Source: an uncultured Odoribacter sp. (GTDB lineage Bacteria > Bacteroidota > Bacteroidia > Bacteroidales > Marinifilaceae). From it: 64,000 nucleotides of DNA. Under the pieces are notes generated by a model, which saw only the letters and a program-made list of their open reading frames with translations, was not told the origin of the DNA and searched no databases. The stretch spans positions 14,723-78,722 of the forward strand of contig UQTM01000002.1 in the NCBI GenBank assembly GCA_900544025.1, read 5' to 3'. Positions within the stretch are counted from its first letter, which is position 1; every line of letters begins with the position of its first letter. Shown here in pieces: positions 1-64,000 of the stretch. The translations under genes and the position numbers were made by a program.

Positions 1-1
1 A

Positions 2-247
2 AAGGAATTCGGCAGTTTTTACAACTATACCTTATCCTTCTTCCCCGGACAGCAACCTATCGTAAATCATATCAAATCATTGAATGAGATTCCCGCCACC
101 TCGCCCGAATCGGATCTAATGAGTAAGGATATGAAGAAACGAGGGTTTAAATTCTTTGGTTCTACCATTTGCTATGCTCATCTACAGGCTGCCGGGTTTG
201 TGAACGATCATTTGGAGGGGTGTTTTTGTAAAGAGAAGAAAATGTAA
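2..247 (+). CDS. tag: DNA-3-methyladenine glycosylase I, 3' end only (partial, runs off the window start)
   Basis: Frame-2 translation ...GFKFFGSTICYAHLQAAGFVNDHLEGCFCKEKKM* matches the conserved C-terminus of Tag (E. coli ...GFKFVGTTICYSFMQACGLVNDHVVGCCC...). Stop TAA at 245-247. Confidence 0.8.
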   Translation, partial: KEFGSFYNYTLSFFPGQQPIVNHIKSLNEIPATSPESDLMSKDMKKRGFKFFGSTICYAHLQAAGFVNDHLEGCFCKEKKM

Positions 248-285
248 ATCTCCTTAATTTTGCCTACTTTTCGGAAGTCTTTCAT

Positions 286-293
286 TATCTTTG
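286..293 (+). promoter_or_regulatory. Bacteroidetes-type -7 promoter box (TATCTTTG, TAnnTTTG consensus) upstream of uvrA
   Basis: TATCTTTG lies 25 nt upstream of the ATG at 318. It sits inside the longer ORF-track reading frame (291), which supports the 318 start. Confidence 0.4.
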
Positions 294-317
294 CGTGAAT
301 TATTTGAACGGAGGAAT

Positions 318-3083
318 ATGAGCGAACAGAATATAGAATTGAAGGGTGTCCGGGTACACAATCTGAAAAATATAGATATAAAAATCGGATTAAATAAGCT
401 GATCGTCGTTACCGGAGTTTCGGGCAGTGGAAAATCATCGCTGGCATTCGATACGCTTTATGCAGAAGGGCAACGCAGATATGTGGAAAGCCTGTCTTCG
501 TATGCCCGTCAGTTTTTAGGCAGATTGAATAAGCCGGAATGCGATTATATTAAAGGGATTCCTCCTGCCGTCGCTATCGAGCAAAAAGTGAATACGTCCA
601 ATCCGCGTTCGACCGTCGGTACTTCTACTGAAATATACGATTACATCAAATTACTATATGCCCGTGCCGGAAAAACCATCTCTCCTATTTCCGGACGTGA
701 AGTGAAACGGGATAATGTAGATGACATTTCGCGTTTCATTTTGGAAAACAACACGGGAAAGATCGTAATTATCCTGTCCCGCCCCGATAATTTAAACGAT
801 CTGGAAGCATTAAAGCTTTTATTAAGCCAGGGATTTACCCGGATAAAAGTAGAAAACGAATTTTTACGGATAGACGATGTGATTAACCGGCAACAAGAAA
901 TCGCTGCCGGAGCGGAAGTTTATCTGGTTATCGACCGTATTTCCATAAACGAAGAGCGGGACACTGTTTCCCGTATTTCAGAATCGGTGGAAACAGCCCT
1001 TTATGAAGGAAACGGAGAATGTTTTATCGAACTCGACGGAAAGTTACATTCTTTCTCCAATCGGTTTGAGGCCGACGGTATGACCTTTGAAGTGCCTACC
1101 GTCAATACATTCAGTTTCAACTCTCCCATCGGCGCCTGCCCACAATGCGAAGGATACGGAAGAATCCTCGGAATCGACGAAGATCTGGTCGTTCCGAACA
1201 AATCGTTAAGCGTATATGAAGAAGCCGTTATGTGCTGGCGGGGTGAGAAAATGAGCGAATGGAAAAACCATTTGGTACAGAATGCCCACAAAGCCGATTT
1301 TCCGGTGCATAAGCCTTACTATGAACTGACGGACACCGAGAAAAAACTTCTGTGGAACGGATGTACGTACTTCCACGGAATTAATGACTTTTTTGCCTAT
1401 CTGGAATCGCAAAAATATAAAATACAAAACCGGGTGATGATAGCCCGCTACACCGGCAAAACGAAATGCCCTTCCTGCGGAGGCACACGATTGAAACCCG
1501 AGGCCAATTATGTAAAAATCGGTGGGAAAGCCGTTCCCGAATTGGTGGAAATGCCGATCGATGAATTGCAGGATTTTTTTAATCATCTGGAACTGACTCC
1601 TTATCAAAGTAAAGTTGCGGAACGTATTTTACCGGACATTAAAAACCGGCTTGAATTTTTGATGGAGGTCGGATTGGGCTATCTTACCCTGAACCGCCTT
1701 TCTTCATCACTTTCCGGAGGAGAATCGCAGCGAATAAACCTTGCAACTTCTTTAGGTTCCGCCCTGGTCGGTTCATTGTATATTTTAGACGAGCCGAGTA
1801 TCGGTTTACATTCCAGAGATACCGAACAATTGATCCGGGTGTTGAAAAAATTACGCGACCTCGGCAATACGGTGATCGTAGTGGAACACGACGAGGATAT
1901 CATCCGCGCTGCCGACGAAATAATCGATATCGGCCCGGAAGCAGGACGTTTAGGAGGCGAAGTGGTTTTTCAGGGAAATATGAAACAACTGGAAACAGCC
2001 GGAACATTTACCGCCGACTATATTTTTGGTAAACGAAAAATTGAAGTGCCCTCACATAGAAGACAATGGAATAAGAAGATAAGAATTAGCGGGGCAACAG
2101 AAAACAACCTGAAAAACATTACGGTGGATTTTCCTTTGGGGATTATGACCGCAGTAACGGGAGTCAGCGGCTCGGGAAAAAGTACGTTGATCAAAACAAT
2201 TTTAGTCCCTGCCCTGAAAAAACAATTCGGAGATAATACAGACCGTAGCGGTAGCTTCGACAAACTTTCAGGCGATCTGCGCGCTATCAGCGGAGTTGAA
2301 TTTATCGACCAAAATCCGATCGGTAAATCCACCCGTTCCAATCCGGTGACCTATATTAAAGCGTGGGATGATATCCGTAAAATATTTGCGGACACACAAG
2401 CCTCTAAAATGCAGGGATTTAAGCCATCTCATTTTTCTTTTAACGTTCCCGGAGGACGTTGTGAAGAGTGTCAGGGAGAAGGGATTATCAAAGTTGAAAT
2501 GCAATTTATGGCGGATGTTTTCCTGGAATGTGAGCATTGTAAGGGAAAACGCTTCAAAGAAGATGTTCTGGAAATCAAATACAAGGATAAAAATATCTAT
2601 GATATTCTGGAAATGACCGTAAACCAGGCTTTGGAATTCTTTTCAACCGGAAACGGGCACAGTGAACGCAGTATTGTCGAAAAATTGCAAAAATTAGTCG
2701 ATGTAGGTTTGGGATACGTGAAACTCGGCCAATCTTCCAGTACGTTGAGCGGTGGAGAAAGCCAGCGGGTGAAATTAGCCTACCATTTGAGCCGGGAAAA
2801 TGCCGAGCCCACCCTGTTTGTTTTCGACGAGCCGACGACCGGTTTGCATTTCCATGATATTCACAAGCTGATGTCCTCGCTCGATGCCCTGATCCGAAGA
2901 GGGCATTCGGTGTTAATCATCGAGCACAATATGGATGTAATCAAATGTGCAGATTACGTCATCGACTTAGGGCCGGAAGGAGGAAAAGAGGGCGGCAGCG
3001 TGGTATTCACCGGAACTCCGGAAGAGTTAGCGCAATGCCCGCAATCATACACGGGACGTTATTTGAAAGAAAAGCTGAATTAA
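318..3083 (+). CDS. uvrA: Excinuclease ABC subunit A (UvrA)
   Basis: [61 protein letters not shown] has two ABC ATPase modules (second [10 protein letters not shown]), zinc-finger Cys pairs and LSGGESQR signatures. Start moved from 291 to the internal ATG at 318. Confidence 0.95.
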
Positions 3084-3110
3084 TTATAAATTGCGTGCAT
3101 ATAAATACGA

Positions 3111-3872
3111 ATGAAGAAAATTCTTGATCTTACCGTAAAGGAAAACCGAAAGCTTAATGAAGATAACTTCTTATTGGTTCTCCATTCTCCTGAATTACCC
3201 GAAATCCGGGCGGGACAGTTCGTTAATGTAAAAATAGAGGATTCTCCTTCCACTTTTTTACGCCGCCCGATCTCCGTACACGATGTGAATGCGAAAGAAG
3301 GGTTGCTTTATCTGTTGGTGAAGATAGCGGGACAGGGAACCGCCAAATTATCCACCATACGACCGGGAGAAAAGTTGAATGTTATATTACCATTGGGTAA
3401 TTGGTTCACGCAACCTCAGAAAGGCAGATGTTTACTGGTGGGTGGCGGAGTTGGAATAGCTCCACTGCTTCATTTATCCAGGGAATTACAGGCCAAAGGC
3501 TTATCTCCTGTCGTGCTGATCGGAACCCGTAGTTCAAAAGATATCGTACTGCAAAAAGAATTTGAAAAATATGCGACAGTACACTACACAACCGAAGACG
3601 GAAGCTACGGAGAGAAAGGTTATCCGACACAACATTCCATACTGGACACAACGTTCGACTATATTTTTTGTTGTGGCCCGGAGCCTATGATGAAAGCAGT
3701 TGCAAGGTATGCTTATTCTAAAAATATTGATTGTGAAGTATCTTTGGAAAATATGATGGCATGTGGCATCGGAGCTTGTCTTTGTTGTGTAAACGATACG
3801 AAAGAAGGGCATAAATGTGTATGTACGGATGGACCGGTATTTAATATAAATGATTTGAAATGGCAGATTTAA
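3111..3872 (+). CDS. pyrK: Dihydroorotate dehydrogenase electron-transfer subunit (PyrK; FAD/NAD-binding, 2Fe-2S)
   Basis: Ferredoxin-reductase-like fold with GGGVGIAPL and a C-terminal Cys cluster (CGIGACLCC). It directly precedes pyrD with a 13 bp overlap. Confidence 0.85.
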
Positions 3873-4765
3873 ATGTAAATATTAACGGGCTGGATTTAAA
3901 AAATCCGGTACTTACCGCCTCTGGCACTTTTGGTTACGGTACGGAATTTCAAGATTTCATCCAATTGGAACAATTAGGAGGATTTATTGTAAAAGGCACT
4001 ACCCTGAACCACCGGGAAGGTAATCCTTATCCCCGTATGGCGGAAACTCCTTCCGGCATGCTGAATGCCGTAGGGTTGCAAAATAAAGGAGTCGATTACT
4101 TTATCGAGCATATTTATCCGGAAATCAAAGATATACCGACCAATATACTGGTAAATGTTTCAGGTTCTACCATTCCCGACTACGTGGCAACAGCCGAAAA
4201 AATCAATGCATTGGAAAACATTCCGGGAATCGAATTGAATATCTCTTGTCCCAATGTAAAAGAAGGCGGAATGGCTTTCGGCACCAGTTGTCACTCTGCC
4301 GCTGAAGTGGTTAAAGCCGTCCGGCAGGTTTACCGGAAACATTTAATGGTAAAACTATCTCCCAATGTCACCGACATTCAGGAGATTGCCTTGGCGGCGG
4401 AAACGGAAGGAGCCGATTCCGTTTCCCTGATCAATACTATTTTGGGGATGGCAATCGATGCCCGAAAGCGCCGCCCGCTATTGAGCACGATTACCGGAGG
4501 ACTCAGCGGGGCTTGTGTAAAACCCATCGCCCTCCGGATGGTATGGCAGGTTGCCAAAGCCGTTCACATTCCTGTCGTCGGGTTAGGCGGAATTATGAAT
4601 GCCACCGATGCAATCGAATTTATACTGGCAGGAGCTTCGGCCATACAGATAGGAACGGCCAACTTTATCGATCCGGCAGTCACCGTCAAGGTAATTGAAG
4701 GGATTAATGCTTATCTGGATGAAAATGGATTTAAATCCGTAAAAGAAATTGTCGGATTGATATAA
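3860..4765 (+). CDS. pyrD: Dihydroorotate dehydrogenase catalytic subunit (class 1B PyrD)
   Basis: [27 protein letters not shown] is the canonical class 1 DHODH N-terminus; TIM-barrel flavoprotein motifs ([16 protein letters not shown]). Confidence 0.9.
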
Positions 4766-4795
4766 TACCGATATTCCGGAAAACTTATTTTTTAT

Positions 4796-5242
4796 TTACA
4801 ACTCTTTGGAGTAATCCTCAAAACTCCCGTCACTGAAAAACAATATAATCCTCTTGATTTTTTTAGTGACGGGAGCTTGTATTAAAGCCTCGGCCACTTC
4901 TGCCTCTATTGCAGGAGCCGGTTTTACGGACGATTGAGAGTTGTCGGCCGCTTTTTCTTGTTTTTCAGTCCCTGTTGTTTCAAATAAAGATTTTTGTACA
5001 GCAACCTCGGTTTGCTTTTCTTTATCCGGTGTAATATTGAATAATTCTCCCTTACCGGAAATCAACCAGTTTAGGTTTACATCGGGAAATGCCTGTGCTA
5101 TTTTATCCAGCACATCAAATCCCGGCTTACTACGACCGTTTAAGATATGCGACATTGCAGAAGCATTCACCTTAATAAGGGCGGCGAACTTTGTCGCTGT
5201 CAATCCTTTTTCCTCTAATAGCTGCTTAAATCTTTCTTGCAT
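4796..5242 (-). CDS. XRE-family helix-turn-helix transcriptional regulator (HTH N-domain plus C-terminal extension), 148 aa
   Basis: N-terminal LTATKFAALIKVNASAMSHILNGRSKPGFDVLDKIAQAF is a Cro/C1-type HTH. Palindromic candidate operators lie immediately upstream (see 5258-5306). Confidence 0.75.
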   Translation of the reverse strand: MQERFKQLLEEKGLTATKFAALIKVNASAMSHILNGRSKPGFDVLDKIAQAFPDVNLNWLISGKGELFNITPDKEKQTEVAVQKSLFETTGTEKQEKAADNSQSSVKPAPAIEAEVAEALIQAPVTKKIKRIILFFSDGSFEDYSKEL

Positions 5243-5257
5243 ATTGTAATAAATATC

Positions 5258-5271
5258 ATTACAAATGTAAT
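5258..5271. promoter_or_regulatory. 14 bp perfect palindrome ATTACAAATGTAAT (candidate operator, copy 1), 16 bp upstream of the XRE regulator start codon
   Basis: Read directly from the sequence. Core is TTACA-N2-TGTAA. Confidence 0.5.
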
Positions 5272-5292
5272 TAGAATCTTTTAATTTACAAA

Positions 5293-5306
5293 ATTACATT
5301 TGTAAC
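5293..5306. promoter_or_regulatory. Palindrome ATTACATTTGTAAC (candidate operator, copy 2)
   Basis: Reverse complement of copy 1, 35 bp away. Confidence 0.5.
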
Positions 5307-5725
5307 GGTCGCACTTTACTTCTGTAAATCGATTAAATGTGTTAGTTGTATATAAATAGCTAATGTTTTGATTTTTAATTTTTTACTATATGTAGAAAAC
5401 GAATAAAGCATATAAATACTTGACAACAAGCAGTATAGTGTATTTCAAGAAATAGAATCCACCTCATTTTTAAATGAAGTAAAACATGAATAAATATATT
5501 GTATATAACTGATAATTCAACACATATAAAAAATTATAATATTAAAAATCCCCATTTTTCCGCTTTAATCATCCAGAGTCGCTTATCGATCTTGAATTAA
5601 AATATTACAAAATGGCATTTTAATCATTGGTTATTAGTATATTATATATACGAAAAATAATTATGCATATTTTGTGCATAACTCTTATTGACATCTGTAA
5701 AAACGTCTTTCTATCTTGGTTTCAT

Positions 5726-5739
5726 ATTACATTTGTAAT
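5726..5739. promoter_or_regulatory. Palindrome ATTACATTTGTAAT (candidate operator, copy 3)
   Basis: Exact inverted copy of 5258-5271, about 455 bp away and on the aminopeptidase side of the intergenic region. Confidence 0.45.
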
Positions 5740-5775
5740 TAAACAGCCCTCCCTACCCTTTTTATTTCTGTAAAG

Positions 5776-5787
5776 TTACAGTTGTAA
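5776..5787. promoter_or_regulatory. Degenerate palindrome TTACAGTTGTAA (copy 4, one mismatch); a further half-site-rich TTACATTTGA lies at 5878-5887
   Basis: Read directly from the sequence. Confidence 0.35.
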
Positions 5788-5909
5788 CACGAGAACATAT
5801 ACGCTGATTTCTTATACATCTGTTACGGCGTTTTTAGTGTCGTGCTCTTTCCCTTTTGTAATATCACTTAATTCTTATTACATTTGATGAAATTTAAAAA
5901 ATTCCGTTT

Positions 5910-7688
5910 ATGACGATAAATGAAAAACTTTCCGCTCTCCGAGAGATTATGGAGAGAGAATGTATAGACGCCTATATAATATCGGGAACAGATCCCCACA
6001 ATAGTGAATACCTTCCGGCAGCCTGGCAGCAACGGGAATGGATATCCGGTTTTACCGGCTCTTTCGGAACAGTAGTCGTTACCCTCGGAGAGGCCGGGTT
6101 ATGGACAGATTCCCGTTATTTTATCCAGGCAGAAAAGCAGCTGGAAGGCAGCGGTATCCGGATGCATAAGCTAAGGGTTCCGGATGCCGTGGATTACCCG
6201 GAATGGCTGGCTCAAACTTTAACTCCGGATAGCAGGGTCGGCTTAGACAGCTTTTGTACTTCTGTCAATGCAATGAAACAGTTGCAAAGCACACTAAATC
6301 CGAAGGGTATCAAAGTTGTGGAAAAGACAGATTTGTTGGGAGAAATATGGCTGGATCGTCCCGCTTTGCCTGAAACTCCGGTATTTCCCGTAAAGACGGA
6401 AGTTGCCGGAAAATCGGTTAAAGAAAAACTTCAAAAGATACGGGATTACCTTGCAGAAAATGAATTGGATTACTATTTATTCAGTGCATTGGATGAAATA
6501 GCTTGGCTGTATAATATCAGATGTAAAGATATTCCTTATAATCCGGTTGCGATCAGCTATGCCATTGTGGGGCGAGAACACTCCTATTGGTTTGTGAAAC
6601 AAAGGAAAGTGTCGCAGGAAATAGTTTCTCTTTTAAAAAATGAAGGAATCGAAATCAGGGATTACCACCATTTATTCCTGTTTTTGGAAGAGCTTCCCCA
6701 AACAGCCCGTTTCTCTGTGGATACCAATACATTAAATTTTGCCGTATATCATAAAATTGCTTCAAAGTTTCCGGTTACCGAAAAAGAATCTCCCGTAATT
6801 TTAGCCAAGGCCGTCAAAAATGCGATTGAAATTGCAGGAATCCGCGAGGCGTGCATCAAAGATAGTGTTGCCCTGACTAAATTCTTTTATTGGATGGAAA
6901 GTAATATCGACAACCATTTGACTGAAACAAGCGTATCCGATAAATTGACAGCTCTCCGAGCCGAAAACGAAGGCTACATCTCGGACAGTTTCGGCAATAT
7001 TTCTGCTTATGGGAAAAACGCAGCCCTTCCACATTATTCTGCTGTACGGGGAAAAGATGCGGAATTGCAAGCCCGGGGCTTGTATCTGGTAGATTCAGGT
7101 GGCCAATATACCCACGGAACGACCGATATTACCCGCACAATCCCTTTAGGAGAATTAACCGACCAGGAAAAGGAAGATTATACTTTAGTTTTACAGGGGA
7201 TGATCGATTTGAGTCTTTGCCGCTTTCCTAAAGGAACAAGCGGTTGTAATATAGATATTATTGCCCGGCAACCTTTGTGGCAAAGATTAAAGAATTTCGG
7301 ACATGGCACAGGTCACGGAATCGGCTTTTTCCTGAATGTACATGAAGGGCCGCAGGCTATTCGCCAGGATTTAAAACAGCAACCGATTCTTCCCGGAATG
7401 CTGACTTCCGACGAGCCGGGACTTTACCGGGAGGGTTTCTATGGTATCCGGCACGAAAATATGATCCTTTGTGTGCCTATCGAGAAAAATGAATTTGGGG
7501 AATGGCTTGGATTTGAAACATTAACACTTTGTTATTTCGATACTTCTGCCCTGCTTATTGAACTCTTAAGTGAAGAGCAGAAAAATTGGCTGAATGATTA
7601 TCATCGCAAGGTATATGAAAAAACTGCACCTTTTCTATCGCCCGAAGAAAAGCAATGGCTGTTCGAAAAAACAAAGCCTGTCCAATAA
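5910..7688 (+). CDS. Xaa-Pro aminopeptidase (aminopeptidase P family, M24B)
   Basis: N-terminal creatinase/prolidase N-domain (LSALREIMERECIDAYIISGTDPHNSEY), C-terminal pita-bread metal ligands (HGTGHGIGFFLNVHEGP) and an ~590 aa length typical of the long AMP_N-containing APP form. Confidence 0.85.
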   Translation: MTINEKLSALREIMERECIDAYIISGTDPHNSEYLPAAWQQREWISGFTGSFGTVVVTLGEAGLWTDSRYFIQAEKQLEGSGIRMHKLRVPDAVDYPEWLAQTLTPDSRVGLDSFCTSVNAMKQLQSTLNPKGIKVVEKTDLLGEIWLDRPALPETPVFPVKTEVAGKSVKEKLQKIRDYLAENELDYYLFSALDEIAWLYNIRCKDIPYNPVAISYAIVGREHSYWFVKQRKVSQEIVSLLKNEGIEIRDYHHLFLFLEELPQTARFSVDTNTLNFAVYHKIASKFPVTEKESPVILAKAVKNAIEIAGIREACIKDSVALTKFFYWMESNIDNHLTETSVSDKLTALRAENEGYISDSFGNISAYGKNAALPHYSAVRGKDAELQARGLYLVDSGGQYTHGTTDITRTIPLGELTDQEKEDYTLVLQGMIDLSLCRFPKGTSGCNIDIIARQPLWQRLKNFGHGTGHGIGFFLNVHEGPQAIRQDLKQQPILPGMLTSDEPGLYREGFYGIRHENMILCVPIEKNEFGEWLGFETLTLCYFDTSALLIELLSEEQKNWLNDYHRKVYEKTAPFLSPEEKQWLFEKTKPVQ

Positions 7689-7693
7689 TATTT

Positions 7694-7739
7694 TAGCTAT
7701 GGCAGAAATAATAAGCATTCTGCCATAGCTATTTTTTTT
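7694..7739 (+). terminator. Rho-independent terminator after the aminopeptidase P gene
   Basis: Stem TAGCTATGGCAGA / TCTGCCATAGCT with a 12 nt loop, followed by ATTTTTTTTG. Confidence 0.7.
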
Positions 7740-7819
7740 GTGTGGAAAAATCTCCCCTTTATTTTTGTCCTTTCAACGCAACCTTTCACTTTCTTTTTGC
7801 ATCCTTATATCGAAAGTCA

Positions 7820-8353
7820 ATGTGTAAATTGGATCAGATCATCGATAAATGTAAAAATGGCGACCATCGCGCTGCTGAACAACTTTATAAGATGTTTTCA
7901 GCAAAGATGTTTGCCGTATGCATCCAATTTTCAAAAGACCGGGCGGAAGCAGAAGATAATTTGCAGGACGGATTTATCAAGATTTTCCAATCTCTTGGCC
8001 AATATACGGGAAAAGGTTCCTTTGAAGGCTGGATGAAGCGGATTTTTATAAATACTGCTTTGGAAAAATTCCGGAAAAATCGTCCATTGCAATTAGTTGA
8101 AGAGTTTCCCGATACCGAAACAGAAGATATTGAAGAAAACGTGATGATTCCGGAAGAAGTTCTGACAGGATTTGTAGATCAGTTACCGGAAAAATATCGT
8201 CTGGTTTTCAGCCTGTATGTGGCCGAAGATATGTCTCATAAAGAAATTGCGGCATTGGCAGGAATTACGGAAGGAACTTCAAAGTCGAATCTGGCAAGGG
8301 CAAGGGAGATATTAAAAAGAAAAGTAAAGGAGTATTTAAAACATGAGCAATAA
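7820..8353 (+). CDS. RNA polymerase ECF-type sigma-70 factor
   Basis: Sigma-70 region 2 (AEDNLQDGFIKIFQSL..FEGWMKRIFINTALEKFRK) and region 4 HTH (MSHKEIAALAGITEGTSKSNLARAREILKRK). Start placed at the internal ATG 7820 (MCKLDQIIDK..), giving the typical ~177 aa. Confidence 0.85.
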   Translation: MCKLDQIIDKCKNGDHRAAEQLYKMFSAKMFAVCIQFSKDRAEAEDNLQDGFIKIFQSLGQYTGKGSFEGWMKRIFINTALEKFRKNRPLQLVEEFPDTETEDIEENVMIPEEVLTGFVDQLPEKYRLVFSLYVAEDMSHKEIAALAGITEGTSKSNLARAREILKRKVKEYLKHEQ

Positions 8354-9662
8354 CTTAGATCGTCTCTTTAAAAATGCGCTGCGGGACAGAAATTGCGAGC
8401 CTCCTCCCTATATATGGGAAAACATAGAGGCAAGCCTGTACCCTCGCCGCCGGAAACATATCTTCTGGTGGATACGCAGTGCTGCGGCCGTTGCTTTGCT
8501 GGCTGCGGCCGTATGGCTCTTACAGCTCCGTGATAAAGAAACGCAAGAAATACAATGGGTGAAGATATCGCCTCCCGATGTCGAGCAGCTCACTATTCCG
8601 GATACGCCTGTTTTACCGATTACCGAAAATGTGGTAAAACAAGAACAATCAACCGGGCAACCGGTTGCCTCTGCTCCTTCCGGTTTCAGAAATCCCATTC
8701 CGGTTACTGCGATCCATTCGGAGCAGATCGATTCTAAAATAGAAACGGCTCCGGTACAGTTGTCCTTAAAAGTTCCCTCCGTTCGCCACGGCATTATTCC
8801 TTTGGTGAACGGACAAGCCCTGAAAAACAGCGCGGCCTATCAGGCGCTGTTAAAAGCAGAGGCACAGAGCCCGGGAACAGAAGAGGAAGCAAAGGAAGAA
8901 AAAGAAAAACACTCAAGAAATCTGAAACTCGCTTTAAGCGGGCATGTTGCCCCTGTATATACTTCCGGAACTTATCACACCACTGCGACCAATGCCAGAG
9001 GCTATCAGTATTCGAACAGCCAGATAAGCGGCAAAATGAATGTAAGCGGCGGTTTGAAATTTTCCATTGCTGCCGATAAAAAATTATCTGTCCAGACCGG
9101 TCTTTTTTATAGCCGTATGGGACAGCACACCGACGAAAGAATATCGTCACACCCTCAGACGATGGCTTTTGCATCCACAGCTTCCCAGGAAACTTACGAC
9201 TATATCGTTACCCCGCTGGGAAATCTGAAAAGCCGTACCAAAGCCGTCGCCTACCGGAGCGAAGAAGCTGTATTGCTAAACAATAATAACAACAGCCGTA
9301 CCTCCGATATCGAACAGGTATTCAATACGATAGAAGTTCCGATTGCTTTGCGTTACCGTTTTTTCGACCAAAAAGTAAGATTGTCGGTAGCCGGTGGATT
9401 CAGCGGCAATATTGTGGTCGATAACAAAGCATATCTAATCAAAGGGGACGAAAAAGAATATATCGGCAGTACAGAGGATATCCGCCGCTTTAATTTAAGT
9501 ACCGATTTAGGTATCGGTGTTGAATACCCGATTACCAAGGGGATTAAAATCATGTTAGAGCCGGGCTTCAAATATTATTTACAATCTCTTAGCCGGAATT
9601 CTCAAATCGACTTTAAACCTTATATGTTTTCTTTATCGACAGGTATAGGCATCGAATTTTAA
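8343..9662 (+). CDS. Putative anti-sigma factor fused to a C-terminal outer-membrane beta-barrel-like domain
   Basis: Overlaps the sigma gene by 11 nt. The short cytoplasmic N-terminus (..EPPPYIWENIEASL..) resembles Bacteroidetes anti-sigma N-termini. A single TM (WWIRSAAAVALLAAAVWLL) is followed by a Pro/Gln-rich linker, and the C-terminal ~230 aa has alternating-residue beta-strand character and ends in ...GIGIEF (C-terminal Phe as in OMP barrels). Confidence 0.6.
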   Translation: MSNNLDRLFKNALRDRNCEPPPYIWENIEASLYPRRRKHIFWWIRSAAAVALLAAAVWLLQLRDKETQEIQWVKISPPDVEQLTIPDTPVLPITENVVKQEQSTGQPVASAPSGFRNPIPVTAIHSEQIDSKIETAPVQLSLKVPSVRHGIIPLVNGQALKNSAAYQALLKAEAQSPGTEEEAKEEKEKHSRNLKLALSGHVAPVYTSGTYHTTATNARGYQYSNSQISGKMNVSGGLKFSIAADKKLSVQTGLFYSRMGQHTDERISSHPQTMAFASTASQETYDYIVTPLGNLKSRTKAVAYRSEEAVLLNNNNNSRTSDIEQVFNTIEVPIALRYRFFDQKVRLSVAGGFSGNIVVDNKAYLIKGDEKEYIGSTEDIRRFNLSTDLGIGVEYPITKGIKIMLEPGFKYYLQSLSRNSQIDFKPYMFSLSTGIGIEF

Positions 9663-10040
9663 TCAATATTCGGGACGCCGTAAAATTTCGCTGCCGATAA
9701 TAGCCTGCCGGAGATTAAAGTGCCTTAACTCTTCGTTTTCCGATTCGGTATTCTCCTCCGGCACGGAAATAAATAAGGGCTGTTCTTCTGTTTCTTTATA
9801 GCTGTCTCCCGGCATAGACATTTCTTCCCTATTTTCTTGTGTCGAAGATTTGATCGCTATATCGGGATCGTTAAACCATTCAACCGTTTCTTCCCTCTCC
9901 ATTTCCGGTACGTATTCCCGGGGAATGTCCACAGGACTGTGAGAAGTTTTTTTCGTTCCCGATTTAATCATCCCGATGATTCCTGCAACGACAACGACCA
10001 ATAAAGAAATCCAATCGAAATCAGCTTTTACAATACCCAT
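9663..10040 (-). CDS. Hypothetical small membrane-anchored acidic protein (125 aa)
   Basis: N-terminal TM (WISLLVVVVAGIIGMI) followed by a highly acidic Glu-rich tail. Its stop codon abuts the stop of the convergent anti-sigma gene with zero spacer. Confidence 0.5.
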   Translation of the reverse strand: MGIVKADFDWISLLVVVVAGIIGMIKSGTKKTSHSPVDIPREYVPEMEREETVEWFNDPDIAIKSSTQENREEMSMPGDSYKETEEQPLFISVPEENTESENEELRHFNLRQAIIGSEILRRPEY

Positions 10041-10177
10041 ATTTTACTATCTTTGTGGCGAAGATTGTGCAACCGGGGAACGGAAACCAATTTTAATTGG
10101 TCATACCGAGGAGTGCCTATCTAAGCCGGGTTTTATCTATGGCAAATATACCGATCACATTTACCTGATTACTACAT

Positions 10178-10648
10178 ATGAAGTCAAAAATAATATTTTT
10201 TTCTTTATTCCTTTTATCTTTAAACGGAATAATGAGTTGTGAAGAGAAATTACGGGACAAGCATATTATTCCTTTCGTTCCGGTAAATACCACGATTAAA
10301 CTGAATCTGGGAGGAGAAAACGAATTGATGTGGAAAAATAATCCGAAATATTTTTCCATTTCGACCCCTAATGCAGAATCGTTGGGCTATAAAGGGCATG
10401 GCATTGTAATCTTTACGGAAGATGCAAAAGAATTTCATTGTTTCGATGCAACTTGTACCAACTGTCCCGACTTAGAATCTTATTTCACACAGAAAGATTT
10501 GAAAGGAAATATCGCCATCTGCCCCAAATGCGGAACGGAATTCAGCCTGTTGTACGGACAGCCTTTCGGCAACGATTCAAAGATATATCCCTTAAAAGAA
10601 TACCCCATCAGAAGAAGTGGTGATCTTCTGATCGTTAGCTATAATTAA
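10178..10648 (+). CDS. Hypothetical lipoprotein with a 4-Cys zinc-ribbon/rubredoxin-like (Rieske-shaped) site
   Basis: Lipobox signal MKSKIIFFSLFLLSLNGIMSC. Two CxxC knuckles (CTNC ...21 aa... CPKC) sit in a Rieske-like sequence context but with Cys where Rieske has His. Confidence 0.55.
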   Translation: MKSKIIFFSLFLLSLNGIMSCEEKLRDKHIIPFVPVNTTIKLNLGGENELMWKNNPKYFSISTPNAESLGYKGHGIVIFTEDAKEFHCFDATCTNCPDLESYFTQKDLKGNIAICPKCGTEFSLLYGQPFGNDSKIYPLKEYPIRRSGDLLIVSYN

Positions 10649-10722
10649 CAGATGCGAATGGCATTTTTTATAAAAAAATCACATCATCTGCGATTTTATA
10701 TAAAATTTAATCTTCTTTTTTT

Positions 10723-10730
10723 TACCTTTG
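10723..10730 (+). promoter_or_regulatory. Bacteroidetes -7 promoter box TACCTTTG upstream of the purH-mre operon
   Basis: TAnnTTTG motif 47 nt upstream of the purH ATG. Confidence 0.4.
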
Positions 10731-10776
10731 CCACGAAATTAAGATTCACTTGAAAAAATATTAAATAAAAATCCGG

Positions 10777-12312
10777 ATGAAAAGAGCATTAATCAGTGTC
10801 TTCGACAAGACTGGTATTGTCGAGTTCGCCAAATCACTGGATTCTATGGGCTGGGAAATCATTTCGACTGGAGGAACTTCAAAAAAACTGAAAGAGGAAG
10901 GCATTAAAGTTCAGGATATTTCAGATTTAACCAAGTTTCCCGAATGTTTTGACGGTAGGGTTAAGACCTTGCACCCCAATGTAGAAGGCGGTATATTAGC
11001 AATCAGAGATAACGACAATCATAAAGCACAAATGACCGAATTGGGGATAGAACCCATTGACATCGTCGTTTGTAACTTATACCCTTTTAAACAGACTATT
11101 TTAAAACCCGGTGTATCTCACGAAGAGATCATCGAAAACATCGATATAGGCGGTCCCACGATGATTCGTGCGGCTGCAAAAAATTACAAATTCGTTACGG
11201 TGCTGACCGATCCGGAAGATTATGAACTGGTGATCGGTGAACTGAAAGCCCAGGGAGATACTTCTGCCGCCACCAAAGAAATGCTGGCAGCAAAAGTATT
11301 TATCCATACCTCCCATTACGATGCTTTGATAGCCGACTATTTTTCAAAGCGGCTGAATATTACGTATCCTAAAACCCTGACTTTAACTTTTGAAAAGAAA
11401 CAGGATTTGAGATACGGTGAGAATCCTCACCAGGCAGCGGCTTTCTACACTTCCATTCAGGGAACGGAAGGCACTTTGACGGCTGCGGTACAGTTACACG
11501 GCAAAGAACTTTCATACAATAATATCGGGGATACCGACGGAGCTTTGGAAACGTTAAAAGAATTCGACGAACCGACGATCGTTGCTTCTAAACATGCCAA
11601 TCCTTGCGGTGTGGGCAGTGCTGCCACTATCGCCGAAGCTTACCGGAAGGCTTACGAAGCCGACCCCGTTTCAATTTTCGGCGGAATCGTCGCTTCCAAC
11701 CGCGAGATCGATGCGGAAACGGCCGGAGAAATGGCTAAGATTTTTCTGGAAGTGATCATCGCCCCGTCTTTTTCAAAAGAAGCTTTAGAAATTCTAACCA
11801 AAAAGAAAAATATCCGTTTACTACAATTGGAAAACACCGGCAAGAAAAACAAGTCTGCCAGCAAAGCCAAAACGGTACTCGGCGGTTTACTGATACAGGA
11901 TCTGGATACTCAACTATTGAATGAAGAAGATTTGAAAGTTGTCACGAAACGCCAGCCGACAGAAGCAGAAATGAAAGATTTGCTTTTCGCCTGGAAAGTA
12001 GTGAAACATGCCAAATCGAACGGTATAGCCATTGCCAAAAATCTGACGACGACCGGAGTCGGACCGGGACAGGTAAGCCGTATCTGGGCTCTCGAAAATG
12101 CAATCCGCCAGGGCGGAGACCGCATACAAGGCAGTGTATTGGCCTCGGATGCATTCTTCCCTTTCTCCGATTGCGTGGAAGCTGCTCATCAGGCAGGTAT
12201 TACAGCGATAATACAGCCGGGTGGTTCTGTCAGAGATCAGGAATCTATCGATGCTGCTGACAAATATGACATTGCGATGATTTTTACGGGTATGAGACAC
12301 TTCAAACATTAA
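10777..12312 (+). CDS. purH: Bifunctional AICAR transformylase / IMP cyclohydrolase (PurH)
   Basis: [19 protein letters not shown] (MGS-like IMPCH N-domain) and a C-terminal AICARFT domain; 511 aa. Confidence 0.95.
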
Positions 12313-12320
12313 TTAGGAAT

Positions 12321-13343
12321 ATGGGATTATTTTCGTTTTTAACTCAAGATATAGCGGTTGACCTCGGAACAGCCAATACAATTATCATTTGTAACGATAA
12401 AATGGTAGTCAATGAACCTTCTATCGTTGCAATCGACAGACGAACTGAAAAGGTGATCGCTATCGGGGAAAAAGCCCGGCAGATGCAGGGAAAAACCCAC
12501 GATAACATCAAAACGATCCGTCCTTTGCGCGACGGAGTGATTGCCGACTTTAACGCAGCCGAACAAATGTTGCGCGGCATGATCAAAATGGCGAGCGTAA
12601 ACAGTAAATTTTTCTCGCCTTCCCTACGTATTGTCGTTTGTATTCCCTCGGGAAGTACTGAAGTAGAAGTACGTGCGGTACGCGACTCGTCGGAACATGC
12701 CGGAGGACGTGATGTGTATATGATTTACGAACCGATGGCTGCCGCCTTAGGCATTGGATTGGATGTCGAAGCTCCCGAAGGTAATATGATCGTGGATATA
12801 GGTGGTGGTACTACTGAAATCGCCGTTATTTCCTTAGGCGGTATAGTTAGCAACAAATCGATCCGCATTGCAGGGGACGATTTGACCGACGACATTCAGG
12901 AATATATGCGCCATCAGCACAATATCAAAATCGGAGAACGTACGGCTGAGGAAATTAAGATTCATGTAGGCTCCGCGCTTTCGGAACTGGATGAACCGCC
13001 GGCCGATTTTATCGTTCAGGGTCCTAACCAAATGACCTCTTTGCCGGTGGAAGTTCCTGTATCCTATCAGGAAATCGCTCATTGCTTAGAGAAATCCATT
13101 TCTAAAATAGAGATTGCCATCCTGGGTGCTTTGGAACAAACTCCGCCCGAACTATATGCCGATATTGTAAATAAAGGTATTTATCTGGCAGGTGGTGGCG
13201 CTTTGCTGAGAGGTCTCGACAAACGTTTGACCGATAAACTGAACATTCCGTTCCATATAGCGGAAGACCCGTTAAGGGCCGTTGCCAGAGGAACCGGAAT
13301 CGCATTGAAAAATGTAGATAAATTCTCGTTCCTGATCCGATAA
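12321..13343 (+). CDS. mreB: Rod shape-determining protein MreB
   Basis: DIAVDLGTANTIIICNDKMVVNEPSIVAI.. actin-like ATPase motifs, 340 aa. Confidence 0.95.
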   Translation: MGLFSFLTQDIAVDLGTANTIIICNDKMVVNEPSIVAIDRRTEKVIAIGEKARQMQGKTHDNIKTIRPLRDGVIADFNAAEQMLRGMIKMASVNSKFFSPSLRIVVCIPSGSTEVEVRAVRDSSEHAGGRDVYMIYEPMAAALGIGLDVEAPEGNMIVDIGGGTTEIAVISLGGIVSNKSIRIAGDDLTDDIQEYMRHQHNIKIGERTAEEIKIHVGSALSELDEPPADFIVQGPNQMTSLPVEVPVSYQEIAHCLEKSISKIEIAILGALEQTPPELYADIVNKGIYLAGGGALLRGLDKRLTDKLNIPFHIAEDPLRAVARGTGIALKNVDKFSFLIR

Positions 13344-13367
13344 TATACCATGCAATAAATACAGGCT

Positions 13368-14201
13368 GTGAAAGAAATTATAAAACTGATATTAAAATAT
13401 CATTTTACTATAATTTTTATATTACTGGAAGCCGTATCCTTTTCTCTGATAGTTCAGCATAATAACTATCAGAGAACTGTTTTTTCCGGCCATACAGCGA
13501 CTTTTTTCTGTTACATTTCCTCGACGATCTCGGATATCGATAATTATTTTTCGTTGAAAGAAACGAACGAAAAATTAGTTGCAGAGAATACAGATCTAAG
13601 AAATAGAATAGAAAATATAAAAAGTGCGTTAGACGGACAGGAAAATTATATTTGGGGAGAAGACTCTTCGTTTTTCGATACGGATTATCGGTATCAAAGT
13701 GCCCGAATGGTTAATTCCAGTTTTAATAAAACCAAGAATTATATCACGTTGGATAAAGGCAGCAGCGATGGAGTCGCCAAAGAAATGGCGGTATGTTCGC
13801 GGGAAGGTGTTGTGGGAATCATTCAAAATACCAGCAGACATTATGCCAGGGTACTTCCTTTGGTGAATACGAATCTGCGGGTTTCCGCCAAGTTAAAGAA
13901 AAACGGTTATTACGGTTCTTTGCAATGGGACGGAAACGATTATCGCTATTCTTATCTGAACGACATACCTTTTCACGTAGATGTCGCACAGGGGGATACG
14001 ATTGTGACGTCAGGCTTCTCCTCTATTTTCCCTGAGGGCGAATTGATAGGATTTGTCGAGACTGTAAACAAGGAAACTGCTAATTTTCTTACCATAAAAG
14101 TAAAATTAGCAGTCGATTTTAAGAAGATTTCAGATGTGTATGTGGTGGCTAACCTAAATAAGAGTGAGAAATTGGAATTGGAGGAAATGACACATGACTA
14201 A
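13368..14201 (+). CDS. mreC: Rod shape-determining protein MreC
   Basis: N-terminal TM, coiled-coil and C-terminal beta domains; positioned after mreB and overlapping mreD. Confidence 0.8.
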   Translation: MKEIIKLILKYHFTIIFILLEAVSFSLIVQHNNYQRTVFSGHTATFFCYISSTISDIDNYFSLKETNEKLVAENTDLRNRIENIKSALDGQENYIWGEDSSFFDTDYRYQSARMVNSSFNKTKNYITLDKGSSDGVAKEMAVCSREGVVGIIQNTSRHYARVLPLVNTNLRVSAKLKKNGYYGSLQWDGNDYRYSYLNDIPFHVDVAQGDTIVTSGFSSIFPEGELIGFVETVNKETANFLTIKVKLAVDFKKISDVYVVANLNKSEKLELEEMTHD

Positions 14202-14700
14202 CGTAAAATTTTTCGTCAATCTGATCGCATTGCTGATTATTCAATTAGCTATATTGGATAATATACAGCTTCACTCCTATGTGTATATCAATATTTATAT
14301 TCTTGCTATATACATTTTGCCTTACCGCTTGAGCAAAGCGAGCATTTTACTGTTCGGTTTTTTCCTGGGGCTGTTTATAGACCTGGCCAACAACACAATG
14401 GGAATACATGCCGCTGCCTCGACATTGATAGCGTATATTCGTCCCCGCCTGTTGATGCTGACCTCTAACCGGGAACAGATCGACGACATCCAGGGAAAAC
14501 AGAACATTAGCAATTTTGCCTGGTTTTTTAAATATGTTATCGTTTCGACCGCCGTATTCAATGTGGCATTGATTATGGCAGAAGCTTTCAGTTTCCATAA
14601 TTTTTGGATTACGCTTGCGCGCATGGTGTGCAGTACCGTGGTTTCAGTGTTTTTCATCCTGCTTTATTATTTTATCGTGTTGAAGAAGAAGCAGAATTAA
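14194..14700 (+). CDS. mreD: Rod shape-determining protein MreD
   Basis: 168 aa polytopic membrane protein that overlaps the mreC stop. Confidence 0.75.
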   Translation: MTNVKFFVNLIALLIIQLAILDNIQLHSYVYINIYILAIYILPYRLSKASILLFGFFLGLFIDLANNTMGIHAAASTLIAYIRPRLLMLTSNREQIDDIQGKQNISNFAWFFKYVIVSTAVFNVALIMAEAFSFHNFWITLARMVCSTVVSVFFILLYYFIVLKKKQN

Positions 14701-14758
14701 CTGCATACGGGAATGCCCGGCGGTTTTCAGTTTTTCAGATCCTCAAACAGATCATGTT

Positions 14759-16615
14759 ATGAATAAGTATTCACACCGGAAAGCCGTTATTTCAGCAATC
14801 ATTATTTGTGTTTGCTGCATTTATATTATTCGGTTATTTTATATGCAAGTGATCGACGATTCTTTTCAGGAAGAGGCGATCCGTAATTCTCAGCGGGTAA
14901 CGACACAATACCCGGCCAGAGGGTTGATTTTCGACCGGAACGGTAAATTGCTGGTCGAAAATCAGCCGGCTTACGATCTGATGGTTGTTCCTTTACAAGT
15001 GAAGCCATTCGATACGACGGAATTAATCACCATCCTGAATATCGATAAAGACATACTTGAAAAGAGCTTAAAAAAATGCCGCCGCTACTCTCCTTATAAA
15101 GCTTCTATCCTCATTTCCCAGATCACTGCGGACAAGTATGCTATTTTACAGGAAAAGCTCTACAAATATCCGGGATTTTTCATGCAAACCAGAACTTTAC
15201 GTAAATACAACGTAAACCACTCGGCGGATGTCTTCGGATATATCGGGGAAGTAAGCCAGGCGCAAATCGATAAGGACAGCACGTATGCTTCCGGCGACTA
15301 TGTCGGGATTAACGGCCTGGAAAGAAGTTATGAAAACACGCTCCGTGGAAAAAAAGGTGAAAAGATCATGCTGGTCGATAATTACAACCGGATCAAAGGG
15401 TCCTACAAAAACGGAGAATACGACAAACCGGCTATCGTGGGAGATAATATCACAACAACCCTCGACATCGATTTGCAGGAATATGCCTATCACCTTATGA
15501 GGAATAAAAAAGGCGGTATTATTGCCATCGAACCTCAAACAGGAGAAATATTATTAAAAGTATCGAGCCCGGGGTATAACCCGCAACTAATGATCGGATT
15601 GGAACGGGGACGGAATTATAAGAAATTAAGCGAAGACCCTAACCTTCCGCTTTTCGACCGTACGGTCAGTGCTACCTATCCTCCCGGTTCTATTTTCAAA
15701 ACCGTGGTAGGACTGATCGGGCTGGAGGAAGGAGTGATCGTTCCTCAAACCCGTTATGAATGTCACTTCGGTAATTATTTCAACGGGCAGTTGATGAAAT
15801 GCCACGGACATGAATCGCCTGTAGATCTGAAAGGGGGCATCAGAACTTCGTGTAATCCTTATTTTGTGAATGTTTTTCGCAGGACTTTGGAAAACAACCG
15901 ATATGCCAGCGTCAGGGAAGCTTATGGCAAATGGCGGGAATATGTGATGTCGTTCGGCGTAGGACAAAAGCTGTGTCCCGATTTCTACAATGAAAAATCC
16001 GGGGATATACCTACCCAGCAAGCCTATGACAGGCAATTCCGCACCCAGGTCTGGTATTATACGTATTTCCGTTCCCTTGCCATCGGACAGGGAGAATTGA
16101 TGCTGACCCCCATGCAAATGGCGAATATCGTTGCAGGGATTGCGAACCGGGGACATTACATCACGCCTCATATCGTGAGACGTACCGATGAAAACTACGA
16201 ACAGTTGAACAAGCATGAAATTCCCATTCAGAAAAAACATTTCGAAATAATCGTCGATGCGATGGAAGAAGCGGTGAAGACAGGAACAGGGCGTGTGGCT
16301 GCCGTCGATTCGGTGATTGTGTGTGGAAAAACAGGAACCATACAAAATCCACATGGAGACGATCATTCGGCATTTTTCGCTTTTGCTCCCAAAGAAAATC
16401 CGAAAATCGCCATATTGGTTTACGTAGAAAACGGAGTTTGGGGTGCCAGGTATGCAGCTCCTATTGCCGGACTTTTATTGGATAAGTATTTGCACGGAAA
16501 GATTCCGGAAGGGAAAAAGTCTCTTGAAAAGAGTATGCTCGAAGCCGACCTGATTCATTCCCCGGCCGTACGAAATGCCAATGGGACGGCAACGACAACA
16601 GAAGACGAAGAATAA
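14759..16615 (+). CDS. mrdA: Penicillin-binding protein 2 (peptidoglycan D,D-transpeptidase MrdA)
   Basis: N-terminal TM, PBP dimerisation domain and transpeptidase motifs (STYPPGSIFK = SxxK; KTGT). Confidence 0.9.
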   Translation: MNKYSHRKAVISAIIICVCCIYIIRLFYMQVIDDSFQEEAIRNSQRVTTQYPARGLIFDRNGKLLVENQPAYDLMVVPLQVKPFDTTELITILNIDKDILEKSLKKCRRYSPYKASILISQITADKYAILQEKLYKYPGFFMQTRTLRKYNVNHSADVFGYIGEVSQAQIDKDSTYASGDYVGINGLERSYENTLRGKKGEKIMLVDNYNRIKGSYKNGEYDKPAIVGDNITTTLDIDLQEYAYHLMRNKKGGIIAIEPQTGEILLKVSSPGYNPQLMIGLERGRNYKKLSEDPNLPLFDRTVSATYPPGSIFKTVVGLIGLEEGVIVPQTRYECHFGNYFNGQLMKCHGHESPVDLKGGIRTSCNPYFVNVFRRTLENNRYASVREAYGKWREYVMSFGVGQKLCPDFYNEKSGDIPTQQAYDRQFRTQVWYYTYFRSLAIGQGELMLTPMQMANIVAGIANRGHYITPHIVRRTDENYEQLNKHEIPIQKKHFEIIVDAMEEAVKTGTGRVAAVDSVIVCGKTGTIQNPHGDDHSAFFAFAPKENPKIAILVYVENGVWGARYAAPIAGLLLDKYLHGKIPEGKKSLEKSMLEADLIHSPAVRNANGTATTTEDEE

Positions 16616-16627
16616 AAACCACGCGCT

Positions 16628-18049
16628 ATGAACAGACAATCAGAGCTTTTAAAAAATATCGATTGGTTATCCATTTTCATGTACACCCTGTTGGTTTTCA
16701 TGGGATGGCTGAATATTTACGCTGCTGTGTACAACGATAGCCATAGCAGCATATTCGATATTTCCCAAAAATACGGGAAACAGATCATTTGGATCGGCGC
16801 TTCTTTCGGCTTGGGTTTTATCATTATGCTGACGGATAGTAAATTTTTTACGGCCTTTTCTTTTATTATATATGGACTGATGATCGCCTTGCTGGCAGCA
16901 GTATTGGTTTTCGGTAAAGAGGTCAATGGAGCGAGGTCGTGGTTTGAAATCGGCAGTATCCGCCTGCAACCTGCCGAGTTTGCCAAATTTGCAACCTGTC
17001 TTGCCGTGGCGAATGTCATGAGCAGGCATGGCTTTAAAATGATGCGGTTCAGCAGTTTGCTCACTATCGGGATTTTACTGGCATTGCCTGCCCTTCTGAT
17101 CATCAAACAAAACGACACGGGTTCGGCCTTAGTATATAGTTCATTTATATTGGTGATGTACCGGGAAGGTTTGCACGGTTCGATTTTGTTACTCTGTTTC
17201 ATGACGGTAGCCTTGTTTATTTTTACCCTGCTCTATCCGCCTATGACCGTACTTTTGCTAATCATCGGCGGAACGCTGATCGCTTTTCTTTATTATCGGC
17301 AAAATAAGCATGAGTTTTACCGGATTATTATTTTTCTCGTAAGTTGTTTCCTGTTTTTATTATTTCTAAAATGGTTGTTAGACCTGCCTGTCAGCGATCA
17401 TAAACTTTTGCTTATCTCCTACCTGCTTTGTAATTTGATAGGAATCTATTTTATTTATAAGCGTAAGATGCGGCACATTATGCTGGTGGTACTGGCTTCC
17501 TGGCTCTGTATAGGGGCGACGATCGGAGTCGATTACGCTTTCGACAAATTGCAGCCCCACCAAAGAGATCGTATCAATAATTTGCTGGGTATCGAATCCG
17601 ACCTTACCGGAGCGGGTTATAATGTAAACCAATCGAAGATCGCTATCGGTTCGGGAGGTTTTTCCGGAAAAGGTTTCTTACAGGGAACGCAGACCAAATT
17701 CAATTTTGTACCGGAACAAAGTACCGATTTTATCTTCTGTACGGTAGGCGAAGAATGGGGATTTTTAGGAAGTACGGTTGTTATCGGGCTATTAATGGCA
17801 TTTATTCTACGAATCATATACTTAGCGGAACGCCAGCGTTCCGATTTTTCCCGGATATATGGGTATGGTGTTGCTTCTATCCTCTTTTTCCATATGGCGA
17901 TAAACATCGGCATGACGATCGGGGTTGCTCCGGTAATCGGTATTCCGCTTCCCTTTTTCAGTTACGGAGGCTCTTCTTTGTGGGCTTTTACCATATTGAT
18001 TTTTATTTTTCTGCGTTTGGACGCCAACCGCCTGCAAGTTTTCAGCTAA
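16628..18049 (+). CDS. rodA: Rod shape-determining protein RodA (SEDS family, FtsW/RodA)
   Basis: Polytopic membrane protein with SEDS motifs (...FIFCTVGEEWGFLG..., GIPLPFFSYGGSS). Confidence 0.9.
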   Translation: MNRQSELLKNIDWLSIFMYTLLVFMGWLNIYAAVYNDSHSSIFDISQKYGKQIIWIGASFGLGFIIMLTDSKFFTAFSFIIYGLMIALLAAVLVFGKEVNGARSWFEIGSIRLQPAEFAKFATCLAVANVMSRHGFKMMRFSSLLTIGILLALPALLIIKQNDTGSALVYSSFILVMYREGLHGSILLLCFMTVALFIFTLLYPPMTVLLLIIGGTLIAFLYYRQNKHEFYRIIIFLVSCFLFLLFLKWLLDLPVSDHKLLLISYLLCNLIGIYFIYKRKMRHIMLVVLASWLCIGATIGVDYAFDKLQPHQRDRINNLLGIESDLTGAGYNVNQSKIAIGSGGFSGKGFLQGTQTKFNFVPEQSTDFIFCTVGEEWGFLGSTVVIGLLMAFILRIIYLAERQRSDFSRIYGYGVASILFFHMAINIGMTIGVAPVIGIPLPFFSYGGSSLWAFTILIFIFLRLDANRLQVFS

Positions 18050-18075
18050 AGGAATTTTGTATAATATATTTTCAG

Positions 18076-18111
18076 AGCTTTGTAAGATGACAAACTTACA
18101 AAGCTTTTTTT
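18076..18111 (+). terminator. Rho-independent terminator after rodA
   Basis: AGCTTTGTAAG / CTTACAAAGCT stem, 8 nt loop, then TTTTTTT. Confidence 0.75.
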
Positions 18112-18415
18112 ACGACAACATTCTTACCGGATCACCCTATTGCTAAATTCATCCGGATAAATTTTCAATTTTTATAATTTAAACTCCGATCCTATTTTCA
18201 AAATGTGGCAATTGACATTTCTTTATAAACAAGGCTTTCTGTTTCGCGGAAACTCACCCATACACACCGTATTTCTGTAAATGTATTGTATTCGCGCCCT
18301 TTTACACCGCCGTTTTCTTTTAAAACATTTTTTTATACTTTACCGGAAATTCTTAAATAAACAAAATGTCCTCTGAAAAGACCGGAAAGGAAGTTTTTAA
18401 ATAAGTAGAAATTGT

Positions 18416-18423
18416 TATTTTTG
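18416..18423 (+). promoter_or_regulatory. Bacteroidetes -7 box TATTTTTG upstream of the Ca-ATPase gene
   Basis: TAnnTTTG motif 28 nt before the ATG at 18451. Confidence 0.35.
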
Positions 18424-18450
18424 AAAAGAAATTAAAACAATGTACACTTC

Positions 18451-21090
18451 ATGGAATCCAAACACTATTCCGGCCTGACGAATGAGCAGGTAGAAGCAAG
18501 CCGGCAACGATACGGCAAGAATATTCTGACTCCTCCGGCCCGAACTCCCCTCTGGAAACTTTTTCTCGAAAAATTCAAAGATCCGATTATTAAAATCCTG
18601 TTAGCGGCGGCTCTGCTCTCCCTGATCATCTCGATTATTCACAACGAGTATGCCGAAACAATCGGGATTTTCGCTGCTATCTTTTTAGCAACAGGTGTCG
18701 CTTTCTGGTTTGAAATGGATGCCAACCGAAAATTCGAATTGCTAAACCAGGTGAATGACGATATATTGTATAAAGTGATCCGGAATGGGAACATTCACGA
18801 GGTCGCGAAGCAGGATATCGTAGTCGGAGATATTATCGTTCTTGAAACAGGTGAAGAAATTCCGGCAGACGGGGAATTGATTGAAGCCATTTCCCTGCAA
18901 GTCAATGAATCGACTTTGACAGGCGAGCCTGTCATCAGTAAAACGACCAATCCGGAACATTTCGATGAAGAGGCGACCTATCCTTCCAACCACATTCTGA
19001 GAGGCACGACCATTGCCAACGGGCGGTGTATATATGAAGTAAAGGAGGTCGGCGATGCTACCGAATTCGGAAAAGTGGCTGAAAAAGCAACGGAAATCAA
19101 CAAGGATAAAACTCCGCTAAGCAAGCAATTGGAAAAACTGGCCCGCCTGATCAGTATTATCGGGTTCATCGTTGCAGGCCTGACATTCGGCGGATTACTC
19201 GTAAAAGATATTCTGGCAGGGGTTTTCACCTCGGATAATCTTTTCACGCTGGAGTCTGCCGGACGAATCCTGCAATATTTTATGGTTGCGGTGACACTGA
19301 TCGTCGTGTCAGTACCCGAAGGTTTACCGATGAGCGTTACATTAAGCCTTGCATTGAGCATGAGAAAGATGTTGAAAACCAACAATCTGGTACGCAAAAT
19401 GCATGCCTGTGAAACGATGGGGGCAACCACGGTGATCTGTACCGACAAGACCGGAACCCTGACCCAAAATCAAATGCAGGTACATCAAACCAATTTTTAT
19501 GCACTTGCCGGACAAAAATTGGAGCAAGATGAAATCAGCACTTTAATTAAAGAGGGTATTTCGATGAATTCCACCGCTTTTCTGGATTATACCCTTCCCG
19601 ATAAAATAAAAACTTTAGGAAATCCGACCGAAGCAGCCTTGCTCCTCTGGCTTCATGGCCAGCAGGTAAATTACATGGACTACCGGGAACATACGGATAT
19701 CGAGGAGCAATTGACCTTCTCGACAGAACGGAAATATATGGCTACCCTCGTCAAATCCTCTTTGGGTGGAAAACAGATTCTATATGTTAAAGGCGCTCCT
19801 GAAATCCTTTTATCCAAATGCCGGGATATTCGTTTGCCTGAAGGGAATAAACCGATAGCAGAATACCGGGCAACCATCGAAGAACAACTGCTCTCTTATC
19901 AAAATCAGGCGATGCGGACATTGGGATTTGCCTATAAAGAAGTGTCACCGGAGCATAGCGACCTCGAAACGGAGTCGTCTTCTGATTTGACATTCTTAGG
20001 TATTGCCGCGATCGCCGACCCTATACGTCCCGACGTGCCTGCAGCCGTCGCCCAATGTCTGCATGCCGGAATCCAGGTTAAAATCGTTACCGGGGACACT
20101 CCCGCTACCGCCAGGGAAATCGGCCGGCAGATCGGAATATGGGAAGCCGGCGATACCGAAGAGCAGCTTATCACCGGAACGGATTTTGAAAAACTGCCGG
20201 ACGAAGAAGCCGCCCAACGGGTCTTAAAGTTAAAGATCATGTGCCGTGCCCGCCCCACGGATAAACAACGGCTGGTAGAGCTGCTCAAACGTTCGGGGGC
20301 AGTGGTAGCCGTGACCGGAGACGGCACGAACGACGCTCCCGCCCTGAATCATGCCGATGTCGGCCTGTCGATGGGCACGGGTACTTCGGTCGCCAAAGAA
20401 GCAAGCGATATCACTCTGCTCGACGATTCGTTCAACAGCATCGCCACCGCTGTTATGTGGGGACGGTCTCTTTACCACAATATACAACGTTTTATACTGT
20501 TTCAATTAACCATCAACCTTTCCGCCCTTTTGATCGTATTGCTGGGGTCTTTGTTGGGACATCAGCTCCCCCTGACCGTTACGCAAATGCTATGGGTGAA
20601 CATGATTATCGATACCTTTGCTGCCGCAGCTCTCGCATCACTCCCTCCGAATCCTAACGTTATGAATGAAAAACCGCGAAAATCGTCGGATTTTATCATC
20701 ACCCGCAAGATGCAACACCATATCCTGGGTATAGGCATCACTTTCACGGTTTTACTTTTAGGAATGATGTATTATTTCACCAACGAGCAAGGAGACATTT
20801 CGCGGTACGATCTATCTGTATTCTTCACCACTTTCGTCATGTTGCAGTTTTGGAATATGTTCAATGCCAAAGCTTTCTTATCCGGTGGCTCCGCCTTTAA
20901 AAACCTGAAAGGAAGTGCCGGATTCCTGATCGTGATGCTAATTATTCCGATCGGTCAATTCCTGATCGTAGAATTCGGAGGCGATGTTTTCAGAACCGTG
21001 CCTCTCACCCTCCGGGATTGGGGGATGATCATAGGGGCGACCTCTTTGGTTTTATGGATCGGGGAACTCATGAGGCTATTAAAAAAATAA
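18451..21090 (+). CDS. Calcium-translocating P-type ATPase (PMCA/SERCA-type, P2 family)
   Basis: Phosphorylation motif ICTDKTGTLTQN, TGES-like actuator (TGEP), the GDGTNDAPAL hinge and about 10 TM helices; 879 aa. Confidence 0.9.
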   Translation: MESKHYSGLTNEQVEASRQRYGKNILTPPARTPLWKLFLEKFKDPIIKILLAAALLSLIISIIHNEYAETIGIFAAIFLATGVAFWFEMDANRKFELLNQVNDDILYKVIRNGNIHEVAKQDIVVGDIIVLETGEEIPADGELIEAISLQVNESTLTGEPVISKTTNPEHFDEEATYPSNHILRGTTIANGRCIYEVKEVGDATEFGKVAEKATEINKDKTPLSKQLEKLARLISIIGFIVAGLTFGGLLVKDILAGVFTSDNLFTLESAGRILQYFMVAVTLIVVSVPEGLPMSVTLSLALSMRKMLKTNNLVRKMHACETMGATTVICTDKTGTLTQNQMQVHQTNFYALAGQKLEQDEISTLIKEGISMNSTAFLDYTLPDKIKTLGNPTEAALLLWLHGQQVNYMDYREHTDIEEQLTFSTERKYMATLVKSSLGGKQILYVKGAPEILLSKCRDIRLPEGNKPIAEYRATIEEQLLSYQNQAMRTLGFAYKEVSPEHSDLETESSSDLTFLGIAAIADPIRPDVPAAVAQCLHAGIQVKIVTGDTPATAREIGRQIGIWEAGDTEEQLITGTDFEKLPDEEAAQRVLKLKIMCRARPTDKQRLVELLKRSGAVVAVTGDGTNDAPALNHADVGLSMGTGTSVAKEASDITLLDDSFNSIATAVMWGRSLYHNIQRFILFQLTINLSALLIVLLGSLLGHQLPLTVTQMLWVNMIIDTFAAAALASLPPNPNVMNEKPRKSSDFIITRKMQHHILGIGITFTVLLLGMMYYFTNEQGDISRYDLSVFFTTFVMLQFWNMFNAKAFLSGGSAFKNLKGSAGFLIVMLIIPIGQFLIVEFGGDVFRTVPLTLRDWGMIIGATSLVLWIGELMRLLKK

Positions 21091-21096
21091 TATGGA

Positions 21097-21124
21097 AAGT
21101 GTGCTGCAAAGCACACTTTTTTTA
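21097..21124 (+). terminator. Rho-independent terminator after the Ca-ATPase gene
   Basis: AAGTGTGCT GCAA AGCACACTT followed by TTTTTTTATG. Confidence 0.75.
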
Positions 21125-21179
21125 TGCCGGTTTCCCTTGGAATTTTATCTTCCCGCGATTGGGATTTTAAGAATATTGT

Positions 21180-21187
21180 TATCTTTG
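21180..21187 (+). promoter_or_regulatory. Bacteroidetes -7 box TATCTTTG upstream of the NUDIX gene
   Basis: TAnnTTTG motif about 50 nt upstream of the ATG at 21237. Confidence 0.35.
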
Positions 21188-21236
21188 TTGGAAACGCACT
21201 TTATCGACAAATTGGTATATTTTAAGAGCGACAAAA

Positions 21237-21878
21237 ATGAGACCGAAACGAATCAGGACTGCATTGTATAATGTGTTGCCGGGAGAAAAAGCCCATAGCA
21301 CGATGGCTCCCCGTCCCAAAATAATTGAAGGTGTAGAGGGTATTCATCCCACGCCTCCTGTCAATAGTGCCGTGCTTGCCCTGATTATTCCCTTTGAAAA
21401 CGATCTGGCCATTCCTTTCATCAAGCGTTCCAATTTCGGAAGGTATCACCGGGGACAAATTGCTTTGCCCGGAGGCAAAATGGAAATGAGCGATGCCGAT
21501 GCCTTGCAGACCGCTTTGCGCGAATGTCACGAGGAAATCGGAGTGCCGGAAGAAAAAGTCTCTATCTTAGGAGTATTGAGCGATATTTATATCCCACTCA
21601 GTAATTATAACATCACTCCCATTGTCGGCACTACGCTGAAATTACCGGATTTTAAACTTTCGGAAAACGAAGTGGAAAAGGTAATCATGGTGAAGCTTTG
21701 CGATCTTTTCGACGATCAAAACAAAGCCACTACCACGTTTTTACGTAATGGTCATGAGATTATAGCTCCCGGTTATAAAATCGGAGAAAACTTCATTTGG
21801 GGAGCAACGGCTATGATTATCGCCGAATTGGAACAATTAATGAAAACCAACACATTTAATCACTTGGGGAAGTTATGA
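21237..21878 (+). CDS. NUDIX hydrolase (CoA pyrophosphatase NudL-like)
   Basis: Nudix box LPGGKMEMSDADALQTALRECHEEIGV (GX5EX7REUXEEXGU). Confidence 0.85.
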   Translation: MRPKRIRTALYNVLPGEKAHSTMAPRPKIIEGVEGIHPTPPVNSAVLALIIPFENDLAIPFIKRSNFGRYHRGQIALPGGKMEMSDADALQTALRECHEEIGVPEEKVSILGVLSDIYIPLSNYNITPIVGTTLKLPDFKLSENEVEKVIMVKLCDLFDDQNKATTTFLRNGHEIIAPGYKIGENFIWGATAMIIAELEQLMKTNTFNHLGKL

Positions 21879-22652
21879 TTTTCGTTTCCGGCATACCCAA
21901 TAAACCGGATGATAGGTTAAAGGATACCCTTTTTTATCTGTATTCCAATACGAAGAATATTTCCGGACAAATCGATCCATCTGTCCTTTAGTCCGTATCT
22001 GCGGTTCGGAAGTTGCATTTACCCCCGTATTCTTTATATGCCTGAGCACTTCTAAGGGTGAGTTAAAATAAAGGGTATGAACCTCTTCTTCCTCATGCAG
22101 GACTTCAAAATGCGGAGATAAAATTTCCTTCCATCCGGTAGAAGAAAGATAAGTCAGTCCCTGACCACTCACCTGGCGTAATTCTTTCAGATTATCCTGT
22201 CCGAAAGTACTGAAAACCAGAAAGCCGTCGGCAGCTAAATGACCGGAGAGTTTTTTCAACGTATTTTCCGGCCGGGAAAACCATTGAAAAGTAGAACTTG
22301 AAACAATCATTCCATACTGCCCGGCAAGAGATACCGTTTCAATATCTCCCAGGATGCAATGCTCATTGGGTATGGTACATCTATCGGCTGTTTTACGACA
22401 CATCTCCGGAACTAAATCGTTAATATACAATTTATTTATAGAGAAATCATTTAACAAAGCCGAGGTAAGCAAGCCCGTACCGCATCCGATTTCTAAAATC
22501 TTTACCGGACAAGGCCCTATATACTCCTGTAAGAGTGTACAAAGTTTAGTTACGATGCTTTTTTGTACAATAGCATTTTCATCATAACTCTCTACACTTC
22601 GCCTAAACCGGCATAGAACATCCGCCTTATCGATCATTTTAATAGTTGTCAT
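21873..22652 (-). CDS. bioC: Malonyl-ACP O-methyltransferase (BioC)
   Basis: SAM-dependent methyltransferase motif I ILEIGCGTGLLTSAL at the distal end of the biotin operon. Start set at MTTIKMIDKAD (22652), 1 nt after the bioG stop; the ORF track's longer form would begin at 22715 overlapping bioG. Confidence 0.75.
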   Translation of the reverse strand: MTTIKMIDKADVLCRFRRSVESYDENAIVQKSIVTKLCTLLQEYIGPCPVKILEIGCGTGLLTSALLNDFSINKLYINDLVPEMCRKTADRCTIPNEHCILGDIETVSLAGQYGMIVSSSTFQWFSRPENTLKKLSGHLAADGFLVFSTFGQDNLKELRQVSGQGLTYLSSTGWKEILSPHFEVLHEEEEVHTLYFNSPLEVLRHIKNTGVNATSEPQIRTKGQMDRFVRKYSSYWNTDKKGYPLTYHPVYWVCRKRKS

Positions 22653-22653
22653 T

Positions 22654-23328
22654 TTAATTTCCGGACTGTGTGAATTTAATTCCAAGAATGTGTTCCCACT
22701 CTTTAAAACCGGCAAACGGATAATGCCCTCCCGGCAGAAAAGTCACCGGGACTTTTCCTTGCCACCAATTCAACTGATTTTCTACGGGAAAGATTACATC
22801 TTTTTCCGATACATATACTTTATTCCATGAATAGCATTTTTCACACCCATAGCTTTGTTTTTCAATAAGGACAAGCTCTTCGCACTGATCTTCGAGTTCC
22901 CGGGTCGGCAAACACCCTTTCAAAAATTGCCTTTCTTCATCCGTTACGGCCATACGGGAAAAGAATTTTTCTCTTCCCCGGATATTCATTCCTTTTTCGG
23001 TCAATCGATATACTTTAACCGGAATCCCATATAAATTGTCCACAGGCCTTTCCGTACCATTCAGCGCCACAGCCCAACGGGGCCGGACATTGAAGTGGGG
23101 CACAACACACGAAGCCGCCCACACCCCCATAGACCAGGCCACAACATATACTTCCCGGTATTCCCTCAAATCGGGCAGGTTATCATGCGACAGGATACGA
23201 TAATCGTAAAACATAACCACATCGGCATCCGTTTCCAAATGGGAAACAGCAGATGCATCCATCCCCCAGCCATTGAAGAAAACAATGACCTGCCCCGCTC
23301 CTTTTTTTACCAGCCACTCTATTCGCAT
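22654..23328 (-). CDS. bioG: Pimeloyl-ACP methyl ester esterase (BioG, DUF452 alpha/beta hydrolase)
   Basis: About 220 aa protein (VIVFFNGWGMD....VAWSMGVW with a nucleophile-elbow-like SMG) sitting between bioF and bioC, exactly where BioG lies in Bacteroidetes biotin operons. Confidence 0.7.
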   Translation of the reverse strand: MRIEWLVKKGAGQVIVFFNGWGMDASAVSHLETDADVVMFYDYRILSHDNLPDLREYREVYVVAWSMGVWAASCVVPHFNVRPRWAVALNGTERPVDNLYGIPVKVYRLTEKGMNIRGREKFFSRMAVTDEERQFLKGCLPTRELEDQCEELVLIEKQSYGCEKCYSWNKVYVSEKDVIFPVENQLNWWQGKVPVTFLPGGHYPFAGFKEWEHILGIKFTQSGN

Positions 23329-23358
23329 ACTTTTAAGCTAATTTTAGAATCTATGGGA

Positions 23359-24516
23359 CTATTCCAGGCACTCTAAAAATTCAAATAAACACTCGTAATC
23401 TTCGGTAGGAATGGAAGCGTTGAGTGAAAAACGAATACGTGCTTCATTTTTCGGTACGGTAGGATACCTCACGGGCAACACGAAGAAACCGTTATCCCGG
23501 AGTAATTCCGACATCTCCACACTATTTTCATTCGAGCCGCAAATCATAGGTACGATATGCGATTCACCTTTGGTTTCGAATCCCCGTTCCTGGAGCACAC
23601 ATCGTAATTTTGCCGATATCTCTGCCAATTTTATCCTCAAATCGTAAAAATCAGGCATACGATTCAGTACAAAACGTGTCCAGGCTACATTCACCGGAGG
23701 CAAAGCCGTCGTAAAAATCAGGCTGCGCTGGGTATTGATCAGAAATTCCCGGAAAAGTCCCTCACACACCACAAAAGCTCCCATGGAAGCAAACGCTTTG
23801 CCGAAAGTTCCTACAATAAAATCGATATCTTCCGTACATGCCTGTTCTTCGCAGCAACCTAAACCGTTCGTTCCCCTCACTCCTACAGCATGAGCTTCAT
23901 CCACATACAAGAATGCGTCGAATTCCTTTTTAATTTCGCACAATTGCTGCAGATCGGCAATATCCCCGTCCATACTGAATACCGATTCGGTTACAATAAA
24001 TACATTCTCATATTTCTCCCGGTGCTGTACCAGCAAATTCCGCAAATGCTCGTAATCCGAATGGCGATAACGCACCATTTCCGCTTCACTCAGCATTAAT
24101 CCGTCGATAATACTGGCATGCACCAGTTTATCGGCCACAATCAGGTCTTTTTTTCCCGTTAGGGCGGGCAATATCCCGATATTGGCATGATAGCCGGAAT
24201 TAAACACCAGGGCAGCCTCTTTATCGTAAAGATCGGCCAAATCATTTTCCAGCATTTTATAGTATTCATGATTCCCTGAAAGCAAACGGGACGAAACAGC
24301 ACTGTAAGGTAAGGCCATGACATCGGTCTCCGCCCTGAATTCCTGGATCAAACGGGGATTGGAAGACAAACCCAAATAGTCGTTCGAAGAAAGGTTCAAC
24401 ATTTCCCGCCCTTCGTCGTGAATCAAAAAACCATTATGCTGTATATCACGCAACCAACGATAATTGCCGGCTTCTTTTATTTTATTCAGCTTACTGCTGT
24501 ATCTCTCTTTATTCAT
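23359..24516 (-). CDS. bioF: 8-amino-7-oxononanoate synthase (BioF)
   Basis: PLP-dependent alpha-oxoamine synthase features (LNLSSNDYLGLS, GTFGKAF lysine motif); 385 aa. Confidence 0.9.
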   Translation of the reverse strand: MNKERYSSKLNKIKEAGNYRWLRDIQHNGFLIHDEGREMLNLSSNDYLGLSSNPRLIQEFRAETDVMALPYSAVSSRLLSGNHEYYKMLENDLADLYDKEAALVFNSGYHANIGILPALTGKKDLIVADKLVHASIIDGLMLSEAEMVRYRHSDYEHLRNLLVQHREKYENVFIVTESVFSMDGDIADLQQLCEIKKEFDAFLYVDEAHAVGVRGTNGLGCCEEQACTEDIDFIVGTFGKAFASMGAFVVCEGLFREFLINTQRSLIFTTALPPVNVAWTRFVLNRMPDFYDLRIKLAEISAKLRCVLQERGFETKGESHIVPMICGSNENSVEMSELLRDNGFFVLPVRYPTVPKNEARIRFSLNASIPTEDYECLFEFLECLE

Positions 24517-24579
24517 GGTGTTGCAATTTATAATTCTGTAAACAAAAGTATTACAATCCGTGAGTTAAACAATATTATT

Positions 24580-25863
24580 TCATCGATTACTCCGGGTAAT
24601 TTTTAAGAGAGAAGAAGTCAGTTTATGCAACTCGTCCGGCTGAATAATATAAGGCGGCATGATATAAACCAATCTGCCGAAGGGACGAACCCAAATACCT
24701 TCTCTCGCAAATTGCTCCTGTAATACAGCCATATTTACCGGATTTTTCATTTCGATCACCCCGATCGCTCCCAAAACCCGGACATCTTCCACCGATTCAT
24801 ATTGCGTCGCAGGTGCAAGTTCCTCCGTTAATTGCCGTTCGATAGCCTTTATCTTTGCCTGCCAGTCGGCACTCAGCAACAAATCGATAGAAGCATTGGC
24901 TACCGAGCAGGCCAAAGGATTCCCCATAAAAGTGGGACCATGCATAAATACATAAGGCTCTACCGAACAAATCGTAGTTGCTACTTTTACCGTTGCCATA
25001 GTTGCAGCGAAACTCATATATCCACCGGTAATCGCTTTTCCAATGCACATAATGTCCGGGCTTATACCGGCATGCTCTACCGCCCACAACTTTCCGGTGC
25101 GTCCGAATCCTGTGGCAATTTCATCGCAAACAAGCAATACTTCGTATCGATCGCAAAGTTCACGCACTTGTTTCAGGTAATCTGCTGAATAAAACCACAT
25201 TCCGCCCGCACCTTGAACAATAGGTTCAAGGATTACAGCCGCAATGTCGTCCCGGTGCTTTTCCAGGCATTCCTGCATTTCCCGAATATCCTCTTTCCTG
25301 CATGCCTGCCCGAAACGACATTCCGGCCGGGATACAAAATATTGCACAGGCAGGTTTCCCTGAAAAATACTATGCATTCCCGTCACCGGATCGCATACCG
25401 ACATCGCATTCCACGTGTCCCCGTGGTATCCTTTGGTAATCGTCAGAAAATTCTTCTTCCCGCCCTTCCCTTTGGCATACCAGTATTGCAAAGCCATTTT
25501 CATAGCTACCTCCACTGCCACCGAACCGGAATCGCAAAAAAATATCTTATCCAATCCTGCCGGAGCTACCGATAGAATCTTATGTGCCAACTCCACCGCC
25601 GGACGGTGGGTTAAACCACCGAACATCACATGCGACATCGATTTTAATTGTTTTTCTATCGCGGCATTCAATACCGGATGATTATATCCATGAATCTGAC
25701 ACCACCACGACGACATCCCGTCGATTAGTTTCCGCCCGTCTTCCAATTCAATATAAACACCTTCCGCCCTTTTCACCGGAAAAACAGGGAGCGGATCTAT
25801 CGTAGAGGTGTACGGATGCCAAATGTGTTTCCGGTCATAGCTCAATAGTTCTTCTGTATTCAT
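24580..25863 (-). CDS. bioA: Adenosylmethionine-8-amino-7-oxononanoate aminotransferase (BioA)
   Basis: Class III aminotransferase; N-terminus [11 protein letters not shown] and size of 427 aa are typical of BioA. There is no fused BioD domain. Confidence 0.9.
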
Positions 25864-25874
25864 ATTTTTACGTT

Positions 25875-26834
25875 TTATTCGATGGTAAATCCGAGTTCCT
25901 GTACTTTCGCCATGTCTTCCTTCACTTTAGATCCTACGGTTGTCAGCAAATCGCCTACAATTGCGGCATTTATGCCCGCTCCGATAGCGGCGCTTTCGAT
26001 ATGGGCAATAAGCAACCGCCCGCCAGCAAAACGCAGCCAGGCATCCGGATTGATAAAGCGAAACAAAGCTATCGTTGTCAATATTTCGTCATCCGACAGA
26101 GGAAGGGTCCCCTCCAACGGTGTTCCGGGAATGGGATTCAATATATTGATAGGTATCGACTTTATCTTTAAGTCGCACAACATAAAAGCCAGTGATATAC
26201 GATCTTCCATACTTTCTCCCATTCCAATAATACCTCCGGAACAAATTTCCATTCCCACTTCCCGGGCAGCCCGGATGGTTTCCAGTTTATCTTCCGTCGT
26301 ATGAGTAGAGCAAAGCGACGGAAAAAAATCTGCCGACGATTCCAAATTGCAATGGTAGCGGGTTATACCTGCGTCTATTAACTTTTGGAGCTGAGCTTTA
26401 TTCAATAAACCCATAGAAGCACATAACTTTATCCCCGTTTCCTGCCCGATTTTCCGCGCATAATGGCAGAGCATATCGATATTCCGGTCAGACAAGGCCT
26501 TACCACTGGTAACAAACGAAAATTTATTTACCTTATATTCAGCATTCAAATGAGCCAGTTCCAGACAGGTTTTCTCGTCCACCAATTCATATTCCTCGAT
26601 CCGGGTTTTAAACCGGGCAGACTGTGCACACCATTTACAATCTTCAGAACATCTGCCCGAACGTGCATTGACGATAGAGCAGGTATCGAACCGCTTCCCC
26701 ATTTTATGGTCCCGTATTTCTCCGGCGGCTTTATATAATTCCTGCTTAGGCACTTGCCATGCAAGGAACAGTGCCTCTTCGCGGGAAATTCGCCCACCTC
26801 TCAATACTTTTTCTTTTAAAATTCCAATCTCCAT
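25875..26834 (-). CDS. bioB: Biotin synthase (BioB, radical SAM)
   Basis: Radical SAM cluster CSEDCKWC plus downstream Cys for the 2Fe-2S cluster; 319 aa. Confidence 0.9.
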
Positions 26835-27316
26835 ATCCTAAAATTAAAAAGGGACATACAGCCTTTCAGCTATACATCCCTATCTTTCTATTTTCAATGA
26901 TTCTATCCGATGCAACAGGGCATACCTCTCCCCCGATCTCTCCGGAAATTCTTTCTATTCCACAAATTTCCAGTAATGCAGTGCATAATTCCACGGTGTG
27001 TGCCGTATTTACAATCACTCCGTTATGCGAAGATTTCAGAAGTATATTCTCATACATAGAAAGAGCCAGCCGTGAAATTCGCACTTCACGCCCTATGCTG
27101 CAAAATATGGAATATCCTTTTTGGCTCCAGCTGGAAAAATAAAGGCAACATCGCTGTAATGTTATCCGACGCATTATCCTGTTTTTTTACAGTGCCAAAT
27201 TACGAAAAAACTTTTCTTTCTTCCATATTCGGAAGAATATTATTACGAATGTCTTATAAATGTTGCACAATCTGTTATTTTTCACGATTTTTGCTAACCA
27301 AACATTTTTAATCGCC

Positions 27317-29179
27317 ATGAGATATATTTCTTACTTTCTACTTGCTTTTGCCTTACTCGCTTCGCCCGTGACCCAAGGCAAAATTTATCATCTGCGTAAT
27401 TATGGGCTCCAGCCCGGAAGTGACCGAAACACAACATCCGTTCTCGCTGCGGCCCTGCAAAGAATAATTGCGGAAAATCCCACAGACAGCCGGTATGTTA
27501 TTAAATTCCCGAAAGGAAAGTATAACTTTTTTCCAACCCAGGAAATGGAAAAAGTATATTACATTTCCAATCACGACCAGGATAATCCTAAAAATGTGGG
27601 GATTGCCATCGAGGGGATGAAAAATATCGTATTCGACGGGCAGGGATCGGAATTTATTTTTCATGGCAGGATGCTTCCCCTAAGCATTGTCGATTGTAAA
27701 AATTGCACGTTCAAAAATTTTTCCATCGATTTTGCCAATCCCCATATCACCCAATTCAAGATCGTTGCCAACGATCCGGAAGCCAAAAAAATCACTCTTG
27801 AAGTGGCTCCCTGGGTGAAATATAAAATAGAGAACGGCGTATTCGTTGCTTATGGGGAAGGCTGGCAGCACACCCCGCAAGCCTGTATCGCTTTCGAGGG
27901 AGATACAAAACATGTGGTATATAATACCAGCGATTTAGGAATAAATATACGGCAGGTGAAAGAAATCGCTCCGCGCACAATCGTGGCTGAAAATTGGCAA
28001 CAACCGAAATTAAAGCCGGGAACCGTGATTGCAGCCCGCACCTGGCATCGCCCGACACCGGGAATCTTTATGTATCGTTCCGACGATACCCGTTTGGAAA
28101 ATATCAGGGTACATTATGCAGAGGGTATGGGATTACTGGCACAACTTTGCGAAAACATCACTTTAGACGGTTTCGGGGTTTGCCTTAAAGGGAAAAACGA
28201 TCCGCGTTATTTCACCACCCAGGCAGACGCCACTCATTTTTCAGGCTGCAAAGGCAAGATCACATCCATCAATGGTCTCTATGAAGGGATGATGGATGAT
28301 GCCATCAATATTCACGGGACTTATCTGAAAATCACGGAGCGAATCGACGACCATACCCTTATCGGCACCTACATGCATTCCCAGAGCTGGGGTTTCGAAT
28401 GGGGACGTCCCGGCGATAAGGTGCAATTTATCAAATCTTCGACGATGGAACTCACAGAATCGGGCAACGAAATAGCGGCGATCGAACCTGTGGGACAATC
28501 CGGGACACACGGAGCCCGTTCGTTCCGGATTACGTTCACCCGGCCTATCGAAAAAATAATCACTACGCAGGAAGGTTTCGGCATCGAAAACCTGGAATGG
28601 ACTCCGGAAGTGCTTTTCGCCCACAACACCATCCGGAACAACCGCGCCCGGGGAGCTCTTTTCAGTACTCCTAAAAAAACGGTAGTTGAAAATAACTTAT
28701 TCGATCATACTTCAGGCACGGCCATTCTTTTATGCGGCGATTGCAACGGCTGGTACGAAACCGGAGCCTGCCGCGACGTTTTAATCAGGAACAACACATT
28801 TATCAACGCATTGACCAGCTTGTTCCAGTTTACTAATGCGATCATCTCCATCTATCCCGAAATACCGAACCTGAAAGAGCAGGTGAAATATTTCCACGGA
28901 GGAACGGATGTACCCGGCATCGTAATCGAGAACAATCGTTTCGAAACCTTCGATGCCCCTATCCTTTATGCAAAGTCTGTCAATAATCTTACATTTAAGA
29001 ATAATAAGATCATTCATAATCAGGCTTATCCTGCTTTCCATTGGAATAAACATCCTTTCTTTTTCGAACAGGCGACCAATGTCTCCATTTTATTTAATGA
29101 TTTTGACATTCCTTTGGACAGCCAACGGGATATTCGCCTGGAAACCAACCATACGAAATCGGTAATACAGATCAAATGA
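27317..29179 (+). CDS. Secreted right-handed parallel beta-helix glycoside hydrolase (pectate-lyase-superfamily fold; possibly GH110-like alpha-galactosidase)
   Basis: Signal peptide MRYISYFLLAFALLASPVTQG. The N-terminal segment KIYHLRNYGLQPGSDRNTTSVLAAALQRI resembles beta-helix hydrolase N-termini, and NN(x)F/IxN-type beta-helix repeats recur throughout. Start moved from 27260 to the ATG at 27317. The family assignment is tentative. Confidence 0.55.
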   Translation: MRYISYFLLAFALLASPVTQGKIYHLRNYGLQPGSDRNTTSVLAAALQRIIAENPTDSRYVIKFPKGKYNFFPTQEMEKVYYISNHDQDNPKNVGIAIEGMKNIVFDGQGSEFIFHGRMLPLSIVDCKNCTFKNFSIDFANPHITQFKIVANDPEAKKITLEVAPWVKYKIENGVFVAYGEGWQHTPQACIAFEGDTKHVVYNTSDLGINIRQVKEIAPRTIVAENWQQPKLKPGTVIAARTWHRPTPGIFMYRSDDTRLENIRVHYAEGMGLLAQLCENITLDGFGVCLKGKNDPRYFTTQADATHFSGCKGKITSINGLYEGMMDDAINIHGTYLKITERIDDHTLIGTYMHSQSWGFEWGRPGDKVQFIKSSTMELTESGNEIAAIEPVGQSGTHGARSFRITFTRPIEKIITTQEGFGIENLEWTPEVLFAHNTIRNNRARGALFSTPKKTVVENNLFDHTSGTAILLCGDCNGWYETGACRDVLIRNNTFINALTSLFQFTNAIISIYPEIPNLKEQVKYFHGGTDVPGIVIENNRFETFDAPILYAKSVNNLTFKNNKIIHNQAYPAFHWNKHPFFFEQATNVSILFNDFDIPLDSQRDIRLETNHTKSVIQIK

Positions 29180-29850
29180 AAAAAGCGATTGTACTATTAT
29201 CAGGAGGACTGGACTCTACCACAGCCCTTTATTTAGCCCAAAGCCGGGGATTCGGCGAAATATACGCCCTGACTTTTGAATATGGGCAAAAACACGATAA
29301 AGAATTGAAAAGTGCCATAGCTATTGCTAAAGCGACCGGAGTGAAAGAGCACAAGATTGTAAATCTGTCGCTCAACCAATGGAAAGGGTGTTCCCTGACG
29401 GACCAGGATATGGAAATCGGCGACGGGGACGTGAACCGTTCCGACATTCCGGCAACCTATGTTCCCGCCCGGAATATGGTATTTCTTTCTGTAGCTGCTT
29501 CCTACGCCGATGCACTGGGAATTACGGATATTTTTATCGGAGTGAGCGAAGTGGATTATTCCGGCTACGTGGATTGCCGGGAAGAATTTATCCAGGCGAT
29601 GGAAAACGCAATTAATTTAGGCACGGTGCTCGGGGCGGAGAAAAAACAAAAAATAACCCTCCATGCTCCTTTCATGCACATGACCAAAGCCGAAGAAATA
29701 AAATTAGGTGTCCGCTTAGGTGTAGATTTCGGCCTGACCTGGACATGCTACCGGGGAGACGAACATCCCTGCGGAACCTGTGACAGCTGCCTGCTGCGGG
29801 CTAAAGCTTTCGCAGAAGCAGGAGTGGAAGATCCCACCGTAAGTAAATAA
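29176..29850 (+). CDS. queC: 7-cyano-7-deazaguanine synthase (QueC)
   Basis: PP-loop SGGLDS and C-terminal Zn Cys cluster (CGTCDSC); 224 aa. Confidence 0.92.
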   Translation: MKKAIVLLSGGLDSTTALYLAQSRGFGEIYALTFEYGQKHDKELKSAIAIAKATGVKEHKIVNLSLNQWKGCSLTDQDMEIGDGDVNRSDIPATYVPARNMVFLSVAASYADALGITDIFIGVSEVDYSGYVDCREEFIQAMENAINLGTVLGAEKKQKITLHAPFMHMTKAEEIKLGVRLGVDFGLTWTCYRGDEHPCGTCDSCLLRAKAFAEAGVEDPTVSK

Positions 29851-29893
29851 AACGTATGGTGCGTTTTTCAATTTTTAGCTCTTAATTTATACC

Positions 29894-29938
29894 TGAAGTC
29901 AGACCGGAAAACAGGATTCCGGTCTGACTTCGGTTTTT
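29894..29938 (+). terminator. Rho-independent terminator after queC
   Basis: GAAGTCAGACCGGAA / TTCCGGTCTGACTTC 15 bp stem followed by GGTTTTT. Confidence 0.8.
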
Positions 29939-30022
29939 AAAAGCCAGTTCCTTATTCCGAATCCCCTCGCTCCTTGTTCAGTTTCCGGCTGTGCTGTTCT
30001 TCCCGATCTCGCTTTTTTATCT

Positions 30023-30030
30023 TATCTTTG
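30023..30030 (+). promoter_or_regulatory. Bacteroidetes -7 box TATCTTTG upstream of queD
   Basis: TAnnTTTG 26 nt before the ATG at 30056. Confidence 0.4.
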
Positions 30031-30055
30031 TAAGCCGAATCAACTTTACTAAATA

Positions 30056-30601
30056 ATGATTATTCGAAAGCTTTTTAAATTCGAAGGAGCCCATATCGTA
30101 CGAAATTGTTCTTCAGAGCATTGCCGCGAAAATATACATGGACATTCTTATATTGTCGAAGTTTTCCTGACTTCCGACAAATTGGACGACGGATATATGG
30201 TAATGGACTTTTGCCGGCTCGATAAAGTAAAACAATTCATTGAAAGTTTCGATCACAGTTACTCGTTATGGACCGGAGAATCTCAGGATTTCAAAGATTT
30301 TATATACCGTTACAATAAACGGGTGGCAGAAATTCCGGTATCTCCCTCTGCGGAAGGCTATGCCCTGATGTTCCTGAATGTAATCGATAAGATACTACAA
30401 GACACTTCTCCGGTAAACGGCGAAGGAAATGTCCGCCTATCGTCTGTGAGAGTGCACGAAACGGCAACCGGCTATGCCGAAGCATTCCGGGAAGATCTTT
30501 CCTTGGCGCATTTCAGCCCCGGGGATATTCATTTCTCGCCAGGAATTACCACAGAGTGGAAAGAACAGGAATGGTGGAATCAGCTGATCCGACGAATATG
30601 A
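30056..30601 (+). CDS. queD: 6-carboxy-5,6,7,8-tetrahydropterin synthase (QueD/PTPS family), long form with a ~60 aa C-terminal extension
   Basis: Zn-binding CxxxHGH (CRENIHGHSY) and a PTPS fold core in the first ~120 aa. It sits next to queE and its stop overlaps the queE start (ATGA). Confidence 0.75.
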   Translation: MIIRKLFKFEGAHIVRNCSSEHCRENIHGHSYIVEVFLTSDKLDDGYMVMDFCRLDKVKQFIESFDHSYSLWTGESQDFKDFIYRYNKRVAEIPVSPSAEGYALMFLNVIDKILQDTSPVNGEGNVRLSSVRVHETATGYAEAFREDLSLAHFSPGDIHFSPGITTEWKEQEWWNQLIRRI

Positions 30602-31413
30602 CACTCACCTTAGCCCAGGATGGTATTTTTCCTATAACCAGAGACCGGGACGGTAATCCGCTTCCTCATATTCCTGCCTCGGGACTAAATATTCCGGGGA
30701 CGATACAGGGAGAAGGAAAACTCAACGGCATACCTTCTCTATTTGTACGTTTGGCAGGTTGCAACCTGCATTGTCGGTGGCAAACCGACGAAGGAAATGT
30801 ATCGGCCTGCGACACAGCCTATGCCGCTTATGCCGTAAAAAACAGCTATTCCCTTTCCGTGGAAGACGTGTATAAAACCCTGCAAAGAAACTCGGGAAAT
30901 ATCCGCCATATCGTTATTACGGGAGGCGAGCCTTTTCTACAAGCCGAAGCGCTGCAAGAGCTATGCGGATTGCTAAAGAAAGACGGTTATCATCTTACCA
31001 TAGAAACAAACGCCACTCTGTTCGATGCAGCTTTAGCCTCCCGGATCGACTTATTCAGTTTGTCACCCAAGTTAAAAAGTTCCGTCCCTCCCCCTCCTTT
31101 TCAGGAGATGCACGAACGGAACAGATTAAACCCGGAAATTATTCAGAATTTCATCGGTTTCGCTCGCCGGAATCATAAAGATTTTCAGTTGAAGTTCGTA
31201 TATGCTGCCGAAAAAGATATAGAGGAAATACAGACTCTCCTTTCATCGGTACAGGGCTGGAAAAACGAAGATATATTGCTGATGCCTTTAGGAGGTCATG
31301 CCGAAGAGTTACGACGAAACTCCCGTAATACCTTGGAGCACTGCATTCGTAATGGCTGGCGCTACTGTGATCGTCTCCATATTTCCCTGTTTGGCTCGAA
31401 ACAAGGAGTATAA
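30598..31413 (+). CDS. queE: 7-carboxy-7-deazaguanine synthase (QueE, radical SAM)
   Basis: TIQGEG and ITGGEP motifs are diagnostic of QueE. The cluster region GCNLHCRWQTDEGNVSACDTAY has non-canonical Cys spacing. Start set at 30598 (MTLTLAQ..), giving an ATGA overlap with queD. Confidence 0.75.
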   Translation: MTLTLAQDGIFPITRDRDGNPLPHIPASGLNIPGTIQGEGKLNGIPSLFVRLAGCNLHCRWQTDEGNVSACDTAYAAYAVKNSYSLSVEDVYKTLQRNSGNIRHIVITGGEPFLQAEALQELCGLLKKDGYHLTIETNATLFDAALASRIDLFSLSPKLKSSVPPPPFQEMHERNRLNPEIIQNFIGFARRNHKDFQLKFVYAAEKDIEEIQTLLSSVQGWKNEDILLMPLGGHAEELRRNSRNTLEHCIRNGWRYCDRLHISLFGSKQGV

Positions 31414-31418
31414 TGCAC

Positions 31419-32993
31419 TCATTTCCAGTAAAATCGATTCAAAACCTCTTCCATTTCAGGATAAATTCCGTCGTCATCCCCGGCTTCGGCTTTTATTTTC
31501 AGCAAATCGTTTTTCATTCGATCGATAATTTCCGCATATCCGGCATCCCCGTACAAATTCTTATTCTCTGCAGGATCTTTCTGCAAATCATAAAATTCCC
31601 ATGCAGGCTCGGTTGCCCTTTTAACGGTTCCCGTTTTATCCAAAGGTTGCCCATAAAAGAACGCCAGCTTATAGCGTTCGTTCCGGATTCCGAAATGTGC
31701 AGGACGGATAGGATCGTGCAGCCAATAACGGTAGTACACACTTTTCCGCCAGTCTTGCGGCGTTTTTCCTTTCAAATTTTCCCGAAAACTTCTGCCTTGT
31801 ACGAAAGCCGGACGCTCTATTCCGGCATAATCGGCAAACAAAGCGGCAAAATCGATATTCCCGATTAAATCCCGGTTCCGTGTGCCGGAAGGAATTTCTT
31901 TCGGATAACGAATAACGAAAGGCATCCGCATAGATTCCTCGTAAATCAGCCGTTTATCGAAAAAACCGTGCTCTCCTAAGAAATACCCCTGATCCGAAAT
32001 ATATACGACAATCGTATTCTCACTTAACCCCGATTCATCGAGATATTTCAACAATCTCCCGATATTATCGTCGATCGCAGCCCCACAACGTAAGTAATCG
32101 CGAACCATTTTTTGATATATTTTCCTGCGTGCGGCGACAGAATCCAGGCCTTGTGTAGAAAAAGGCAGTTCGGGATACTTACACCACCAGCCTTCAGGAT
32201 CGCGCGTGGCATATTCCCATCTCCATCCCAGATTTTCCAGTTGCCGCCCGGAGAAAGTGCGCCCGCTCGCTTCGGGACCAAACTCCAGTAGGGTTTCCGG
32301 TTCCGGAAATTGCACTCCATCGTATAAATGCCTCAAGCGTTCCGGAAAGTCGAACGGTTCATGGGTAGCTTTAAAATGGCAGCACATAAAAAACGGCTTA
32401 GTTTTATCGCGGCCTTCCAGCCAGGAAATAGTGCGGTCGGTCACAATATCCGTAGAAAAACCTTCTGTTTTCTCTCCGCCGATCCCTTTTTCATTCCAAT
32501 TCTTTTCTGAAAAGAAATCCGGATTCCAATAAACGCCCTGATCATAAAAAACATCGAAATGACCGAAACCTGCCGGGCGTTTCCGCAAATGCCATTTTCC
32601 GATCAACGCAGTCTGGTAACCATTGGAGCTCAAAATCTTGGCAATATTCGCACTATCGGGTTCCAGCGCATCTTCCAACGTATATACCCCGTTGCGATGG
32701 CTGTATTGCCCGGTGAGAATAGTCGCCCGGCTGGGTACGGAAATAGAATTACTGCAAAAACAATTATCCAGCACACAACCTTCCCGGGCTAAACGGGCAA
32801 TATGAGTATTCTGCACATAAGGAGCCAGCACTCCTCCATATATTCCCCATGCCTGGGAAGTATGGTCGTCGGACAAAATAAACAATATATTCGGTCTCTC
32901 CGCTTTTTTAGTCGTAGAGCAAGACAGACAGCCTCCCCCGATTACCAGGGAACAACACCCGGCCACCAAACCATTTGCTGAAATTATTTTCAT
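31419..32993 (-). CDS. Sulfatase (arylsulfatase family S1), signal-peptide/lipoprotein form
   Basis: ILFILSDDHTSQAWGIYG metal-binding start, a formylglycine-site region CSNSISVPSRATILTG (an S-x-P-x-R, i.e. Ser-type, signature) and GKWHL; 524 aa. Confidence 0.8.
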   Translation of the reverse strand: MKIISANGLVAGCCSLVIGGGCLSCSTTKKAERPNILFILSDDHTSQAWGIYGGVLAPYVQNTHIARLAREGCVLDNCFCSNSISVPSRATILTGQYSHRNGVYTLEDALEPDSANIAKILSSNGYQTALIGKWHLRKRPAGFGHFDVFYDQGVYWNPDFFSEKNWNEKGIGGEKTEGFSTDIVTDRTISWLEGRDKTKPFFMCCHFKATHEPFDFPERLRHLYDGVQFPEPETLLEFGPEASGRTFSGRQLENLGWRWEYATRDPEGWWCKYPELPFSTQGLDSVAARRKIYQKMVRDYLRCGAAIDDNIGRLLKYLDESGLSENTIVVYISDQGYFLGEHGFFDKRLIYEESMRMPFVIRYPKEIPSGTRNRDLIGNIDFAALFADYAGIERPAFVQGRSFRENLKGKTPQDWRKSVYYRYWLHDPIRPAHFGIRNERYKLAFFYGQPLDKTGTVKRATEPAWEFYDLQKDPAENKNLYGDAGYAEIIDRMKNDLLKIKAEAGDDDGIYPEMEEVLNRFYWK

Positions 32994-33112
32994 TTTATTT
33001 CTTATATCCGGTTATCAATGACAAAGCCGACACCACAAGCCGCTCTTTATCGTTTACGATCCATTGTAGTAATATACTTTCGACCTTTGTAATAAAAATC
33101 ACATACCCCGGC

Positions 33113-35029
33113 TTACTTTCTTTCCGGTTCCGATTTACTTAACAAGGTCGGAGTTTTATAAAACACGGTCTTATCGTCAAGCAAAAGTCTGAGCCGTTCT
33201 ATAACCAATTCCCGATCATCGGAAAAATCACGCACCAATTCACTGACACTCATATCTTTTTCGGACAATCTTTCAAGTATCCCTTTATCTATATCTCTTT
33301 TACTGACCCGAATCCCTTGCTTTTTCCGTGCCAGGCAAAGGTCACAAACCCCACAAGGCTCGTTTTCTTTTTGCCCGAAATAACGCATCAGAAAAAGTTG
33401 CCGGCATCCTTCTTCTCTTTCCGTATAGGCGAGCATGTAATTTATTTTCCGCTCATACGACACTTTCCGGTCTTCGTAAGCCTCCCGGCCGATTAAAAGA
33501 TAAGAAGCCGGTAAGCGGGGCTGATGATAGACGATATAGGGACGGTCGTTACCGGGGACATAACTGATAATCTTGCGCTTAGCCAGATCGATAAAAGTGT
33601 GGTATATATCCTGTCTTTCCACCCCCAGTTTATCTGCCAAAAAATCCTCACTGATAAAAGCGTATTGCACGAACACTCCCGAATAAGTCCGCATGATCAG
33701 TTCCAATAAGCGTTCCGCCAACTTATCATGCAAATCGATATGGTACAGTTGGTCACGCATCACCAGAAAACACACTCTGGAACGTGAGTGCACATCGGTA
33801 GTACATTCCAGGTAGCCGGAAACCTGCAAAATATTTATGGCTGCTAAAGATTTTACATAATCCAACTTAAAATTTTTCACAAAAACATCACTGTCGAACT
33901 CAAAAGCCCGTCCGCCTCCTTCCCCTTCCTCTAATTGGAAAAAATTTCCCAATGCCTGATAAACCTGCCGGATATAAGCCTTTTCGGGGAATCCTTTGGT
34001 GACACGCATTTTCATGGCTGTCAGCGTGGCCTCGTTACATAACAGTACGGCATAGGCTTTCTGTCCGTCCCTTCCTGCCCGTCCGGCCTCCTGAAAATAG
34101 GCTTCAGGACTATCGGGTATGTCGAAATGCACCACCAGCCGCACATCCGGCTTATCTATTCCCATTCCAAAGGCATTCGTCGCGACAATAACCGGAGTCA
34201 CGTCGTTTTTCCAATCCTCCTGTTTTTTCTCCCGCTGCCAGGCAGCCAGCCCTGCATGGTAGAAATCGGCTTTCACGCCATTGGCCGTTAAAAATTTTGC
34301 CAATTCTTCGGTTGTCGCCCTTTTTCGGACATAAACGATAGCACAGCCGGACAGTTTAGATAAAATATGCAGTAATTCGCCCATTTTATCGTTCACTTTA
34401 CGCACAACATACGAAATATTTTCCCGCCGGAAACTCTTAGAAAGTACATGGAATTGAGAAAACTTCAACAAGCGTTGAATATCCTCGACCACCTCTTGCG
34501 TAGCCGTAGCCGTCAATGCCAATACAGGAGCTTTCGGGAAAAAAGTCCTCACTTCCGCTATACGTAAATATGAAGGACGGAAATCGTATCCCCACTGAGA
34601 AATGCAATGCGCTTCGTCAACCGTAAGCATAGACACCTGCATCCGTTTCAATTTCAAACGGAAAAGTTCCGAAGCCAACCGTTCGGGGGATATATACAAA
34701 AATTTCACTTTCCCGGCAATCGATTTATTAATAGCCGATTCCACCTGACCGGGAGACATTCCCGTATAAATCGTTTCCGCAGGAATACCCAGTTTCCTCA
34801 AACCTTCGACCTGATCTTTCATTAAGGCGATCAATGGCGTAATGACCACACATATCCCTTCCAGCTTCAATCCGGCCACCTGATAAGTGATCGATTTGCC
34901 TCCGCCCGTCGGCATCAAAGCCAGGGTGTCCTTACCGGAAATAACCGAACAAATGATGTCTTCCTGCAAACTGCGAAATTCATCATATCCCCAGTATTGT
35001 TTTAATATGTCCCTGATTTCCTGCTTCAT
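33113..35029 (-). CDS. recQ: ATP-dependent DNA helicase RecQ
   Basis: YWGYDEFRSLQEDII..LMPTGGGKS (motif I), DEAH (VDEAHCISQWG), RQC Zn-binding Cys cluster and an HRDC-like C-terminus. Start at the internal MKQEIRDILK (35029). Confidence 0.9.
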   Translation of the reverse strand: MKQEIRDILKQYWGYDEFRSLQEDIICSVISGKDTLALMPTGGGKSITYQVAGLKLEGICVVITPLIALMKDQVEGLRKLGIPAETIYTGMSPGQVESAINKSIAGKVKFLYISPERLASELFRLKLKRMQVSMLTVDEAHCISQWGYDFRPSYLRIAEVRTFFPKAPVLALTATATQEVVEDIQRLLKFSQFHVLSKSFRRENISYVVRKVNDKMGELLHILSKLSGCAIVYVRKRATTEELAKFLTANGVKADFYHAGLAAWQREKKQEDWKNDVTPVIVATNAFGMGIDKPDVRLVVHFDIPDSPEAYFQEAGRAGRDGQKAYAVLLCNEATLTAMKMRVTKGFPEKAYIRQVYQALGNFFQLEEGEGGGRAFEFDSDVFVKNFKLDYVKSLAAINILQVSGYLECTTDVHSRSRVCFLVMRDQLYHIDLHDKLAERLLELIMRTYSGVFVQYAFISEDFLADKLGVERQDIYHTFIDLAKRKIISYVPGNDRPYIVYHQPRLPASYLLIGREAYEDRKVSYERKINYMLAYTEREEGCRQLFLMRYFGQKENEPCGVCDLCLARKKQGIRVSKRDIDKGILERLSEKDMSVSELVRDFSDDRELVIERLRLLLDDKTVFYKTPTLLSKSEPERK

Positions 35030-35180
35030 ATTCCCGGTTATCTGTGCAAAGATAGAAAGAAGTAAAATCCGATCCGTAAAAATTTGAAAATAATTCGGCA
35101 AAATCAAAAAACACAGGGGAAATGTAAAATTTAATCCGCTTTTTTAGTATTTTCGCCAAATATTAAAAAGAGGACGGAAA

Positions 35181-36017
35181 ATGAAATTTTTAATAGCATT
35201 TTTGATCTTATCACTCATATACTCCTGTAATAAAAAAACGATTGAAGAAAATCCTGTGGCTCAGGTGTTTGAAAGCTACCTTTACGAAAAAGAAATTATA
35301 GACTTTATTCCCAAAGGAACTTCGCGGGAAGACAGTGTGCTTATGTCTCAAAATTACATCCGGAATTGGGTGACTCAAAAATTATTACTTCATAAGGCCA
35401 TAGAAAACCTGTCCGGGGAAGAAAAAGACATCCAGCGACAGGTGGAGGATTACCGCACTTCTTTATTGATACACCGTTATAAGCAAAAACTGATCGCCCA
35501 GCGTCTAATGGAAGAAATTGCCGAACAGGATATCGAAGATTATTATTCGGAACATGAAAACAATTTTGTTCTGACCACTCCTATCGTGAAAGCAACTTTT
35601 TTCATCATTCCAAAATCGGCTTCGAATTTAAAGGATGTCAGAAAATGGTATAAGTCGGACAAAGCCGCCGACCTGGAAAATTTAGAGGAATATTGCATCA
35701 CCAATGCTAAGAAATATGACAGATTCAGTGATAAATGGATTGAAGTGAAATATCTTTTAAACCTGATACCGGGTGATTTCAATACATTGGAGAACGAAAT
35801 CCTGCATTCGAAAACCATAGAAAAAGAAGATGATGAAAATTTCTATTTCTTGAAAATCAGAGAAATGCGATGGGAACAAACCGTAGCTCCCCTCGATTAC
35901 GTGCGGGATGAAATTATCCTGATCCTAAAAAATAAAAAGAAACTCGACTTTGAAAATGAACTCGACAAACAGATAAATCAGGAAGGTGTACGCAAAAACT
36001 ATGTAAAATTTTACTAA
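35181..36017 (+). CDS. SurA-N-like periplasmic chaperone-domain lipoprotein (hypothetical)
   Basis: Lipoprotein signal (..LIYSC). The sequence resembles a SurA/PpiD N-terminal chaperone domain without a clear parvulin domain, and the gene sits immediately upstream of a bona fide SurA-like PPIase. Confidence 0.5.
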   Translation: MKFLIAFLILSLIYSCNKKTIEENPVAQVFESYLYEKEIIDFIPKGTSREDSVLMSQNYIRNWVTQKLLLHKAIENLSGEEKDIQRQVEDYRTSLLIHRYKQKLIAQRLMEEIAEQDIEDYYSEHENNFVLTTPIVKATFFIIPKSASNLKDVRKWYKSDKAADLENLEEYCITNAKKYDRFSDKWIEVKYLLNLIPGDFNTLENEILHSKTIEKEDDENFYFLKIREMRWEQTVAPLDYVRDEIILILKNKKKLDFENELDKQINQEGVRKNYVKFY

Positions 36018-36105
36018 ACCTTATGCCGATCTTCGTTTTTTAGGTAAAAAGGTCGTAGTTTAGGCGGCGGAAAATACAAATTAGAAAATTTATAAAATAA
36101 ACTAT

Positions 36106-37449
36106 ATGAGAAGGTACCTACTATTATTTACTTTACTGTTACAAATCGGTTATCTGTCTGCACAAAAAAATGCAGTAGATAAAATTATCGCAGTAGTGGG
36201 AGAAGAAATCATCCTGAAATCGGATATAGAAAACGAATATTTGCAGGAACAAAGCCGGGGATTGATCTCCTCTTCCAGCGATTACAAAACAGAGATATTA
36301 GAGCAACGGCTGATGCAAAAGTTGCTTCTGGCACAAGCTAAAGTGGATAGTATCTCCGTTACCGAAAACGAAGTGGAATCGGAAGTTTCTTCCCGTATCG
36401 AATATATGATCGCCGACATCGGCTCGCAAGAGCGGCTGGAAGGCTTTTTCGGCAAATCGGTAGAAGAAATCAAGAACGATATGCGTACTCCTATGCGCGA
36501 ACAGTTGATTGCCAACCGGATGCAACAGCATATCGTGGAAAAAGTCCGGGTCACTCCTTCCGAGGTAAAAGCCTATTTTAAAAAAGTTCCGAAAGACAGC
36601 CTTCCCGATATGCCGGATAAATACGAAATCCAGCAAATTATTTTAAAACCCAATGTCAGCGAAGCAGAAAAGGAACGACTGAGAACCAGGCTGCGGGAGT
36701 TCAGGGATATGATCCTGAAAGGAGAGAAAACATTTAATACGCTTGCCGTACTTTATTCGGAAGACCTCAGTTCTGCACCAAGGGGAGGTGAAATGGCCTA
36801 TCAGACACGTACCGAGTTAGTACCGGAATTTGCAGATGCTGCGTTCAATCTGAAACCGGGAAAAATATCGAAGATCGTGGAAACGGAATACGGCTTTCAC
36901 ATCATCCAGTTAATCGACAGGCAGGGAGAGAAAATCAAAGTACGACACATTTTGCTGCAACCTAAAATTTCCGACGCAGAAAAGCAGGAAGCGATCAATC
37001 GGTTGGATACCATACGTCAGTACATTACCGAAGGTAAAATGACCTTTGAAGAAGCGGCTTTTTACTTCTCTACCGATAAACAAACCAAATTCAACGGAGG
37101 CCTTTATGCCAATCCCCAAACTGCCGATTCCAAAATTTCGAGGGCAGAACTCCCGGGAGAAATGGGACGGGTAATCAACAGGATGAAAGTCGGCGATATT
37201 TCAGCCCCGTTTATAGACCGTAACCTTGCCGGGCAGGAAGAATTCAAGATTATCAAATTAAAAGCGTTTTATCCCCGCCACAAAGCAGACCTGGAGAACG
37301 ACTGGGTAAACTTCGAAAACATGCTGAAAAAAGAAAAACAGTATGAAAGGCTGGAAAAATGGGTAAAGGAAAAGCAGGCCAACACCTACATTCATATCGA
37401 CGACAGTTATAAAAACTCCAAATTCCGGTATGACGGCTGGATTAAATAA
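36106..37449 (+). CDS. Peptidyl-prolyl cis-trans isomerase, SurA-like (parvulin domains)
   Basis: Signal peptide, SurA_N-like region and two PpiC/parvulin-type segments (..EYGFHIIQL.., ..GGEMAYQTRTELVPEF..). Confidence 0.75.
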   Translation: MRRYLLLFTLLLQIGYLSAQKNAVDKIIAVVGEEIILKSDIENEYLQEQSRGLISSSSDYKTEILEQRLMQKLLLAQAKVDSISVTENEVESEVSSRIEYMIADIGSQERLEGFFGKSVEEIKNDMRTPMREQLIANRMQQHIVEKVRVTPSEVKAYFKKVPKDSLPDMPDKYEIQQIILKPNVSEAEKERLRTRLREFRDMILKGEKTFNTLAVLYSEDLSSAPRGGEMAYQTRTELVPEFADAAFNLKPGKISKIVETEYGFHIIQLIDRQGEKIKVRHILLQPKISDAEKQEAINRLDTIRQYITEGKMTFEEAAFYFSTDKQTKFNGGLYANPQTADSKISRAELPGEMGRVINRMKVGDISAPFIDRNLAGQEEFKIIKLKAFYPRHKADLENDWVNFENMLKKEKQYERLEKWVKEKQANTYIHIDDSYKNSKFRYDGWIK

Positions 37450-37489
37450 ATTTCCGGCATAACAGGTGTGTAACGACAAACAAACGACC

Positions 37490-38449
37490 ATGGAAGAACA
37501 TGTAAAGCTGATCGACGAGCTGAAAACAACATACGAAAAATTAAAACAGGAAATCTCCCGGAGAATTGTAGGACAGGAAGAAATTATCAACAAAATACTG
37601 ATCTCGATATTCAGTAACGGGCATTGTTTACTGATCGGTGTTCCGGGTTTGGCTAAAACGTTAATGGTTACAGCCATTTCGGAAACTCTTGATTTGAAAT
37701 ACAGCCGTATTCAGTTTACCCCCGATCTGATGCCTTCGGACATTATCGGGACGGAAATTCTCGATAATAACAAGGAATTTCGTTTTATAAAGGGCCCTTT
37801 ATTTGCCAACATTATTTTGGCGGACGAAATCAACCGTACACCGCCTAAAACCCAGAGTGCACTGCTGGAAGCCATGCAAGAGCGCGAAATTACCGCCGCA
37901 GGCACTACCCGGAAACTGGAAGAGCCATTCTTCGTACTGGCTACGCAGAATCCGATCGAACAGGAAGGTACTTATCCCCTGCCCGAAGCCCAGTTAGACC
38001 GTTTTATGTTCAGCGTGATACTCGATTATCCTACGCTGGAAGAAGAAATTGCGATTGTAGAAACGACCACCGGAGCTGTTCCGCCCAAATTGAATAAGAT
38101 TATCAGCGGAGCGGATATTTTAAAATACCAGTCTGTCATTCAGCTCATGCCGGTAGCGAAACATATTACGGAATATGCCGTAAAATTAGTGGTGAAAACC
38201 CGTCCGGGACGTCCGGGAGCACATCCTATGGCGGAAAAGTACCTGAATTGGGGAGCCGGGCCGCGAGCTTCGCAATTCCTGATCACAGGAGCCAAGACAT
38301 ACGCCGCTTTGCAGGGGAAATATGCCCCTGACCTGGAAGACGTGAAATATGTCGCCGAGGCGATCCTGCGACACAGAATCTTCAAGAATTATAAAGCGGA
38401 AGCCGAACATATCCGGGTTGAAAGCCTTATTCAGGAATTTTTGAAATAA
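37490..38449 (+). CDS. MoxR-family AAA+ ATPase
   Basis: Walker A LLIGVPGLAKT, Walker B ILADEINR and MoxR-typical ..ATQNPIEQEGTYPLPEAQLDRF. The ORF-track start 37466 is an alternative; 37490 (MEEHV..) is assumed. Confidence 0.85.
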   Translation: MEEHVKLIDELKTTYEKLKQEISRRIVGQEEIINKILISIFSNGHCLLIGVPGLAKTLMVTAISETLDLKYSRIQFTPDLMPSDIIGTEILDNNKEFRFIKGPLFANIILADEINRTPPKTQSALLEAMQEREITAAGTTRKLEEPFFVLATQNPIEQEGTYPLPEAQLDRFMFSVILDYPTLEEEIAIVETTTGAVPPKLNKIISGADILKYQSVIQLMPVAKHITEYAVKLVVKTRPGRPGAHPMAEKYLNWGAGPRASQFLITGAKTYAALQGKYAPDLEDVKYVAEAILRHRIFKNYKAEAEHIRVESLIQEFLK

Positions 38450-38478
38450 TCCACCGAACACGAGAACAGGAAATTGCT

Positions 38479-39993
38479 ATGCGTAAATCAATGATATTTC
38501 TGCTACTTTGTCTGGCGACATTGTCTTTCTCTGCAACCGCCCAAAACAAAGCGATCATTAAGATCATCCATTCGGATAGCACCATGCCTAATCTTAAAAC
38601 AAACGTATATAGGCTAATCGGTAACGTACACCTGCAACATGCCAATATGCAGTTGTTTTGCGACAGCCTCTATCAGTATGCCGACAGCAACTATATCGAG
38701 GCTTTCGGCAATGTGCATGCCATACAGCACGATCCGAAAAGCGTGGAGAACGATACCGTGAACCTATGGGGAGATTTCATGACTTATAATGCCAATACCG
38801 AAAAAGCAAAGGTGCGCAATAATGTCATTATGAAAGACCCCCAAATCACATTGACTACCGATTTTTTGGATTACGATGCCGGGACACAGGTCGGTAATTA
38901 CTTCAACGGAGGCACGATTAAAGATAGCATCAATACCCTGATCAGCGATGTAGGAATCTATTACGTACCGATCAACGAAACTTTCTTCAAAGACAGTGTA
39001 AGGGTATATACTCCCGATTATACCATGTATTCCGACACGATGAAATACCAAACGGAAACAAAGGTAATTACCATTTTGGGACCGACTACGATCGTCGGAG
39101 ATAACCGGACCCTGTATTCAGAAGACGGTTGGTATAATTCCCTTACCTCCCATTCTGAATTATATAAAAACAATCATATCACCTACAACGAATATCAGGG
39201 GCAAGCCGATACGATCGTGATCGACAGTATCAGTCAGAATGCTATTCTGAAAGAAAATCTGCATCTGGTGGATACCGCTAACAACATTATTATAGAGGGA
39301 GAATACGGGGAAGTATGGAAAAATAACGATTACGCTTTTGTAACCGACCGTGCATTGATGATCCTGGTGGGAGCCGATTCTCTTTTCATTCATGGGGATA
39401 CCCTTTCCGTCAGTAAAGATTCCATCGGAAACAATGTCATGAAAGCCTACTACTACACCAAGTTTTACAGCCTCGACATGCAGGGACGTTGTGATTCGAT
39501 GGTGTTTCCGGTAGCCGATTCTACGGTTTATCTTTATATCGACCCCATTGTTTGGGCGACAGGCAATCAAATGACGGGGACAACCATCGATATGCTATTA
39601 AAAAACAATCAGGTCGATCGCTTCCATCTGAACAATAAGGCAATGATTATCAATCAGATCGATACGGTCATGTTTAATCAGATCAAAGGCAGGAAGATGA
39701 CCGGCTATATGCGGGACAACGAGCTTTTCAAGGTAGATATCGAGGGGAACGGGGAAGTTCTTTATTACACGGACGATCAGGGTGAAATCATCGGACTGAA
39801 CAAGACCATCTGTTCCAATATGAAAATTTTCCTGAAAGAAAGAAAAGTAAACGAAATTGTGTTCCTGAATAAACCGGAAGGAAACGTTACTCCTCTTTTT
39901 ATGCTGAAACCGGAAGATAGAAGGCTGAAAGACTTCAACTGGCGGATTTATCTACGTCCCCGGAATAAAGAAGATATCTTTATGCATTATTAA
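38479..39993 (+). CDS. OstA-like (LptA/LptD N-terminal-like) repeat protein, secreted
   Basis: Signal peptide and a beta-rich sequence with repeated OstA-like segments (NVHLQHANMQLFCDSL, GDTLSVSKDS..); 504 aa. The family call is tentative. Confidence 0.5.
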   Translation: MRKSMIFLLLCLATLSFSATAQNKAIIKIIHSDSTMPNLKTNVYRLIGNVHLQHANMQLFCDSLYQYADSNYIEAFGNVHAIQHDPKSVENDTVNLWGDFMTYNANTEKAKVRNNVIMKDPQITLTTDFLDYDAGTQVGNYFNGGTIKDSINTLISDVGIYYVPINETFFKDSVRVYTPDYTMYSDTMKYQTETKVITILGPTTIVGDNRTLYSEDGWYNSLTSHSELYKNNHITYNEYQGQADTIVIDSISQNAILKENLHLVDTANNIIIEGEYGEVWKNNDYAFVTDRALMILVGADSLFIHGDTLSVSKDSIGNNVMKAYYYTKFYSLDMQGRCDSMVFPVADSTVYLYIDPIVWATGNQMTGTTIDMLLKNNQVDRFHLNNKAMIINQIDTVMFNQIKGRKMTGYMRDNELFKVDIEGNGEVLYYTDDQGEIIGLNKTICSNMKIFLKERKVNEIVFLNKPEGNVTPLFMLKPEDRRLKDFNWRIYLRPRNKEDIFMHY

Positions 39994-39999
39994 AATGTT

Positions 40000-40383
40000 A
40001 TGGAATATGATTTCCATATCGCTCCCTGTGGCATAAATTGTTCGCTTTGCACCGTTTTCCAGCGAAAACAAAACAAATGTAATGGTTGCCGTAGCGACTG
40101 GACCCGAAAGCCCAAACATTGTGCGGACTGCTTCATCAAAAACTGTAATCTTCGAACATCTCCTTATTGTTACTCTTGCCGGAAATTTCCCTGTATCCGT
40201 TTAAAGAATTTAGAGATACGTTATAGGAAAAATTATCAAATCAGCCCACTTCAAAATTTAGAAATAATCCGGAGACAAGGGATAGAATATTTTATAACGC
40301 AGGAAACAGCCAGATGGACCTGCTCCCGGTGTGGACAATTGAAAAGTGTTCATCAACTGCTTTGCCCCCACTGCAACCCATAA
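40000..40383 (+). CDS. Cysteine-rich DUF3795-like protein (127 aa, about 15 Cys)
   Basis: Multiple CxxC pairs (CSLC, CNGC, CADC, CYSC, CSRC, CPHC) arranged as in the DUF3795 family. Confidence 0.55.
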   Translation: MEYDFHIAPCGINCSLCTVFQRKQNKCNGCRSDWTRKPKHCADCFIKNCNLRTSPYCYSCRKFPCIRLKNLEIRYRKNYQISPLQNLEIIRRQGIEYFITQETARWTCSRCGQLKSVHQLLCPHCNP

Positions 40384-40437
40384 AAAATGAGGATATCGGA
40401 GATATCCTCATTTCAAATATTTTTCAGCTATTCATTT

Positions 40438-41613
40438 CTATTCTTCAAAATAAGCCGTGTAGCCGTTCCAAAAAGCAGCATCGGTTTTCAGATCCTCGTA
40501 ATACATACGTCCGGAGATCGAGGTGGGAGAATCCATATTGACACGGGTAGTAATGTATTGCATCTCCCCTTTTACCGAATTCCCCTCCTGTTTATATTTA
40601 TAGGCAATCGTAATACCGCTTAAAAAGTAAACAGATCTCATCTTCTTGTAGTTGGTGGAAATCACCATCTCCACATCGCTCTTCGGTGCTTCGTCGATCG
40701 CCACCAGATTTCGTCCCAATATATTGAAGTCCTTGGCTTTCATCTGAATTACGTTTTTAAGTACGGCTTTATCTTTTTTATTTATAAATATCTCCCCCTT
40801 ACACTGCGACACGGCAACATCCCCCGTCGTAGAGAGCGAAGGCTTGCTCAGCTCGTAAGAAATAACCTGTACAGAATCCCCTTCATACATCAGTATGCCT
40901 TTATTTTTCAATTTAAATTCATCAAGATTGGCAATATCCAGCACATTTCGTGTATTTCTTACTATATCGGCTGTCAGGATATCGTCGAAATAAGTCATGC
41001 CGTCGAAAACCGATTTCATCGGCTCGCTACGGCGTACCTGGTTGAAATTGTAATTTACTTCTTTAAATGCCGTAGCAACGTCGCTCCGGTGGTATCCTTT
41101 GGAATCGTAGATGTTTACGATGGATTCTTTCACCTTTTCCGCATCGTCATTAACCGTCACCCCGTATTTAAAATATCCGGTGTAATTATATGGCTTAGCT
41201 ATATAAGCTTTACCGATATTGGCAACCACATCCCGGAGCAACTTTTTATAAACCAAAGCTTCGGCATACACTTCCACTTCCCTCAAACCATAACTCACAG
41301 GCTTTAGTGCAACTTTCAACTCTTTATCTCTCGCTTCATAAACTTTCATTTCATAGGGAGCATATCCCACTGCCGAAAATTTAATGATATGTGTGGCATA
41401 CCGGTCGGGCACCACCAATTCAAATTTACCGTCAATATCCGAAGCCACTCCTGCCATAGTGCCCAGCAATCCCATATTAACAAAAGCCAAAGGCTGATTC
41501 GTCGCCTGGTCGATCACAGTTCCCTTTATGGTTATCTTACCATCATTCTGTGCATACCCCAACATTACCCAGCTAAAAAACAGTATTAATAATGACAGAA
41601 CTTTTTTATTCAT
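40438..41613 (-). CDS. Secreted CarboxypepD_reg-like domain protein (hypothetical)
   Basis: Signal peptide followed by ITIKGTVIDQATNQPLAFVNMGL..SDIDGKFEL, a carboxypeptidase-regulatory/TonB-plug-like N-domain, then a beta-rich remainder; 391 aa. Confidence 0.6.
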   Translation of the reverse strand: MNKKVLSLLILFFSWVMLGYAQNDGKITIKGTVIDQATNQPLAFVNMGLLGTMAGVASDIDGKFELVVPDRYATHIIKFSAVGYAPYEMKVYEARDKELKVALKPVSYGLREVEVYAEALVYKKLLRDVVANIGKAYIAKPYNYTGYFKYGVTVNDDAEKVKESIVNIYDSKGYHRSDVATAFKEVNYNFNQVRRSEPMKSVFDGMTYFDDILTADIVRNTRNVLDIANLDEFKLKNKGILMYEGDSVQVISYELSKPSLSTTGDVAVSQCKGEIFINKKDKAVLKNVIQMKAKDFNILGRNLVAIDEAPKSDVEMVISTNYKKMRSVYFLSGITIAYKYKQEGNSVKGEMQYITTRVNMDSPTSISGRMYYEDLKTDAAFWNGYTAYFEE

Positions 41614-41697
41614 AGCATCCTATTGTTTTATTTTATATATTTGCCCCAAAGTAAACAATTATAATGCTTAAAACCAAAAAACGATAAAGATAAAAAC

Positions 41698-42345
41698 ATG
41701 AGAAGGACAGCTTTATACATCACAGGTTTTATTGTCATTTCCACGTTAGTAACCTCTTGCGTATCAAAAAAGAAGTTTGAAGACCTGGCACGGGCAAAAC
41801 GGGAAGTGGATCGGGAAGTCATCGACTTGAAAAAAGACAAAAAGAATCTCGAAACAGAATTAAAGCAGGCAAAGGACGATTTTAATACGATCCGGTATAA
41901 ACTGACGGAAAATAACGCTGCCAAAGATAAAATGATCGATCAGTTACATGCACAAATGGGTAATCTCCAAAGTAAGCAAACCAAACTGAAATCGGATTTG
42001 GAAAATGTGAACGACCAGATCAAGGCTACGAACATGACTTCGGAGGAACAGATCGCTTCACTCGAAAGCAGCCTGAATAAAATTACGGCAGAACGCGACA
42101 AACTGCGTAAAGAATATTCGGACCTTCAAACCAAAATGGAATGGGAAAACCGGAAATTAAAAGGTGAATTGGAAACAGCCACTTCCGGCTCGCAGGAAAG
42201 GGACAACGAATTGTTGAAATTGAAAAACGAAAACGAAGAACTTAATAAAAAATTAACCTGGATCCGAAAAACGAAAACGGAAGCCGATGCCGAAATTAAG
42301 AAGCTGACCAATCAGGTGAACTTATTGAAGAAGCAATTAAAATGA
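41698..42345 (+). CDS. Coiled-coil lipoprotein (hypothetical)
   Basis: Lipobox ..LVTSC, then about 190 aa of uninterrupted heptad-rich charged sequence. Confidence 0.6.
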   Translation: MRRTALYITGFIVISTLVTSCVSKKKFEDLARAKREVDREVIDLKKDKKNLETELKQAKDDFNTIRYKLTENNAAKDKMIDQLHAQMGNLQSKQTKLKSDLENVNDQIKATNMTSEEQIASLESSLNKITAERDKLRKEYSDLQTKMEWENRKLKGELETATSGSQERDNELLKLKNENEELNKKLTWIRKTKTEADAEIKKLTNQVNLLKKQLK

Positions 42346-42710
42346 TATACCTACTTCTTGGATTAACAGGGCTGCTAATTATAGTTGCCCTGTTTACTTT
42401 TTTCAATAAACGCAAAGACAACCAGCCGGAAGAAATCACAGCTCCCCCCGCCGAATGTTGCGGAGCACATGCCGTTTGTGAAAAAGGGCTGAAAAAAGCG
42501 GATACTCATATCGACTACTTCGACGATGAAGAGCTGGACGCTTTCCGGGGCATTCCGGCCGACGGTTACAATGATGTTCAGATCGATGCTTTCCGGGATG
42601 TTCTTTACACCCTGCGACGCGAAGAAGTGGAAGATTGGCTGATCAGTTTGGAAAAGAGAGAAATCGACCTTCCTGAAATACTCCGTCCGGAAGCTTTGGA
42701 AATGCTATAA
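42342..42710 (+). CDS. Small single-pass membrane protein with an ECCGAHAVCEKG Cys motif (hypothetical)
   Basis: ATGA start/stop overlap with the upstream lipoprotein gene; one N-terminal TM and an acidic C-terminus. Confidence 0.55.
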   Translation: MIYLLLGLTGLLIIVALFTFFNKRKDNQPEEITAPPAECCGAHAVCEKGLKKADTHIDYFDDEELDAFRGIPADGYNDVQIDAFRDVLYTLRREEVEDWLISLEKREIDLPEILRPEALEML

Positions 42711-42720
42711 ATCCAGGCGG

Positions 42721-43995
42721 TCAGCAACTTATTTTTTTCAAAACTTCCCTGCCGATTCTGCATTGCAGGCAACGATGCTTGTCGCAATATTCCTTACGCA
42801 ACTGTATCAACGCCTGAGTCTGTAAAGCCGTCTGAAAACGAAATCCGCAGGCTTCCCAATCGGTTATAATATAATTCCGTTCCGGTTGCAATTCTTCCAG
42901 CCAGGCCAAAGCCTTCTCACAATAGTCTTCGTTCCCCTGCTCTTTACCATACAAAAACAAAAAGGGAATCACGGCATTGATAATAATGGTTCGCTTCAAT
43001 CCGTCCCCCAATCTCTTGGGACGACAAGAAGAAACCACCCCTAAGCGGTAATGATTGTCCCAATAGGGTGAAGCCTGTACATCCAGCAAACTTAAAACCT
43101 CATTCAGAGTTTGTGCCTGTGTGATCTCTCCCATCCAATCGGCAAAACGATAAAAGAAGGCGGCTAACAAAGCCAGGCGAACGGTAGGAAAAGCATCGGG
43201 ACGGATACGCATAAATTTCCATATTTCAGGAGCCAAAGAGTGCAACCCGTATTTCGTTTGCCAAAAACGATACTCCCGCTCTAAGCCGGCAAGATATTCA
43301 TCCTCTTGTTCCCCCTTCAACAATCCGGCACTTCCCAACAGCAAAGCCTCCAAAATGTCTGTCCGGTCTGCCTGTTTCAGTAATATTTTATAAGGTAACG
43401 CCAGGGCCAATTGATAAAACGGCTCTGCATTCACGTTTCCCGCCCAATATTTACACAGCAAACGATAAAAACATTCCTGCCAGTCGTTTCCGGTTTGCTC
43501 CAATATACAACGAATATCTCCACACTTGCGTTCCAGACGTTCTACTGCCAAAGCCTGCAAATTCAGCTCAAACCGCTCCCGGTCTATTTTTCCCAGATTC
43601 CGGTGGCAGGCGGGTTGCCGTTCGGACTTTTGCATAAACAAATATTCATCATACAGTCCTTCCGCATAGTCCAGCACTACCGTCTCGACCTCTTTTCCCC
43701 GGCTGTTATAGACCGGCGAATCCGCTTCCCTCACGACCGATAAAATCACGTTATCGTAAGCCGGATTCAAGTGATGCCCATGCCGGAACCAGTCGCTATT
43801 TCTTAAATGTATCTCCACATTGCCCGCCAAAACCAGATTTTCGATCCGGATACGGGCATTAAAAAAATCCGCCCCGGCATCCTTATTCTGTAAACCCACA
43901 TTCAAAACATACACATTCTTACCGGAAAGAGTGGTAAATCCGGCATTACGGAATAAAGCATTCGCCCAAATATATTGAAGAAACTCTTCTTTCAT
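42721..43995 (-). CDS. DUF2851 family protein
   Basis: The MKEEFLQYIWANALF N-terminus is characteristic of Bacteroidetes DUF2851 proteins; 424 aa with a C-terminal CxxC pair. Confidence 0.65.
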   Translation of the reverse strand: MKEEFLQYIWANALFRNAGFTTLSGKNVYVLNVGLQNKDAGADFFNARIRIENLVLAGNVEIHLRNSDWFRHGHHLNPAYDNVILSVVREADSPVYNSRGKEVETVVLDYAEGLYDEYLFMQKSERQPACHRNLGKIDRERFELNLQALAVERLERKCGDIRCILEQTGNDWQECFYRLLCKYWAGNVNAEPFYQLALALPYKILLKQADRTDILEALLLGSAGLLKGEQEDEYLAGLEREYRFWQTKYGLHSLAPEIWKFMRIRPDAFPTVRLALLAAFFYRFADWMGEITQAQTLNEVLSLLDVQASPYWDNHYRLGVVSSCRPKRLGDGLKRTIIINAVIPFLFLYGKEQGNEDYCEKALAWLEELQPERNYIITDWEACGFRFQTALQTQALIQLRKEYCDKHRCLQCRIGREVLKKISC

Positions 43996-44142
43996 ATCCT
44001 CCCTGTATTATGTAATTACAATTATACATTACTTTTTTAGAAAAAGCAAGCAATTTTTAATACAATATAACATTCGATAATTTTAATTGGTAACTCTCTT
44101 TTATTTGCCATTGCTGGCATTCCCTTTTTCTTTTATTTTTCC

Positions 44143-44150
44143 TACCTTTG
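44143..44150 (+). promoter_or_regulatory. Bacteroidetes -7 box TACCTTTG
   Basis: TAnnTTTG about 52 nt upstream of the ATG at 44203. Confidence 0.35.
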
Positions 44151-44202
44151 CAATGGATTGAAGTAAAGGTTGATAATATATATGTAATTTTAATGAAATA
44201 TT

Positions 44203-45090
44203 ATGGAAGAAAACAAATTGATTCGCGACAAAAAAGACAAAACCATGCTCATCATTATAGGTTGTCTTTCAGTGGTTCTCATTCTGCTGTTTATCTTTTT
44301 CATGGTAGAACGTTCGGAAAATAAACGTCACATCGAAGCCATACATGAAGAGAAAGAACTTTTAGAGCAGGAACTGACAGACCTTAGCTACAATTATGAT
44401 CAATTAAAAACTTCCAACGACACGTTAAACAGCAAACTAAGCCAGGAGCAGGAAAAAATAGCCCTTTTGCTGGAAAAAATGCAGAAATTCCGGGATAATT
44501 CCTATGCAGAAATCAACCGTTACAAAAAAGAGATCGGGACATTGAAAAGCGTTTTGCGTAGTTATGTTGTGCAAATCGACTCTCTGAACCAGCTAAACCA
44601 GAAATTAGTCGCTGAAAATTCGGAAGTGAAAAAACAAATAGGATACGTACGCGAACGTAACCAAAGATTGGAAAACCAACAAAAAGATATGAAAGAGGTT
44701 ATCGACCGGGCAAGTGCTTTGCGTGTCGAAAATTTCGTAGTGTATCCCGTCAATAAAAAAGATAAAGAAGTAAACTGGAAGAAATGTTTTAACCTGAAAG
44801 CAGAGTTTGTTATCACCAAAAACATCACGGCTAAACGCGGAGAAAGAGTTGTGTATCTGCGCCTGAAACGTCCGGACGATAAGATTATCGCTTTCAGCGA
44901 CAAATCATTCTTCAAATACGAAGGGGCCTCACTCACCTATTCTGCCAAACGTGAAATATCCTATGAAGGCGAACGTCTCGAAATGTCGATCTATTGGCCC
45001 AACGACGGTAGCCTGATCAAAGGAAAATATACAGCCGAACTTTTCAGTAACAACGAACTGATAGGCACAACGGAATTCTTACTAAAATAA
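44203..45090 (+). CDS. Hypothetical bitopic membrane protein: N-terminal TM, long coiled coil, C-terminal beta-rich domain
   Basis: TM MLIIIGCLSVVLILLFIFFMV, about 130 aa of coiled coil, and a C-terminal ~130 aa beta domain; 295 aa. Confidence 0.55.
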   Translation: MEENKLIRDKKDKTMLIIIGCLSVVLILLFIFFMVERSENKRHIEAIHEEKELLEQELTDLSYNYDQLKTSNDTLNSKLSQEQEKIALLLEKMQKFRDNSYAEINRYKKEIGTLKSVLRSYVVQIDSLNQLNQKLVAENSEVKKQIGYVRERNQRLENQQKDMKEVIDRASALRVENFVVYPVNKKDKEVNWKKCFNLKAEFVITKNITAKRGERVVYLRLKRPDDKIIAFSDKSFFKYEGASLTYSAKREISYEGERLEMSIYWPNDGSLIKGKYTAELFSNNELIGTTEFLLK

Positions 45091-45117
45091 CAAAACTACT
45101 TTTAACACCTAACATTT

Positions 45118-46785
45118 ATGACAGATATTGAAATTGCAAATACAGTAAAGCTGAAGCCGATCACCGAAATTGCGTCAAAGCTCGGCATCGATCCCGATCT
45201 GCTCGAACAGTATGGCAAATACAAGGCGAAACTGCCTTTAAACCTGATCGATCCGGTCAAAATGCACGGGAAGCATCTGATCCTGGTTTCAGCCATATCT
45301 CCCACTCCTGCCGGAGAAGGTAAAACGACGGTATCGATCGGTTTGACGGAAGGATTAAACCGGATCGGAAAGAAAACCACGGTCGTACTCCGCGAACCCT
45401 CGTTAGGTCCGGTGTTCGGAATAAAAGGAGGAGCAACCGGAGGTGGCTACTCTCAGGTTTTACCTATGGAAGATATCAACCTGCATTTTACAGGCGACTT
45501 CAATGCCATAGAAAAAGCGCATAATTTACTTGCCGCTTTAATCGACAACAAAATCCAAAGTAAAACCTCCACATTGGGGCTCGATCCCCGGACTGTGACC
45601 TGGAAACGGGTAATGGATATGAACGACCGGGCTCTACGCCACATTATCGTCGGATTAGGCGGAACGACCTCCGGCATACCCCGTGAAACAGGTTTCGATA
45701 TTACAGCGGCTTCCGAAGTTATGGCGATTCTTTGTCTGGCGGAAAACTTCGCCGATCTGAAAGAACGGCTGGGCAATATATTCGTGGGGTATTCCTACGA
45801 TAAGAAACCGATATATGCCCGTGACCTGAATGCACACGGAGCAATGGCCGCTCTTTTGAAAGAAGCGATCAAACCCAATCTCGTACAGACCATTGAAGGG
45901 AATCCGGCAATTATACACGGAGGGCCGTTCGCCAACATAGCGCAGGGAACGAATTCCGTACTGGCTACCAAAATGGGACTTTCTCTGTCGGATTACGTTG
46001 TAACGGAAGCCGGTTTCGGTTTCGATCTGGGAGCAGAGAAATTTATGGATATCAAATGTGTTAAAGCAGGCTTAAATCCAAGTGCTGTCGTACTGGTCGC
46101 AACTGTCCGCGCTCTAAAATATCACGGAGGGGCTAAACTCGATACGTTGAAAGAAGAGAATACGGAAGCTTTGCGCAAAGGCATCGAGAATCTGGAAAAG
46201 CATGTCGAAAACATGAAGAAATTCAATATATGCCCGGTAGTTGCTTTGAATAAATTCATCACCGATACCGATGCCGAAATTCAGATCATAGCAGATAAAT
46301 GCAAAGAACTGAATGTTCCGATGGAAGTGGCAGAAGTATGGGCAAAAGGTGGCGAAGGAGCTGAAAAATTAGCCATACTGACTTCCAAAGTAGCAGAGCA
46401 ATGCACCTGTAAATTTCAACCGTTATACGACTGGAACTGGAGCATTGAAAAGAAAATCGAAACCGTTGCGAAAGAAATATACGGAGCAGTAGCTGTCGAT
46501 TATACGGCACAGGCTAAAAGCGATTTGAAAAAGATAACGGCATTAGGCCTGGATAAACTTCCGGTTTGTATTGCCAAAACTCAAAAATCGCTTTCCGACA
46601 ACCCCAAATTACTTGGGCGTCCGAAAGATTTTATCGTTACGGTCCGCCAATTGGAAATTGCAGCCGGAGCCGGATTCGTTATCCCGATCACAGGTGAAAT
46701 CATGCGAATGCCCGGTTTACCCGATGTTCCGGCAGCAGAGCACATTGATATTGATGAAAACGGACAAATCCGCGGTTTGTTTTAG
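45118..46785 (+). CDS. fhs: Formate--tetrahydrofolate ligase (Fhs)
   Basis: PTPAGEGKTTVSIGL P-loop and an FTHFS signature; 555 aa. Confidence 0.95.
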   Translation: MTDIEIANTVKLKPITEIASKLGIDPDLLEQYGKYKAKLPLNLIDPVKMHGKHLILVSAISPTPAGEGKTTVSIGLTEGLNRIGKKTTVVLREPSLGPVFGIKGGATGGGYSQVLPMEDINLHFTGDFNAIEKAHNLLAALIDNKIQSKTSTLGLDPRTVTWKRVMDMNDRALRHIIVGLGGTTSGIPRETGFDITAASEVMAILCLAENFADLKERLGNIFVGYSYDKKPIYARDLNAHGAMAALLKEAIKPNLVQTIEGNPAIIHGGPFANIAQGTNSVLATKMGLSLSDYVVTEAGFGFDLGAEKFMDIKCVKAGLNPSAVVLVATVRALKYHGGAKLDTLKEENTEALRKGIENLEKHVENMKKFNICPVVALNKFITDTDAEIQIIADKCKELNVPMEVAEVWAKGGEGAEKLAILTSKVAEQCTCKFQPLYDWNWSIEKKIETVAKEIYGAVAVDYTAQAKSDLKKITALGLDKLPVCIAKTQKSLSDNPKLLGRPKDFIVTVRQLEIAAGAGFVIPITGEIMRMPGLPDVPAAEHIDIDENGQIRGLF

Positions 46786-46796
46786 CCTTGTCCGAT

Positions 46797-46836
46797 ACCG
46801 TCCGAGGATACGACAGACAACCCGGACGGTCTTTTC
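46797..46836 (+). terminator. Probable terminator after fhs
   Basis: ACCGTCCG / CGGACGGT stem with an 18 nt loop, then CTTTT. The T-tract is weak. Confidence 0.4.
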
Positions 46837-46877
46837 ACCGAATACCAATAATATAATAAAAATCAATCTTAATTGAT

Positions 46878-48068
46878 ATGAGAAGTGGGAGTTTTATATT
46901 TATTGCCGGTCTGATTTTGATTCTTCTAATCGATACGGCATTATTTTTTCTATTGAAACAAAAATTACGCAGTAAGTGGAAAACAATTCTTTACTGACTT
47001 CACTCTCTGCTTTTTGTAATCATTTTAGTCACTTACCATATCATCATCTCCCGCCTGAAAGGTCCGGAGGCTTATTTTTGGATTGAAAAAGTCATCGGAA
47101 TCATATTCCTGTTTTACACACCCAAGTTACTGTATATTATTTTTAAATCCCTTAGTTGGGTGGCAGGCCTGTTTAGTAAACTGGCATGCAAAATATTACG
47201 GGTTATCGCTTGGTACAGTGCACTGTTAGCATTTCTGATCTTATTGTTCAGCATCACCTGGGGACGTTATTACTACAAAATAGAGACCGTTCCCGTATCT
47301 TTCGATCAGTTGCCGACAGCTTTCGACGGTTATAAGATCGTGCAGCTCACCGATCTGCATTTGGGAAGTTATGGAAAAAGTTATAAAGGCATTCCACGCC
47401 TGGTGAAAGAAGTAAATGCCCTTCACCCGGATGTTATTGTTTTTACAGGCGATATGGTCAATAACTTTGCAGCCGAAATGACTCCCTGGATAGATCAGCT
47501 CAGCCAATTGAAAGCAAAAGACGGAAAATTTGCAGTGACGGGAAACCATGATTACGGGGATTATACACACTGGAAACACCCCGAAGAAAAACGGGAAAAC
47601 TTAAACCAGTTTTTCGCAAATATGAAAGCGATGGGATTTCACATGCTAAACAACGATAATGTACCTTTAATATCACAAGGAGATACTCTTTATCTGGCCG
47701 GTGTCGAAAACTGGGGCAAACCGCCCTTCCCCCGCTACGGACAGCTAAGTAAAGCCTTGGAAAGAACAGAGGGGCATTTTGTTTTACTACTCTCCCACGA
47801 TCCCTCCCATTGGAGGGCGGAAGTTTTACAGCATTCCATCCCTCTCACATTATCGGGACATACACATGCAATGCAAATGGGAATTAAAATAGGTAACTAC
47901 GAATGGAGCCCCGCCAAATACATATATCCGGAATACGACGGCTTATATCGCCAAGACCATCAGTATTTGTATGTAAGCCGGGGACAGGGGTATTTAGGCT
48001 TTCCAGGCCGTATCGGGCTCCGCCCCGTTATCACGGAAATTATTTTAACCAAATCCGTCAAACCCTAA
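46878..48068 (+). pseudogene. Calcineurin-like metallophosphoesterase with an N-terminal multi-TM domain, interrupted by an in-frame TGA at 46995-46997. The intact downstream part is 47160-48068 with a GTG start.
   Basis: One reading frame runs ATG 46878 ... TGA 46995 and then stays open through to 48068. Both sides encode hydrophobic TM segments, followed by the phosphoesterase motifs LTDLHLG, GDMV, GNHDYG and GHTH. Confidence 0.6.
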
Positions 48069-48114
48069 AAAACCAATCAGAGTACCGCCAAGTAAACTGA
48101 AGGAACAGACATTT

Positions 48115-50028
48115 ATGAAGAAATTTCATAATATAAGTTTTGCTAAGCAACTGACGTATTATCTGTTAAGTGCGCTTATTATTACTTTTATATTAATAGC
48201 TGTTGCACTTACGAACACGCTAAACCAATTCATTCAAAATAATGCCTATACTCAGGCGCGTGTTTTAGCAACAAACATTCTGCTTATTTTTGACAAGCAG
48301 ATTGTAAACTTTGAGAATATCCCCAACAGCGTTATCGGATTATCTGAAGAAATAAACCCCGATAATGCGAAAATAATTCCGGACAGAATCTTAAAAAGCT
48401 ATCCTTTTCTTTCCGGCTGCTCGGTACATTACAATCCGACGCATCCGAAATTAGGACAGCTCGGTTATGTACATGCCGTAAGAAAACTCGACGGTCAGAT
48501 TGCCTTAAATTCATCGAGACTTTTGTTCGATCCGTACAATCCGGATACAACTTGCATCATACGGCAATGTCACACCGATGCTTTTTGGGCGAATACAATG
48601 ATCGAAGGACAATCGGCAATTTCTTTGTGTACGCCTTTTCAGGATCGCTCCGGAACAACGATCGGTATGATCAAGATCGATTTCCCCTTGAAAACAATCA
48701 CCGACTTACTCTGTGATTACAGGATTTTCCGGTCTGGCCATTTATTTGTGGTAAATCAGCAAGGGCAATACATCGCCCACTCCTCCGACAGCCTCATGGG
48801 TAAATACAAGAATATATTTTCTATCCCCACCACCGATAAGAATACTAAAAAGACGCTGCATAAACTGGTGAGAGGTGAAACGGGACATACCGACATTGAA
48901 AGTGACGGCAGAAGCTGTTATTTATATTTCACTCCTATACCCCAAACTCAATGGCGTCTCGGCATTGTCTGTCCTTACGACGAAATCGTGGCTTCGTCCA
49001 GCAGGCTATTTATCCTTTTAGCGATCAGCCTCGGTATCGGCTCTTTATTTTTATTTATCTGTACGGTCAATATTGTGCACCGCTTATCCGATCCCCTGAA
49101 ACAATTGGCTTACACGGCGCGCCAAATGGCAAAGGGACGTTTCGATATCAAACTCGCCAGCACTCATTCCAGCCTTGAGATTCAGGAATTATATACTTCT
49201 TTCCGCTATATGCAAAAAAGTATAATCGACTATATCGACCGGCTTACGAGCACCACAGCCGAAAAAGAGCAGATGAATTCGGAGATGCGGTTGGCTCAGA
49301 GGATTCAGCATAGTTTCTTACCCAAACGCGTTCAACTACCGTCCCATGTGGAACTGTTCGGAGAATTGCGCCAATCCAGAAAGGTCGGAGGAGATTTGTT
49401 CGATTACTTTGTAAAAGACCATCGTCTTTATTTTGCAATCGGTGATGTTTCGGGCAAAGGAATACCTGCTGCACTTTACATGTCGTCGATCACCAAGCTT
49501 TTCCGGTATGTTGCCAACGACAAGCACTCCACGGCGGCTATCTGTGATATTATCAACCGGCACAGTTGCGACGACGGCGAAGACGATATCTACATCACCA
49601 TGTTTGTCGGTATTTTGGATATGAATACCGGAATTATGACCTTTACAAATGCCGGACATCCTTATCCCTTGATCGTTCACGAAAGCGGGGATGTTTCTGT
49701 GCTGGATAAATATCCCGACGTACCCATCGGAGTGCTGGAAGATCACCGGTATTCGGAACACATTTTCACGCTGCATAAAAATACCTCCATCCTGCTTTAT
49801 ACGGATGGCATTACCGACTCGGAAAATAAAAATTCGGAATTTTACGGAAAAGAAAATCTGATGAATTGCCTTAAATCGGTTCCGGAGAAAACACCGGAAC
49901 ACCTGATCAAAGCGATTCTCGAAGACATTCAACGCCATACGGCAGGATGCCGTCAATCGGACGATCTCACGGTTCTATCGATTTTGTATAAGGGGAATCC
50001 GGAACAAAAGCTTATTGCTGCCGAATAA
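48115..50028 (+). CDS. Sensor serine phosphatase: N-terminal TM, extracytoplasmic sensor domain, second TM/HAMP-like linker, C-terminal SpoIIE/PP2C phosphatase
   Basis: C-terminal PPM/SpoIIE motifs (FAIGDVSGKGIPAALYMS, ..FTNAGHPYP.., ..LLYTDGITD..) and two predicted TMs flanking an ~270 aa periplasmic region; 637 aa. Confidence 0.8.
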   Translation: MKKFHNISFAKQLTYYLLSALIITFILIAVALTNTLNQFIQNNAYTQARVLATNILLIFDKQIVNFENIPNSVIGLSEEINPDNAKIIPDRILKSYPFLSGCSVHYNPTHPKLGQLGYVHAVRKLDGQIALNSSRLLFDPYNPDTTCIIRQCHTDAFWANTMIEGQSAISLCTPFQDRSGTTIGMIKIDFPLKTITDLLCDYRIFRSGHLFVVNQQGQYIAHSSDSLMGKYKNIFSIPTTDKNTKKTLHKLVRGETGHTDIESDGRSCYLYFTPIPQTQWRLGIVCPYDEIVASSSRLFILLAISLGIGSLFLFICTVNIVHRLSDPLKQLAYTARQMAKGRFDIKLASTHSSLEIQELYTSFRYMQKSIIDYIDRLTSTTAEKEQMNSEMRLAQRIQHSFLPKRVQLPSHVELFGELRQSRKVGGDLFDYFVKDHRLYFAIGDVSGKGIPAALYMSSITKLFRYVANDKHSTAAICDIINRHSCDDGEDDIYITMFVGILDMNTGIMTFTNAGHPYPLIVHESGDVSVLDKYPDVPIGVLEDHRYSEHIFTLHKNTSILLYTDGITDSENKNSEFYGKENLMNCLKSVPEKTPEHLIKAILEDIQRHTAGCRQSDDLTVLSILYKGNPEQKLIAAE

Positions 50029-51844
50029 CATCGGTATGAATAGATTGCAACCAGGCTTTTAAAAATTCATCGTTCCGGTTTAAAGAATCGGTCTGAATAT
50101 ATTGGCGGCTTTGTAAATTATAAATAGAAGTTCCATATTCGGACACCACCCCGGCAGCCCCGGAATAAGAATAAAAAGCAAAAGGTTTTACATCCTCTGC
50201 CAGCAAATTCTTACTGTATTTATACCGGGAATGATCCAAGTCCAACTGAGCCAGTAAAGTGGCTACCATATCGGTCTGCGAGCCGATTACAGGAATAACC
50301 GTATCCCTCACCTGTAAAGCTCCCCCGGAAAGGATCAGGGGAATACGGTACATGGCCGGATCGGTGGGACTCAAATTCCCCACATAACGGGTTCCATGGT
50401 CTGCCATCAGAATGAACAAAGTATTCTCCCAAAGTCCGGATGCCTTACATTCTTCCACAAGCTTCCCGATACAGCTATCCGAATACCACACGGCATTCAA
50501 AAACTTATGTTCCGTATCGTCCCCCTGGATATGGGTGGGGATGGGCACTTCGAAAGGCTCGTGGCTATCCAGGTTGAACGCCATATATAAAAAAGGCTGG
50601 GGAGCTTTTTTCAGGTCTTCCGCTAAACGGGCATACATATATTGATCGTGTACACCCCATTTAAAACGGGTCTTTATTGCCTCTCCTGAAAAATCGTCTT
50701 CAGTTACCATATCCTGAAAACTCATCGTGACATAAGAACGAAATCCTCCGAAATTAATATCTCCGGCATAATAATAACGGGTAGCGTATCCTTCTTGCTC
50801 CAAATCCTTCGGAAAACGCGGATAAGCAACCGTTTTATTGGGATAGCGGATCATGGCTATATCCGGGTGAGCGGGGAAAGCGCTGATCGCCGCCAGCATA
50901 CCCCGGTCGGAACGTCCGGCAGTAGCGTAAATATTAGAAAATAACACCCCCTCTTTTGCCAGCGCATCCAGATTGGGAGTAACTCCCGGAACCCCGCCTA
51001 AAGCTCCGACGGCATTCGCCGTAAAGCTTTCCAATAAAAGAAAAACAATATTCGGACGGGATGTTTTCAGTAAACGGGGATACACCGTATCGGTTTTCAC
51101 CAACCCGGCAACGATGGCATCTGCCCGTTCAGCCGCCATAAAATCATAATTCCCCTCGAATTTATGAATATGCAATAGCTCATAGATAAAGTTCCAAACC
51201 GGATTCACCGCAGCCTGATTGGCAAACATACTTTTGGGATGAAAATACACGAAACTGCTGTTCATAGGAGCCACGTTGAACCCTCCCCTTACCGGAATGA
51301 GCATTGCCCCTCCGATAATCAGAAACACAGGAATTTGCCACCACGGACGTCCCCGGTAATGAAACGAACGGAGTACGAAACGACGGTACAAGAACCATCC
51401 GCCCACAACAAAAACAATCATCAGAACAATCAACCCGATCATCAGCCCCACAGGCGTGGAAGCCATGGCTTGTTTCGGATTTTTTAAATATACCAAAGGA
51501 GTAACGTCTAAATGATATCCCCAATTTTTAAACAGTTCCAAATCGACTGTCATGATCACGGAAAACACAATCAGCAGTACAAGCGTAGCCACAGAAAATA
51601 ATTTGCGGACGATCTGTTCCCGTACGAAAGGAGTTATCGCCATGAACAGACAAGACAACATCATAATATATCCCCCCAGAGATAAGTCGAGTCTCAATCC
51701 CCGGAAAAATATCTGACCGTAATCTCCCCACGTCAAAGCGCCCGCTTCATTTCTCTGATATAGCAAGAAAAGCACTTTAGCGACTACGGAAAGGAATATC
51801 CAGAAAAGATAATATTTCAGCAGGAACAATAACTTATTTTTCAT
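50012..51844 (-). CDS. LTA-synthase/phosphoglycerol-transferase family membrane sulfatase-like enzyme (MdoB/LtaS-like)
   Basis: Five N-terminal TM helices and a C-terminal alkaline-phosphatase-superfamily domain (..LLLESFTA.., ..ILMADHG..); 610 aa. Its 3' end overlaps the convergent phosphatase gene by 17 bp. Confidence 0.75.
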   Translation of the reverse strand: MKNKLLFLLKYYLFWIFLSVVAKVLFLLYQRNEAGALTWGDYGQIFFRGLRLDLSLGGYIMMLSCLFMAITPFVREQIVRKLFSVATLVLLIVFSVIMTVDLELFKNWGYHLDVTPLVYLKNPKQAMASTPVGLMIGLIVLMIVFVVGGWFLYRRFVLRSFHYRGRPWWQIPVFLIIGGAMLIPVRGGFNVAPMNSSFVYFHPKSMFANQAAVNPVWNFIYELLHIHKFEGNYDFMAAERADAIVAGLVKTDTVYPRLLKTSRPNIVFLLLESFTANAVGALGGVPGVTPNLDALAKEGVLFSNIYATAGRSDRGMLAAISAFPAHPDIAMIRYPNKTVAYPRFPKDLEQEGYATRYYYAGDINFGGFRSYVTMSFQDMVTEDDFSGEAIKTRFKWGVHDQYMYARLAEDLKKAPQPFLYMAFNLDSHEPFEVPIPTHIQGDDTEHKFLNAVWYSDSCIGKLVEECKASGLWENTLFILMADHGTRYVGNLSPTDPAMYRIPLILSGGALQVRDTVIPVIGSQTDMVATLLAQLDLDHSRYKYSKNLLAEDVKPFAFYSYSGAAGVVSEYGTSIYNLQSRQYIQTDSLNRNDEFLKAWLQSIHTDVIRQQ

Positions 51845-51852
51845 CGTCGTGA

Positions 51853-53118
51853 TCAGGTCTTATGTTGTTTCTTCTTAGCTGCCGGAAAAAGCACATTATT
51901 CAAAATCAGCCTATATCCGGGAGATTGCTTATGCAAATCGAGTTCCGTCACCGGATCGCCTACCAAATGCTGATAATCCGCCGGATCGTGCCCCCCATAA
52001 AACGTCCATGTTCCCTTCCCGTACTCTCCGTGTATATACCGGGCTTCTCCGGCCGCTTTATTCTCCCCCATAATCAATACATCCGATTTGATCAGGCTTT
52101 TCCTAAAAGCCGTCGTCTGCCCCATAAACCCTTTGATCATATTCTCGTGATTCTGGCACAACATCGTAGGTACGGGGTCCCATTTCGCCGAAAATTCAAA
52201 CAGCAGGAAATAATCCTCCTTTTCACTGATTTTGCGGGTATCGGTCACATCGATGTCGGAATATTCATATACATTGGGATTCAGTTCCAGCTTAAAATCC
52301 TTGAAGGCAAAAGTCTTTGAAAAATCGAGTTTTTCCTGCGCCTGCGGATCGATGGGATCACCGTCGAACACAGAAGCGCATATATCGACATTCATAGCCG
52401 CTAAAGCTATATCATACGTATCGGTAGCCGAACACATAGCAAACATAAAACCTCCGGCAAACACATAATCGCGAATCGTCCTTACAACCGCTTTCTTTAA
52501 TTCGGAAATTTTAGTATAACCGTATTTTTTAGCTGTTTGTAAATTAGCGGCTTCTTCTGCTTTATACCAGGGCATGTGGCGGTAACTCCGGTAAAATTTA
52601 CCCATCTGCCCGGTAAAATCTTCATGATGTAAATGCAGCCAGTCGTAATCATTCAATTTTCCATCCAAAATTTCAGAATCGTACACCACGTCATAGGGAA
52701 TCTCGGCATAGGTCAAAGCCAAAGTAACTGCATCGTCCCAAGGCTTTTTCTCTTTCGGGGAATAAACGGCGATCCGGGGAGCCTTCTCCAATTTCACCGC
52801 ATCCGTATTCATTTCCGGTTGTGCTATTTCAGACAAGATACTATTCAAACGGGCAGGCGGGACCACTTCGAAGCTAACTCCTTTCAATAAACATTCCGTA
52901 CGTCCTTCCGTGTCGAAAGGCACGGCAAAACTCCCTCCCCTGTAATTTAGCAACCATTGTACCTCATATCCCTTTTTCAAAGCGTGGTAAGCAACCCCGT
53001 AAGCTTTGAGGTGGTTCGTCTGAGTATTATCCATAGGGATAAGGATGTGGTTTGCTCGCAACGTCAGCCCGGCAAACAACAAAACAAGCAATACCGCAAA
53101 CTTTCTCATAGCACTCAC
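51853..53118 (-). CDS. Secreted hypothetical protein (possible class-I glutamine-amidotransferase-like/ThuA-like fold)
   Basis: Signal peptide MRKFAVLLVLLFAGLTLRA. The segment PRIAVYSP...WDDAVTLALTYAEIPYDVVYDSEILDGKLNDYDWLHLHHEDF resembles a flavodoxin-like amidotransferase fold. There is no confident family match from memory. Confidence 0.4.
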   Translation of the reverse strand: MSAMRKFAVLLVLLFAGLTLRANHILIPMDNTQTNHLKAYGVAYHALKKGYEVQWLLNYRGGSFAVPFDTEGRTECLLKGVSFEVVPPARLNSILSEIAQPEMNTDAVKLEKAPRIAVYSPKEKKPWDDAVTLALTYAEIPYDVVYDSEILDGKLNDYDWLHLHHEDFTGQMGKFYRSYRHMPWYKAEEAANLQTAKKYGYTKISELKKAVVRTIRDYVFAGGFMFAMCSATDTYDIALAAMNVDICASVFDGDPIDPQAQEKLDFSKTFAFKDFKLELNPNVYEYSDIDVTDTRKISEKEDYFLLFEFSAKWDPVPTMLCQNHENMIKGFMGQTTAFRKSLIKSDVLIMGENKAAGEARYIHGEYGKGTWTFYGGHDPADYQHLVGDPVTELDLHKQSPGYRLILNNVLFPAAKKKQHKT

Positions 53119-53151
53119 TGATTGATCTGTAAAATAAACTGTCTTATCTTT

Positions 53152-54684
53152 TTAAAAAGGCGCACCTCCGGATTCGAAATTATCGCGCACCGATTCAAAA
53201 TCCTGTTGTTGTAAAGGAGGGACATCATCGTTCATCTTCGACCCGAAAATCTGTGTCACGACCTCACCTGTCGAAGCATTGGAAGCAAACGGAGAAGTTG
53301 TATCCAGATCACAGAATTGTGTCAATTCCGAACGGAAACGCAAGCTCACCTCTCCCACAGCACCGTTACGGTGTTTTGCGATAATAATATTGGCGATCCC
53401 CAACAAGGAATTCCCTTCGTTATCCGTGGTAATGCCATATTTTTCAGGCCGGTGAATGAACAATACCATATCGGCATCCTGCTCGATCGATCCGGACTCA
53501 CGCAAATCCGACAGCATCGGTTTTTTATCCGGTCGCGATTCCACACCACGGTTCAACTGCGACAATGCCAATACGGGAATACTCAGTTCTTTGGCAATGA
53601 TCTTCAACTGCCGCGAGATCATACTCACCTCCTGTTCCCGATTCCCTCTCATATCCGCTCCGGCAGTCATCAACTGCAAATAGTCGATAATCAGCACCTT
53701 AATATCATATTTCTGTTTTAAACGACGACATTTTGCACGCAATTCAAAAATAGAAAGTGCCGGAGTATCGTCCACCAAAATAGGAGCTTCGACCAAAGCC
53801 TTGATACGGCTGTGTAATTGCTGCCACTCATCGTCGGTCAGTCGTCCCGTCTTCAATTTTTCGGAACTGAGTTCCGTTTCGCTGGCAATCAAACGATTCA
53901 CCAACTGAACGCCCGACATTTCCAATGAAAAGATGGCTACCGGCTGATGATGAGTCACGGCCATATTACGTGCCATAGAAAGCACGAACGCGGTTTTTCC
54001 CATAGCCGGACGTGCCGCAATAACCACCAAATCGGAAGGCTGCCAGCCGGAAGTAACGGCATCTAAAGCGTTAAATCCGGAAGGGACGCCGCTAATCCCG
54101 TCCGGTTTCTTGGCTGCATCCTGAATGCCTTTAATGGCCGCTTCGATAATCGGAGCGATTTCAGCCGTATCTTTCTTGATATTACCGTCAGCGAGATCGA
54201 AAATCGATTTCTGGGCTTTATCCATCAAATCGGAAACATCGGTACTTTCGTCGTAAGCCAGCGTCTGCAAATCGGTACAAATCCCGATCAACTTACGCTG
54301 CAAATATTTTTGCACGATGATCTTGGCATGAAACTCGATATGAGCGGCGGAAGCTACTCTCGAAGTCAGTTGCGACAGATAATAATATCCACCCACCTGT
54401 TCCAGTTCCCCGCTTTGTTTCAAGGCCTCGCTCACGGTAAGTAAATCCACCGGATCATCGTTCAGGAACAATTTATGGATTGCCCGGAAAATCCGCTGAT
54501 GGGCATCCTTGTAAAAGGCATCCGGTTCCAGCAAATCACCGACAGCCGAAAAGGCATCCCGCTCCAGCATCAAAGCTCCCAGCAAAGCCTCTTCCAGATC
54601 TACAGCCTGTGGCGGCACTTTTCCATATTCCACCTGTAAATCCTTTAAACTATTTTTAGTATTATATTCCGGTTTTTTAGCCAT
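53152..54684 (-). CDS. dnaB: Replicative DNA helicase DnaB
   Basis: N-terminal DnaB domain (PPQAVDLEEALLGALMLE), Walker A AARPAMGKT and the RecA-like C-domain; 510 aa. Confidence 0.95.
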   Translation of the reverse strand: MAKKPEYNTKNSLKDLQVEYGKVPPQAVDLEEALLGALMLERDAFSAVGDLLEPDAFYKDAHQRIFRAIHKLFLNDDPVDLLTVSEALKQSGELEQVGGYYYLSQLTSRVASAAHIEFHAKIIVQKYLQRKLIGICTDLQTLAYDESTDVSDLMDKAQKSIFDLADGNIKKDTAEIAPIIEAAIKGIQDAAKKPDGISGVPSGFNALDAVTSGWQPSDLVVIAARPAMGKTAFVLSMARNMAVTHHQPVAIFSLEMSGVQLVNRLIASETELSSEKLKTGRLTDDEWQQLHSRIKALVEAPILVDDTPALSIFELRAKCRRLKQKYDIKVLIIDYLQLMTAGADMRGNREQEVSMISRQLKIIAKELSIPVLALSQLNRGVESRPDKKPMLSDLRESGSIEQDADMVLFIHRPEKYGITTDNEGNSLLGIANIIIAKHRNGAVGEVSLRFRSELTQFCDLDTTSPFASNASTGEVVTQIFGSKMNDDVPPLQQQDFESVRDNFESGGAPF

Positions 54685-54706
54685 ACAACAGCATTATAAT
54701 ATTTCC

Positions 54707-55279
54707 TTAACCGACCAGATTCTTTTCTTTCAACTTCCAGAAACACCGGGCTGTAGCTTCTACGTCCGCCATAGCATTATGGGCATTGTCGAAACCCGTC
54801 CCGAATAACACCTGGTGCAATTCCGACAACCGGGGCGATTTAAAACCTTTCTTACCTGGCAATTTGCAAAAGTCGGTGGAACATTTCATCGTACAGATTT
54901 TCGGCTTCAAGAACAAAGTCGTCATCATCCGCAACCGTTCAAATTCCGCACCGACGATACATTCGTCAAAACTGATATTATGCCCCACTAACGCATAAGC
55001 TTCGTCTATCTTTTCAGAAAATTGCTCCAACACGTCACGAATCGGCTCCCCTTTTTCCAAAGCGATCTGGGTTGTGATACCGTGAACCCTCGCCGCTTCG
55101 GCCGGAATTGCAAATCCTTCCGGCTTAACGATTGCGTTCCGGCTTTCTATCGTATTTCCCCCGGCATCACACATCATCCATGCCAATTGAACCAGTCGCG
55201 GCCAATTCTCAACATCGGTCACCGGCGCATTCCAGCGCATCGGCAACCCTGTTGTTTCCGTATCGAAAAATAGATACAT
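54707..55279 (-). CDS. 3'-5' exonuclease, DnaQ/DEDDh family (DNA polymerase III epsilon-like)
   Basis: Exo I motif MYLFFDTETTGLP, an Exo II-like VGHNISFD and Exo III HNAMADVEA. Confidence 0.8.
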   Translation of the reverse strand: MYLFFDTETTGLPMRWNAPVTDVENWPRLVQLAWMMCDAGGNTIESRNAIVKPEGFAIPAEAARVHGITTQIALEKGEPIRDVLEQFSEKIDEAYALVGHNISFDECIVGAEFERLRMMTTLFLKPKICTMKCSTDFCKLPGKKGFKSPRLSELHQVLFGTGFDNAHNAMADVEATARCFWKLKEKNLVG

Positions 55280-55287
55280 GTCGGAAT

Positions 55288-56124
55288 TTATTTTTTATCT
55301 TCGTTATCGAAACTCTTATTGTACTGGTGCATCGCCCGGTAGCTCATACCCATACTCGAAAATCCTCCGTCGTGATAAAGATTCTGCATGGTAATCTTTT
55401 TCGTCAGGTCCGAGAATAAACAAACACAGTAGTTTGCACATTCATCTGCCGTAGCATTTCCCAATGGCGACATACGGTCGGCAAAATCCACCAAAGAGTC
55501 GAACCCTTTAATACCGCTTCCTGCTGTCGTCAATGTCGGAGATTGAGAAATCGTATTTACACGAATTCTTTTTTCCCGTCCGTAAATATACCCGAAGCTA
55601 CGGGCGATCGACTCCAGCATCGCTTTCGCATCGGCCATATCGTTATATTCGAACATCGTACGCTGAGCCGCAACATACGACAATGCCACGACCGATCCCC
55701 ATTCATTGATTGCATCTAACTTTTTAGCCGTCTGCAATACCTTATGAAACGAGATAGCCGAAATATCCAATGTTTTCTGTAAAAAATCGTAATCCAGATC
55801 GTCATAAGGACGCTTTTTTCTTACATTGAGCGACATGCCGATCGAATGTAAAACAAAATCCACTTTTCCTCCGAAGTGGTTCATGGCCTCTTTAAACAGA
55901 TTTTCAAGATCGTCTAAGTTAGTGGCATCGGCCGGAATCAAGGGTATATTATTTTTATCGGCAAATTCCTGAATCCCTCCCATACGAATGGATAAAGGAG
56001 TATTGGTCAATACGATTTCAGCACCTTCTTCCAGGCAATGTTCTGCCACCTTCCACGCAATAGACATCTCGTTCAACGCTCCGAAAATAATCCCTCTTTT
56101 TCCTTTCAACAAATTATAAGCCAT
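55288..56124 (-). CDS. fabI: Enoyl-[acyl-carrier-protein] reductase (NADH), FabI
   Basis: LKGKRGIIFGALNEMSIAW, the classic FabI N-terminus; SDR-type, 278 aa. Confidence 0.9.
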   Translation of the reverse strand: MAYNLLKGKRGIIFGALNEMSIAWKVAEHCLEEGAEIVLTNTPLSIRMGGIQEFADKNNIPLIPADATNLDDLENLFKEAMNHFGGKVDFVLHSIGMSLNVRKKRPYDDLDYDFLQKTLDISAISFHKVLQTAKKLDAINEWGSVVALSYVAAQRTMFEYNDMADAKAMLESIARSFGYIYGREKRIRVNTISQSPTLTTAGSGIKGFDSLVDFADRMSPLGNATADECANYCVCLFSDLTKKITMQNLYHDGGFSSMGMSYRAMHQYNKSFDNEDKK

Positions 56125-56166
56125 ACTTCTTTTTTTAGTGATAAATAGAATTTATTGTTATATGAT

Positions 56167-57822
56167 TTAAATTTTCAATAGATTTTTTGCCGTTTCCAGC
56201 GCTGCGGAAGTAATCTCGCTACCGCTGATCATCCCGGCGATCTCCCGGACCCGTTCTTCCGGACATAATTTTTTTATACGCGAAATCGTAGTATGCGGAT
56301 TGTCTTCTTTATATACTTTGAAATGACAATTTCCCGCCGCAGCGATTTGAGGCAAATGCGAAATACTGATCACCTGCATCCGGGAGGCCATTTCTTTCAT
56401 CATTTGTGCCATTTTATGGGCGACTTCCCCCGATAATCCCGTATCGATCTCGTCGAATACGATCACAGGTAACAAGCGGGTTTTAGAAAGCACATACTTC
56501 AGGGACAGCATCACTCTGGAAATCTCTCCCCCGGAAGCCACTTTGGCAATCTCCCCCGGTTGCTGGTTTTTATTGGCAGAAAATAAAAATTTCACTTCAT
56601 CGGTCCCTGTCGGGGTGTATTCTGCCAGCGGGGTTACTTTCACCACAAATTCGGCATGCCTGATCCCCAATCCGGTAAGCAGGGATTTCATTTCTTCACA
56701 CAATCTCCCCTCTGCCTCTACCCGCACCCGGTGGATCCGTTCCGCCAGCACTTTCAACTGCCGTTCGGTTTCCTGTAAGCGTCTTTCCAATTCTTCGATC
56801 TCTTCCGAGCCATGCTGTATCCCCTTCAACTTCCCGCCGATCTCTTCCCGCACGGCAATCAGCTCCGCCACCGATTCTACCTTATATTTATACATCAGAT
56901 CGTAAATCACATTGAGGCGGGCATCGATCTGCCCGATCCGTGCAGGATCATATTCCAGGCTTTCTGCCTTTCTTCCGGCTTCATCGGCCAAGTCGTTCAA
57001 CTCTATGATAACGGAATTTAAACGCCCGCAAAATTCTCCGGCTTCCTTTACCACTTCACTCATTCCGGCAATTGCGTTTTTCGAAGACTTGAGCACCTGA
57101 ATCACGGCATTATCCGCATCCTGTAAATGAAAAGCCAGCCCGGCAAACGCCGCCTTGACAGCCTCGGCATTCGACAGCAATGCCAATTCCTCTTCCAGCT
57201 CTTCTTTCTCCCCCTCCTGCAAACGGGCACCATCCAGCTGGTTAAACTGAAAGTTCAGATAATCGCTTTCTTTCTCAGCATCCGCCGCACCACTTTTCAA
57301 TGCTTTTAATTCGCTGCCCAGGCTGCGGTAAGCCTGATACAAACTTTTATATTCATTCACCAACCCGGCATTCCCGCAAAAAGCATCCAAAATATCGGTC
57401 TGGTATTCCGGCTGTCCTAATAATAAAGATTGATGCTGGGAATGTATATCGATCAAAAAACTGCCGAATTCTTTCAGCAACTTGTTATTGACCGGAGTGT
57501 CGTTAATAAAACTACGGGATTTCCCGTCGGCAAAAACTTCCCGGCGTATCACCGTACTGTCCGAATAATCGAGTTCGTTTCTTTCGAACCATTCATTCAG
57601 GTGGTAGTCTGCAATCCGGTAAACAATCTCGACCACACATTTCTTTCCCTTATCCATAATGGCCGCCGATTCGGCCCGCTGTCCCAAGGTCAGCCCGATC
57701 GCTCCCAGCAAAATGGATTTTCCGGCTCCGGTTTCCCCGGTGATAATCGACAATCCCTTCTCGAGTTCGATTTCGGTTTTATCGATCAATGCATAATTAT
57801 TTATGGCGATACTTTCAATCAT
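56167..57822 (-). CDS. recN: DNA repair protein RecN
   Basis: SMC-like fold: N-terminal Walker A ITGETGAGKS, a long coiled coil and a C-terminal signature/Walker B (..VIVFDEIDTG..); 551 aa. Confidence 0.92.
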   Translation of the reverse strand: MIESIAINNYALIDKTEIELEKGLSIITGETGAGKSILLGAIGLTLGQRAESAAIMDKGKKCVVEIVYRIADYHLNEWFERNELDYSDSTVIRREVFADGKSRSFINDTPVNNKLLKEFGSFLIDIHSQHQSLLLGQPEYQTDILDAFCGNAGLVNEYKSLYQAYRSLGSELKALKSGAADAEKESDYLNFQFNQLDGARLQEGEKEELEEELALLSNAEAVKAAFAGLAFHLQDADNAVIQVLKSSKNAIAGMSEVVKEAGEFCGRLNSVIIELNDLADEAGRKAESLEYDPARIGQIDARLNVIYDLMYKYKVESVAELIAVREEIGGKLKGIQHGSEEIEELERRLQETERQLKVLAERIHRVRVEAEGRLCEEMKSLLTGLGIRHAEFVVKVTPLAEYTPTGTDEVKFLFSANKNQQPGEIAKVASGGEISRVMLSLKYVLSKTRLLPVIVFDEIDTGLSGEVAHKMAQMMKEMASRMQVISISHLPQIAAAGNCHFKVYKEDNPHTTISRIKKLCPEERVREIAGMISGSEITSAALETAKNLLKI

Positions 57823-57826
57823 AATA

Positions 57827-58732
57827 TCAATTCGTTTTCTCCTGTATCAAAGCCGAATATTTCGAACTATTAGACGGATTCGCCTCCGTCACAATATTAT
57901 ATACCCGTTTTCGTTCATCGGTAAAAGCAGGTTTGAATATATTGACAATTTCGTCCGATTTTGCGTCAAAGAACACTTGCAAAATATATGAGTTCGGCTT
58001 TGTACGATGGGCTCTTTGCAATAATTCCAATGCCGACATCACTTCCAGCCTGCCGTCGTTTACATTATCGCTCATCGCATCCAGCCCCAACCGGTGATAA
58101 CGGTATATACATTCCCTCACAGGCGAATAACTTCTGTCCTGTAAATTATTGATGAGCCAATAGCGGTTCCGGCGGCTTTCGAACGATTTCCAACCTGCTT
58201 CTCTCGTATTCTGGCATTGAGCCACGACATTTTCCGCCCGGCTATAAAAATCGCTTCCCCCCATCAGGGAAAAACTGTCGTAATCGACCCCCAAAATCAC
58301 ATTTGCATAGAAGACGAGCAAATTAACCAAATTCCCGTTCTGCCCTGCTTCATTATAGGTTAAAGGCTCGTATTCCCGATAAGAAAATTCGATATCGTCG
58401 TCTTTCAGATTCAATAAAGCCGCATTATAAGAAGAATTGTAAACCGGGCGGCTTACCCGCACCTGCATAGAGCCTTTAAAAATATCTCCTCCGGTTTGTT
58501 CGTCCAGCACGATCTGCAAATTACATTCGATCCGTTCATCATAAGTAAATACATTACCGGACCAACGGGTATTATTCATAAATTCGCTAATATCCCGCTG
58601 CATATTTGTAAAAAGATCCCGGTTTGTTCCCTGGATTCTTTGAGAAGAGACCGAAACATTACACCTCAACTCCTGCCCCCAAGAACAGAAGGTAACCCCG
58701 ATTATTATATATAATGTAAGTAATATTTTCAT
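57827..58732 (-). CDS. DUF4835-like secreted protein that follows recN
   Basis: Signal peptide MKILLTLYIIIGVTFCSWGQ. It sits directly downstream of recN with a 4 nt gap. The DUF4835 assignment rests on recalling that DUF4835 genes follow recN in Bacteroidetes. Start moved to the internal ATG. Confidence 0.5.
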   Translation of the reverse strand: MKILLTLYIIIGVTFCSWGQELRCNVSVSSQRIQGTNRDLFTNMQRDISEFMNNTRWSGNVFTYDERIECNLQIVLDEQTGGDIFKGSMQVRVSRPVYNSSYNAALLNLKDDDIEFSYREYEPLTYNEAGQNGNLVNLLVFYANVILGVDYDSFSLMGGSDFYSRAENVVAQCQNTREAGWKSFESRRNRYWLINNLQDRSYSPVRECIYRYHRLGLDAMSDNVNDGRLEVMSALELLQRAHRTKPNSYILQVFFDAKSDEIVNIFKPAFTDERKRVYNIVTEANPSNSSKYSALIQEKTN

Positions 58733-59034
58733 ATACAGCCCCTTACCTATTATGTATTGTTCACAGGTATGGAATGACAAATATACAATTTTAATTGACT
58801 ACTAAATTAATCGTAAATCATAAAACAAATTATTCCTTCCCTTTTGAAAGAATCACTCTGATTTTATCCGCCTTTTCTCCTATCCCGGCATACACTCGAC
58901 TATGGCCGAAAAGCATTTCATAAAAGCAGTAAGTATAACAAACAACTTTCTATGTTGTTTTACAGTTCGGGGCGGATTGTTAAAACTATCGGCAGAAAAA
59001 TAATCCTTCCGTTTCATAATTCATACTATTTCTC

Positions 59035-59042
59035 TATCTTTG
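59035..59042 (+). promoter_or_regulatory. Bacteroidetes -7 box TATCTTTG upstream of nusB
   Basis: TAnnTTTG about 40 nt before the ATG at 59083. Confidence 0.4.
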
Positions 59043-59082
59043 CCACCTCAAAAATGAACCATTATTTTAGTTCTTCATAAAA

Positions 59083-60039
59083 ATGACAAGCAGAAGATTA
59101 ATCCGTATTAAAGTATTACAGCTTCTATATGCATACGGGAAACGAGAAGGCGTGACGATCGCAGAAGTTGAGCGCGAACTCATGAAAAGTATTTCTAAAA
59201 GTACAGATTTGTACTATGAAACCTTACTCCTTCTAACGGAAATACAGCGCCGGGCATTTCTAAAAATCGATGCGGCACGCAATAAACGCCTCGCTTCCAA
59301 TATCGACTTAAATCCCAACACAAGGTTCATCGATAATCCGGTTCTCAAAACAATTTGGAACAACCATAAATTCCAAAGCTATATCAATAACAACACCGTC
59401 AGCTGGAACGATTCACAGGAAACGGTATTATATTTCTATAACAAGCTGATCGAAACAAAAGCTTATCAGAAATATATGCATCAAAAAGATGTCGGTTTCG
59501 AAGACCATAAGCAAATGGTTATCAATCTATTTGCTGAAATTATTATTTCCGACGACATGTTTTATCAAACTCTGGAAGAGAAAAGCCTGTATTGGAACGA
59601 CGATTTCGAACTCGTTCTCAGCCTGGTGCATAAAACATTAAAAAACATTCAGGCCGAACAGACAGAAGAAGACATAATTCTGTATCCTGTATTTAAGCCG
59701 GAAGAAGACACAGAATATGCCCGTACGCTGATGCGCAAATCATTGCTCGAAAGCGAAGAAAACATCAAGCTGATCGATAAATTTACCTATAATTGGGAAA
59801 TCGAGCGTATTTCCGATATGGATAAGCTGATCATGTCGTGTGCCATTTCCGAATTAAGGAATTTCCCGTCGATCCCGATCAAGGTAACTCTCGACGAATA
59901 TATCGAAATATCTAAAACTTACAGCTCTCCTAAAAGTGGAGCCTTCATTAACGGTGTGCTCGACAAAGCGATCTCTTTACTCAAAGATTCCAATCAGATT
60001 GTAAAGACAGGCAGAGGGCTGATCGACGACAAAGAGTAA
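59083..60039 (+). CDS. nusB: Transcription antitermination factor NusB (long Bacteroidetes form)
   Basis: N-terminal RRLIRIKVLQLLYAY and a C-terminal NusB domain (..DKLIMSCAISELRNF..EYIEISKTYSSPKSGAFINGVLDKA); 318 aa. Confidence 0.8.
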   Translation: MTSRRLIRIKVLQLLYAYGKREGVTIAEVERELMKSISKSTDLYYETLLLLTEIQRRAFLKIDAARNKRLASNIDLNPNTRFIDNPVLKTIWNNHKFQSYINNNTVSWNDSQETVLYFYNKLIETKAYQKYMHQKDVGFEDHKQMVINLFAEIIISDDMFYQTLEEKSLYWNDDFELVLSLVHKTLKNIQAEQTEEDIILYPVFKPEEDTEYARTLMRKSLLESEENIKLIDKFTYNWEIERISDMDKLIMSCAISELRNFPSIPIKVTLDEYIEISKTYSSPKSGAFINGVLDKAISLLKDSNQIVKTGRGLIDDKE

Positions 60040-60056
60040 AAGAACATTTATGATAA

Positions 60057-60090
60057 AATAAAAAAAGGAGGTGAAATCACCTCCTTTTTT
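60057..60090. terminator. Bidirectional Rho-independent terminator between the convergent nusB and LOG-family genes
   Basis: GGAGGTG AAAT CACCTCC hairpin flanked by an A-tract upstream and a T-tract downstream. Confidence 0.75.
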
Positions 60091-60092
60091 AC

Positions 60093-60115
60093 AAACTAAA
60101 CTAAACTAAAACTAA
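60093..60115. repeat. Pentanucleotide microsatellite (AAACT)x4 with one extra A
   Basis: aaact aaact aaact aaaact read directly from the sequence. Confidence 0.8.
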
Positions 60116-60256
60116 TTTTAAAAATTCCAATGTAATCACTACAAGGGGTATTTTAAGATTGATGTTAAAAAACACCACACGACATATCTCGTATATGAAC
60201 TTTAACGCAAATATATGTAAATATATCTAATTCCAACAAGTAAATGTAGCTTAAAT

Positions 60257-60823
60257 TCAGGCATATTTACTAACGACGTGTTTTTCTTTATAGTTTTCAA
60301 GATAACCAAACACGCTTTCTACCCGGTCTGCCACCATATAAAGTCCGTCGTAAGCCTTGGAAATAAAGCCTTCTTTTTTGCAATCTTCGATAAATTGGAA
60401 GAACTTATCATAGAATCCGTTCGTATTGACAAAAACAATAGGTTTGCTGTGGTTTCCCAATTGTTTCAAGGTAATCACTTCCGTGATCTCTTCCAGCGTT
60501 CCCCATCCCCCGGGTAAAGCGATAAAAGCATCTGCTTTTTCACGCATCATGCTCTTTCGTTCTTTCATATCGGGAGCCACGATTAATTCGGAAATACCTT
60601 CTGCCGAAACACCCCGGTTCACGATGCATTGCGGAATGATCCCGGTCACCTCTCCCCCACCATTCTTCACGGCATCCGACACCTCACGCATCAACCCGCA
60701 ATTTGTCCCGCCATACAGCAACCCCCATCCCCGCATCACGATCTCTTTCCCCAAATCAGCCGCAGCCTCAAAATACACGTTATCGACACTCTCCGATGAT
60801 GCACAAAACACACAAATTTTCAT
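60257..60823 (-). CDS. LOG-family (TIGR00730) cytokinin riboside 5'-monophosphate phosphoribohydrolase-like protein
   Basis: MKICVFCASS, ..YGGTNCGLM.., ..LPGGWGTLEEI.. are the LOG/Rossmann PGGxGTxxE signature; 188 aa. Confidence 0.85.
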   Translation of the reverse strand: MKICVFCASSESVDNVYFEAAADLGKEIVMRGWGLLYGGTNCGLMREVSDAVKNGGGEVTGIIPQCIVNRGVSAEGISELIVAPDMKERKSMMREKADAFIALPGGWGTLEEITEVITLKQLGNHSKPIVFVNTNGFYDKFFQFIEDCKKEGFISKAYDGLYMVADRVESVFGYLENYKEKHVVSKYA

Positions 60824-60929
60824 AGATTAAAAGTTACAGGTTGTAAGTCATTCATTTCATAAAACAAATTGCAGATTAATAGTACAAACCTGTAACCCAT
60901 TAACCTGCAACTTGGAACTACATTGACGC

Positions 60930-62912
60930 TTAAGCGTCAATGTTAGCGTATGTAGCGTTCTGTTCGATAAACTGTCTACGAGGCGGCACATCGTCCCCCA
61001 TAAGCATGGAGAAAATACGGTCTGCCTCGGCAGCATTCTCGATCGTCACCTGACGCAACGTTCTGCCGTCGGGAGACATCGTCGTGTCCCACAACTGTTC
61101 TGCTGTCATTTCACCAAGACCTTTGTAACGCTGGATATGCAAACTGCTCTCTTTACCCGCTCCCATTTCCTGGATCAATTGCAAACGCTGTTCTTCCGTC
61201 CAGCAATAGCGTTGATCCTTTCCTTTCTTCACGGAGTAAAGAGGCGGGGTTGCGATATACAAGTAACCGTTTTCAATTACCGATCTCATGTAACGGAAAA
61301 ATAATGTCATAATCAACGTGGCAATGTGCGCCCCGTCGACGTCGGCATCGGCCATGATCACGATCTTGTGGTAACGTATTTTTTCCAAATTAACCGCTTT
61401 ACTGTCTTCCGCTGTACCAATCGTGATACCCAAAGCTTGGAAGATCATCTTGATCTCCTCGCTTTCCCACACGCGATGAGCCAACGCTTTCTCCACGTTC
61501 AGGATTTTACCTCTCAATGGAAGGATTGCCTGGAATTTACGGTCACGCCCTTGTTTAGCTGTACCCCCTGCTGAGTCTCCCTCGACAAGGAATATCTCGC
61601 AGTTCTCCGGGTTATTATCCGAACAATCCGCCAATTTACCGGGCAAACCGGAACCGGAAAGCACCGTCTTCCGTTGCACAAGTTCACGGGCTTTACGGGC
61701 CGCATGACGAGCTTGTGCGGCAAGGATTACCTTGTCCACGATAGCACGGGCATCTTTCGGATGTTCCTCCAGATAATTTGCTAATGCGACACTTACTGCT
61801 TGAGCCACGGCCGATCCAACCTCAGTATTACCTAACTTGGTCTTGGTCTGTCCCTCGAATTGAGGTTCTGCCACCTTCACGGAAATAATAGCTGTCAGAC
61901 CTTCACGGAAATCTTCCCCGCTAATATCAAACTTCAACTTGCTTAACATCCCGGAATTATCGGCATACGTCTTCAAGGTTTGCATCACTCCCCGACGGAA
62001 TCCGGCAAGGTGTGTTCCCCCCTCGATCGTGTTGATATTATTCACGTAAGAGTAAACATTTTCCTTAAACTCCGTGTTGTAATGCATGGCCACCTCGATC
62101 GGAATTCCATTCTTTTCGGTCGTGATATGAATGGTTTCGTCAATCAATTTCTCCCGGGTTTCATCCAAGTATTCCACGAATTCACTCAATCCTTTTTCCG
62201 AGTAGAAAACTTCTGACTTAAACTCGTTCGTGTCCGGATCAATCGTCCGTTTATCGGTTAACGACAAGCGGATCCCCCGGTTTAGGTAAGCCAACTCCCG
62301 CAAACGGGCAGCTAAAATATCATATTTATATTCTGTTACATAAAATATAGAATCATCCGGCTTGAAATAGATCGTCGTACCCGTCCGATCCGTCTCGCCA
62401 ATCACTTGCACATCTGCTAACGGGAATCCTTTACTGTACTCTTGGCACCAGATTTTACCTTCACGATAAATGGTTGCGACCAATTTCGTGGAAAGCGCGT
62501 TCACACAGGATACACCCACCCCGTGAAGTCCCCCGGAAACCTTGTAAGAACCTTTATCAAATTTACCACCGGCATGCAGAATCGTCATCACGACTTCCAG
62601 TGCCGAGCGATTCTCTTTCTGGTTCATTCCCGTCGGAATTCCACGTCCATCGTCAGACACGCTGATCGAGTTATCCTCGTTAATCGTTACATCGATATTT
62701 TTACAATAGCCAGCCAACGCCTCGTCAATCGAGTTATCGACCACCTCGTACACCAAATGATGCAATCCTTTCGTATTAACATCTCCAATATACATGGACG
62801 GACGCATACGAACGGCCTCCAACCCCTCCAACACTTGAATACTATCAGCCGAATACTCGTTATTCGTTTGCTCTATTTCTTCACTCATGTTCTGCTCTAA
62901 TTCTTCACTCAT
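60930..62912 (-). CDS. gyrB: DNA gyrase subunit B (GyrB)
   Basis: GHKL ATPase motifs (VLEGLEAVRMRPSMYIGD, GLHGVGVS), Toprim EGDSAGG and a C-terminal tail; 660 aa including a duplicated 8-codon N-terminus. Confidence 0.95.
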   Translation of the reverse strand: MSEELEQNMSEEIEQTNNEYSADSIQVLEGLEAVRMRPSMYIGDVNTKGLHHLVYEVVDNSIDEALAGYCKNIDVTINEDNSISVSDDGRGIPTGMNQKENRSALEVVMTILHAGGKFDKGSYKVSGGLHGVGVSCVNALSTKLVATIYREGKIWCQEYSKGFPLADVQVIGETDRTGTTIYFKPDDSIFYVTEYKYDILAARLRELAYLNRGIRLSLTDKRTIDPDTNEFKSEVFYSEKGLSEFVEYLDETREKLIDETIHITTEKNGIPIEVAMHYNTEFKENVYSYVNNINTIEGGTHLAGFRRGVMQTLKTYADNSGMLSKLKFDISGEDFREGLTAIISVKVAEPQFEGQTKTKLGNTEVGSAVAQAVSVALANYLEEHPKDARAIVDKVILAAQARHAARKARELVQRKTVLSGSGLPGKLADCSDNNPENCEIFLVEGDSAGGTAKQGRDRKFQAILPLRGKILNVEKALAHRVWESEEIKMIFQALGITIGTAEDSKAVNLEKIRYHKIVIMADADVDGAHIATLIMTLFFRYMRSVIENGYLYIATPPLYSVKKGKDQRYCWTEEQRLQLIQEMGAGKESSLHIQRYKGLGEMTAEQLWDTTMSPDGRTLRQVTIENAAEADRIFSMLMGDDVPPRRQFIEQNATYANIDA

Positions 62913-63053
62913 ATGATATATTTAATTGTTTTTTCTTATTTCTTATATTCGCTAAACTGTTCATTCACAGCCGGAATTTCATCCCGACACAAAACATACA
63001 AATATACGAAAAATTCATGTAACTTTAGCGAAATCAAGCGAGATAATACAAGA

Positions 63054-63938
63054 TTATCTTTGAAACAATTTCCACTGGAGAACTTCTCCTTTCACGAAAA
63101 GAGACTCCTTTCGGAAGGCAACTTTCTGTTCGCTATTCATTTTCTGCACGGAAGAGATCAGCCAGCCGGAATTGTACTCGGCCCGGTTAAAAAATTCGAT
63201 CGTGAACATATAATTTTTCACCTGCAAACAATAGTACTTTATAGATTCGATTTTTTGTAGTTCTGCCGTCCCGCTGTACGTCAACCAAGAAAAAAGAGTC
63301 AGGTAATCCGGCTGAATTCCCTTCGCCCAATAGGTTACCAACGAAGTGTCTGCTACCATATTACTTGAAAGTTCCATGAAGTTCAATTCATTATTAGCCG
63401 GGCCGATAAAGAAAAGAGAATCTACTTTCGGGGTGAAAGCCTTCTCGTTAAAAGGGCTACATCCCACGATAACCCATCGGCTATCGCCCTGTTCCCCCTG
63501 TTGAACTTTTAACGTCAAATTCACGCGTTCTTCCTTCCCCTTTATCTTGATTTTGCAGGTAATCACGGCATACCAATCCGGATCATAAAAAGACAACAAG
63601 GTGGAATCCTTCACAACCTGTTTCACGAATTCCTTTACAACCGGACTTTCCACCAATTTCTCGTTTCGTTGATTTACCAGGAATTGAATCATCATTTCCC
63701 GATCCTTCATTACCGTAGCCATCTTTTCCAACAAAACGGAATCTAAATTCTCCTGCTGAAATGCATGTACCGTGTATTTCCCGTTAAAACGCTGGAAAAA
63801 CTCGTCCAGCATTTTAACACGCATCGTCAACACGTTATTTATCGCCCTGTCATCATCAAAACCTTGAGCCGCCAGAGTAACGCTCTGTAAACCACAAATA
63901 ACGAGAAGGATGTATTTATATAAATTCAGTATTTTCAA
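63054..63938 (-). CDS. Hypothetical secreted protein (294 aa)
   Basis: Signal peptide MKILNLYKYILLVICGLQSVTLAAQ. I recognised no family. Confidence 0.45.
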   Translation of the reverse strand: MKILNLYKYILLVICGLQSVTLAAQGFDDDRAINNVLTMRVKMLDEFFQRFNGKYTVHAFQQENLDSVLLEKMATVMKDREMMIQFLVNQRNEKLVESPVVKEFVKQVVKDSTLLSFYDPDWYAVITCKIKIKGKEERVNLTLKVQQGEQGDSRWVIVGCSPFNEKAFTPKVDSLFFIGPANNELNFMELSSNMVADTSLVTYWAKGIQPDYLTLFSWLTYSGTAELQKIESIKYYCLQVKNYMFTIEFFNRAEYNSGWLISSVQKMNSEQKVAFRKESLFVKGEVLQWKLFQR

Positions 63939-64000
63939 GGTATTATATATTATTATCCGTGATCGAAATATCCCCCAGTTTTACTTCGTAATACGTGCCT

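Follow-up and report, generated by a model that had tools for sequence, protein, structure and literature searches.

Among the described systems closest to the locus presented here, the lambda repressor CI combines a Cro/CI-type helix-turn-helix (HTH) domain with two clusters of approximately three palindromic operators (OR1-3 and OL1-3), one of which lies on its own promoter, such that autoregulation goes together with cooperation between clusters set 2.3 kb apart; the protein also carries an S24/CI-type C-terminal oligomerisation domain. The 434 Cro and repressor proteins, SinR, DdrO and the controller (C) proteins of restriction-modification systems all bind short palindromic operators as dimers, with the C proteins and 434 making use of adjacent, promoter-overlapping operators for autoregulation. 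Clusters of sites that flank a spacer are found in IHF-assisted complexes (P1 parS; the gal and deo loops of E. coli), the IHF consensus in E. coli being WATCAR-N4-TTR. In the phylum of our locus, the ‘non-canonical’ LexA proteins of Bacteroidetes pair a CI-like HTH domain with an S24 peptidase domain, recognise operators with N5 spacing (CTAA-N5-TTAG and GGA-N5-TCC, with TTAC-AAATT-GTAA as a variant) and sit beside translesion polymerase genes (PMC8565304).

The locus described here lies within a 64-kb window (the whole stretch of DNA analysed, from an uncultured Odoribacter sp.), where the gene for a 148-amino acid Cro/CI-type regulator is preceded by two clusters of putative palindromic operators, one of them on the gene's own promoter. 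As with lambda CI, the logic we propose is autoregulation plus cooperation between the clusters, here possibly by looping; unlike lambda CI, the clusters are just 0.3-0.5 kb apart, the putative loop does not include the gene, a disordered linker and short beta-hairpin replace the S24/CI C-terminal domain, and the locus is a conserved chromosomal one rather than a prophage. Structurally, the DNA-binding domain comes closest to the 434 proteins, SinR, DdrO and the C proteins, and by analogy the regulator may also bind as a dimer to an array that resembles the adjacent operators of the C proteins and 434; however, identity is limited to 16-30%, the operator differs in both sequence and spacing (TTACA-N2-TGTAA here), and the C-terminal part is unrelated. 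The spacer between the clusters contains sites resembling WATCAR-N4-TTR, which, as in the IHF-assisted complexes, may point to assisted bending. A LexA-like SOS repressor was considered and rejected, as the regulator has no S24 peptidase domain, its operators have N4 rather than N5 spacing, and SOS genes are absent from its surroundings. We consider it probable that the gap upstream of the gene is the cis-regulatory region of the regulator itself, through which it would repress its own expression via the palindromes, with the two clusters cooperating in a loop or wrapped complex.

A palindrome array upstream of the regulator gene

The gap between the regulator gene and pepP was initially described as long, AT-rich and without an open reading frame (ORF) of 60 amino acids or more; it measures 667 bp, has a GC content of 25.3% (compared to 43.4% for the window) and contains no ORF longer than 48 amino acids. 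The initial annotation had counted at least four palindromes within it. These are real, but the total is six TTACA-NN-TGTAA sites, arranged as two clusters with a separation of ~0.4 kb (O1-O3 and O4-O6; Table 1), of which four are exact copies of TTACANNTGTAA; the two overlooked sites, O3 and O4, each occupy a position conserved in other species. At a finer level, a 14-mer reported at 5293 has an exact 12-bp core, but terminates in C and so falls short of a full match; the copy at 5776, taken to have one mismatch, is exact across the core; and the ‘half-site-rich remnant’ at 5878 turns out not to be an operator, but the predicted -7 box of pepP.

Table 1. Features of the regulator locus, in window coordinates; operator positions relative to the regulator ATG
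Feature	Position	Strand	Basis or remark
XRE/Cro-C1 regulator gene, 148 aa	4796..5242	-	Pfam HTH_19 + HTH_3, AF2, Foldseek, family alignments
O1, putative proximal operator, -28, TTACATTTGTAA on gene strand	5259..5270	.	Exact site; overlaps the regulator's -7 box
Predicted -7 box of regulator promoter, TACATTTG = TAnnTTTG	5262..5269	-	TAnnTTTG conserved at -27 in every Odoribacter species
Predicted -33 element, TTTG	5289..5292	-	19 nt upstream of -7 box; directly flanks O2; tentative assignment
O2, putative proximal operator, -63	5294..5305	.	Exact site; position conserved, central dinucleotide varies
O3, putative proximal operator, -85, TTACTTCTGTAA	5316..5327	.	One mismatch to TTACANNTGTAA; exact TTAC-N4-GTAA
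Spacer element copy 2, core, TTATCAGTTATATA on gene strand, IHF-consensus-like	5502..5515	-	Odoribacter aligned block ATTATCAG
Spacer element copy 1, oriented ~85-bp unit	5587..5666	-	nhmmer E = 0.004
Spacer element copy 1, core, AACCAATGATTAA	5620..5632 (plus-strand positions)	-	Resembles WATCAR-N4-TTR
O4, putative weak distal operator, -458, TGACATCTGTAA	5689..5700	.	One mismatch
O5, putative distal operator, -496	5727..5738	.	Exact site
O6, putative distal operator, -545	5776..5787	.	Exact site
Predicted pepP promoter: -33 TTTG 5855-5858, -7 TACATTTG 5879-5886	5855..5886	+	Neighbours the operator array, not part of it
pepP (aminopeptidase P)	5910..7688	+	

The four exact sites are the only ones in the window, for which 0.09 would be expected; none of 100 shuffles reached four or more. 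When the AT-rich gap by itself was dinucleotide-shuffled (n = 5000), the mean was 0.007 sites, and there were never two or more. Allowing up to one mismatch, we find seven sites in the window, six of which fall within the gap; together with the shuffles, this argues against the motif being a common AT-rich word.

The copies at 5258 and 5726 were also proposed to form a 14-bp inverted-repeat pair and, as the less likely of two readings, to bound an invertible promoter segment, which would be phase-variable. A 19-nt pair with 89% complementarity does bracket 444 bp here, but because each site is a palindrome by itself the inverted pairing is trivial, scoring equally well as a direct repeat. Furthermore, the gap is spanned by nine conspecific contigs (from a comparison of 10 contigs with an identical protein), all of them collinear, as are the 13 Odoribacter species; the element found in the spacer (see below) is confined to the regulator's strand throughout its 44 sources; no conserved promoter is present within the segment; and there is no recombinase gene within ~7 kb. 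We give next to no credence to inversion.

Conservation of the two clusters

The proximal sites O1-O3 keep their position in 13 of 13 Odoribacter species, down to a protein identity of 50%, with O1 found at -28 to -30 and the site at the O3 position at -85 to -87. Further upstream, O5 (-487 to -498) and O6 (-531 to -546) are present in most of these species, and the O4 position (-458) is filled, allowing up to one mismatch, in about half. Across the Odoribacter alignment the arms of the palindrome are conserved and its central bases vary; this retention of arms and positions, with variable centres, is the behaviour to be expected of operators for the adjacent Cro/C1 regulator, as first suggested.

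Approximately 80 more distant relatives (~35-45% identity), gathered by a metagenome search based on sub-alignment A3, likewise have a proximal triplet plus a distal cluster; across the set examined, which spans gut Odoribacter and relatives in environmental metagenomes, most related loci thus share the two-cluster layout. Between -700 and -1 of family genes the density of exact sites is 3.56 per kb, 75 times the 0.048 per kb seen in 336 kb of sequence elsewhere. As in lambda, the sites form two separated multi-operator clusters, their upstream distribution being bimodal, with none between -350 and -130. Neighbouring proximal sites are most often spaced by 22-24 bp (79 cases), and otherwise by 35 bp (14 cases) or 47 bp (8 cases). 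Where enough upstream sequence is available (77 loci), at least one distal site is found in 66 and at least two in 50; 11 have none, even at one mismatch.

The location of the distal cluster admits a different explanation, in which O4-O6 are operators for the divergent pepP promoter, forming a classic divergent regulator-target pair and having no partnership with the proximal sites. Consistent with this, in most Odoribacter species only ~10 bp separate the end of O6 from the pepP -33 element downstream, and synteny between pepP and the HTH gene is conserved within the genus. Outside Odoribacter, however, the upstream gene is a different and often co-oriented one (a dicarboxylate symporter, holA and others), yet distal clusters remain. 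Sorted by orientation, the distal cluster is present in 21 of 32 loci with a divergent upstream gene and in 9 of 21 with a co-oriented one. In the clade to which the window belongs, an extra segment (~65-70 bp in the window) parts O6 from the pepP promoter, but the distance from O6 to the regulator ATG is still ~-545, as in species without the segment; O4-O6 also lie upstream of the pepP promoter rather than overlapping it. We regard control of pepP as a rather unlikely purpose for these sites; the most likely role of the distal cluster would be cooperation with the proximal one, through a loop or higher-order autorepression complex.

Overlap with the predicted regulator promoter

The -7 promoter consensus known from published Bacteroides promoter work is TAnnTTTG. 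In all Odoribacter species this sequence, at -27, coincides with O1, and a conserved TGTAATTT(T)G that follows O2, again in all Odoribacter species, forms the basis for our predicted -33 element. In 84 of 90 family loci O1 reads TTACATTTGTAA on the gene strand, with TT at its centre; at the other sites central TT and AA are about equally frequent. The retention of TT indicates that O1 doubles as the -7 box, which in turn implies autorepression. With O1 on the -7 box and O2 abutting the -33 TTTG, the operators overlap the predicted core promoter elements of the regulator gene, in the manner of an autoregulated repressor, and the autoregulatory geometry initially ascribed to the two sites nearest the start codon is upheld. 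Transcription of the regulator would start ~12-14 nt before the ATG.

The same overlap could be taken to mean that some other, global factor occupies the palindromes, or that they are mere promoter-like AT-rich words, with the regulator being incidental; TACATTTG, contained within the motif, does after all equal the Bacteroidetes -7 consensus. Against this, TTTG is kept at O1 only, whereas the remaining sites keep both arms and vary in the centre, and the 75-fold density upstream of family genes, the near-confinement of sites in the window to the gap and their rarity in the shuffled gap are not what such a word would produce. We judge this very unlikely. At pepP, TAnnTTTG is conserved ~22-29 nt before the ATG in Odoribacter, and the TTACA arm is not conserved there.

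The B. thetaiotaomicron orthologue is BT_0890, annotated as hypothetical; its entry in the supplement to PMC7366714 places a mapped transcription start 72 nt before the ATG, behind a TACCTTTG box that is itself preceded by TTTGTAAT/TTTGTGAT repeats.

The spacer between the clusters

The spacer contains an oriented element, for which the nhmmer model matches spacers only and the regulator's strand only, in 44 sources; the model also matches L104, P. distasonis and B. finegoldii. In the window, copy 1 is joined by a second copy that falls under the nhmmer threshold, and is instead identified by motif enrichment and by its pairing with copy 1 at 105-118 bp. Over 50 copies the core of the element reads A-A-(C/T)-C-A-G-N4-(T/A)-T-A, a likeness to IHF sites at eight of nine positions, as scored against the E. 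coli consensus.

Clustered repeats and IHF-like sites in AT-rich, ORF-free DNA also call to mind a replication origin or centromere-like partition site, the layout recalling P1 parS or R1 parC. A search for DnaA boxes produced a single 9-mer with one mismatch and no cluster, however; the sign of the GC skew stays the same across 5.5 kb in the window, and no partition ATPase is encoded nearby, making either function highly improbable.

A further alternative places the real target of the regulator inside the gap: the spacer would encode a small RNA or small protein, and the distal cluster would act as its promoter-operator. The initial annotation had similarly suggested a promoter or small RNA in the enclosed DNA. 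In favour of this, 0.5-1.1 kb of ORF-free sequence is retained upstream of the regulator gene across Bacteroidia, along with the oriented and conserved ~85-bp element. Conservation of TAnnTTTG is, however, confined to the promoters of the regulator and of pepP, and extends neither to the spacer nor to the distal cluster; no conserved small ORF emerges, an all-against-all blastp comparison of stop-to-stop frames giving just noise from translated operator sites; and Rfam yields nothing relevant (for the region at E up to 10, for 20 related loci at gathering thresholds, or, at E up to 0.01, for those of Bacteroides and Parabacteroides). RNAalifold assigns zero pairs to an alignment of 26 copies of the element. 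For B. thetaiotaomicron, where the gap is 1.1 kb, the transcription start table has, among the entries listed, none that falls after the holA terminator and ahead of the BT_0890 start. Taken together, a transcript from the spacer seems distinctly improbable.

The regulator and its family

The regulator is an XRE/Cro-C1-type HTH protein, with a Cro/CI-like fold in its AF2 model. Both Pfam HTH_19 (40.2 bits) and HTH_3 (38.4 bits) score over the cut-off, and Foldseek matches the model to 434 Cro, SinR, DdrO and P22 c2. Working from the N-terminus, we see a five-helix HTH domain (residues 1-66, pLDDT 96; predicted helices 2-12, 16-23, 27-35, 42-51 and 57-62), followed by a disordered linker (~70-125) and then a C-terminal beta-hairpin (pLDDT ~90) with the conserved motif KKIKRIILFFxDGSFEDY. 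Neither Pfam nor NCBIfam detects an S24/CI-CTD oligomerisation domain, and beyond the HTH domain the model consists of linker and hairpin only; the 13-residue hairpin is the sole candidate element for oligomerisation.

At least 5000 clusters at 50% identity belong to the family (scoring E <= 1e-10), with annotations that go no further than ‘helix-turn-helix’ or ‘hypothetical’; in the literature searched, the motif, the protein signature and BT_0890 are nowhere described. Despite a mean family identity of 35%, residues S28, S31 and H32 of the recognition helix, as well as R37 just past it, are invariant or nearly so. The argument that would pair these invariant residues with an invariant motif is nevertheless weakened, because in the Parabacteroides and Bacteroides orthologues the same four residues persist whilst half-site repeats are all that is left of the full palindrome.

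A model for autorepression

In our model, dimers of the HTH domain would bind the 12-bp palindrome TTACA-NN-TGTAA; its half-site centres are separated by only 7-8 bp, a short distance for a dimer of the 434 type. Three such sites would be occupied on the regulator's own promoter, with O3 positioned one step upstream of the two at the -7 and -33 elements. Occupancy of this proximal cluster would exclude RNA polymerase, and the protein would thereby repress its own synthesis; both binding and repression are read here from the sites and their conservation. The distal cluster (two to three sites, ~0.4 kb upstream) would then most likely act together with the proximal one, either by DNA looping or as part of a larger wrapped complex, and we find long-range cooperation of this kind plausible. 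Two features may assist the loop: the very AT-rich spacer, with its one or two oriented, IHF-consensus-like elements, and the long disordered linker plus conserved beta-hairpin of the regulator, which could serve to bridge bound dimers. The long-range spacing of the sites shows no 10.5-bp helical phasing between the clusters; the best period is 11.75 bp and is marginal, the signal being reached by 21 of 500 null sets.

To our knowledge, few transcription-factor binding motifs have been described in Bacteroidota outside polysaccharide utilisation. Here, a protein family is matched to a precisely defined putative operator and to a promoter, in an arrangement that is unusual in being bipartite. 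Should the distal cluster and spacer elements indeed cooperate, the locus would represent a compact, chromosomal form of long-range repression, by a protein without a classical oligomerisation domain. As BT_0890 is the B. thetaiotaomicron orthologue, the hypothesis is directly testable in a genetically tractable model.

Genomic context

The genes neighbouring the regulator in the window include uvrA, pyrK, pyrD, pepP, purH and mreB, an ECF sigma factor and an OMP-like protein, plus two ORFs of 125 and 156 amino acids without Pfam matches (9663-10040 and 10178-10648). Across Bacteroidia the regulator gene is syntenic with dihydroorotate dehydrogenase genes, of either class; in the Odoribacter lineage represented here the pyr genes run convergently to the regulator and lack any such sites themselves. 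Since the module is kept beside dihydroorotate dehydrogenase genes throughout Bacteroidia, its output probably matters to that locus or to a linked signal, and linkage to either class of the enzyme would point to an unrecognised layer of control there. We know of no pyrimidine regulator in the phylum.

Taken to its furthest extent, the model becomes a ‘repressosome’ of Bacteroidia, in which the six operators, on a lattice of ~11.7 bp, and one or two oriented bending elements would be assembled into one wrapped nucleoprotein complex by minimal Cro-like dimers, bridged via linker and beta-hairpin; the whole acting as a lineage-specific controller tied to dihydroorotate dehydrogenase, and thus to pyrimidine or redox status. 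We put this forward tentatively, and as a complete scheme it is doubtful.

Two other origins for the module were considered and set aside. For a type II antitoxin of the XRE type, there is no adjacent, co-transcribed toxin gene, the neighbours being pyrD or pyrK on the one hand and pepP, holA or a symporter on the other. For a mobile element, phage collections gave weak or partial matches only. The plasmid collection returned three Bacteroidales matches (Parabacteroides, Bacteroides and Phocaeicola), which look like chromosomal fragments filed as plasmids.

A palindrome array in the gap between the regulator gene and pepP

The DNA separating the gene for the 148-aa XRE regulator from pepP (aminopeptidase P) is 667 bp long and has a GC content of 25.3%, as against 43.4% for the window; its longest ORF spans 48 amino acids. 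All four copies of the core TTACANNTGTAA found in the 64-kb window, where 0.09 would be expected, lie inside this gap. As the gap is AT-rich it was also shuffled separately (n = 5000), giving a mean of 0.007 sites and not a single shuffle with two. With up to one mismatch allowed, the window holds seven sites, six of them in the gap. The palindrome array described in the initial annotation is real and was understated: two one-mismatch sites (O3 and O4) join the four exact copies, to give three predicted proximal operators (O1–O3) next to the regulator ATG and three predicted distal operators (O4–O6) some 0.4 kb upstream.

Features of the gap and its flanking genes (window coordinates)
Feature	Position	Strand	Remark
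XRE regulator gene	4796-5242	minus	
O1	5259-5270		exact core
Predicted regulator -7 box	5269-5262	minus	
TTTG	5292-5289	minus	19 nt upstream of -7 box; directly flanks O2
O2	5294-5305		exact core
O3	5316-5327		one mismatch
Second spacer element copy	~5470-5550	minus	
Spacer element	5587-5666	minus	HMM match
O4	5689-5700		one mismatch
O5	5727-5738		exact core
O6	5776-5787		exact core
pepP	5910-7688	plus	

The array is tied to the regulator's gene family, robustly so in both statistical and phylogenetic terms. An identical protein is encoded on about 20 gut-metagenome contigs, and its relatives bear the name Odoribacter. Among 13 Odoribacter species, whose proteins are as little as 50% identical, site offsets from the ATG are fixed: the proximal sites (-28, -63 and -86) are kept in all 13, the distal sites at ~-496 and ~-544 in most and that at -458 in about half. 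The palindrome arms TTACA and TGTAA are retained, with the central two bases free everywhere but at the gene-nearest site; the remainder of the gap aligns poorly but preserves its length. Between O6 and the pepP promoter, the window carries an extra segment of ~65–70 bp (~5790–5855), shared with the conspecific locus L004 and with L011 (78% identical protein) and missing from most other Odoribacter species in a comparison that took in L012, L013 and others; loci L019 and L021 also have additional sequence at this point.

The regulator and its family

Pfam calls HTH_19 and HTH_3 on the regulator. An AlphaFold model, built from a 28-sequence alignment, shows a predicted Cro/CI-type fold: a confident five-helix domain (residues 1–66), a disordered stretch (70–125) and a confident beta-hairpin (132–144). 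Among solved structures it comes closest to 434 Cro, SinR, DdrO, controller proteins and P22 c2; no match came from a profile search against PDB sequences. Residues S28, S31 and H32 of the recognition helix, with R37 just past it, are invariant or nearly so throughout the family. The non-canonical LexA of Bacteroidetes was considered and rejected, as its operator spacing differs and the regulator has no S24 domain.

A protein profile search (E <= 1e-10) returned at least 5000 clusters at 50% identity (5002 counted), with many of the top-scoring matches full-length and sharing a common plan: HTH domain, variable linker and C-terminal KxIxRIIxFFxDGSFExY motif. By their source names, members belong to Bacteroidales, Marinilabiliales and Marinifilaceae, and no member is named for a function; literature searches on the motif, on the protein signature and on BT_0890, the syntenic Bacteroides thetaiotaomicron orthologue, turned up no paper. 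The family is uncharacterised and very widespread in Bacteroidia, and the cis-architecture of the system is unusually elaborate and conserved; the system itself is of an ordinary kind, a putatively autoregulated Cro/CI-type repressor with multiple operators.

In a distant subfamily (80 metagenome loci, 36–65% identical to the subfamily query in the best aligned segment), almost all loci have TTACATTTGTAA at ~-28 and two further sites ~24 and ~48 bp upstream of it, and most also carry another cluster between -350 and -625. In the 700 bp upstream of the genes, exact sites over 93 pooled loci reach a density of 3.56 per kb, versus 0.048 per kb elsewhere, the zone from -350 to -130 being nearly devoid of sites; 11 of 77 loci have no distal site. 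Neighbouring proximal sites are spaced by 22–24 bp (n = 79), 35 bp (n = 14) or 47 bp (n = 8). Across all family loci, operator spacings are multiples of ~11.7 bp (23–24, 35, 47, 70, 82–83). No 10.5-bp phasing was found between the distal and proximal clusters; the best periodicity for their distances, 11.75 bp, is marginal (R = 0.345, matched by 21 of 500 null sets).

The Parabacteroides distasonis and Bacteroides finegoldii orthologues (loci L105 and L106) keep an AT-rich, unannotated gap (2160–3000, 842 bp and 1842–2994, 1154 bp, respectively). There the full palindrome is replaced by half-site repeats, either ACANNTGT-type or TTTGTAA/TTTGTGA, a pattern that points to drift of the operator within Bacteroidales.

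Overlap of O1 with the predicted promoter

The -7 promoter box of Bacteroidetes has the consensus TAnnTTTG. At the gene-nearest site the central dinucleotide, read on the gene strand, is TT in 84 of 90 loci, with TT and AA about equal at the centres of all other sites; no asymmetric constraint other than the -7 box accounts for this bias. The first site overlaps the regulator promoter, a predicted one in the window. Repressor on O1 and O2 would occlude that promoter, since both sites coincide with or flank its elements. The initial annotation's proposal of an autoregulatory operator gains from this overlap; binding and self-repression we infer, and consider very probable. Its half-site-rich 'remnant' at 5878 is instead the pepP -7 box, aligning with a conserved TAnnTTTG ~22–29 nt before the pepP ATG and preceded by TTTG 20 nt upstream.

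In B. thetaiotaomicron, a dRNA-seq study (PMC7366714) maps the transcription start of BT_0890 to 72 nt before its ATG; TACCTTTG and a stretch of TTTGTAAT/TTTGTGAT repeats precede that start.

The distal cluster and an oriented spacer element

The distal cluster recurs with varied upstream genes (pepP, a dicarboxylate symporter, holA and others), the exact site being present in 21 of 32 loci with a divergent upstream gene and 9 of 21 with a co-oriented one; as it recurs regardless of that gene and its orientation, the cluster belongs to the regulator's own unit. In Odoribacter, control of pepP by the distal sites may be a local side effect; it fails to account for the family-wide pattern. Cooperation of the distal cluster with the proximal sites, via looping or a wrapped complex, is a tentative reading, at somewhat less than even confidence.

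In the AT-rich spacer between the clusters, strand-specific words, ATAACCAG and TATCAGT, are enriched (k-mer enrichment, 52 spacers), occurring in one or two copies, 105–118 bp apart, at a constant distance from the last distal operator. Matches to an HMM of the ~85-bp unit are confined to these spacers and to the regulator's strand in 44 sources including the window, with none outside them in the ~450 kb searched; the HMM also matches a 4.6-Mb genome contig, P. distasonis and B. finegoldii, both of whose loci retain the element. Two clusters flanking an oriented spacer element are the layout of the module. The invertible segment suggested initially was rejected, the element's single orientation being among the grounds. 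The small RNA also suggested in the initial annotation finds no support, the spacer units having no consensus RNA structure; nor does a small ORF. A replication origin was likewise rejected (no DnaA-box cluster, no skew switch).

The element core, A-A-(C/T)-C-A-G-N4-(T/A)-T-A, is followed at ~28 nt by TACTTCAAT and preceded at ~35 nt by TTWCAAAYNGTAA, a weak 13-bp operator-like sequence. The core agrees at 8 of 9 positions with the E. coli IHF consensus (WATCAR-N4-TTR), a likeness that is no more than a guess; that the elements are sites for a bending protein is conceivable, if doubtful.

Linkage to dihydroorotate dehydrogenase genes

Of the 80 metagenome loci, 50 have dihydroorotate dehydrogenase genes downstream of the regulator gene (47 on the same strand, three convergent), as pyrK-pyrD (class 1B) or a class-2-like pyrD only 25–30% identical. 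Annotated P. distasonis and B. finegoldii records show the same linkage, the latter in the order amn, holA, HTH, pyrK, pyrD, trmD. Gene order around BT_0890 is as in B. finegoldii, its neighbours listed in the dRNA-seq source (PMC7366714) being amn (BT_0888), BT_0889, pyrK (BT_0891), BT_0892 and trmD. In Odoribacter the pyr genes are convergent with the regulator (3111–4765 in the window). We regard the linkage, which extends across Bacteroidia with either class of enzyme, as robust synteny, since no operator site precedes the window pyr genes and the dRNA-seq source (PMC7366714) gives pyrK of B. thetaiotaomicron a separate transcription start; a functional relation of the module to dihydroorotate dehydrogenase seems unlikely.

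At three loci (L070, L073, L090) two abutting operators (e.g. TTACATTTGTAAtATACAAATGTAA) lie between ~+2200 and +2310 relative to the regulator ATG, immediately past the pyrD stop and ahead of the following gene; a third cluster that encloses the HTH-pyrK-pyrD unit is one possible reading, a second target another.

The uvrA-pyrK interval in the window is only 28 bp (3083–3111) and operator-free; pyrK-pyrD is probably co-transcribed with uvrA in this lineage. Sixty nucleotides past the pyrD stop (4765), a strong hairpin (4825–4876; stem ~16–19 bp, CTCCCGTCACT...AGTGACGGGAG) sits within the 3' end of the regulator's coding sequence, overlapping codons of the conserved C-terminal motif; the surrounding 135 nt fold at -35.2 kcal/mol (z = -4.9), and the hairpin may be the terminator of the convergent pyrK-pyrD transcript.
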